Assembly (NCBI RefSeq): GCF_964204645.1
Contig: NC_134035.1
Span: forward strand, 9,518,451-9,582,450
Direction of reading: 5' to 3'
Source: Tubulanus polymorphus
Lineage: Eukaryota; Animalia; Nemertea
Length of the DNA stretch: 64,000 nt
Part shown: piece by piece, positions 1 through 64,000 of the stretch
How the letters are laid out: each line of letters begins with the position of its first letter
Position numbering within the stretch: the stretch's first letter is position 1
Notes under the pieces: generated by a model
What the model saw: the letters and a program-made list of their open reading frames with translations, nothing else
The model's database searches: none
Told to the model about the DNA's origin: nothing
Program-made: the position numbers and the translations under genes

Positions 1-76
1 AACAAAATAGTTTTTCGCACTACCATGGCAAACAGACGCGTAATGTGGTGATAGTGGGCTTTAGCAAGGTTTACTA

Positions 77-400
77 CATCCTCCCTCGGCAGGGATTCGA
101 ACCTGATGGCATCGCTAAACTCAGCCACGGCATGAACCCCTGCCACAGTAGACCGGGTGCGCAGGTATGCGCAGCTTTGCCACACGAAAACTTGCGGCAC
201 CAATCAGCTTGCTCGTTGTATAAGCGCCGAGGTAAATTTCACGGAAGAACTATAAATGGGAAATCCCGGGCTAAAATAAAATGGGATATCTGATTGGCTA
301 ATAATGACATCATCTAAGCTGCGCGTGTAGCTGCGCACTCGGTCTAGTGTGGCAGGTTTCGTACCGTGCCATCAGGTTCTAATCCCTGCCGGGGAGGATG
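77..400. mobile_element. Non-autonomous TIR element (Mutator-like MITE, CATCCTC... family)
   Basis: TIRs catcctccctcggcagggattcgaacctgatggca / tgccatcaggttctaatccctgccggggaggatg; perfect 9-bp TSD ggtttacta (68-76, 401-409). Confidence 0.9.
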
Positions 401-700
401 GGTTTACTAATGCGTTAGTTAATAATTTCTTCTAGACAATTCAGTTGAAATCAACTCAACTTTTCCAGTTAGTTTCAGTTTGATTATCAATGAAAAATCT
501 TCCAAACACCTAACTGAAATACCGCCTTATCTGGTGTTGTAGCATGTATGATAATATACCGGTGTGTTTGGATTCCTGGGCATAAAAATTCAATTAAAAG
601 TTGATGAAAGGATTTTAACAACCGACGTAAAACTGACCGTTACGCCATCTGGTGGTCTATGTCAATACGCTATTTAACTACTTTTTGTATTCGAAATGAT

Positions 701-930
701 CAGGGTTCTTACTGATCAGGGAATCCAAAATCAAACCCTGATATTTCCCTGACCCGATCAAAAATTCCCCGATTAGAAACCTTGGTGGGATTCTGTTTTT
801 TTTCTCAAGAAGTTCCTTGTGCCACACTCGACACCGGCGAAAACAAGAAACCAAATTTGTTGCATTTCCCTGATTTTCAGGAAAAGGGTAGGAATTCCTG
901 GATTTTTCCTGATCTGTAAAGGAAACCACG
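701..930. mobile_element. MITE with CAGGGTT termini, in Zalpha-gene intron
   Basis: cagggttcttactgatcagg ... cctgatctgtaaaggaaacc imperfect TIRs; internal ttccctga/ttccccga motifs also seen at ~38470-38510. Confidence 0.55.
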
Positions 931-1044
931 AATGTCTGACCCAATTCTTTGAATATTTGAAATGACCCAACTATGCGACGTCGACGAAAATTAGTAAAGA
1001 ACCGAACAGAAAAATAGAAAATGCCGGAGATGACTTGAACTTAC

Positions 1045-2271
1045 TTGGATAACGAGTTGTCGTCGCTTCAATTGGTTCAAAGTTCGATTGACCAAAGAAT
1101 GGTTCGTTTGACCGAGGGACGAGGCTATATAAGGAGTTTTATAAGGGCCTTTGCTTTTACCGAGGAATACCAAGATCTTTTCGCCCAAATCGCCGGTTCT
1201 GTCCTAGAAAATAATCACAAATCAGCACTCACTCATTGACCGCGAATAAAATAAAAACCGTCACACTGATAAATCATTGAAAATTAAAACCCGATTGAAC
1301 TTAGAACTGCTGTAAGAATTGCCCTAGTTTTAGTTTACAAACTGTCTACAGTTACGGGAGTCTATACTATATCTACGTACGCGTTAGTGTGAAAGAATAG
1401 GGTTTTTTTAAGGTAAGGTAGGGCTATAAATGAATTAAATTACATCAAGCCTGCAGTTCTATGCTCTGCGGCTCAGTGGTTAAAAAAGCACAGGAATAAC
1501 ACCAGATATTTTTCCCTTGGTTTCGAATCTAAGGCAAGTCAGAATTCTACTTCTGCATTGCGCATGCGCTAACCAGACTCCCGTAACTGTGGCTGTTGCA
1601 CTCCATTTACAGACTCCTGTAACCAAAGCCACGACCTTCCACATCTATCGAGCAATACGTGCGGATTCGAGCTCACTTTTATATAGGGCCTACCCGAGAT
1701 ATAACATATAGGCCTATGACATGAACACCTATTTTCGGATCAGTTTATCGCTATCAAAAGCAAAAAACCCCTTCTTCAGCACACCATGTCGATTAAAGCA
1801 ATATTTTGAATAATTTCGAACAACTTTAACTGGCTTCAAATTTTAAGGCACAGTTTACTTTCACTTTCGTTTTCAAATTGACTCATGATTTCCACTTTCC
1901 CTTTCATCATTTCTACGCTTTCATACCTTGCTTTGGTGAAATTTCGGTCCATTATTTCGATTGGCGTACTGCATCGAACTATTCTGAGAAGGAGGAAAAC
2001 CTGTAGCGTCACGGGAAGCGCTTTCACAACGCCGAAATTGTTGTTGTTGCTGTCCCTGATTCGTGAGACACCATATCGGAGGAGTATCTTGTATTTTCTG
2101 GCAAATATCTCGTCGTTTTAGTTCATAAAGCGATTGATTTATTGTTTTCTTATTGCACTTTACATGTCTGACGATGTCTTTTAACTCCCACGGTGTGTTA
2201 TTCGCCGACGAGAACAGTTCTAAGATCCGATTTTGGATTTCGTTGAACTGGTGCTCCGCAGCGGCAGCCAT
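1045..2271 (-). CDS. Zalpha-domain (Z-DNA/Z-RNA-binding) protein, 5' part: exon 2271-1927 (Zalpha) + exon 1203-1045 (second, Zbeta-like winged helix); remainder probably beyond window start
   Basis: Exon 1 encodes ...KKTINQSLYELKRRDICQKIQDTPPIWCL..., matching the ADAR1 Zalpha signature KKEINRVLY...TPPLW. Donor AAG|gtatga at 1927/1926 (phase 0) joins acceptor ctag|GAC at 1204/1203 in frame: DRTGDLGEKILVFLGKSKGPYKTPYIASSLGQTNHSLVNRTLNQLKRRQLVIQ, then donor CAA|gtaagt at 1045/1044. Confidence 0.85.
1320..1630. mobile_element. Element of similar architecture to 3404-3856, in Zalpha intron 1
   Basis: Inverted repeat acagttacgggagtct / agactcccgtaactgt, ggtaaggtaggg tract, tRNA-like gcggctcagtggtta...ggtttcgaatc, gcgcatgcg motif. 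Confidence 0.5.
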
Positions 2272-2656
2272 TTTTAGAGTCCATACGACCTTGGCCTGAC
2301 ATCCTCGCTTGCCAGGGTCTTACGGTCAATATCAAAGAAAACTTTATTCAGATCGTTGATATGTAACGCCGGATTGCGCCATCAGATGCGTTCAATAAAT
2401 AAATAGAAAAAATTATAGAAAGTCCGCTATACCGGAGCAAAGCGGTCCAAAAGCACTACGCCAATTATTCAATAAAGAATCTTTTATGAGTTTTGACTTT
2501 TCGTACATTAACAGTCTTTACTTTCTTGAAGATTCCAGAAACCCGAAACGAACGATCACATTGGCAAGAGCATGGTTTTCATAAGAATGAATTCTTTGAA
2601 TATTGCGTCAAAAACTCAATCTAACGAAAAGTATGGCAGAGAAGACTGCCCAAGAC

Positions 2657-2752
2657 CATCCTCGCTTGCCAGGGGTCCGGTATCACTCCCGAACTCGCTT
2701 CCACCAGCGGAACAGAGCGTAGTGGGTTCGAATCCCTTGACGGGTGAAGATG
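2657..2752. mobile_element. 96-bp mini-element of the CATCCTC family
   Basis: Starts catcctcgcttgccaggg, ends cccttgacgggtgaagatg; perfect 9-bp TSD gcccaagac (2648-2656, 2753-2761). A further terminus catcctcgcttgccaggg starts at 2300. Confidence 0.85.
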
Positions 2753-3403
2753 GCCCAAGACCTGCAACGGACTGTTTTCCGGTAGGGAGGTGCGGCAGAA
2801 TTGGACAGGCAACCAGTCTAGCGCGGCGGCGCGGGAATCGCCCTATCTATGACGCAATACAATATCAAAATGGCGTGCTTTACCATAACATGAAAAGCAA
2901 AAACCTCACCTAATAAATTACAAACATTGCCACCCCTTTCAGACCCCTGAAATCAGTATTTCAATATTTGGTAAGTGTTCGTAACATTGGTTTAAATGGC
3001 TAAAAATATTCCGTCCCAGATATAATGGGTAATCATTATTTCAGAGGCACAAGTAAGTAACGCGAACGCTGCACGTGTAAGCTACAATACAAGTTACAGC
3101 AAGGTGGTGGCGCTCAGCCAAGCATATCGTCATTCCTTCCATCCTGATATTTCTAGACCGCGATGGGCTTCACCCCGGTGTGTTGTTATGAATTTGTTCT
3201 AAAATGATTCCATCGACTGATTACGTCGTAAGTTTATTTCATCATTAAAAATGTTGTCTTCATCGGCTTCAAGATAATATATAAACTGTTCAGGCGCGTT
3301 GGAAGTAATTTTTGGTTGCTGCGGCCAAATACCGATTTTGGACAGGTTCTAAATATTCTAAATTAATTTTCTTCAAAAACCTGGTATTCAAAGAAACAAA
3401 AAC

Positions 3404-3856
3404 AAAGTGGCTATATTTACGGCGTCGTAAAGCGGCCGTAAATTCTATATTTACAACGGTTTTATATTGAATTTAGGATTATGGGCTAGAGAAGAGAGGA
3501 TAAGTGTCAAGAGGGTGAGAAGAGGGTCCAGAGGGTTAGGGTTAGGGTAAGAGTCCGTTTTGCTCCCTAGGGATAGGATTAGGGTAAGGTGAGGCTATAT
3601 TTAGTTAAAACATTCGACCGGTTTCCAACGAGCTCGGTGGTCTAGAGGTATTATGCTGCGCTAGTAATTAACTGGCCCGGGTTTGAGTTTCGCTCTATCC
3701 GCTCTATTTTCGCTAACTCGATTCTCCACACTTGCCTTGAATTTTCTAATTCGCACACCCTAGTGCGCATGCGTAACGTGAATTAGCCAATCACAATGAA
3801 ACGTCGTAAATATAGCTAGTGTCGTCCGTTTACGGCGTCGTTAAAATAGCCTGCGC
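3404..3856. mobile_element. Interspersed element with subterminal inverted repeats, internal ggttagg repeats and a tRNA-like A/B-box segment
   Basis: ggctatatttacggcgtcgtaaa ... tttacggcgtcgttaaaatagcc; gggttagggttagggtaa at ~3533; gctcggtggtctagagg...ccgggtttgag at ~3632-3690; flanked by direct repeat gaaacaaaaac (3393-3403, 3857-3867). Confidence 0.65.
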
Positions 3857-4149
3857 GAAACAAAAACGTCCAGTAAATTATTGCCGCAGCTTTCGCTGCT
3901 GCAGTCACTACGGTTCCAACACCGTTCATGTTTCTTCATTACTTTCTTTCTTATATTTCATGTTCAACTCTAGATGCAAAACCTAAACTGTGGATAGGAA
4001 AACCCCGTGAATTAATGAACTGCAGATTGAAGCGAACAATTTAATTAGTAAGTTCAAATTTTAAATTCGATATTTCTGCAGTTATTTCTAAGGAAAGAAA
4101 ACATTCTTAGATTTGTCTATTATAGGTATCACTTCAACATGTTCAATGG

Positions 4150-4435
4150 GAATTTTGATTCAGCGCAGGATGACAAGGAACCACTCTTGGATTCTGCACA
4201 GGACAACAGGAAGCAGTGTTTGACAATCAGACTTTTTTGGTTTCGCACCGGACATCAGGAATCACTCGTGGATTCTTCACGGGACATCTAGGAATCAGTG
4301 TTTCACAATCAGACTTTTTTGTATCCAGCACGGAACATCAGGAATCACTCTTGGATTCTGCATAGGTCAACAAGAAGGAATCAGTGTTTCACAATCAGAC
4401 TTTTTTGGATTCAGCTCATGACATCAGGAGTCACT
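4150..4435 (+). repeat. Degenerate tandem repeat (~70-bp unit built of ~25-bp subunits)
   Basis: Three copies of cagtgttt(g/c)acaatcagacttttt and repeated ggaatcactc..ggattc. Confidence 0.75.
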
Positions 4436-4984
4436 AAATGTGGAATTTCAAGATAAGTTACATTTATCTTTATCGGTTGTTGACTTGATTTTAAGGGACC
4501 AGTTTCATAGTGTTTGATATAAACCATGTTTTGAAATGAAATCACAGAAACCTGTTGCATTTATTCAATCATTTCAAATTTCTCAATATCGGTGAATATT
4601 TGGCTAGGATAAGTTCGTGGTTGGGATTGTTATTTCAGTAAGCGGATTTAAAGGTTTTCTAAATTGCTATCAACTCAAATGTTATTTCTAATCAATATGA
4701 AACTGGTTCCTGATGTCAATAATACAACTGTTATCAATCATGTTCTTTCATGACAATCAAATCATGTATATATCTTGAGAGTGCGAATTTCTGTAGATTA
4801 AACTGCTGTACTTATTTCATACCGATTGAACAGTTACAGATACATGTAACATTGTGTACACATACAGAGTACAGATCACTGCATTACTTCATCCTATGAT
4901 TGAACAGTGATTCAATGTCCTCTCATCTTCACTAGATTCCCATCCGTCTAACTAAAACATCATTACATTTTAACTCATCTAACC

Positions 4985-5285
4985 GCGGGGTTTGGGGAGG
5001 ATTGGTAGGGTTGGGGGGAGGGAAGGGGTAGGGTTGGGGGAGGGAAAGGGTAGGGTTGGGGGAGGGAAGGGGTAGGGTTGGGGGAGGGAAGGGGTAGAGG
5101 GAGGACGGGAGGGATGGGGTAAGGGAGGACGGGAGGGATGGGTTCTGGGAGTGAGGGTGGGATGTAGGGGTGGGGCGGTAGGGGTATGGTGGAGTGGAGA
5201 GAATGGGTGGTGGTAGGACATTGGAGGGAGGGGTACGGGTGAGGGGTTTAGGTAGTATAGGGTGTACGGTCTAGGTTGGGGTGGT
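4985..5285 (+). repeat. G-rich minisatellite (ggggtagggttgggggagggaa-type), G-quadruplex-prone
   Basis: Dozens of G3-G6 runs with short loops. Confidence 0.9.
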
Positions 5286-7625
5286 TTAGTCAATAGTCTT
5301 GAAGTTCAGGATATTTCAGAAAATGTGTCCCATCTTTTTATTATTCTAAGTAACGACTAATCATTATGAAACACATCATGCGGCCACACGTGACTGCAAC
5401 ATGTCATGTTTCATGCTCCACCAGCCAATTGGACTAGTTCTATTTTACTGGTTATTATTTCTAATGAGACCCGGTTTCGATTCCCGGTGAGTGCGCATGT
5501 AATTACACCGTCACTTCTCTCAATCATTATGAGATAATTGCTCCAAGATTTTTGAATTGGGACGTTTCAATTCTTTGGGCCATTATTTTAGGTGTTGAAT
5601 GATCACAAACTGCTCCTTGGCTCTGATCAAAATACAGCTTAATGAACATTCAATGCAACAACAATCATACGTAATAATTACTGTTGATATCTGACAGTTG
5701 ATACTGCTTCTTTTTGAATACATTTCCTGCTGAAAGATGTATTCTATTTTCTTCTCTGCTATTTTAGAAACCGCTGTAAATACTGGTTCTAGTTAAAAAA
5801 CTTATAGCCTGACGACTTTATTGACGAGAGTCGAGATGCAGTCACATTCATTGCTGCTTCCTCTTTTTCTGCAGATTCTTAGAAAAGACAAAGACCTAAG
5901 CTCTTCATTTTTTGAAGAAGAGTAATGGTACTCATTATAGAAAAGTGATATGTTTTGTAATCACTATGTATGGATTTTCAGACACACTTCATTTGCGGGA
6001 TCAGCAGTACATGGCACAGTATATCACCATTCATAGATAGATATCCTTAATAATTAGTTAAATCCTTTTCGAAAAGAAAGGACACATTTTCTGAAATAGA
6101 CTTTACAATTTATAGGTGGGACATAGATTGATACGGAGAGACTATTCTATTATTATATTCAGGATATTCTATTGATGACCGTATATTTCTACCTGTGACT
6201 GATAATTCTATTCTAGACGCGATTTAAGGGACTGCGAACTAATTATACTTAAATCGGGAAATATTTTACTGAATTTAAAAGTTGTAATAAGTTGAAAACA
6301 ATATATTCAACCAGATGTAGTTGTAGTTTTCACAGGCTACCGCGACCTTCCTACTACATTGAGACTTTGATAAAGCGTATTATGCATTAGTAGTAGTTAG
6401 ACATTATCTAAGATTATTTAACTGTGTTTGAAGTGAACTGAACGGTACGCAATAATCTTACCGTTATGGATAGATGGCGAATCTGATTTACAGCCGGGGC
6501 TTGACTGCGATTCAATAAAGATTCGTTGCTCTAGCGTACAGTAAAAATCCCCTAGAATTGAAACCAGCCCGCGATGCTATTGGTCTGTTTAGTCTGCCAA
6601 TGCGTGAATCTTCAGCACGATAAATCAATTCAATACGGATTTCATTGTTTCGAAGATAGCAGAATCATTAACGCAGAAAACCCGTTATCGCTGCTTTGCA
6701 GCTATATTTATCATTCCTGACTACTAGAATAGAGTAGAACGTTGAATACAGATTATCGTCACAACATAGGGAGAAGATATCTAGTGTATTTTGCCATTTT
6801 TCACGATCGCATCAGTTTTTAAAAGTCATTTCATCCTCCGCTGTAATTTAAAATTTTATCGTTGCTCAATCAATTTGTTAGTTTATGATACCTTTTAGAC
6901 TTCGATCAATGTATTATTTTATACGTAGACTCAAATTAGTGAATTATCCCATTCAGTGCGTACGTAAATCTTGACTTTATACAAGTGATGGGTGATTCGT
7001 CCAATTCCCCGATTCAAAATATGCAACACTCAATTTCTCATGTTACGTATGTTTGTTTTGGTACAGCAGTGACAATTTAACGGTTAAAAACTGCTCCACG
7101 CATGAAAATTCATCTCCAGTGCAGCCTTTAATAGTTACTGAACTATGGTAATGAACCAAACTGCTTATCAAACCAGGGCCATAAAACTGAATTGCCTTTA
7201 ATGAAGGCCATTGAGCCAAATTTATTCTCATGTTATCAAACCAAGGCCATGAGCTATTTTACCCTGCGTGGTCACCAAATCAGAACCATAGACCAAACTT
7301 AAACTCTTTGGTCACCAAAACAGGGCCATGAATGAAAAGTTGTACAAGTTATTTGTGTTGCCTTCAGAACTCTGTATTTGAGAATGAAATGATTAATGTG
7401 GAACTAATGACGTAGTTAATGGAAGATTCATCTGTATCAGTGTTGCTGCTGGTGCAACTAACACAATTTTTTGCTGTTTGTCTCTAAAAGATTAAACTTG
7501 ATCCCAGCCGGAACTGATGAGAGTTCTAGTGAGACGACAAATGAGGAAAAGCCATATGAAAAGAAAAAATATAAAGCTAATGCGTAAGCTTCTACAACCA
7601 CAAAATAAAACAGCATTAAATGCTG

Positions 7626-7815
7626 ATAAAGAGTGGGGTCCGAGAGCAATTCAAAGGTTTAGCGTCCTGCACGCTTAGCGAGCGGGCAGGGGTCTATACC
7701 TACCTCGACTCAAAAAAGAAAATGAAATATAAAGAGTGGGGTCCGAGAGCAATTCGAAGGTTTAGTGTCCTGCACGCTTAGAGGGCGGGCAGGGGTCTAT
7801 ACCTACCTCGACTCA
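7626..7815 (+). repeat. Tandem duplication of ~87 bp
   Basis: ataaagagtggggtccgagagcaattc...ggggtctatacctacctcgactcaa at 7626-7712 and 7729-7815. Confidence 0.9.
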
Positions 7816-8739
7816 AGCGCTAAAAGTCAGAGAAAATAGTAAAAACGAAAAATGGCAAATGAAGGAAAATGGCTGGAGTTCGATTTGTTCCACTGGGTTC
7901 AAGTGTTAACTTGAAAAGACAATCAAATTAGAGTCAAACAGATTATTTATGACATATATTTTGTCAGCATCAGCAGTTCATAATCATTGATTAATGAATC
8001 TTTTGAATAAGATTCCATAAAACAACTTGCTTATATAAAACCTCTAGTAGAGAGTATAGAAATATCTAATCTAACTATCAACTGTCATTGGTCCACAACG
8101 GTTTCATAATAAGAGTGACAACGTTGAATTTGTGAAGCAACATAAATAGAGTTAATTGATTAATTTTGATCTCAGCCATCATTCTTGTCCTTGGTTTGTG
8201 TTTGGCCTTCTCACAACATTTTTTGAGTGTGGAGGTTTGGTTTGGGCTTTTTTCCTTGGTTCGGGTGAACCCTCCGTATACCCCCCCCTACCTTACAACA
8301 TTATTGATTAAGTTCCTCGGGTTTGGTTTGATGTTTTGGAGATGAAACCTCTACAACTCAAACTCGCATCATTTGATGAAATGAAATCTGTTTACGGATG
8401 ACTGCTGCAAAATACCGTGAAACTGTGATATATCGTGAATGCTTATTGGAGGGAGCAGAAATAATAGGAATAATTTCTATGAATTCGATGAAAATTGATA
8501 AAGAAATCATCTGTAAAATTCAAGCCATGTGATTTTCAAGTCCACACTAGACATATGATCATTTGAGTGCCGTCAAAATTGTAGAAAAGGATCTGCTAGT
8601 CCCGTCAATGATGCAATTGATTTAAGGATTTCAATTTATATATGAAATTGATATGATCGTGAAAAATGGCAAATCGCTTTGTAGTTATTGTACAGATGAG
8701 CGGTGTCTGAGGAGAGAGTTGATGAGTTGATGAGACATG

Positions 8740-9045
8740 ATGGGAGGGCATTGAGGGAGGGCTAGGTGGGAGGGCATTGAGGGATGGGGTGAGGGATGGG
8801 GAAAGGGAGGGTCGGGGTGAGGGTGGGCGGGAGGGAAGGGGTCCGGGAGGGCGGGAGGGAAGAATCCGGGAGGGCGGGAGGGATGGGCTCCAGGAGGGCG
8901 GGAGGGAAGGGGTCCGGGAGGGCGGGAGGGAAGGGATCCGGGAGGGAAGGGCTCCGGGAGGGCGGGAGGGAAGGGGTCCAGGAGGGCGGGAAGGATGGGA
9001 TCCGGGAGGGCGGGAGGGATGGGGTCTGGGAGGGTCGGGTCGGGA
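8740..9045 (+). repeat. G-rich minisatellite (ccgggagggcgggagggaagggg-type), G-quadruplex-prone
   Basis: ~24-bp G-rich unit repeated. Confidence 0.9.
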
Positions 9046-9319
9046 GGTTAGGTGAGTTGAAATGTTCTGATGTTTTAGTTAGACAGATGGGAATCTAGTG
9101 AAGATGAATCACTTTTCAATCACAGGATGAAGTAATGCAGTGATCTGTACTCTGTATCTGTACACAATGTTACATGTATCTGTTACTGTTCCATCAGTAT
9201 GATTGAAATAAGTACAGCAGTTTAATCTACAGAAATCCTGTACTGTTTCTGTCTGATTGATTGATAATTTTGAGATGTTACATTCTGCTCTATTGTCACT
9301 GATTATTGTTTCGTTTTCT

Positions 9320-11720
9320 TTTCAGAATGAAATAAATGCAATAGAATTTACTATTTAAACAGGCTCATTTAAAAGTTAAGTACAACACTTTTCATGAATT
9401 TCTCTACAGTCTCTGTTATTGTTTTACTCATTTTACTCAAACTCGTCATTTACAGGATGAGATACACACTGCAAGCAGCAGCAGGTAAAACCTGCCAGGA
9501 ATTTTTTTTTTTAGAGAACTGTTCTATATGAATTATTCTATCTGTTTATGTTGCCAGCATTCAATCACTCAAAGATCACTGCTTAGTTTGAGGTGGGTTT
9601 TCGATCGTTAAAACTCATTTATGTCCTGATCAAAGTTGAAATTATCAAGATCTTTATGTTTTCCATACATATATTCAGTGAACAGAGCGATGGAGGTTTT
9701 GGCACCCAACAATCGACCTCAAACTGCTGGCTTAACCCTTTCAGTGCTTCTACACCGCAGTGCGGTGTATGAATCGGTGATGGATTTTGCTAGTACACTG
9801 CACTGCGGTGTATTGATGTAATTAGTAATTAGTAATTATCTCTATTGAAAAATGGCAGCACCTGTCTAACATAGTGAAATACTAGTAACTAACGATACAC
9901 CGCGCCGCGGTGTAGACGCACTATAGTGGTATTCCTGTTATTCAACACACTAGGGTGGAATTTTTGAAATTTTCAAATTATCTCCAGCACTTTAGGGTAT
10001 TAATAAGTCAGCACTGAAAGGGTTAAAAACATTGATGAAAATGGTAAGTTTTTGATTTGGTGTGAAACTGCTCTTATTTCATAACAACTTAACTGACAAT
10101 TTCTAACATTTGTTTTTAGGAGCTGAAATAAGTGGAACCCTTGACAGAATCTGTGAACAGTAAATATTGGGAATTCACTTCACATTTGTGAAAGATGGAC
10201 ATTGCTTTAGATCCTCAAAACAAAAACGTTACCGGTGAATATCTCTACAGATTCTAGTCTCTGTTTGACTGTAACTTTATAAACTCATTTCCTGATTAGA
10301 AGCTACGTTAATCAGCAAAGGCGAATTTTCAATCACTTCTATTCTAGTCAAAGTTCAGATCATCAAAATTATTCAACTTTTGTATTCAAGGGCCCAAAAT
10401 GAAGCTGAACTTGCAGTAAACATTGTGCTCTACAAATCAAACAAGTCAGAAGTGGTGAGTTTTATATCGCTTTATTCAGTACTTTGTGGTTTTCCTCAAA
10501 TCAAGTCCAGAAAATGATGTGTTCTTGATCGGTCAATGTTGGCAGCTATCAACGCTTTACTAGAGGACGCAGCTTAAACCTTCGATCAAACACCTCAGAA
10601 ATCTGCATACACTCAACACATTGTGATAAACTACTCGTTAAACCTGGTGGGTTTTCTGTAAATCGAATACAAACAAATTGCAGTGTCTATTTATTTCATT
10701 GACTATTTTCTGGCATATTTTTTCCTTCCAGAATGCAACACTAATTGGAGCTGGAGAAATTAAGAATATTTACCTTCAAAGAGTGAAGAACCTCTATTTG
10801 TTGCTAAGCTGCTATTCTTTTAAGAAACTAAGTATATTTCTCTATACCTGATTCTAGCTTGTTATAAAACTTAACAGCTCAATTATTTGTATTTGTTTAT
10901 TTTCTCAGAAAATCATCAGTTCTCTTAACTTAATGACATAATGACTCTTGGAAGTGAAATCCTGCTAGATGGCACTGAGCTAATCCGATACAAGTTTAGA
11001 AATGGTGAGTTTTTCATCACTCCACTGTGCTCTAATTTGATAATATTCGAACAATCGTTTATTTTGTACAGAATTTTTGTGTGATTCTCCGGAAAGAAGT
11101 GCGGCTGCTGCTGAAGCTAAAGCTGATACTGATGCTGATGCTGATCCTGAATCAATTCTGCTCAACACAAGTTTTGAAATGATTGATTTTCTAATGGAAT
11201 TTAGCCCCAATTTCTGACTGCTATAATTTTCTTAATACGTTGCTAATTCTTCTCATAGTATAATGATTTATTGCAGCATGAAATTTATCCAATAGAACAA
11301 TTTGAAAACTGATCAAAGATTGAATAATGGTGTTGAATTATCTAGAATTATAAGGTAATCATAAAGTTCTAGTTTCCGAAATATTTCATAAAAACAATTC
11401 TCACTTGACTGTTAATTCAATCGAACATTTTCAATGACATATTTGCAGATGCAAGTTTTCTCTCTTATTCTAGGACGAAGTGGGGACCAATATGCCATTT
11501 GACACGGATAGGGACCAGCCATCTACCTGGAGATATGCTGCCACTTATTTCCGAGATGTGTAATTTTAAAGTTTAAAGTCAAATATATGATCGGTATTAT
11601 ATTGTGCTGGCCGACACGGGCAGGCGACTGTTATTCTGGTTGTGATGGTTTCATGGACTGCGTGTCACATATCCATCAAAACAATAGTGTTTTCCCCTGA
11701 TTTGTCTTTCAAAGCTGTAA
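9320..11720 (+). pseudogene. Decayed multi-exon gene remnant (possibly transposon-borne), with a PHD-finger-like trace at the 3' end
   Basis: Series of AG..GT-bounded exon-like blocks, e.g. 10732-10828 NATLIGAGEIKNIYLQKSEEPLFVAKLLFF*, and ...DGTELIRYKFRN G|gtgagt (~11003) joined in phase to acag|AA EFLCDSPERSAAAAEAKAD..., interrupted by stops and frameshifts. Around 11635-11665, TGTGATGGTTTCATGGACTGCGTG resembles a frameshifted C-D-x-W-F-H-x-x-C-V. Confidence 0.35.
9736..10022. mobile_element. piggyBac-like MITE
   Basis: TTAA|ccctttcagtgct ... agcactgaaaggg|TTAA; internal palindromes tacaccgcagtgcggtgta and tacaccgcgccgcggtgta. Confidence 0.85.
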
Positions 11721-12570
11721 CGTAGTTTTTTCTAATAAATAGCCTGACTCGGGCATAGAATTGATTTAAACCCCGCTATATGCAAATTTAAAAGATTAAA
11801 AAAGGCGTAATTTATTTATCAAGAATTCGAATCAAAATAAAAAAAGTTAATGAAGAAATACCTAGAACAAGGTATGCCTTAAATAACAAAACCTCTCACC
11901 TAGGCACTTAACACCCTCTAGCTTTTCTTTTCTCAATTCACTTGTTTTTCCTTCTCTATTTTTTCCTGTTTTAGTTATTTCTTCAGACTTGACGATGGTC
12001 TCTAGAGAGACTCCTAAATGTTGTCTTCTAATCATTTTAAATTTGTGTAAAGTGGGTTTTAATTTTCATTGAAAATTAATTAGTTAAATTTTAGATTGAA
12101 TATAGCTGCAAAGCAGCAATAATGGGTTTTCTGCCTCGCCAAGCTAACCCCTATTGAGGGAATTAGAGAAACCCTAATGATGGGCTTTCTGAGATGGATC
12201 AAGGGCATGAAATAATTTTCGCACTCCATGTAACTGCATTAGTTTGTAATTGTTTGTACCTCGGGACCCGGTTTCATTGGTCTGGTTTTATATGATACAC
12301 ATGTATAATGTAAATGGGCATATTTAAAGTCACTCAATCAATGAAACCAAAACTTGAATTTGTAAATGTATAAACTTGTGTGATATAGTAAATGGACGTA
12401 TTTTGTATGACTGTCCCGCAATCAATGAAACCTAAAAGTTGAAAAATCGATGGGACAATAATATTTCGTGCGAACTAACGTTACTGTTTTATATGAAATA
12501 AAGATGAATTTTCTGTGTTGTTCTAGTTATGAATACAGACGCCAGCAATTACACACACTCAGTGCGTCAA

Positions 12571-13196
12571 ATCCCCACTGGTTCAGTTTCATAGAAATAA
12601 GTTACTCAAAATAAAAAAAACTTACTCAATTCGAGTTTACCGACTCGATGAATACTTTTTGAGTAAATTATTTGTATGAAACTGAACCAGTGGGGATCTC
12701 GGAAACTGGAATCTCGGCTCAAATTTCTTAAAATAAAAAACTTATTCAATTCGATGAATGAATACTTTTTAAGAAATTTGGGCCGAGATTCCAGTTTCAC
12801 AAACCAATTGCGTTCAAACATAATCAAAAAGTGAAGTTTTATAAAATGTAACCGAGGGTCCATTCGACATGGAATTGTTGAATTGCAGTTGACCCTATGT
12901 ACCGGTTATGTGAAACAGGTTTCATGAACATAGTTAAACCGTAAAATTGATTTATCCTTTCTTCGTGAAACTGGACACGAACTGAATTAAATACCGTACT
13001 CGCTATTTAGTGTGCGAAACTGATTGAAACCCTTTCGCATCAAAAACCAAATCCTAGGGTACGGTTTCACAGATATGATTAACTTGAAGAATTAATCTAT
13101 TTGGCCTTTTGTGAGACTTGGCCCCCTGTCGCTTAAACACATAATTTCTTCACAAATTCAGTTAAAAATTTCAACGTGTTTGTGAAACTGGGGCCT
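12571..13196. mobile_element. Cluster of short foldback MITEs (…cagtttca / tgaaactg… termini)
   Basis: Near-perfect TIR pair 12571-12697 (atccccactggttcagtttcata / tatgaaactgaaccagtggggat) followed by several related tgaaactgg/ccagtttca ends. Confidence 0.65.
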
Positions 13197-13730
13197 ATGG
13201 TGTTCGGTACATATAATTGTTCATTTAGTCCTCACGAGGATTCCTACCCTGGCATGCGAAGGAATCAATTCAATTTCGAAGATAGCAAAGGCAAATGTAT
13301 AGTGATAGTATATGGGCCTTCCCTTTCGCTTATACATGCGTAGTTTTATGTTGTTCTGTGCGAGGGTTTCAATTTGATGCTTTGCCACACCAAATACTTT
13401 CTCAAAAGGCGTGTGCGTTCAGAAAATGAAAGCATTTTATGACGACTAGCGTTATTTACTTTTAAATTTAGATGCTTTTCCTGAAATAAATGAGCAATTG
13501 TTAACGAGTTTGTGAAACAATGCGGAATAAATAAATCAAATGTTGCTGCCTTGCGTGCGTTGTTTAATCATTTTTCGAAAAAAGGCCAGAATATTTCTAC
13601 TCTGGGATCGAAACCGGTGCACCCCTGTTCATCCTCTATTTAGCATCAGGACCACTCTGAAATAGGAAGCAGTAATTTCTGGGTTCGAACCCAGGATATG
13701 ATATCCGCCCAGTTTAGCTATGATGCTATC

Positions 13731-13970
13731 ATCGCCATCTATTGGAATTTGGCTGAACTGGCTAGCCAGTTCCTATTTGTCTCTGTCTCTTCTTTAATCC
13801 GTTAAAATCACACTTGCCATCTAGTGGATATAATCATCATTAGACTGTACTCGTAGTATCATAGAAATCCACCACCAGATGGCAAGTGTGATTTCGGCAC
13901 ATCGAAGAAGAGTCAGTGAGACAAATAAGAGCTGTCTAGTCGGTTCAGCCAAATTCCAATAGATGGCGAT
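13731..13970. mobile_element. ~240-bp foldback element
   Basis: Arms atcgccatctattggaatttggctgaac...cacacttgccatctagtggat and atccaccaccagatggcaagtgtg...gttcagccaaattccaatagatggcgat pair along most of the length. Confidence 0.8.
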
Positions 13971-14430
13971 CACGTTAGAAATCTTGACACTGCCCCGTTA
14001 CGATTCTAATAGACATCTTTATTCCGTAAATTGTTTTAAAAGCCACTTCACGGAACACAGGAGGGAGGGGGGTGGCGCTGATGAGCTAATTTGACCGTCG
14101 GGGATCCCGATTCCTAGAACAAGTAATTCGTAAAACGTAATTCGTAACTCGTAAAACATGACATAGAAAATAACGACAAATATTCTAATTTTTGTTACTT
14201 TATTGGTTAGGATAATACGTCAGAATATACGAATTAACTAATTAAAATGTGTCCTTTTTGTACGGGAACATGATTTGAAAATGTTGCTGCAGATTCTGTA
14301 ACAGAACATATTCACAACCAGGTACATAGAACTGGGTTACATACATCTATTCCAAGCAAAATGTTTCTTTTGTTTAACATACTTTAGAAAGATTTTCATC
14401 AATTTCTATTTGTCAGCATCGCAAATAGAT

Positions 14431-17400
14431 TTAAGCCACAGTAATGGCGTGTTTGAAGAAATCTTCACCTTCTCGGCCATCCATTACGCTAGTTATTGGA
14501 CGGAGGGGATTTTTGTGTTGAAGCAAATAATTCTAAAATGAAGAATCAAATACGAAATATAATATATATTCGACTTGGTTCCACAGTTGTGAGTTAGAGT
14601 CAATCCGAGTTAAGACTTTTAAGTTCATTTTCAATGAGTTAACTCAGAGTCAAATATTAGCACAGAACTGTGGAACTGGGGGTCCTGTAGAAGAAGAGCT
14701 AGATTTACCACGCGAAATCAGACTGGGTAATCCCAACGATTTGATCAACTATGAATCGTAGCGTCCCCGGGCAAGACACGTTTCCTCATCGCCTCTCCGC
14801 CTAGGCATAAATGGGGACCTGGGCTGATTAGATGACTCCCGAGTGCCTGGCAGCTGCTAGGATGTTACTTCTCCCCGGGGAGAGATGACTGATAAATGGT
14901 TAGAGTTTATAGGCTGGGGGTAGAAATGCTGGAAAGTTGAACGCTCTGAGCAGCTTCGCTGGATTTAGTGCTAGACATCATTATTACTGTTGATTGCTAT
15001 TATTATCATATCTTAGATACTTCGAAAAACTTACGTGGCCGTATGAAAGGGAATTTTTGCGTTCCGAGGTCGATGCACCTTTGCCGGTCCATACATACAA
15101 ATGGTCACCAGTATCAACGATGAACACATCCTGGAATAAGTGATAGTTTGAAAATAAAGAACACACTTCATACCGAATACGGTACGAGACTTAAAGGTAT
15201 AGATTCAAAGGATCAAAAACTTAATTACTTTTATATCAAGAATTAAAATCTTAAGTTCAAAGACAAGGTTTCGGATCTTTTTAAACATCACATATCAAAT
15301 ACATCTTTTCAATCTTTGTATATATCAGTTTTTAATCCGGTATTCTATTCTCCGTGTCTGAGTGTATGATTGCGATGCAAACTTACTGCTGAATCGAGCA
15401 TACTTTTCTTAATGTCGCCCTGAGCAACTTCGCTGAATTCAAGTTTTCCACTCGCATCTGACAATCTATAGACATACAAGCAATATACCAATAACAAGGA
15501 TGTTAAAAACTTTATAAATGTTACTGTTTAGTGATTTTTTGAATCGAGCTGGATCTTTACTTGAAGAGTCGTTTCACGTCTTTAGTGATTCCCGAATCGG
15601 TGTCGTCGTCGTTCGCGTCAGCTTCCGGGCACGTGACGGGAAGCATACTCAAAAACTGTTTCTGAAAAAAAAACCGCGGAACTTCGATGATTCAGAAATA
15701 TCAATACTACATTCAACCAAATGATATAGAAATACAGTAAACCTCGCCTTACTCCGACATAGCCAACTCTAGCGACTTATTATTAACTATGACAAATGAC
15801 AAATATCGAATTTCTAACGTATTTTGTATCCCTGTTTGCCTGAGTTTGGCAAGGTTTACAGTATATAGTTTGGAGGTTGAATAAAGGCACATACAACTTC
15901 TTCTTCCGTTGCGCCTTCCTCGTCAACAACTTCTATCTCCGCTCCGTGACGTTCACTTCGCATTTTGCTCGCGCAGGTTATCGCCTGCGAAAAGACGGAG
16001 AAACGATAATGGAGTCATCATCTGAACCGAATGCTATGATCAGAAATTACCAATTTAATGCTCTATTCTAACTTTACTGATAAGCCCTCAGGTTAAGTTC
16101 AATGAAAGAGAAAATCCGATAAATAAAACATCGGCATTACTTAAGTTTTGTGGAGTTTGCTGATTTTATGCAATTACCTTAAATTTTTCATCCTTGTTGG
16201 CATTTTTGCCGATCATCTGATACAGTTTTTTGCCGAAATCCAGGATGAAACAATCGTCCGAATTCAACGATTTCTGACAGAATGGGACCTAGAAAAGATG
16301 AGGAATTCTTTAAGTTGGACTCGTGCTCACAAGTTAGTGTATGTATTTGATCATCCCGATCGTATTTTGTTTTCTCCATGGATTTTTTCAATTATCCACC
16401 GAAGCAATTCACATTTCACCTTCCGCAATTGTTTATTTTTCACACAGTTAGTGGGTATGGAAAATTGGGCTATGACTGATATAGTCCTAATGAACTAACA
16501 TACCTCCTTTACAAGAACATTGTTTCGACCACCGACAATTTGTAGAAGTCTCGGCTCGTACTTTTCAGTTGTGACGTGCCTGAAACCCGAATCTGCGCCG
16601 CCTTTCAGTAATCTGATCGAAAAAAATAACAACGATATATTTCTACGTGACTCGCTCACGTTCGCATCACATTTTGATTCAACAAGGGTCTTACTCGATT
16701 GTGCCGAAATAGCTTTGGAATAGATCCGATTCGTGACCTTGAACCTCTCGATGCTGAATCGGTTTGTCGTCGAGGAAAGTATCGAGCTCGACAGTTTTAT
16801 AAGCGGCAGTGCCGTATTCATCCTTCCAAAAAGAAATTCACCAGCAATTTATGATAGATTAAATGTATAATGATATTGTTACAATATACGGCGCACACCA
16901 AGGATCATCTCTTCCACCTCCCTGTACATGTACTACTATGTAATATAGAGTATACATTACTGCTGGGCCTCCTAATAGACGAATTGACTGATTTGATATT
17001 TGTTTTGAATTCGATAGGATTTGTTTCTGAGCTTTCATAATTAAACAATGCGCTGATACGGATATTTCGATGCGTGCTGTCTACCTGCGTGCTATCTGCG
17101 CCGATCCAGAAATGTACGTCATACTCGAAGCCATCCTCTCCGGGCGGTTTGAATTTCTGAAATATCAATTATGACGGAGGTATTCTATTACACAGAATAT
17201 GTGATATTTACATTACCGGGGAGGGAAGGGGGAGGGGGGCTTTTTTATGTAACAATCCTCTATGTGCGCAAAATAGGGGTTTACTGCAACAGACGTTACT
17301 GAAACTGAAACTGAAACTGTTACGTTGAAAAAAATAACAACGTCTAAATTAATAGCCCGTTAAGCGGATTGAGTTTGTTATATAACAATGAACCGGCAAT

Positions 17401-18935
17401 AATTTCAATTTATGACTTACGTTCAGGACTATATAACTGTCACCGTCGAAGAATTTTCCATAGTCCTCTTTAGGCCATGGCGTAGGCACGAATTTCTATA
17501 TGAGAAAAAAATTCGTTTGTTAAAATTCGTAGATTGTATTTAGCTTGCGTGTGTTTTATCTATCTTAATAAACAAGGCTGGCTTTCACAGCTATAGGTCG
17601 AATTTGACTGGAATGACGGGAGTCGGAAATTAATCATCAGACTTATTTCCAGCCAACACGAGTGAGATTATTATGTTGATAACATTAAAACAAGCTTGGA
17701 TATATTCAGGCGTACTAACGCACATATACGTACCACAATTCGCCAAATGAAGATTGCCTCCTCGTCCGTTTTGTTCACGACGTGCCAGGCTTTTTCTGTC
17801 TCGGCCGATTTTTCTTGAAGATTAGAAAATCAGAAAATGTTTGAAAATATAAGTCGCGAACAAGCGAACAATAGGCGACCGTAGAGACGTGAACCCGTAT
17901 TCGTGAACTTTTATGTATCGTTTATTTTCCCAGCAAATCGTCATAAGAATTCCCTATTCGACCTGGTTCCCGTTTTGTCATTGCTTAAGAATGTTAAATA
18001 AATACTGGGACATTGATATAATTCATATGCTTTTGGATACGAACGGCACATGTACAGTTACACTCATAGAACGAAGGGTTCTACCGTAGAACCTTTGGGG
18101 TTCTTTGGTTTGCCTCCCAGGGAGAACCCTTAAAGATACACCAAAGAACCATTTTTGTAGGGTTCTTAAAAGAACGTCTGTTTAAGAAGGTTCTTTAAAG
18201 AACCATTCCATACAAAGGGTCTTTGTCAAGAACCCTAGATTCTCGAAGAACCCCAATCTACATGCTATATTGCCGGAGAATCTTAAAGCTTCACCGAGAA
18301 CCCATGGGTTCTTCAAAGAACCCCTGAATGACCCTTTGTTCTAACGGTGAGGCTGTTAATATGGGGAGCAAACTTACTCTTGATTTCTCTTTCTAGCGGG
18401 GTCCCGAACAGGGCAAGATTCGAATCTTTCCAGTCGTATTTCTTAGCTTTTGTCAAACCTAAAATATTAAGAAAAAAAATCGATGGCGACGTGTGTGTGC
18501 CATTTACAGATGATAATACCAGCTGTCGGAGGTGGAAATGTATCCATGGACAACCAGATTAGAACTGGTGATCATTTCCAGTCGTGCACAGCCTGCCTGG
18601 TGTGTATGTGCTCGGTGATGTATTATGATCAGTAATGAACAGTAATGTGTTTCTGAAGCTTATTTATGAAGTTATTAGAAATCTCTCTGAATGATCAGAT
18701 ATAGTTTTTGGTATCTAAACTGAACATTCAGTGCGGTGTAAATGAATTTGATACCAATGGCCCGAATGGGAATAATTTATTCGGCAATGTGACGGCGTTT
18801 GACGAGTATATACGTAGTCAAAACTGGTAACTTTTTACTGTCCATGTCTTATGTACGAAACGTATGCGAGAATGAAGAATTTGAAATGTTGAAAAATGTT
18901 ACATTCACTCTTTACAAAACACACTTACCAGCCAT
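14431..18935 (-). CDS. Gelsolin-like (three-domain, severin/EWAM-type) actin-severing protein, copy A, ~376 aa, 13 coding exons
   Basis: Exons 18935-18929, 18458-18378, 17813-17734, 17495-17421, 17156-17085, 16822-16695, 16612-16504, 16288-16178, 15984-15895, 15661-15561, 15465-15387, 15130-15035, 14532-14431; all GT-AG and in frame. Motifs [103 protein letters not shown] on the minus strand at 14199-14204. Confidence 0.95.
14700..14986 (+). mobile_element. SINE-like retroposon in last intron of gelsolin A
   Basis: gtccccgggcaagacacg...cctctccgcctaggcataaatggggacc central motif typical of CORE/Deu-type SINEs; ends in a cattattatta-like tail. Confidence 0.55.
18061..18349. mobile_element. CAC...GTG-terminated MITE with internal gaacc/ggttc repeats
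   Basis: cactcatagaacgaagggt ... accctttgttctaacggtg; many aagaacc/ggttctt subrepeats. Confidence 0.7.
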
Positions 18936-20675
18936 GTTAGTGTCGCAGTGTCCGCGCTGTGAGATAGATATGCAGCGATAGAAGCCTAACGTGAGTCACC
19001 CAACCAGCGTTCAAACACACGACTGAAATAACACCCGGCGAGAGTCACATTAAATATTTATCAAGTGCTCTTACGGCGACAACTGAAATTAACGAGATCA
19101 CAATACGCCGTCATCATAAATCATCAACGCTATCTATTTACAGCCTATTGTTGTTTTTTTTATTACGTGTTTTGTCAGTTGTTATAAGAACCGTGTTTAT
19201 ACCAGGAAGTCGGACGGCCTACATTTTCATAATACCGATTAAAAACACGATAAAGCTAATGCATAGCTAGACAATTTAAGCGGCTTATTTTACTACAAAA
19301 AGTTAAAGAGGGGGGGGGCGCGTTACCGCGTTATGAATTACACCTGCTACTAATGGCAAAATATACATGTATATGTATTTGTATATAAATATTCATAATG
19401 ATTATTCTATGGATGTGGATGCGAATATTTAGGTTTGCGAGCATTTTTGTATTACATTTTGATCGGCCTTTCGCTCACCAGGTCAAACTAACACTGTCCC
19501 CAAACTGAACGACTTACCTTCTACGACACACACACACGCACACTATCAGTAAGACGTCTCGACCGATAAAAACGTGCGTCAACAGCGCAGAAATGCAAAA
19601 ACACTGATATGAACAATGCACAGTACTATACCGCCTTGTATGTGCTGTCAACCTAAATACGAGACTAGTAGCGAGTGGCTGTTCTCCTACGTAGATCATA
19701 CCATGGACGTACGTCCATGATCATACTGTGTAAAAAGTCATGGCGCTTTATGAATAGAAATAGTACTTCGTTGAAAATTTCGTTCGACCCACTTTCGCGA
19801 GAGTCATAAGCATGAGTGTTTTGCATATTTTAGACTATCAAATTCCATTTTACCCCGGGTAGCGTTTTGCTTAGTTGGGGATCTGGGTGAATGTTCTTTC
19901 AAAAAATTGAAAATTGTCTGGTTAGAAAATTCACTTTTTTGAAGGTGAGTCGTCCATTTGACTTCATACCAAGACATCCAGAGACACGATCGAACGCATA
20001 TTCCATTATTTTGACTGTAAACTATATAAGATTTGTGGGACGAATATCGTTACAATAAACGTCAGAGGACCAGAAAACCTGTTCATTATAACCGTCGTTA
20101 TATCCAGTGTGAAATTATCAAAATTGTCCTAAATTGGATGAAATTCTATAAGGTCTTTGTAATAACCGATAAAAATCGTTATATCTGGGGTCGTTATAAC
20201 GAGGTTCCACCAACATCTTGTCTATCATTCCCCCGAACCGATAATCACAGGAATCAGTGAGCACGGTAACAATCTTCCGAAAATAATTTTTTTTAAAAGA
20301 GCGGTTTCATTCACATATGCATTTATTTCATCGATAACCATTTACAAATACGTGATTATTCGCATTCGACGTTTTCGCGTGGTTGAAATCGCATCCTAAT
20401 ATTTGTATAAATGTGCATGAATCAAAATGAAGGCGTGATTTTGAAACATTGTAAATAAATAGTAAATTAAACAGATGAAATATGCATACGCGATACAGGG
20501 CGTATCGTGATAGAGACACTAAACTTATCTAATATAGTTAAATATATATTTTAAATGCTCGATCGTTCGAAAGCTTCAGAAATGAAAGGATCGTTTAGAT
20601 TTTTTCAATTAAACAATAAATAGGATCAGCTTTATGCGATAGATATTTCAGTTCAGTTTGAGTGGATATAAACGT

Positions 20676-21040
20676 TTACATCAAAGATCTGTGGAACGCC
20701 TTTCCTTCGCGACCATCGATCACACGTGTAATAGGACGCAATGGATTCTTCGTCTTCGTCAGGTAATTCTGTAATACACGACAAAGGAAATTATCGCTAA
20801 GATAAAAACAAGAAAATTATTATCTACTTATTTGTATTACTTATCATCAATTTTTTTTCATGGGACCTGGACGCCCATAGTGATTGAACAGCCTCTGTTT
20901 AAGGTCCATCATCAATTTATTAATTCTATTATATATCATGTATTTTTTGTAATATAATTGATAAATATCATTATAGAAATATAATATTATATATATATTA
21001 TTATTATTATTATTATTATTTATATTATTATTATTATTTA

Positions 21041-21072
<32 letters not shown>

Positions 21073-21075
21073 TTA

Positions 21076-21133
<58 letters not shown>

Positions 21134-21147
21134 TATTATTATTATTA

Positions 21148-21184
<37 letters not shown>

Positions 21185-24100
21185 GCATATACCCACCAGG
21201 TTTATGCATATAGACTTACGTGACCGTACGCCATTCCATTTCTTATTTCGTTGGTAGACGCCTGGCGGCCGACCCACACATACAGTTCATCACCGGTATC
21301 CAAAAAGAAAACATCCTAAAATATCGAACAGATTCTTATTAGATACAGTCTAGAATTACATAATAAGTTTAAGTTAATTTTCAACGGTTTTACCTTGTTA
21401 CAGAGCATGCTCTTGTTCACATTGCCCTCGGCAATCTTCTTAAAGTCCAGCTTGCCACTAGAGTCTGACAAACTGAAAAAATCGACACATATATGAATAT
21501 GGACTTGCAATAATGATAATCATCTATTTTGTGTTATGTGCATTTTCGCTGCTGATTGGAATTTATCAACGGGTATACGTACGAGCAATTATCACCAATA
21601 ATGTAGGAAGCCATTCGATATCAACTTTAGTGAAGCACGGCTAAAAAGCATTTTAAAAAGGGTATTTTTTTCTTAGAAGCTGGTGTTTTTCCTTATCGTG
21701 GCTCAGTATGTGAACTATTTTATGAAGTTAGTGGTGAGTTGTATTAGTGTGAAAAGCGTGCTCGCAGATGGGGTACCGTGATAGCGTGAACAATCGGTAA
21801 AACGTAAATCGTGTTTGGAAAGTTAGTCATGTTTCATGCTGTGAAATTTAGATAACATCTCCTCGGGTCCTGACGTCGAAGAAACGACCGATGTACACGC
21901 GTCCATTCTGTGCGTCTGTATGTACTTCGTATTGCCTTAAAAACAACATCGGTATTTACTGGGCGGATAGATCCAACATTTAAAGAAAGAGACACCGACG
22001 ACATCTCCACCACGACAGACACCACCGATCAACAAACTTACTCCACACGTGATTCGGTTTGTTTCGATTTACCGCAACACACGAAAGAGCCACTCTCATC
22101 ACCGGAGTCGTCCGCCCGACTACTGAATCAATATATCACACAATTACAGACGGAGCGTTCCTCCAAAAATCCACAGATACAGTGTGTATTTACAGAAGAA
22201 AAATGTTTGTGGGGGTTAAAATTAGATTTACTACATAATCGTTTAACTACTACTAACTACCTAAAAAGTGTAGGCCTTCGTTTTAACACTATGACCCAAT
22301 TCCACAGTTGCATTAACTGACTCGAGGTAAGCGTAGTTAATTTTGAATCCTATCCTTTTATCCTATCCAACAACTGTCGAACAGGGTCTAGTTTTGTTAA
22401 ACCATAGCAAACATTCCAATTTATGCACTTATGTTATTTTGAGAGTTTCATTATGCGCAGAACAGAAGTAACTTAAATTGTATAACGCATTCGCATCAGT
22501 GGTCCCCGGCGGCGAAGTAATTCAGAACTCCGCCATTGCTGCATACACGCATGTTGGCAAAATCTTAACGAAAATAACATTACACGAACTGATAAGGAAA
22601 GTGATGTGATGCACTGATAGAAAATGAGAGACGATTGGTCCCTCGAAATTGACGGATGACGTCAGATTACGATCGAAATAAGATGATAGAATGAGAAACA
22701 CTGGTGGCTCGAAATAAAACTCAGAGATGGTGAAATTGAGGAGAATGCACTTAAAAACGCAAAGAATAAAAGAAAGAAAATTGAAAAGAATGACAGAGAA
22801 TTGCCGATTGAAATAATGGATCGAAATGAAACTCAGTGATGATGAAATTGAAGAAACTAATTCAAAAATAAAAAGAATAATAAAAGACGAAAAAAGAGTG
22901 ACAAAGTTTTTACATACACATTCACGTAATAGATATACATATAAAACATTGATAAATCGTGCGCCGCGTTTTTTCGCGTTTAGCACAATTAGCAGCAGCG
23001 GCTATATAACATTATTTACCTGTCCGACAACCTAGATTTACACGTGGAGAAAATAGAATATGTTTAAACGTACGTTTTTTTCGCTGTCCATTTTGTAATC
23101 ATATAGACACTCATTTTCATTAAAAGCTTTATCATCAGCCACTACACGATCGGAAATTCATCACTTTTTAGAAATATAGTCTTGTTTAAGATGAAGGATT
23201 TTTGGAATTCGGGTCCGCAATATTGCATTAGCAGATGTTGGATTGAAGAAATCGATTAAGCGAATATCTCACCGGTATAAAACTTTGATTTTCTCAACTC
23301 CGTCGGTTTCATCTTCGTCGTCATCGATGGCCTCATCGGGCAAAAGATTTTTGAATTCATCCTACGAAAAGAGATATCAAAATACATTATTGTAACGGTA
23401 GATTTGGTTACGTGACGGTAATAGGAATAAAGTAAATTCTCTGCTAGGAAAAACTGATTCATCTTATTCAACTTATCGTTTCATTTTTGGGACTTTGTAA
23501 TAGTAAATCGTAGTTGCAACACAGTTTACTTACAATTTCGCGGGCTGACGAGGAGCCTTCGTCAATCACGGATAATTCAGCACCATTGTGATCGTTACGC
23601 AGTTTTTGTACATATTCCATTGCCTAAAATTGGACAGTTTGAATACAGTAGTCGATATTCGGTCCCCAGTTAACTCAGACAACCGTGCATACGTCTGGGA
23701 ATTTCACCAAAGACTATAGATTGCATTAATCAATTCTCATATCGGTTTAACTTGGTGAAATACTCACGATTGATAAAACACACATCCGTATTGAGACAAT
23801 AATGTAGAGAGAATTCCATAATAATAATGAAAAACAGTCAGAAAATGTAACTGGAGCTCCAGTTACATTTTCTGACTGTTTTACATCATTTTGTAGGATT
23901 CTCTGTACATTGGTGAAATACTGACGGTGAAATGAAATTATGTGCGATAAAATCGCAGTCAGTTCAGACAACTCTTACCTTTCTTCGTTCGTCTTTGTTG
24001 CAGTCTTTTCCGTTGAACTGATAAAGTTTCTTTCCGAAATCAACGACGAAACAATCGACGGAGTTCAAACTCTTTCTGGTGAACGTCGCCTGAAAATTAT

Positions 24101-26747
24101 TCGACAACGATCAGAAACAAACGATCTTTGAACCGAAACAAAAATGATGGGTATATAATAGCGGGAATTCATACCTCGCGAACCTCGACGTTCTTCTTCT
24201 GCCCGAAAATGTGCAGCAGACGCGGCTTGTACTGTTCCGGTGTAACGTGTCGGAATCCAGAATCAGCACCGCCTTCCATAATTCTGAAAATTATTCATCA
24301 TAATCGTTGTTAGTAAAAAATAATCATTTCAAAATGCCCTATCTTTGTCGACTATATCTTTAATTTCCAGCATTGCATAATAGATTAAATTGAATTTGAT
24401 TAAAACGGCTTCTAGATGGATAGTGAGCCAAATCCACAGTTGATATGACGCCTCACAACACGTATATTAATCTCTTCTAGGAATCATAACCCAGATTCTG
24501 TACACGGTTTCACAAACAAAATTGACATTTTCGTCAACCTGCTTCGTGAGGCGTCTTTTGTTTCTGAGTCACTAGTAATGCCTATGCACGAGAATGGAGC
24601 AACGGGTTGAAAAACGGGTATTCTAAAATGACAATAGTCAAGCTATCATAGGCTCATATCCAGTCCGACAAAAACCAGGCAGCGGCCAACTAAAATCTTA
24701 ATTGAAGCAGCGAAACGAAAACGAATTATATTTCTTTTGGGTTCGAATCCTTGAAACCGGCAACGTGTCGGTCAGGAATAAGGAACAATATTGGGAACAA
24801 TATGAATATCAATCAGACATGAATTTGTTTCGAATTGCAGTTCTGTACCGCAATTAGTTCATGATATCGCAAAGACTATACAGTGTTGTACTAACTCGAG
24901 CGTTTTGAAGTACGACTTGAACAACTCCGATTCATGACCTTGAACTTCACGGCGTTGGATGGCCTTATCATCCAGGTACGTGTCTAACTCTACAGTTTTG
25001 TAGGCAGCTGTTCCGTATTCATCCTACAAGATAAACCTTCCGCATCTTATCACCGATTATATGCCCACATTTAATAACATTTTCTCGTTATCACCTGTCA
25101 ATTTCTAATGTAAAAATCATCATGCGGTACACAAAAATAAAAACGTAAAGGTAATTCGAATAAATGGATAATCATTAAGCACTTTCAGCATAGCTTCAGT
25201 GATGTTTTCTTTTAAGGATATTTCAAAGAACTTCTTAAGTTTTTGATAGCAAGTCATATAAGATAAAATGAATCAGACAACAGCCCGGGACAACAGAACG
25301 AGCTTCGTTCTTTATAGAAGTTTCTGCTGAAAGGTAAGATGTATTACGAACCTGGCTGCTGTGTTTTCCGATCCAGAAATGAACGTCGTATTCCCAGTCA
25401 TCCTCACCGGGGTTCTTGTATTTCTAGAATGTTAAATCGCCGGAGACGATTATTTCGTGTGTAACAAGCTCAATGCACCGACACTTCGTATAGAAATAGA
25501 CTTACGTTTAGGATGATGTAACTATCGCCGCTGTAGAATTTGCCACGATCTTCCTCGGGCCAAGGTGTCGGTACGAATTTCTGAAAGAAAATCGGAAAGA
25601 TTCGTAATTCATACCGTCACCATTTTCTCAATCAAAACAGTACAAAATTTCCGTAGAAATGGAAAATACTAAAGCTCGTATATTATAGCTTGTTGAGTCT
25701 TGTTTAATCTAAGCGAGTTCTCGTGTATCGAGCCTTTCTAAGTCGATGTATTCACTTACGACTATCTGCCAAATAAACAGTCCAGGTTCGTCTTTAGCAT
25801 TTACAACAGTCCAAGCCTTTTCGGTTTCTGCAGCCGCCTCTGTAGAAAATTGTTTAAGTGAAGTAAAGTTTATTCTGACCTTGAATCAAGTACGAGAATG
25901 CTATAAAAATATGTTCATGCAGCATATACGATAATATACACTTTTCTCATTAGTCTCTACGTTAATTCCGAAACACATACTATTCAGCATTATAAGGGTA
26001 CACTAACTGAGGGTTAATATCTTCTGGGTTTTAGTGCGTGACCAGAAATGGGGTTTAATTAACGCCGCTGTGAGTCATTTTTACCTAATGAATATTTCAG
26101 GTAGATTGACGGGAAAAAAATATCTTCCTAACAAACGAAGGCGAAAGCACTATAAGATAGAATCGTAGGAGGTTGGTAGTAATATACGCTGTCTATACCG
26201 TCTTACAGTGTGGAAAGGTTCGTTCATATAGCGAACTATTATCGTCTGAAGATAAACCCTGTTCGACTTGTTGTTTATAAACCGTGTATGAAGAAATCTC
26301 GAATAACTCTGCATTCATTCGGCTATGCATGTACATTCAAACTCGTTCGAATTAACAGAATTCCGCAATATCAAAAATTGATATGAATTATAAAACGAAT
26401 GTCATTCCCTTAATGCTAAAGCTATAGATATTTTACGCCTACGCTAGATGTGTTTACAATTCTAACATCCGCATTTTTTAAATTAAAAAGCAAATGAGAC
26501 ATGACTGTAACCGTTGTTCATGAGTGTATCTATGCGTCGAGATATTTCAGTGATTTTTTAATAACTTACTTTTGATTTCTCGTTCCAGTGGTGTTCCAAA
26601 CAAGGCAAGATTGGAATCTTTCCAGTCGTATTTCTTCGCTTTCACTAATCCTGTATTGACGATACAAAAACGACATATATAAATTACAAAAACTCAGAAA
26701 ATGTGATGTATTGAAATAATAGGGACAGATTCGTTATTACCTGACAT
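20676..26747 (-). CDS. Gelsolin-like (three-domain) protein, copy B, ~369 aa, 13 coding exons
   Basis: Exons 26747-26741, 26650-26570, 25839-25760, 25580-25506, 25423-25352, 25023-24896, 24283-24175, 24089-23979, 23623-23534, 23361-23273, 21472-21394, 21315-21220, 20768-20676; same intron positions and phases as copy [67 protein letters not shown]. Confidence 0.95.
20997..21183. repeat. (TTA)n microsatellite
   Basis: Direct reading; lies in the last intron of gelsolin B. Confidence 0.95.
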
Positions 26748-27284
26748 GATTGCGTGATTCGGATCAAGTTGTGATAACCTGAAAATTAATTGATTCCACG
26801 AGTAAAACAAACTATATCCTATAATTATCGTAAGACTCCTCGCCACTTTAAACAGCGTTTTGTGAATTGGTAAAGAATGCAGATTGAAAACCGAGATTTC
26901 GGTAAGCGCGATGTAAACTTCTTCTTCGGCACCTTTTATCTAAGACGCTACTAAACCATACTAATCTTCTACGCGTTAAATAACAGAAACAATTAGACAG
27001 AATTTATTACTATTAAGTAAACACGTTCTACCTTTGATCATTATGCCGATGTTTACAGACAGTGTTTATTATAGATTTAGGTATACTTTTTAAAGGTATT
27101 GCTACGCGTTGTAGGCCAGATCCGTCCGTAAAAATATCCAAGCTAAGAGGTATCCATTACCAAACTTCATTGTGAAAATAGAAGAACCGATACATGCGTG
27201 CACCTAACTGTTTGGTGAGTATTCGAAATCCCGGCTACACAATAATTCAAGCATTTTGGCGTGGACGAAACCAAATTCCAACCA

Positions 27285-27436
27285 GGGGCCAGTCGCACAG
27301 TCATAGATTAGATTTAATCTAAGACCAACAGTTCTATTAAAGTCAATCTTACAAACAACTTAAGACCGGATTTAAGACCACTTAGGATTTAAGACCACTT
27401 TTGGATTTAAGTCACGACTGTGCAACTGTGGGCCTA
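27285..27436. mobile_element. Harbinger-like MITE family (related copies ~14575-14682, ~30420-30488, ~41860-42067, ~60588-60982)
   Basis: ggggccagtcgcacagtc ... gactgtgcaactgtgggcc termini with internal ttaagacc repeats. Confidence 0.65.
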
Positions 27437-28501
27437 GTTGTTTAAATCTTAGCGGGAATCTCGCAATTGGGTGAAACTATAATGCAGCTGTATCTTTTTA
27501 GATAGTAAAAGAGATAGTATTTTCCGCCGCGGTGTAACAAGCTATTACTTATGTATAGTGTTTATTGCACATACAAATCGAAATAAAAATCCCCGATGGC
27601 AATTGACGGTTAGATAGAAAACCATCAGCAGTGAATACACCTACAACACTCAGTTCATGCGCGCATTCCTCTTCGATGATTGATTCAAATGAGTTATTTA
27701 CAGCGCGTTCTTATTTACCACCGAACAACGAGCATCGCTTTCGATTTGTATTCAGTTAATCGTCCATTAGCTACGTACAATAATCTAAAATAGTAGAACA
27801 TTGACTTTTTACATACCTAAAACAATAAGCAGCGCGGTGCGTCGACTGATTGAAGGCTTCTGGCTACTACTGCAGACGAACAATGACGCTCAAGCACACC
27901 AACACAATCGCTAGCGGAAGTGATGGTTTTCACCACGCCTAACGGTGTATTCTGGGTAGAATTGATCTACATCCCTGCAGGATAAGTATTTATAGTATGA
28001 TGATGCGTTCACGCAGCGAGAACGCTTCGTTTATTCTCTGGGCGTCGACATTTCATCTTGTGTTTGTCGAGCAATCTGGGGTTATCCATCATAAATATTA
28101 TAAAATTCCTAACATTCCATTTAACTTCATTTCTTATAATCTCATTATTTATAATGGTATAGTGTAATATTTAGTGGTAATGAGTTGTTACTATTATTAA
28201 TCGTATCGGGATAATTGATCCCACAGTTGGATCAATCGGCAGAGTCTAAATAAACAAAATGAGGTTTTGCTTTTTCCCAAGTTACTGCGCCGTATTGGTG
28301 GTCAATAGGAGATTCACATGATCGACCCTCGAAGTTTGTAAATGCCCTGATTAGTTTTGTGTAAGTCCCCGACACTGGAAAGCAAGCAAACTATGACGTC
28401 ACAAGAAAGACCCCTATAGTCGTTTCTTCGACAGTAACGTCAACCATGTTGGTGACGTCGCAGTAATGGAAGTGACGAGTTTCAACTATCGTGGCCCAAT
28501 A

Positions 28502-28682
28502 CAGTGGAACTTCGTTACGACAAACTTCAGGGGACTAGAAAATATGCCCCGTTATTACCGATAGTTCGGTATATCCAGTGCGAAATTAATGAAACTTTCC
28601 TATTTGGGACTAAAATCTAGCTTAATAACCGACAAATCGATAGAGTGTATATTATAAAGGTCGTTATAACGAGGCTCCAATG
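28502..28682. mobile_element. Tc1/mariner-like MITE (related copy ~20035-20210)
   Basis: TA|cagtggaacttcgttacgac ... gtcgttataacgaggctccaatg|TA. Confidence 0.75.
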
Positions 28683-30079
28683 TAGAACGATCTGCTCAGA
28701 CATTGGAGGTCCAGAGATCCCATCCCCGTAAGCGCGACCGCCCCAAAGCCAGAAGTCTTAGGTCGACCCCGCACTCACGACACACATATTAATACAATTT
28801 GATTAGATTCGATTTCTATTTTATTTTCAGGTATTTAATGAAGTTGTTTATTTGCGGCATTTTGCATAAATCTGTTGGACGTTTCGTTAGAATGTTCGTA
28901 TCTATAACAGTAACGCAGATAGAGACGACAGTCAAACAATCGACTATTCACTTCGTATATAAGTATTGTAATATCTATTAGTCGTCGGAACCAAACTGCC
29001 TATTTGAATTGACTTTAGATTTCCTAAGGGAAATTAATCGATATATTCGGCGACGCGAACGCCTCAATCTTGGCTCCAACATATTCAAAACTGAAAAAGA
29101 GCCCTGTCGTTTGACGAAACGTTGAAGGATCTGAAATGAAACGAATCGAACGAGAAGCCATTTTGAAAAGAAATCCGGATATCGGTGTCAACCACTTTCC
29201 ACACGAACCGAACGAAATCCGACGAAAAACCTTAAAAAACGCTCTGATTTTGGTGGGTATACTTTATTGTATATTTTCTCTTGTCGGTTGATATATATAT
29301 ATTTAACCAGTAAAAAATATGTAACAATTATAAACTCGCTTTCCCTATATATACACCGTACATACTTATTAGATCTGCGAATAATGTTTAAAATATCAGA
29401 TAAATTCTATCCATCCTGTTTTGATTATATACAATTAGGAGACCTTATAGAATTGAGATATTTCAGGAGTTAAAACGGTTTGAGATATTTTTATCATAAT
29501 CGTTTATAAATATCGTTAAAATTGGGAATTCGAAAGAAGCTTTTTTTCATTCAATCCGTGAATATAAACTTCTATTTATAAATTCACACGAAAATAGAAA
29601 TTGCAATATAGATAATTCATTTCGACCTTCTTTGAATTTTCTTGAATCATTAACAAGGCCAGTTTTATAGACCAATTTTAACTTGAACTCGGGGGTTCAG
29701 TCAGGCCCGCATGGGTTAGAGTCTTCGTTTTAGAGTGTATGATATAATCCGAAACTCACACGTCCTGTCGTATTGGCCGTCAAATGCGATATAGCTTGCC
29801 CTTAAGCGGCCAATATGACGCACGCGAAACCTCTGTATACAATTAATTATAATAATATATTATTATGCTAGTTGGAGAATTCCAAATATATCTCGAACCT
29901 ATAAAAAGACCTGTTTTAACTTTAGTACTTTGCTCAGCATCATTTTCCAACGACCGACTTCCCCTATCCCCTAGGACGATATATATGTATTGCAAAGAAC
30001 AGATCAGGAGATATCAGCAATCTGTCCATTATTGTCTATACATGACGACCAATGTCTATATGTCTAATATATGTGTATG

Positions 30080-30217
<138 letters not shown>

Positions 30218-30902
30218 TATAAAATGCAACTATTCATAACAAAATGTTTTTCCTTCGTTGTCATAAACATATATAACTTAAGGTTTATATATAATATGAT
30301 AATTTCTAAATATGATTCTATAACATTGCATATAATTTCTACAGCAGTAGGTATAAAATGGTCGCTCGATTTGTTTAAATTCGTAAACATAAAAGACGAA
30401 TACCGTTAAAAAAACACAGTTAGTTCCACAGGCGTGAGTTACAACTTTAATTCTAAGATTTAACTCACAACCTGTGGAACCGGTGTCCTTCAGTTCATCA
30501 AATAAGACGTTACTTTTTACTGCAATAATCAATCGTAAATTGTTGTACCTGTTGTATCTCGTGCACAGGACCCAATTTCACGAATTAAAATCAAAACTTT
30601 ACTAAAATAATTTTTTTAATTGCGGAAAATAAACTTTCGTAAATCAAGCCACTTTCACACAGCGTCAGGTTTTAGATTGAAATCCACTCGATAGCAAAAC
30701 TAAGATTCACATCTGAAAAACATGATCTGAACTCTGCTTAACAAAGGCTTACCAATATATAGTATAAGGGTTGATTCCGAGTCTAAAACAATGGAAAGAA
30801 TTTTTCCAGCTCGTAAACAAGAAAACAGCCTTGTCATCAAGTTAGCCGTTAATCATTCCTATCACGCATGAACGAAAGTGGTACGAAAATCACAGAAGAT
30901 AC

Positions 30903-31152
30903 CACCGTCGCTTGCCAGGGTTTGATTGTCGCCCGCTGAAGCCAACACATCTAGCCAATCAGATGCGTTTTTACCGGCACGACGTTTCGCTCAATAAATA
31001 CCACGTATCTGATTGGCTAGATATATAGACTGGTGGGCGCTGAGCGGGAACCTGTCCGCCCAAGAAATCTGGGGCAGTGTACTAGACCAAAGCAGGGTTT
31101 GCGGCCAGCGTGTGTTGGCGTGAGGGCAATCAAACCCTGGCAAGCGAGGATG
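30903..31152. mobile_element. CATCCTC-family MITE
   Basis: TIRs caccgtcgcttgccagggtttgattg / caatcaaaccctggcaagcgaggatg; 9-bp TSD agaagatac (30894-30902, 31153-31161). Confidence 0.9.
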
Positions 31153-31405
31153 AGAAGATACTTGAGAACCCACCCATTCCCGTCCCCGAAACGTCCCTTG
31201 CCTCATCAACAGTTTGTTCGTGCTATAATCCTTTTAAGACCTTCTTATCAACGGATGTTCTTGAGTAAATAACTAGAGTTTCGCTTACTCGTGCGTGAGA
31301 TACATGGCGGTATAATGCTGGTATATATACGCGATGTCTGGCTTACTATTGCCCGATAAATCCAATTTTATTTACTGACGATATCAGATCATTAGATCTC
31401 TCAGC

Positions 31406-48913
<17,508 letters not shown>

Positions 48914-50977
48914 ATTCACCGTATATGATTTATTCTATGCGACCGTCTTGTATTCCATCGGCATTTGCGATACGGTATAAGCTAATTATTATTTCCACGC
49001 TAACGGACTGAGCTTGTCGACGAAAATATCTCATATATAAATGGGACTAGGCTAAACAAAAGGAGGCCAGGAATTCATCTTGAGTACTCCTGACGAATAC
49101 GCGTCGAAATTCGCTACTTGAGCACTTTAAGTCTCTTCCAGTAGTTATCGTCGGCCTTAGAATACATAATCTATAAATCAAAACCACCAACCAGCTACGC
49201 GCTTCCACTAAATCCAATAGGTTCGAACTTGTACCGAGGCGTGATTATATTGCGTAATGTTTTACGCGAAATCTAATTTCGTGTGCGAGACGATTTCGCT
49301 GTCATTTTGTTACGCGCCTGTGTCTGCTATATTCGCATTCGCCGAGCAGTGCCGTCTCTCTCTTCTCATTCGATATACATCCAAGTCGACACCAATTACC
49401 GCAACATTTCTAAATAATTCTTTATATCACATTCTCCCGCGTGTCGGGATCGATGATCTACGACTGAGTCGCGTTTATGGAACACGCGGCTTTTGATACG
49501 CGACCTCAGCCGTAAGAGCATCGCATTCGCAACTGAGGAAATAAACGTGTTGATGATCGTCGAATTGCCCAACGATGTCGGAGCCGCCCGTGTCGAAGAT
49601 GGACCGCTTATATCGGAGATTAACGATTATAACGTCCGTGTATATAAATATATACAACGAGAATCATATAGATGGATAGATACGTGAGGAGTTGGTGAGT
49701 GCGGATCTGCGCTAACTTCGATCCCGGCAGTGTTCTTACGCCTCATTCTAACTCGACTCAATAAACAGATTAAGCGAACGCGCTTATCAGATTTATACTT
49801 ATATATATCTAATGCGCTCCTCGCTATCCACAGGAGAACAATACGGTTTCGGGGTGTATATGAAACGCATGAAACAACACCATCTTAGCTATATATTATA
49901 TGAGCTTATAGCATGTCATCCTTATGTCACTGCTCTGCGTGTATACCGTATTCCTCTGGCTCGGAAAATGGAATTTGGCATCGCGAGCGGTCGTTTCCAT
50001 TTCTGCCCGTCGTATATGAATCTTTTCACACTATCTTCGGGTAAACCGAAAACGAACTATTCCGCCGCCCAGAACATGCGAAAATCGCGGAAAACTTAAG
50101 TCTTTCTCTAGCATATGCAAAATTGCACTTGCTGCGTCGCAAGCCGTTTGTTTTACCACCTATTCTTATTTCTATCTAACACAATTCACCAGAAATTGCG
50201 AAATTAGAAATTGTCACAGCGATGAATACGTCCATTATTGTTTGCGTGTATATAGTATCCAGATGACTCGGGGAAAACGAATAAAACCTGCCGACAAGAA
50301 AGAGAAAACTGAGAAACCACGCCATCGACTAATGATTGATGATCGTAAAAGCTTTTCTTCCGTTATAAGAAGCTATTCTGTTTTATGATCTATTGTTGTG
50401 TATACGCGCGCGCGGTCGCCGCCATCAGCCACCACTCTAGATCGCGCCGTGCTCCCCCCTATATACCGTACCGAACAAGAGACGCAAACCTAATTTTCTC
50501 TCGCTGCGCGATACACGAAGCGTCTTCGTTCTGAGACGAGATGTGCACGCGGAGATAGATAGATAGATAGATAGATAGATGGAACTGACGCGATATCGTC
50601 GTCGGTTATACCTGCAGCTTTAACGAACCGCTCCGAACGCCGCCCGATATTCTTCGAGCAATCCACGCGATACGGAACGGATTTCCGAGTAAAATATACA
50701 CGCAACAACCCGAGATTGACGGTCTTCCGCCGAACCTCGTCGATTTTGTCGAGCGGCAACTTCCAGCGTGGTTTCTTAGATCCCGCTCGGCTACGTACGC
50801 GAATAGACTCGTGATTTCGATAACTTTAAGTTATCCCGCCTCCGCGATCTTTTTCAAGTCCATCAAATCCGTAATGCAACTTTATAAAAAAAAACAGGTA
50901 TTCAGCTGTCGCGTTTAGATACGTATGAACCGATCAAAAGTTGAGCGCGTATAAACTGGTATAAACAGGTTTCATTC

Positions 50978-51082
<105 letters not shown>

Positions 51083-52391
51083 TATCGATGATGATGAACC
51101 AGAGAGTCAGATATATACGAATGTTGAATGTCTGTACTTTTGATGTTTGATGCGCGGTGCTACGCGTTTATACGATGATTAGGCGTAATCGAAATCCAAT
51201 TTCTCGAATTCGTTTACGTTTATAACTGCGGCTGATGCGCCTTTTCTGCCTTACGCGTACATCGGGGTGAAAGCCGTTGATAAAACGCTACGTATATAAA
51301 GTTGTTTGCATTATTGTTTTCGTTATTATTGTCGGATTCTCTCTCTATATATATATATACATATTTGAAAATTGAACAACTATTCTAACAATACGTTTGA
51401 TATTATGTGTATTCATTTGGGATATGTTTTTATCATTCTCTAGAATTTCCACTGTGCCTGGAAACGATTACGCTTTCGATGAAAGATAACGAATGCTTAT
51501 GGTTTTATTCGAACGGGTTATGTTCTTATTCAAAACGAAATGCCGTAGAATCGTCCACCTGACGACGACTGATTGAGTATGACAGAGACGTGCGTGCTGG
51601 TGTTTCAAGTGCGCACATGTCGATTCACTCCATTCCGCACGAGATTACTATAATGCCATCGATTTCAGACCGTTTGATAAAATTCACTTTATCTAGATTT
51701 GCAATGGCTTCGGCTTTCGTTAGCTGATTTGTCTGATGTTGAGTGCGAATAGTTGGAATTGGTTAGGGAGACTCTTACGAACTGGTTCCATTCTCATCAC
51801 TACCTCTTAACTCCGATATTGCTATAGTACAAATTAATAGATCTCTGTCTACCCCTAAAAACAGCTTTTGTAAACTCGACCGCCGATCACACAACCTATA
51901 TCTCTACTTCGATTTCCGATTTCAAAATCAAACTCCCTGTTTCGCTCCCGGCAGGTGTGGTGGGTCTGTAAGGGACACCCAATCAAAAAATCAAACGAAG
52001 TTTACCAACCAAATAAATAACAGGGACAATCCCTATTTTAAGATTTCATTAAAAAACAGCGGACATTTTCGGTGACCAAGATCTCACGAACATGCCAAAT
52101 AAACTATTTATTACATTTACGCGACTATTTATTATTTATTACTAGTTTGGGTTTCTTTTACACGGAGTGAATATTGACGTCACTGCGTGGAATGTGGTTT
52201 GTTCGTCGAATATCGTTTAAAGGCGGTGTTTAGATATTAACGGCGTCTGTCACTGGAGAACATGGCCGTTACTTTGTTTCCCCGATACAATCATGTTTTC
52301 TTTGTGCATATTCGTATCAACAAAATTCAACGCAAATTCATCAGATGATGCCCTTTTTGTAAGATCAAGCGTTTGCATTGATGTCTATTCT

Positions 52392-52673
52392 ACGCAGCCT
52401 CGGAGGTGACGTAGTCAAAAATGAATTTTTTTTTCGTGGGAACGAAAATATCTTTTCGAAATGTTTTTCGTGGGAACGAAATGTTTTCGAACGAAATTTG
52501 TTTCCATCGCAGTTTTCGTTCGAACGAAAAAATTTTCATTTCGTTTGCACGAAAATATAATTTCAGGGGAAAGAAGAAATTATTCCGTTCGAACGAAAAG
52601 ATCTTTTCCTTCCCGCAAGAAACATTTTGCTCCCACGATAGAAAAATTCACCCGTCGCTTCCGGGGCTCTGTA
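52392..52673. mobile_element. Element with internal gaacgaaa/tttcgttc repeats
   Basis: acgcagcctcggagg ... cttccggggctctgta imperfect TIRs; repeated cgaacgaaa motifs. Confidence 0.55.
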
Positions 52674-54890
52674 CCATTCGTTTACGCAGTGGTAATTTAC
52701 CAGGACAATCTATAGAATTGTAGCTACTTTCTAGTGAATCAGTAAAACATACAGACAGATACTTGTAAGTCATAGTAGCTTCACCGGGAAAATAAAGCTA
52801 ATATGCACCATATGAAGCCACTATGCGCTAGTAGCGAAGCTCGTAAGTACTATCTGTCTTTTACTGATTCGACGCCAGGTGAAGATTGTTTTGTCTTTGA
52901 TAAGAATTCGACCGCCGATCACAGATCTGTATTTCGATTTCTGATTTCAAAATCAAACCCCCTGTTTCGCTTCCGGCAGGCGTGGTGAGTTTATAAGGGA
53001 CACAAAAAACTAAATGAAAACAAAAATCAAGCGAAAGCTATCCATGAAATAGATAAGAAGGACGCTTCCTACTGGTATAGACGTATGTGGTTTGAGGTGA
53101 GGTCAAAATAATTTTCTCGCTGTCCAGAATGTAGGTAAGCAAAGTAAATACAGCGACGCCAATTAAACAAGGTCATCGGCAGGTTTCCACGAACTACGTT
53201 GTCGCAGAGCTGATTCCAGTAGTTCCGACGAAGTGGGAGATAAAGCATCACACTTCATGGCCACCATAAGCATCCCTGTCAACGGCACGAATTGACTCGC
53301 GTAAATTGAGACTTCAATATACAGAGCCGGTTACATTTTGAGTTACCGCTTTGTGACAACAATATCACCAGCGAAGAGCCGGACTTGTTCGGTTACATTG
53401 TTTACCGACACGAGTTCCTGCAGCGAGTCCCGTATACGCAAACAGTCAACAATAATCGATAAATCTTAATTATTCAACGAATTACACGGGATTATACCCC
53501 GCGCTACTCCGAAATTACCGACGTCGAGGCCGGCAACCTCCGCGCGAACTGCCGAATAAAGCAAAACAGTTCGATATAATTCAATTATATATATTTGAAG
53601 TGGCGCGGACGTAATGAGAGGAACCATGACGACGACGACGACGGCATTGAAATGACGAGAGAGACGAATTCGAATTTCGAATAGCCGCTAATAAATTAAA
53701 CAGCGAAATCGAACGATAAAGAGCCTATGATTTCAATGACTTTTCATTCAAAACGGCACGAACCGGCTTTATGGGTGCAGGGGCGATTCCGGGTATTAGG
53801 CCTGAGCGGAACACAGATTAACGGGTTCCAATTTTGACTGCCTCACCAAAACAAAAAAGGGCCTTTTTAAAAAAGAGGCAGATTATAGGAATCAACCCCA
53901 ATGCTCGGTAAAAGTCATTTTCAGCCATTTCTTTTGTTTTACCTACACAATGCTTTATTGAATATTCGAAACAAATTCCGAGCTTACAGAAACACTTAGT
54001 TTGAGGCACACCCTCAGGAAACCCGCACTTGCTCCTCGGGCTTGCACATAACCATAACCAAAACACTAACATGAACATCAGCACCGGATATCACGGACGT
54101 TACCGTCCAATTAAAACCCCATCACTAACTGTGGCAGTTTAACAGAACTCAAAAGAGGGTTTTGCATCGGAACGGGGCATAACAATATTTTCGCCGCGAC
54201 AACCAGACCGTCAACTAGCGCCCTCTTTGCCAGCGGGCGCTGCAACCTGTAACCGTGTCTCGGATTGGTTACACTTCTGCCAATCACAGACAACTTCCGG
54301 GCCATTCTTTCTGTTACAGGTTCCACAACAAAAGGTCTGCTTTGAGAATTTATTTTCTATTATCCGTCGTAATCCGCACGATGCGTAATCAATACGCGTT
54401 CAGAATTTATACGTATATTTATACAGCTATACGTATTTTTATATAGGCCTATTCGACAATGTCCCATAAAACCTCGCCCGTAGTAATTTTGGACGATAGC
54501 TAGCTATATACGCCGGCTGAAGCCGCTACCAACATGAAACAATTACGGTCCCATTCCCGACTGAAACCATCTTACACGGAACGTGCTCCGTAATGAGGAA
54601 ACAGAAAGCCATCATGCGCAGATCGCGATGACGACGATGGTAAAATATTATTTATTAATCGCCATTAATTTGCGCCCGATGATCGTTTAAACCCCCGGAG
54701 TGTGTTTATCAACACGTCATGAAACACACAGCGATCTGTTAGCAACGCATCGCGCGTCGCCATCGTCAACGCGAAAACGCTGGCGCACGAAACAAAGCGT
54801 AGTACGTGATATCTGCCTATGTATGACACAACATAATTCTTAAATTTAATGAGTTTTCCGCATATTAGATTTATAGGCAACTGCTTTCAC

Positions 54891-54928
<38 letters not shown>

Positions 54929-57900
54929 GTAGAGTCAGTAACGATCGATCGTGATAGTGTTGATGAACACAAATACGACGTCGATGTTGCAGGCTCGACG
55001 AGATGCACCGCCAACAACTACAGGAACCTTAAAGTAGTATTATATATATCATCTATTAGATTTATAACAGTATATTTACGCATCTCTCTATTGATACTAG
55101 TACTGGAGAGGTAATTATCAAAGCTACTGACGCGTGTTATTGAAAGAGAAAAAAAAGTACGGTAATCTCCCGTTAAAAAATAAAAGATTTTTATGACTTG
55201 AGAAAATATATCCATTAAAACAACGATTTGTATACAGTGTATTTGCGTATCTCTTTGCGTTTCTTTAGGTGTAATTATCATAGCTACTGGAGCGGATGTT
55301 ATCGAAAGCGAAAGAAAATACTCGATAATCTTCCGGTGAAAAATGAACGAATTTTTGACATTTTATACACGAGAAACTAAATCTACCAAAAAAGGTGACT
55401 GAATAAATGAAGTTGATATACAAATTGAAGTGTTTGAACAAATGAAAGTTTAGCGTTTCTTAAATCGATTTTATCGACACCACAGATATATTAGTAGGCC
55501 CCTTTAGTGGGTTTCAATAAAACCCTTAACACAAATTAACCATGAATTCTACTAAATGGAAATGAACAGAAAACATAAAATACTAAAGCAAGTCCTTCCC
55601 ACAAACTGTGGAAAAATTTATCGAATGATGGATATGTCTGTTGAGATAACTGTTCATCTTGCTATTTTCGTTATCAAGGTTTCCTTCGCCCGTTGTCTCG
55701 GGAGATTCGCCTGTACATAAATGCGAGATATGAAACTCGCAACACAGAGGTTTCAACGCGTCGATCCAGGCCCTATAGATACTGCTAATTCTGAAAAATC
55801 ACTCGTTTTACTAAAATTAGTGAATTTCTACATAGCATTTTCTATGCGAATACTTACCGCGCCCTCGACATAGTGTAAATGACAAACTGTATAGCTATCC
55901 TAATATTTCTCCTACCCATGGCCCTTCAACCATCGGATCACCCATTTCTTCGAGAACACCGCCGTATGGAACATCGCGCGTAAAACATCGTTTAATTCGC
56001 TCTGCATTCAGAATAGAATAATATGTGTGTATATTCGAAATATTATATCCTTTAAAAAACGAAGATGCGCGTATCAGAAAAAGTGGCGGCACTTCTTATT
56101 TTCTCATCGTCGGAGAAAACGGCAGCCAAGCGAGAATCGTTTGTTTTCTCGAAAGCTTATCTCGAAGTGGTGCATGCAGAACCGTTATGTCGGAGCATCA
56201 TCATCTTCATCATCGTCATCATCATCATCATCATCATTATCATCTTTTGCTGTTCGCGTTTTAGGTATTCACAACAAAGTAACACAGATAATAATGCGAT
56301 ACTCCGAGTACATCCGGTGACCTTTGTTTTTTTACGGCTGCTCCGAATCTCTGCCACGCGCGCGTTTACCCCCGACTAGAATAGGAATAAATCCGCAGCT
56401 ATTGATTTCAACTACATTAAATCTCGTTCGATTGGATGCGCGTTCGCTTGTCACTGAAACACGGCCGAATATCGGCTTGAACGCGACCGATTCTTCCGAG
56501 TGCTAGAATTCTCCAAATTATACCGATTGCATGTACGAGGAAGCAGCGAGTGGGTCGGTTCCACCGTTCGTTAGACGCGAGGGAGACGATCAAATATCTA
56601 TCCGTCGCGATCGCGTTTACGTAAACTGAACATGAAGAATTGATGAATCAATTCGGTCGGCGCCGGGACAAACCTCCCCCGTTCCGATGTGCGGAAGCAA
56701 TATGAAATCAATTTTTCGTATATTTACTTGATGCACATGTCCGTACACTCCTTTCGCAGTTTTCGCGATCGACGATAACCTAACTACCTTTTTAACGATA
56801 TTCAATTATGTCTAGATCGCACTTCCCGCGTGTTAACAGCGATAATCTTTATGAGGACAGAGCGAACATAAACTCTACGGATGATACGGCGCTTCTGTTC
56901 GCTCGCTCCGAACACTCGCTCGGCGCTTCTCTCTCTCCCCGTCTCGCCGCTCCGTCGAAATCGAACTACGCGCCGTCTCGGTTTTTAACAAATCGTACAT
57001 ACACGGTCAGAAGGGAAAGTTACGTGTACGGCGGTGCTGTCACGAACGAGCGCACGAACACGATTAAACCATCATTCGAGAACACGTCTATACGACGCCG
57101 GTAGATGATCGATCGGTGGCCGATATACATCGACTCTAACTAACCACTTTTACTTTATATTTCAACCCTCTCCTTCGTTCCCTAAACCAACCGACCGAGA
57201 ACACTTAATTCGCTGTCGTAATTTCGCAGACTCTTGTATTCATCAGGGCGATCACACTTGAGTGTCCGTCTACCAAGTGGTAGTCGACACATAAGTGAGG
57301 TTTAACTGATGATAGGACATTCACAGACAAGCGCGCGCGGTCTCTCCAGGGTATTAAATGTGTGCCATTTGGATACAGTTGACGTGAGCGGTTTGTTCTG
57401 CATATTACCGCGAATCGAGCGGTTACTGGCCACGCTAACGGCGTTCAGAAAAGATCTTGACGGTTATTTATTCATTTTTGTAGACTTTGAGCCGATGGTT
57501 TTGTCCATTACACTTCTTTAGATGAATAATTCAAAGATCTCTTCAAAGGACTGCCTCTCAATCATCAGTCCGCAAATCAGTTCGATTCGAGCCTGAGATA
57601 ATTTCCTGCATTGAGACTCGGTCTTTCCGTGTTAAGGAACACTGTGCAAATTTTCTTTTTCTAAGAAACCCTTCTCGTTATTACTTTGAAGAGGTTTATA
57701 GGGTTATACAATACGAACCGCTTTCGGTCTATTTTACGATGGTTTTAATTGGCAATTTGGGCAATTTATGATTCGCGTCATCGCCATTTTATGCGTTGAT
57801 TTGAAAGATAAATGCCGCCAAATTGAGGACACGTGATAAGCGTTTGGAGAATTATCTGTTTCTAAAATGGTGCGCGCGCGTATCTCTTCTTCAGAAGTGG

Positions 57901-58002
57901 CCTCTAATTCACCTTCAGTTATTTCAGGGAGACGTAATTTTACACGTCCATCGTTATATCATCGACTCTAAAACGAAGTCATGGTTATATCATGGACTCT
58001 TA

Positions 58003-58189
58003 AGCCCAACGCACACGGCAAAACATTTGTTTCGCCGAAACGGGAACCACGTTTTTCAGAAAACGCTTTTTTGCTCGTGAAAAACGTTTTTCAGTTCGGC
58101 ATTTTGTGTTTTGCCTCCCCGCACACGGCATAACAAAAAACATCGAAAACGAGGAAAAAACGTTTTTTCGGTGCCGTGTGCGTTGGGCT
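58003..58189. mobile_element. PIF/Harbinger-like MITE
   Basis: TTA|agcccaacgcacacggca ... tgccgtgtgcgttgggct|TTA. Confidence 0.85.
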
Positions 58190-60674
58190 TTAAAGCCTAA
58201 CTTACACGATGCAGGGAAACACGGAAACACGAAACAGAAACACGTTTCCGTGCGTTTACCCGTGTCGTCTGCGAGAAACACGAGAAACACGGTTTCGGGA
58301 GATACGTTTCCGAGATAAAACGACTTCACGCTGGTTTCGTGTTTCCTCGTGTTGTTTGCGTTTGGCTCAACACATGGAGTCGTCTTGTTTGTTGAACATA
58401 AGCATGGACTCTAAAAACGAAGAGCCCATCGGATTTCGATACTGCAATCCCGCTTTACCTTCATCTTCATTTGCATTATAATTATCATTATTGTTATTAT
58501 TATTATCACAATTGTTATCATTATTTTTTTATTATTATCATTATTGTTATTATTATTGTGTTATTATTATCAAAATAATCATTATTAATACTATCATTAT
58601 ATTTTTGTAATGTGCTGTCATTTCTGCATTATTTTTTTGCTCTGTGCAATGTTATCATAACATGTAGAGTAAAAAAACTAAACTAGATCTGAAAATGATT
58701 GAATTCAGTATACAACCAAAGAATAATGGACACTATAAAGTTATAGATCTTGGGTAGAGAGTCTAGATAATTAATATGTCTGAATTTACATATCATACAT
58801 GATATGTAAATTCAATCACTTGCGCTATGCCTGAAGAGGGGATAATGTAACTCCCGAAAACGTTCGCTATAATAAATATATGTTACTCATTAGAAATGAG
58901 ATTTTTACTGTTTTTGCTGCTATGGATTTTTAACTATAAAGTTATACTGTGAAATACATGGATCCCAGAGTTGGTCAAAGCTAAGACCAGTGTAAACTAA
59001 GTAACACTGGTTTGCAAGTCAAAGAATTAACTTGAGCCTGATTCCCTCAGTTATGATCTTATATGATGGTTCAAGGTTGTACTACCGAGTGTATCTCCCA
59101 TTTGCATAACACTGCTTCAGATATATTCAATAAAATGACGTCATATTTTCTGATAAAAAATCTATTTTCATTCGGTTATATAAACCTCTGCATGATATAA
59201 ATTCGTCTTGATTTTTCATCAATTCATCACTTTTCATTTGTTTTTTCTATAATTTGTTCAATGTTTATGTCAAGGTGTCTGAACAATTTTCGATGCACAG
59301 CCTTTATGGCTTTACTCAGGGTCCTATCACCTCATTGCCTGTAATCTATTTTGTTATTATCAATTATTTTCAAATTGATGGTGACAAATAAACTACTATA
59401 CTTTATATACTCTACTATGGACGTGTGAACACATCGCTTACACAAACTTTATCGACGAAATACTCGATTTTAGTGAAATTTTGCACACGCGAAAATTAAA
59501 GGTTTTCACCGCAGAACTTAAAACGAAATTCGTCATTTCGTCGTATCTTACTCGCTTAGGGATTACGATATCGACAGCTCTACGTTGATAGAGACGCTTT
59601 AGATAAAATGAAATACGTGTGGATGATAATATAAAATCTATAGACTGCGACGAAAAAAGGTCGAAATTAATTTAGCGACCTTGCGAATGACATCGAAATT
59701 CACGGAAACGCTTCGGTCGCTTTAGCGAAAATATAACAATAATCGCATCCGATGCCGAACAAACAACCCACTTGAAATTAGAGTTAAAGTCACACGTATA
59801 GAGTCACGCTAGTTAGGATTCATTAAGAAAGTATTTAATCTGTAATTGTATGTCTGGTCACCTTGTGAAATTCCAACTGATAAGAGTGGAATTGTCGTGC
59901 GATGTTTTTCGAGAACGGTCTTTACATACTTTTATCTGCCTGAATGGTTTGTAGATGAGTTATACGCGGACATTGGAATTCCGAGAATTTCAGATCGCGT
60001 GAAAACCCAGACGTTATCGAAACCTTGACAAATCATATATTCGTGTTCTGCGATTTTGCCTCAATTTATCAAATTGATAAAAACCCAACTCACGCAAATT
60101 GCCGATCAATATAAAGAAAAACAACCAATTCTTTCGTGAACATTTTCACCAGTGAGCACGAGAGAAGAGCGTATCCAAAAAAAGAAGAAATGAATCTTGC
60201 GGGTTTCGAGTACGCAGCGAACTGTTTACGCTGAGTATTCGTCGCTATATTTTCAGCTAGCAATTTTTTTGCCGGAGATGCTGGAAAATCTTTGTACCTG
60301 TGTGACTGAAAACTGGTTGCTAGGTGATCAGCGCGGCCGTGTGCCGTCTGAAGCAGCAGAGACGAATATTTTTGTGTATTTCCTCGACGTCGTTTGATGA
60401 TTGGGGATCGCTTTGATATATTATCGATTTTGATTCGATAGAACTGATAGCGATCTACATGGCGCGCGCGCGGGCGCACGACCATCGCGATAAGGTTTAG
60501 AGGTCGACTTTTAAACAATTCAATCGCTTATGGTAACAGGCCCCGATAGGATGTATAGGCCTACAACTCGTAGGAAACCTACGCGGAGGTCAGTTGCACA
60601 GTCATGGCCGAGATTTAAGACCAGTCAAAGACTAATTCAGTTATAAAGCCAATCTAACAACTATCACTATCAAT

Positions 60675-60830
60675 GCTGAGTGACAAGCGGGTTCGAGTCC
60701 TGCTGGCTGCTTACAGTGTGCGGGCAACTCTTCAAAGGCCGTTCCGGCGTGTGGTTAAATGAACAGTCTAATAGGGGTTAGTCTTGGCAAACCAAGATGC
60801 AAAGGCCGAAATCCAAACAAACAAACAAAG
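60675..60830 (+). mobile_element. SINE with (CAAA)n tail nested inside a Harbinger-like MITE
   Basis: B-box gggttcgagtcc at ~60688, tail ccaaacaaacaaacaaa; host MITE termini at ~60588 and ~60982. Confidence 0.6.
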
Positions 60831-61234
60831 ACTTCTCCCAGTCCTACTAGAAGTGCTTGTATCCACAGTGATCTACGTCGCTACGGTCCTAGTGTACCCA
60901 ACGCCAAACACTAAGGTTCTCGGTGAACTTAAGGCCAGTTTTAAAGACCACTTTTGGACATACGTCACGACTGTGCGACGGTATTGTATATAGTTGGAGT
61001 GACCTGCTTAATTCAGGTTAATTGCCTTTTGTTAACTCGTAGATTTGCTTATCAAAAACAGTCATTAAAACACTACAAAAATCTAATATTCATAAAACCA
61101 TAAAATCAGCATGATAAGAATATACACATGGCTATAGACGAATCAGGATTATCAACAAGTCTCGGGCAGTTTTGTAAAGGGACAATGGTTTTTTAGAATT
61201 GGTGGATACGTTTTTAATCGTAAAGTGCACTTAC

Positions 61235-61626
61235 GGTGATAGCATTCCCAGGCAGGAGCTCCGAACACCAACTTGGTTCGTCGCCGATTCGGCATCCCAC
61301 GAATCGCAATCTTCGGACGGTAGAAGCTCTTGCTGACTGATCGATTTGCGGTGTAGATGTACCACCACATCGTCCACGTCGTCGTTAACCGTGACGCTTA
61401 TTTCGCCCAAACTGCGTCGATATTCCAGCGCGGAGTGTGCCGAATCTTTCCTCCGCTCCTGTATCGAATCGTCCGAACTGCGTCGCTTGTTCAACACTTC
61501 CTTCCGTGCTTCCAGGCTGTATCTCACATTACCCGGACTGGCGCGTCCTTGTTTTTGCCGTTTCGGTCGAATATCCCCTGTACTCCAACGGGGACCGATA
61601 GCGCTAGAATTAAACTTGCTCGTCAT
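61235..61626 (-). CDS. Probable alternative first coding exon of the Hv gene (131-aa basic/acidic N-terminus)
   Basis: ATG-initiated open frame ending at a strong donor CC|gtaagt (61235/61234); 392 nt = phase 2, which matches the phase-2 acceptor of Hv exon 40639-40511. No other compatible downstream gene found between them. Confidence 0.55.
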
Positions 61627-62574
61627 AATTCATACGTCTTTGAAGAACTTCAGAGATTTACTACGATAAAATCCAGAATATTATCCGGTTTATAGCTTAA
61701 ATCACTGCCTTGAGTGGAATCCCTCTAAGCCTTCATTCTATTGATCAATACGCCAAATGCTATCAATAATTAACAGGGATATAATGACCTAATGACGTCA
61801 TGACGACAAGTCAGATAAGCGATTCATATATCAACGCACCTTATTGGTCAAGGTAGCGTCACTTATCACCTCTTTTTAACAACTACGGCACGTTCATTTG
61901 GCCGTGCCATCGAATTTTCGCAAAAAAAGATACGTGTCTTGCAGTAAAACAATGAAAATGACGAATTTCCGCACGTATTGACATCGAATTTCTATTGATT
62001 ATCAATCAAATAATATCTGTATTTATTGCTTCGTTTATGTTCTGGATATCTTCTCAACTGGGCGATAATATTTATCAAAACTGGAACAATGTCATTATGT
62101 CTAAGGAATTGCGTTGTCGTTGAAAAGCTCCGTCAACACTGTGCCATCTGCCGGATTTTGTAAAGGTTAGGTTAGGTTAGGTAAGGGTAAGGTATTTCAA
62201 CGGCAATTTTGCCACCATACCTTCCACCCTCGACCATGGACGTATTTGTGGTCAGCCCTCTTAATGATTGTATGGATTTGAGTTGAAAGATTGTTTAAGA
62301 GTATAATATGATTCAGTTTGTGAACATGAAACGCTATTTTGTGAAAGTTAATCTGGACAGGATGATATAGCAGTAGGATGTAGAATACGTCAAAGATTAC
62401 AGTAAAACCATATACTAAACTATTTATGATGTTTGATACTCGATGATTGGCAAATATTTATTTGTGTGTGAAAACCTTTGTGTATCAAACATATACAGAT
62501 ATCATCATCGACTGAACTTGATATGCCGATTTTATTGCAAAGAAACGACGGAAAGTTTTTGTTCGAAAAATGTC

Positions 62575-63557
62575 TCAAAATATTTTTCCGAAAAATGCCA
62601 GCGTGATCGCTATTACGAATACCAGCGCCATCTTGTGTAATGCGTGGAAAATAAAGACGGAGAATGATTTCGTGTTGTAGACGTAGTGCGGCGCTTCCAT
62701 CAACGCGTACATCAATCCCATCACAATCCCCAATATAACACAGTTTTCCAAGTTCCCGGCGTGGAAGTATTTCCTGAAAGGTAATTCAGAAAGCGGATTA
62801 AATAGCAAGTATAGGAAAGCTTCCTAGTGTTGAATTGAAAGATTTCGGATTCGAATTGATACGTGTGGTTATCTCTGACTTATTTTCTAGTATAGAATCA
62901 AAAGAAAAACCTTATTTTCAAGACAAATCTTAAGTTCGTGGCGGTGCTGGAGACATATCTGAAATCACCAGTGTGTTTTTGTCTCTCGCAGAGAATTTAT
63001 TTATACAAACACGTATAGTTATAATATCTAACATTTCTTCAGCCTTATATAGATTCTATATTGTATTTCACCAAATTACGTAAAGGCCAAGGGGCCATAT
63101 AAAAGCCCAATCAGTTGTCAGACTACCCATATCAAGTGATACAATCCGTTGCTATAGGGCTCTGCCACTCTGGTACACATTTTTCGCGGTTTCTCTGAAA
63201 CTAGGCCAATTTCATTGGATTTTTTTTTGTGAAGGAGGTGGTATGAACCCATGCCATGTTTTCATGGGTATTTTGAATAGGCGATTGACACATTTTGTGA
63301 CAACAATTTACACTTACACTCGTTGCACCAGTTTTTCACGCAGAAAATATACGATCAAAATCTTACTTGTTAATCTGCTGTACAAGGAGGGCTAACGCTA
63401 CGTCACAGATGATCGAGGTTACGAAATATCTCTTGCCCCATCTGGCCCAGACGTCTCGACCCCACGGAGTTTTATCGCTGTACCAGAACACTGTCAACAA
63501 TTCGCCAAATACGACGGCTGCAATCAGTGGAATACTGATACTTATTGATATGTCCAT
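62575..63557 (-). CDS. DUF1761-like small multi-pass membrane protein, 129 aa, 2 coding exons (63557-63367, 62773-62575)
   Basis: AA|gtaaga donor and tttcag|G acceptor give a phase-2 in-frame join. About four hydrophobic segments; IAAVVFGELLTVFWYSDKTPWGRDVW resembles the DUF1761 'WYS..FG..W' motif (recognised by eye). Confidence 0.7.
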
Positions 63558-64000
63558 TCTGTGTCTGTTGAATGAGATATAACAAGAATCTAGGGGACAG
63601 TCTATTCGGTCGGTCTATTTTACTCAAGTTCGTCATTAGTCCATAGATTAATTCCTGCGGCCGCAGAGTTTCCTCGGTCGATTAAGGTTTTCTTATACAC
63701 ATCCGTATTTTAAAAAGGATATTTGCAAACTGCAGAATATTGTACGGGTATTTAGGGGGTCGTGACCCCTGCCTTCCCATAGAGGTTGCCCTTTTCATCA
63801 AGACATGGCTCATTAAAGCCTATAAATTTGAAACCCGTCCTGAGCTCTCGGACGTTGCATCTTCTAGGATAGATTTCTTCAAAGATATCTAATGGAGGAC
63901 CCCACCGTTGGGCTTCGACATTGTTGCTTCGTCTGAGAATTGCTTTTCATTTTCTTTTGGACCCCAACCTTCCATGATTTTTCCTGGATCTGCCTCTGTA

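What the first reader, a model, noticed from the sequence alone, without database searches (positions are those of the whole stretch)
1045..2271. Invertebrate gene opening with a canonical Zalpha domain plus a Zbeta-like domain: candidate Z-nucleic-acid sensor
Seen: the protein starts almost directly with a winged helix carrying K-K-x-I-N-x-x-L-Y and T-P-P-x-W. Established: in ADAR1 Zalpha the Z-DNA/Z-RNA contacts are K169, K170, N173, R174, Y177, P192, P193 and W195; all are kept here except R174->Q. After a Q/S-rich linker, a separate exon encodes a second winged helix (…SLVNRTLNQLKRRQLVIQ) with the key Tyr replaced by Asn, as Tyr is also lost in the non-binding ADAR1 Zbeta. Known Zalpha carriers are few (ADAR1, ZBP1, fish PKZ, poxvirus E3, cyprinid herpesvirus ORF112). 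An N-terminal Zalpha split from its partner by introns differs from the vertebrate ADAR1 layout, where both lie in one large exon. Inference: either a divergent ADAR1 or an undescribed invertebrate Zalpha innate-immune sensor; the effector domain lies left of the window.
Basis: partly seen in the sequence, partly recalled or inferred. Interest (0 to 1): 0.85.

Follow-up and report, generated by a model that had tools for sequence, protein, structure and literature searches.

The report
Ribbon-worm ADAR1 gene, 5' end
The stretch is the first two coding exons of the ordinary ADAR1 RNA-editing enzyme of the ribbon worm Tubulanus polymorphus, which like many invertebrate ADAR1s opens with a canonical Z-DNA/Z-RNA-binding domain; it is not a new kind of immune sensor.

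Summary
On the minus strand, window 2271..1927 is an exon that opens with a canonical Zalpha domain. It scores 35-36 bits on Pfam PF02295 (cut-off 21) and keeps 8 of the 9 ADAR1 contact residues (R174->Q). Window 1203..1045 encodes the helices of a second Z-type winged helix in which the key Tyr is Asn.

The effector lies left of the window, and it is the ADAR1 one. The gene has 12 GT-AG exons over about 10.5 kb. They encode three Z-type domains, a disordered linker of about 400 aa, one dsRBD and a complete adenosine deaminase.
- The exon translations tile exactly onto RefSeq XP_074660580.1 (Tubulanus polymorphus, 1254 aa, "uncharacterized protein").
- The deaminase scores 352 bits to human ADAR1 against 274 to ADAR2. 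It keeps the ADAR1-only second zinc site.
- A paralogue on contig C6 is the ADAR2.
- This is the genome's only Zalpha locus.

Of 139 proteins of 690 aa or more carrying Z-type domains (those scanned with Pfam were ADAR1-like), the count is 1 to 6 such domains, usually starting at the N-terminus. The layout here is therefore the norm.

Intron-less contigs confirm the splicing. They also show a form that skips exons 2+3, which removes domain Z2 in frame.

Verdict: an ordinary ADAR1 orthologue, a new member of a known kind, of low interest.

The parts
1927..2271 (-). Coding exon 1 of ADAR1: start codon (2271-2269), Zalpha domain Z1 (residues 12-71) and a Gln/Ser-rich tail. It ends in phase 0 at a GT donor (1926-1925).
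   Evidence: The ORF, with an in-frame TAA 16 codons upstream of the ATG. PF02295 at 35-36 bits. Maps to residues 1-115 of RefSeq XP_074660580.1. An intron-less contig of run X3 covers window 1927-2264.
2125..2151 (-). Recognition helix alpha3 of Z1: K41 K42 T I N45 Q46 S L Y49, equivalent to human ADAR1 K169 K170 N173 R174 Y177.
   Evidence: HMMER alignment to human ADAR1 (9b83) and other Zalpha chains. Column mapping. Model against 1qbj at rmsd 0.9-1.0 A.
2071..2085 (-). Beta-wing motif of Z1: T63 P64 P65 I W67, equivalent to human T191 P192 P193 W195.
   Evidence: W is invariant and the two Pro are kept in at least 90% of 62-63 aligned Z domains.
1204..1926 (-). Intron 1 (723 nt, GT..AG). 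It contains a dispersed repeat of about 300 bp (1330-1633) and a cluster resembling IRF/ISRE and AP-1 sites just after the donor: TGAGTCA at 1885-1879 and three tandem GAAANN units at 1874-1859.
   Evidence: Splice sites. Run X3 has little or no contig depth over the intron (0, 2.5 and 1.3 in the three bins wholly inside it), against 20-36 over exons 1 and 2. Repeat copies. The motif occurs twice in the window against 0.07 expected.
1045..1203 (-). Coding exon 2 (53 aa, phase 0 at both ends): helices alpha1-alpha3 and strand beta2 of the second Z-type domain Z2, with N-R kept and Tyr177->Asn. With exon 3 it forms a cassette that some transcripts skip.
   Evidence: Residues 116-168 of P0001. 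X3 contig 19 carries the whole exon spliced to exon 3. The whole domain scores 20.0 bits on PF02295. Model pLDDT 89.7, with Zalpha/Zbeta structures as top matches.
1..1044 (-). Most of intron 2 (1070 nt in all; it runs 26 nt past the left edge of the window). It holds a very high-copy repeat at about 32-429.
   Evidence: A joint that skips 1070 nt with GT..AG on the minus strand, in an X3 contig. Summed contig depth is 10^4-10^5 there, against about 40 elsewhere.

Best explanation
This is the 5' end of the single ADAR1 orthologue of the nemertean Tubulanus polymorphus (RefSeq XP_074660580.1 / LOC141913040, 1254 aa, unnamed there).

**Shown: the architecture**
- Z1 is a canonical Zalpha domain in exon 1.
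- Z2 has lost the key Tyr (Y->N) and spans exons 2+3.
- Z3 has Y->F and spans exons 4+5.
- A disordered Ser/RG-rich linker of about 400 aa follows, then one dsRBD (exons 5/6) and a deaminase with all catalytic and zinc ligands (exons 7-12).

**Inferred: how it works**
- The dsRBD and deaminase bind double-stranded RNA and convert adenosine to inosine.
- Z1 adds affinity for left-handed Z-RNA/Z-DNA segments and so directs the enzyme to Z-prone duplexes.
- As in other animals, the role would be to mark self dsRNA and to edit viral dsRNA.
- Z2, and perhaps Z3, are degenerate. They more likely act as spacers or protein- or B-form-binding modules, as vertebrate Zbeta does.

**Other points**
- Shown: transcripts exist with and without the exon 2+3 cassette, so the protein is made with three or two Z-type domains.
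- Inferred: Z2 and Z3 are each cut by a phase-0 intron at the same point (after ...LVIQ, before the PPxW wing). They resemble each other (31%) more than Z1 (19-20%). This suggests duplication of a two-exon unit.
For: **Gene model**
- All 12 exons have GT-AG borders. Their separate translations tile residues 1-1254 of P0001 without a gap.
- P0001 was found with exon 1 alone (E=1e-75). It is XP_074660580.1 on a contig of 13,976,313 bases, the length of contig C11.

**Domains**
- A_deamin 336 bits (residues 912-1247), dsrm 48 bits (773-838), z-alpha 71 bits.
- By domain: Z1 35.9, Z2 20.0 and Z3 33.3 bits.
- The exon-by-exon scans agree.

**ADAR1 type**
- The deaminase scores 352 bits to human ADAR1 against 274 to ADAR2.
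- The exon 11 segment scores 61 against 24 bits. It aligns C1111/C1112 and H1133 to human C1081/C1082 and H1103, where ADAR2 has Y-Q and K (PMC7550611).
- H1018 aligns to H988.
- The paralogue on C6 scores the other way: 214 bits to ADAR2 against 140 to ADAR1. The A_deamin loci on C2 and C3 are distant.
- PF02295 has a single locus in the whole genome.
- All listed near relatives with a source name, bar one moth protein that aligns over only 43% of the query, are lophotrochozoan, deuterostome and cnidarian ADAR1-type proteins. Most carry PF02295+PF00035+PF02137. Examples: Lineus 65%, Lingula 64%, shark ADAR1 53%.

**Expression and splicing**
- Contigs of run X3 lack introns exactly at the junctions ex2-ex3, ex4-ex5, ex5-ex6 and ex6-ex7.
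- One X3 contig joins ex1 directly to ex4.

**Fold**
- Z1 model pLDDT 93.7, 0.9-1.0 A to 1qbj.
- Z2 model pLDDT 89.7. Its best matches are PKZ, ORF112 and ADAR1 Zalpha and ADAR1 Zbeta.
Against: - No activity was measured. Z-binding, editing and any immune role are inferred from homology.
- None of the four runs is on record as RNA. I infer that X3 is RNA from its intron-less contigs.
- The ex1-ex4 joint has only 30 letters on the exon 1 side, one short of the tool's 31-letter bridging rule. The ex1-ex2 and ex3-ex4 joints were not among the rows shown. Contig depths cannot give isoform ratios.
- The X3 contig on exon 1 stops 7 nt short of the ATG, so the transcription start and the start codon rest on the ORF and on the RefSeq model.
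- No rooted tree of the deaminase family was built. Orthology rests on reciprocal scores, diagnostic residues and architecture.
- The two AF2 models used alignments made of Z domains, which biases them towards that fold.
Confidence: 0.93

Rival explanations
1. A new, non-ADAR invertebrate Z-nucleic-acid sensor: Zalpha domains fused to a kinase, RHIM, death-fold or nuclease effector.
For: Only the window itself, where the effector cannot be seen. Non-ADAR Zalpha carriers do exist in the databases, for example a helicase-dsrm-Zalpha protein.
Against: The downstream exons encode a dsRBD and a complete A_deamin domain and nothing else. Spliced contigs and the RefSeq model link them to the Z exons.
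Confidence: 0.01
2. Two genes wrongly merged: a small Zalpha-only protein (exons 1-3) upstream of a separate deaminase gene that lacks Zalpha.
For: The links from exon 1 to the next exons rest on 30-31 letters of contig overlap. The ex3-ex4 joint was not among the rows listed. The other nemertean orthologue (Lineus) has only one degenerate Z domain.
Against: - The ex1-ex4 joint falls exactly on the predicted donor and acceptor. Contig 18 then runs on into exon 5.
- All exons are in phase and there is no stop before exon 12.
- Z3 straddles exons 4 and 5, and exon 5 also holds the dsRBD.
- The same architecture occurs in dozens of other phyla's ADAR1s.
Confidence: 0.02
3. A catalytically dead or decaying ADAR1 copy (ADAD-like) that only binds nucleic acid.
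For: No activity was measured. Z2 and Z3 have lost the key Tyr.
Against: - Intact H936-A-E938, C993 (PCGD) and C1066 (SCSDK), and an intact second zinc site.
- 336 bits over the full Pfam model.
- No stop or frameshift.
- 60-65% identity to other lophotrochozoan ADAR1 deaminases.
- It is expressed.
Confidence: 0.03

Closest known systems
Invertebrate ADAR1 (ADAR1-like of Grice & Degnan 2015, PMC4323055; lophotrochozoan ADAR1 of Rosani et al. 2019, PMC6651903, which included the nemertean Notospermus)
   Same: N-terminal Zalpha, further Z-type domains, a single dsRBD and an ADAR1-type deaminase. Lingula and Antedon have 3 Z domains, Strigamia and Branchiostoma 4, Saccostrea 2. The first-domain signature K/R-K-N-Q-Y is shared with Antedon, Lingula, Sinanodonta and Saccostrea.
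   Different: Tyr->Asn in the second domain is rare (2 of 88 second domains). Z2 and Z3 are each split by an intron. Z2 is an optional two-exon cassette. None of this changes the kind.
Squid ADAR1 (sqADAR1, PMC10278661)
   Same: Zalpha, then a long Ser-rich disordered region, one dsRBM and an ADAR1-like deaminase.
   Different: Squid has a single Zalpha, and one exon encodes Zalpha, linker and dsRBM together. Here there are three Z-type domains spread over five exons.
Vertebrate ADAR1 p150 (human; PDB 1qbj, 1xmk, 9b83)
   Same: A canonical Zalpha followed by a Tyr-less Z domain. [quoted passage not shown] The shark orthologue's deaminase is 53% identical.
   Different: Vertebrates have three dsRBDs and two Z domains, with Zalpha after an N-terminal extension. 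Here there is one dsRBD and three Z domains, and Zalpha starts at residue 12. No p110-type promoter or start was shown here.
ZBP1, PKZ, poxvirus E3, CyHV-3 ORF112 (other Zalpha carriers)
   Same: The same Zalpha fold and contact residues in Z1.
   Different: They have other effectors or none. This gene has a deaminase, so it is not of their kind.

Membership tests
Zalpha domain (Pfam PF02295), domain Z1 | Sequence match above the curated Pfam threshold | tested here: met
   35.0-35.9 bits against a cut-off of 21. It is the only such locus in the genome.
Zalpha domain (Pfam PF02295), domain Z1 | Winged helix (alpha1-beta1-alpha2-alpha3-beta2-beta3) that superposes on solved Zalpha:Z-DNA complexes | tested here: met
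   AF2 model pLDDT 93.7. Foldseek best matches are 4kmf and 1qbj (rmsd 0.9-1.0 A, TM 0.88-0.90 by target) and ZBP1. Caveat: the alignment behind the model was made of Z domains.
Zalpha domain (Pfam PF02295), domain Z1 | Z-contact residues: the core triad N173/Y177/W195 plus K169, K170, R174, T191, P192, P193 | tested here: met
   Eight of nine are kept, with R174->Q. The same Q is found in the first domains of crinoid, brachiopod and bivalve ADAR1s.
Zalpha domain (Pfam PF02295), domain Z1 | Binds and stabilises Z-DNA/Z-RNA | not testable with these tools
   Needs a CD or EMSA assay with d(CG)6 or r(CG)6.
ADAR1 | C-terminal adenosine deaminase (A_deamin) with the catalytic Glu and three zinc ligands | tested here: met
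   336 bits over positions 1-329 of 329. H936, E938, C993 and C1066 are present.
ADAR1 | At least one dsRBD between the Z domains and the deaminase | tested here: met
   One dsrm, 47.9 bits, residues 773-838, split over exons 5 and 6.
ADAR1 | Deaminase closer to ADAR1 than to ADAR2, with a separate ADAR2 present in the genome | tested here: met
   352 against 274 bits. The C6 paralogue scores 214 to ADAR2 against 140 to ADAR1. No rooted tree was built.
ADAR1 | ADAR1-specific second zinc site (human H988, C1081, C1082, H1103; PMC7550611) | tested here: met
   H1018, C1111, C1112 and H1133 align to them. ADAR2 has Y, Q and K at the last three.
ADAR1 | Single-copy (one-to-one) orthologue in this genome | tested here: met
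   One PF02295 locus. There are four A_deamin loci, of which C6 is ADAR2-type and C2 and C3 are distant. The search is exon-wise, so a highly diverged copy could be missed.
ADAR1 | A-to-I editing of dsRNA | not testable with these tools
   Needs an enzyme assay or a matched RNA/DNA comparison.
Zbeta-type (non-Z-binding) Z domain, domain Z2 | Z-domain fold without Tyr177 | tested here: met
   PF02295 20.0 bits, just below the cut-off, and 51.5 bits with a Z-family profile built here. Model pLDDT 89.7, with matches that include ADAR1 Zbeta 1xmk. The signature has N-R kept, Y->N and PPxW kept.
Zbeta-type (non-Z-binding) Z domain, domain Z2 | Orthology to vertebrate Zbeta | tested here: inconclusive
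   58 of 88 second domains in the ADAR1-like proteins surveyed keep N-Y-W, so the loss of Tyr here looks lineage-specific. No domain tree was built.

The most novel reading that the evidence does not exclude
Nemertean ADAR1 may tune its Z-domain valency and its induction in ways that parallel vertebrate p150/p110 but arose independently. The optional exon 2+3 cassette would switch between forms with three and two Z domains. The cluster of IRF/ISRE-like and AP-1 sites at the start of intron 1 would make the gene IRF-inducible, or drive a Zalpha-less transcript, in an animal without interferon.
Probability: 0.12. Interest if true: 0.45.

Novelty: new member of a known kind. Interest (0 to 1): 0.15.

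Why it matters
It matters little beyond annotation. An "uncharacterized protein" of the Tubulanus polymorphus RefSeq set can be named ADAR1, and the number of Z-type domains can be raised from the two that Pfam detects in the whole protein to three. The result adds a palaeonemertean data point to an established picture. In that picture a Zalpha-bearing ADAR1 with one dsRBD is ancestral in animals, and the number and integrity of the Z domains drift between lineages. For example, the heteronemertean Lineus keeps only one degenerate Z domain. The optional Z2 cassette and the ISRE-like cluster in intron 1 are modest leads for work on ADAR1 regulation in interferon-less animals.

Tried and rejected
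- **Exon 2 alone against Pfam.** It gave only weak Rrf2/MarR winged-helix hits and no z-alpha hit. The domain is recognisable only with its wing from exon 3, taken from the database protein.
- **Exon 3 alone and the 391-aa linker.** Neither matched any Pfam family.
- **Search for RNA runs.** No listed run is on record as RNA. I used run X3 because its contigs lack introns. X2 and X4 cover introns and were not used as evidence for splicing.
- **Editing.** The A>G difference at L018 1467 is on the plus strand (T>C in the mRNA sense). It is shared by the S2 runs whose contigs cover introns (X2, X4), so it is a polymorphism, not editing.
- **An upstream coding exon.** None is visible. There is an in-frame TAA 16 codons before the ATG and no ORF of note for about 10 kb upstream. 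RNA contigs stop 7 nt short of the ATG, so the 5' end stays open.
- **The joined step.** Exons were searched one by one by reference. All full-length analyses used the database protein P0001, which the search with exon 1 returned and onto which the separate exon translations map exactly.
- **Tree.** I built no tree of the deaminase family. Only ADAR1-type hits were listed, so there was no proper ADAR2/ADAD/ADAT outgroup set.

Full report
**1. What is in the window**

The gene lies on the minus strand.
- An ORF starts at the ATG at window 2271 and runs to 1927, where a GT donor follows. An in-frame TAA lies 16 codons upstream of the ATG.
- The 115-aa product matches Pfam z-alpha (PF02295) at E=1.5e-8, 35 bits against a cut-off of 21, over residues 11-71. 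Cut to residues 1-90 it scores 35.9 bits.
- Against the sequences of solved structures it finds only Zalpha proteins: human ADAR1, yatapoxvirus 34L, vaccinia E3, ZBP1/DLM-1 and fish PKZ.
- In the alignment to human ADAR1, K41, K42, N45, Y49, T63, P64, P65 and W67 stand at K169, K170, N173, Y177, T191, P192, P193 and W195. Q46 stands at R174.
- An AlphaFold2 model built on 63 Z-domain sequences has pLDDT 93.7. It superposes on the human Zalpha:Z-DNA complex 1qbj at 0.9-1.0 A.
- After intron 1 (723 nt), exon 2 (window 1203..1045, AG/GT, 53 aa) encodes the helices of a second winged helix. It ends ...NRTLNQLKRRQLVIQ, with Asn at the Tyr177 position.

One addition: exon 2 stops before the beta-wing.

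**2. The rest of the gene**

The window is contig C11:9518451-9582450 of a 268-Mb genome. I fetched the 30 kb to its left and read it exon by exon.
- Exon 3 starts 26 nt beyond the window edge. It opens with the missing wing of domain 2 (…PPSWKI).
- Exon 4 holds the helices of a third Z-type domain, again ending …KLVIQ. Exon 5 opens with its wing (…PPLWKI).
- Exon 5 then runs through about 400 residues with no Pfam match. They are rich in Ser, with an RGRG stretch. The exon ends in the first half of a dsRBD.
- Exon 6 holds the second half of the dsRBD. Exons 7-12 hold an adenosine deaminase.
- All introns are GT..AG. The coding sequence is 3762 nt plus a stop, giving 1254 aa.
- A genome-wide six-frame scan finds PF02295 only here. 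It finds A_deamin at four loci, of which this is one.

**3. The database protein**

A HMMER search of 1.84 billion representatives with exon 1 alone returned a 1254-aa protein, P0001, at E=1e-75.
- It is RefSeq XP_074660580.1, "uncharacterized protein LOC141913040" of Tubulanus polymorphus (Nemertea). It sits on a contig of 13,976,313 bases, the length of C11.
- The twelve separately translated exons map onto residues 1-1254 in order and without mismatch. The model is thus independently the same as mine, and P0001 served as the reference for whole-protein analyses.
- Pfam on P0001 gives A_deamin 336 bits (912-1247), dsrm 47.9 bits (773-838, one copy) and z-alpha 70.9 bits.
- By domain the scores are Z1 35.9, Z2 20.0 (just under the cut-off) and Z3 33.3 bits.
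- The Z2 model (pLDDT 89.7) has as best structural matches PKZ Zalpha, CyHV-3 ORF112 Zalpha, ADAR1 Zalpha, ADAR1 Zbeta and the ZBP1 Z domains, at 1.3-1.7 A.

**4. Is it ADAR1?**

- The deaminase scores 352 bits to human ADAR1 and 274 to human ADAR2.
- The contrast is sharpest in exon 11, at 61 against 24 bits. There C1111, C1112 and H1133 align with human C1081, C1082 and H1103, where ADAR2 has Y, Q and K.
- H1018 aligns with H988.
- These four residues form the second zinc site that sets ADAR1 apart from ADAR2 (PMC7550611).
- The catalytic H936-A-E938, C993 and C1066 are intact.
- The strongest other A_deamin locus (C6) scores the opposite way, 214 bits to ADAR2 against 140 to ADAR1. It is the ADAR2 orthologue. 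The loci on C2 and C3 are distant from both.
- The nearest relatives of the deaminase are ADAR1-type proteins, most carrying PF02295+PF00035+PF02137. They come from Lineus (65%), Lingula (64%), Owenia, many molluscs, hemichordates, echinoderms, corals, amphioxus and a shark (53%).

**5. Is the layout unusual?**

No. Grice & Degnan defined ADAR1-like proteins as having any number of Z and dsRB domains plus the deaminase, and traced them back to sponges (PMC4323055). Rosani et al. catalogued them in 14 lophotrochozoan genomes, including a nemertean (PMC6651903). Squid ADAR1 has one Zalpha, a long Ser-rich region, one dsRBM and the deaminase (PMC10278661).

- Strigamia and Branchiostoma ADAR1 have four Pfam z-alpha stretches, Antedon and Lingula three, and Saccostrea two. 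Each has a single dsrm, and the first Z domain starts within the first dozen residues.
- A profile built from the three Tubulanus domains found 352 Z-type domains in the 192 proteins pooled from the two searches.
- Among the 139 of them that are 690 aa or longer, the number of Z-type domains per protein is 1 (51 proteins), 2 (56), 3 (23), 4 (7), 5 (1) or 6 (1). Those I scanned with Pfam were ADAR1-like, bar one helicase fusion.
- The first domain has the N-Y-W triad in 98 of the 139.
- Gln at the R174 position recurs in Antedon, Lingula, Sinanodonta and Saccostrea.
- Tyr->Phe recurs in second and third domains (10 of 88 and 11 of 32). Tyr->Asn is rare (2 of 88).

"Zbeta-like" is therefore a fair description of Z2 by analogy, but nothing shows orthology to vertebrate Zbeta.

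**6. Expression and splicing**

No run is on record as RNA. However, the contigs of run X3 lie on exons and lack the introns.
- Its joints skip 119, 326, 283 and 1070 nt with GT..AG borders on the minus strand. These fall exactly at my ex6/ex7, ex5/ex6, ex4/ex5 and ex2/ex3 borders.
- One X3 contig runs from exon 5 through all of exon 4 and then straight into the last 30 nt of exon 1. It skips exons 2 and 3 (438 nt, in frame), which removes exactly Z2 and its linker and would give an 1108-aa form.
- Another X3 contig carries exon 3 and exon 2 plus 31 further letters on the exon 1 side.
- Both forms therefore seem to exist. Their ratio cannot be read from contigs.

Limits:
- The ex1-ex4 joint has 30 letters on one side.
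- The ex1-ex2 and ex3-ex4 joints were not among the rows shown.
- The exon 1 contig stops 7 nt before the ATG.

**7. Mechanism**

Shown: the domain set and the intact catalytic and contact residues.

Inferred from the family: the enzyme binds dsRNA through the dsRBD and deaminase and converts A to I. Z1 recruits it to Z-prone segments. Z2 (no Tyr) probably does not bind Z-form nucleic acid, and Z3 (Phe) is uncertain.

Z2 and Z3 are cut by phase-0 introns at the same point. They are more alike (31%) than either is to Z1 (19-20%). This suggests duplication of a two-exon unit.

**8. Verdict**

This is an ordinary single-copy ADAR1 orthologue, already predicted but unnamed in RefSeq. It is a new member of a known kind and of low interest. 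Its small points of interest are the third Z domain, the optional Z2 cassette and an IRF/ISRE-like cluster in intron 1.

Noticed in passing
window 1859-1885 (minus strand, intron 1, 40-70 nt after the exon 1 donor): A perfect AP-1 site (TGAGTCA, 1885-1879) followed by three tandem GAAANN units (GAAAACGAAAGTGAAA, 1874-1859), which resemble an ISRE/IRF element on the gene's strand. The triple unit occurs twice in the window against 0.07 expected. It could be an intronic enhancer or an internal promoter of ADAR1.
   Followed up: partly
window 17301-17316 (+): The only other (GAAANN)x3 match in the window (GAAACTGAAACTGAAA). Its context was not examined.
   Followed up: no
window 1330-1633 (intron 1): A dispersed repeat of about 300 bp, with more than 40 copies on many contigs of the genome at 68-91% identity.
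   Followed up: partly
window ~32-429 (intron 2; L018 3583-3980): A very high-copy repeat. Summed contig depth is 10^4-10^5 against about 40 for single-copy sequence, and many contigs break at its edges. The same motif (…CCCTGGCAAGCGAGGATG…) recurs at window ~2300-2320 and ~2650-2670, upstream of the ATG.
   Followed up: no
P0082 (Lineus longissimus XP protein, 1199 aa): The heteronemertean ADAR1 orthologue (62% identical over dsRBD plus deaminase) has only one Z-type domain, and it is degenerate (N173->T, P193->V). It has no precomputed PF02295 hit. Zalpha integrity therefore varies within Nemertea.
   Followed up: partly
P0005 (1091 aa, database protein, not from this genome): A DEAD/ResIII helicase plus Helicase_C plus dsrm protein with two C-terminal z-alpha domains (77 bits). 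This is a non-ADAR Zalpha carrier that might be a helicase-type Z-RNA sensor. Its source organism was not looked up.
   Followed up: no
P0001 residues ~528-535; Lineus P0082 ~405-413: A short RGRG(I) motif is the only stretch of the ~400-aa disordered linker that the two nemertean ADAR1s visibly share. It may be an RGG/methylation or localisation signal.
   Followed up: no
G000:C6:22412835-22415754 (+); C2:31720583-31722689 (+); C3:10866562-10867742 (-): The other three A_deamin loci of the genome. C6 is the ADAR2 orthologue, with large exons. C2 and C3 are distant, possibly ADAD- or ADAT1-like, and the C2 and C3 matches contain stops that may be introns.
   Followed up: partly
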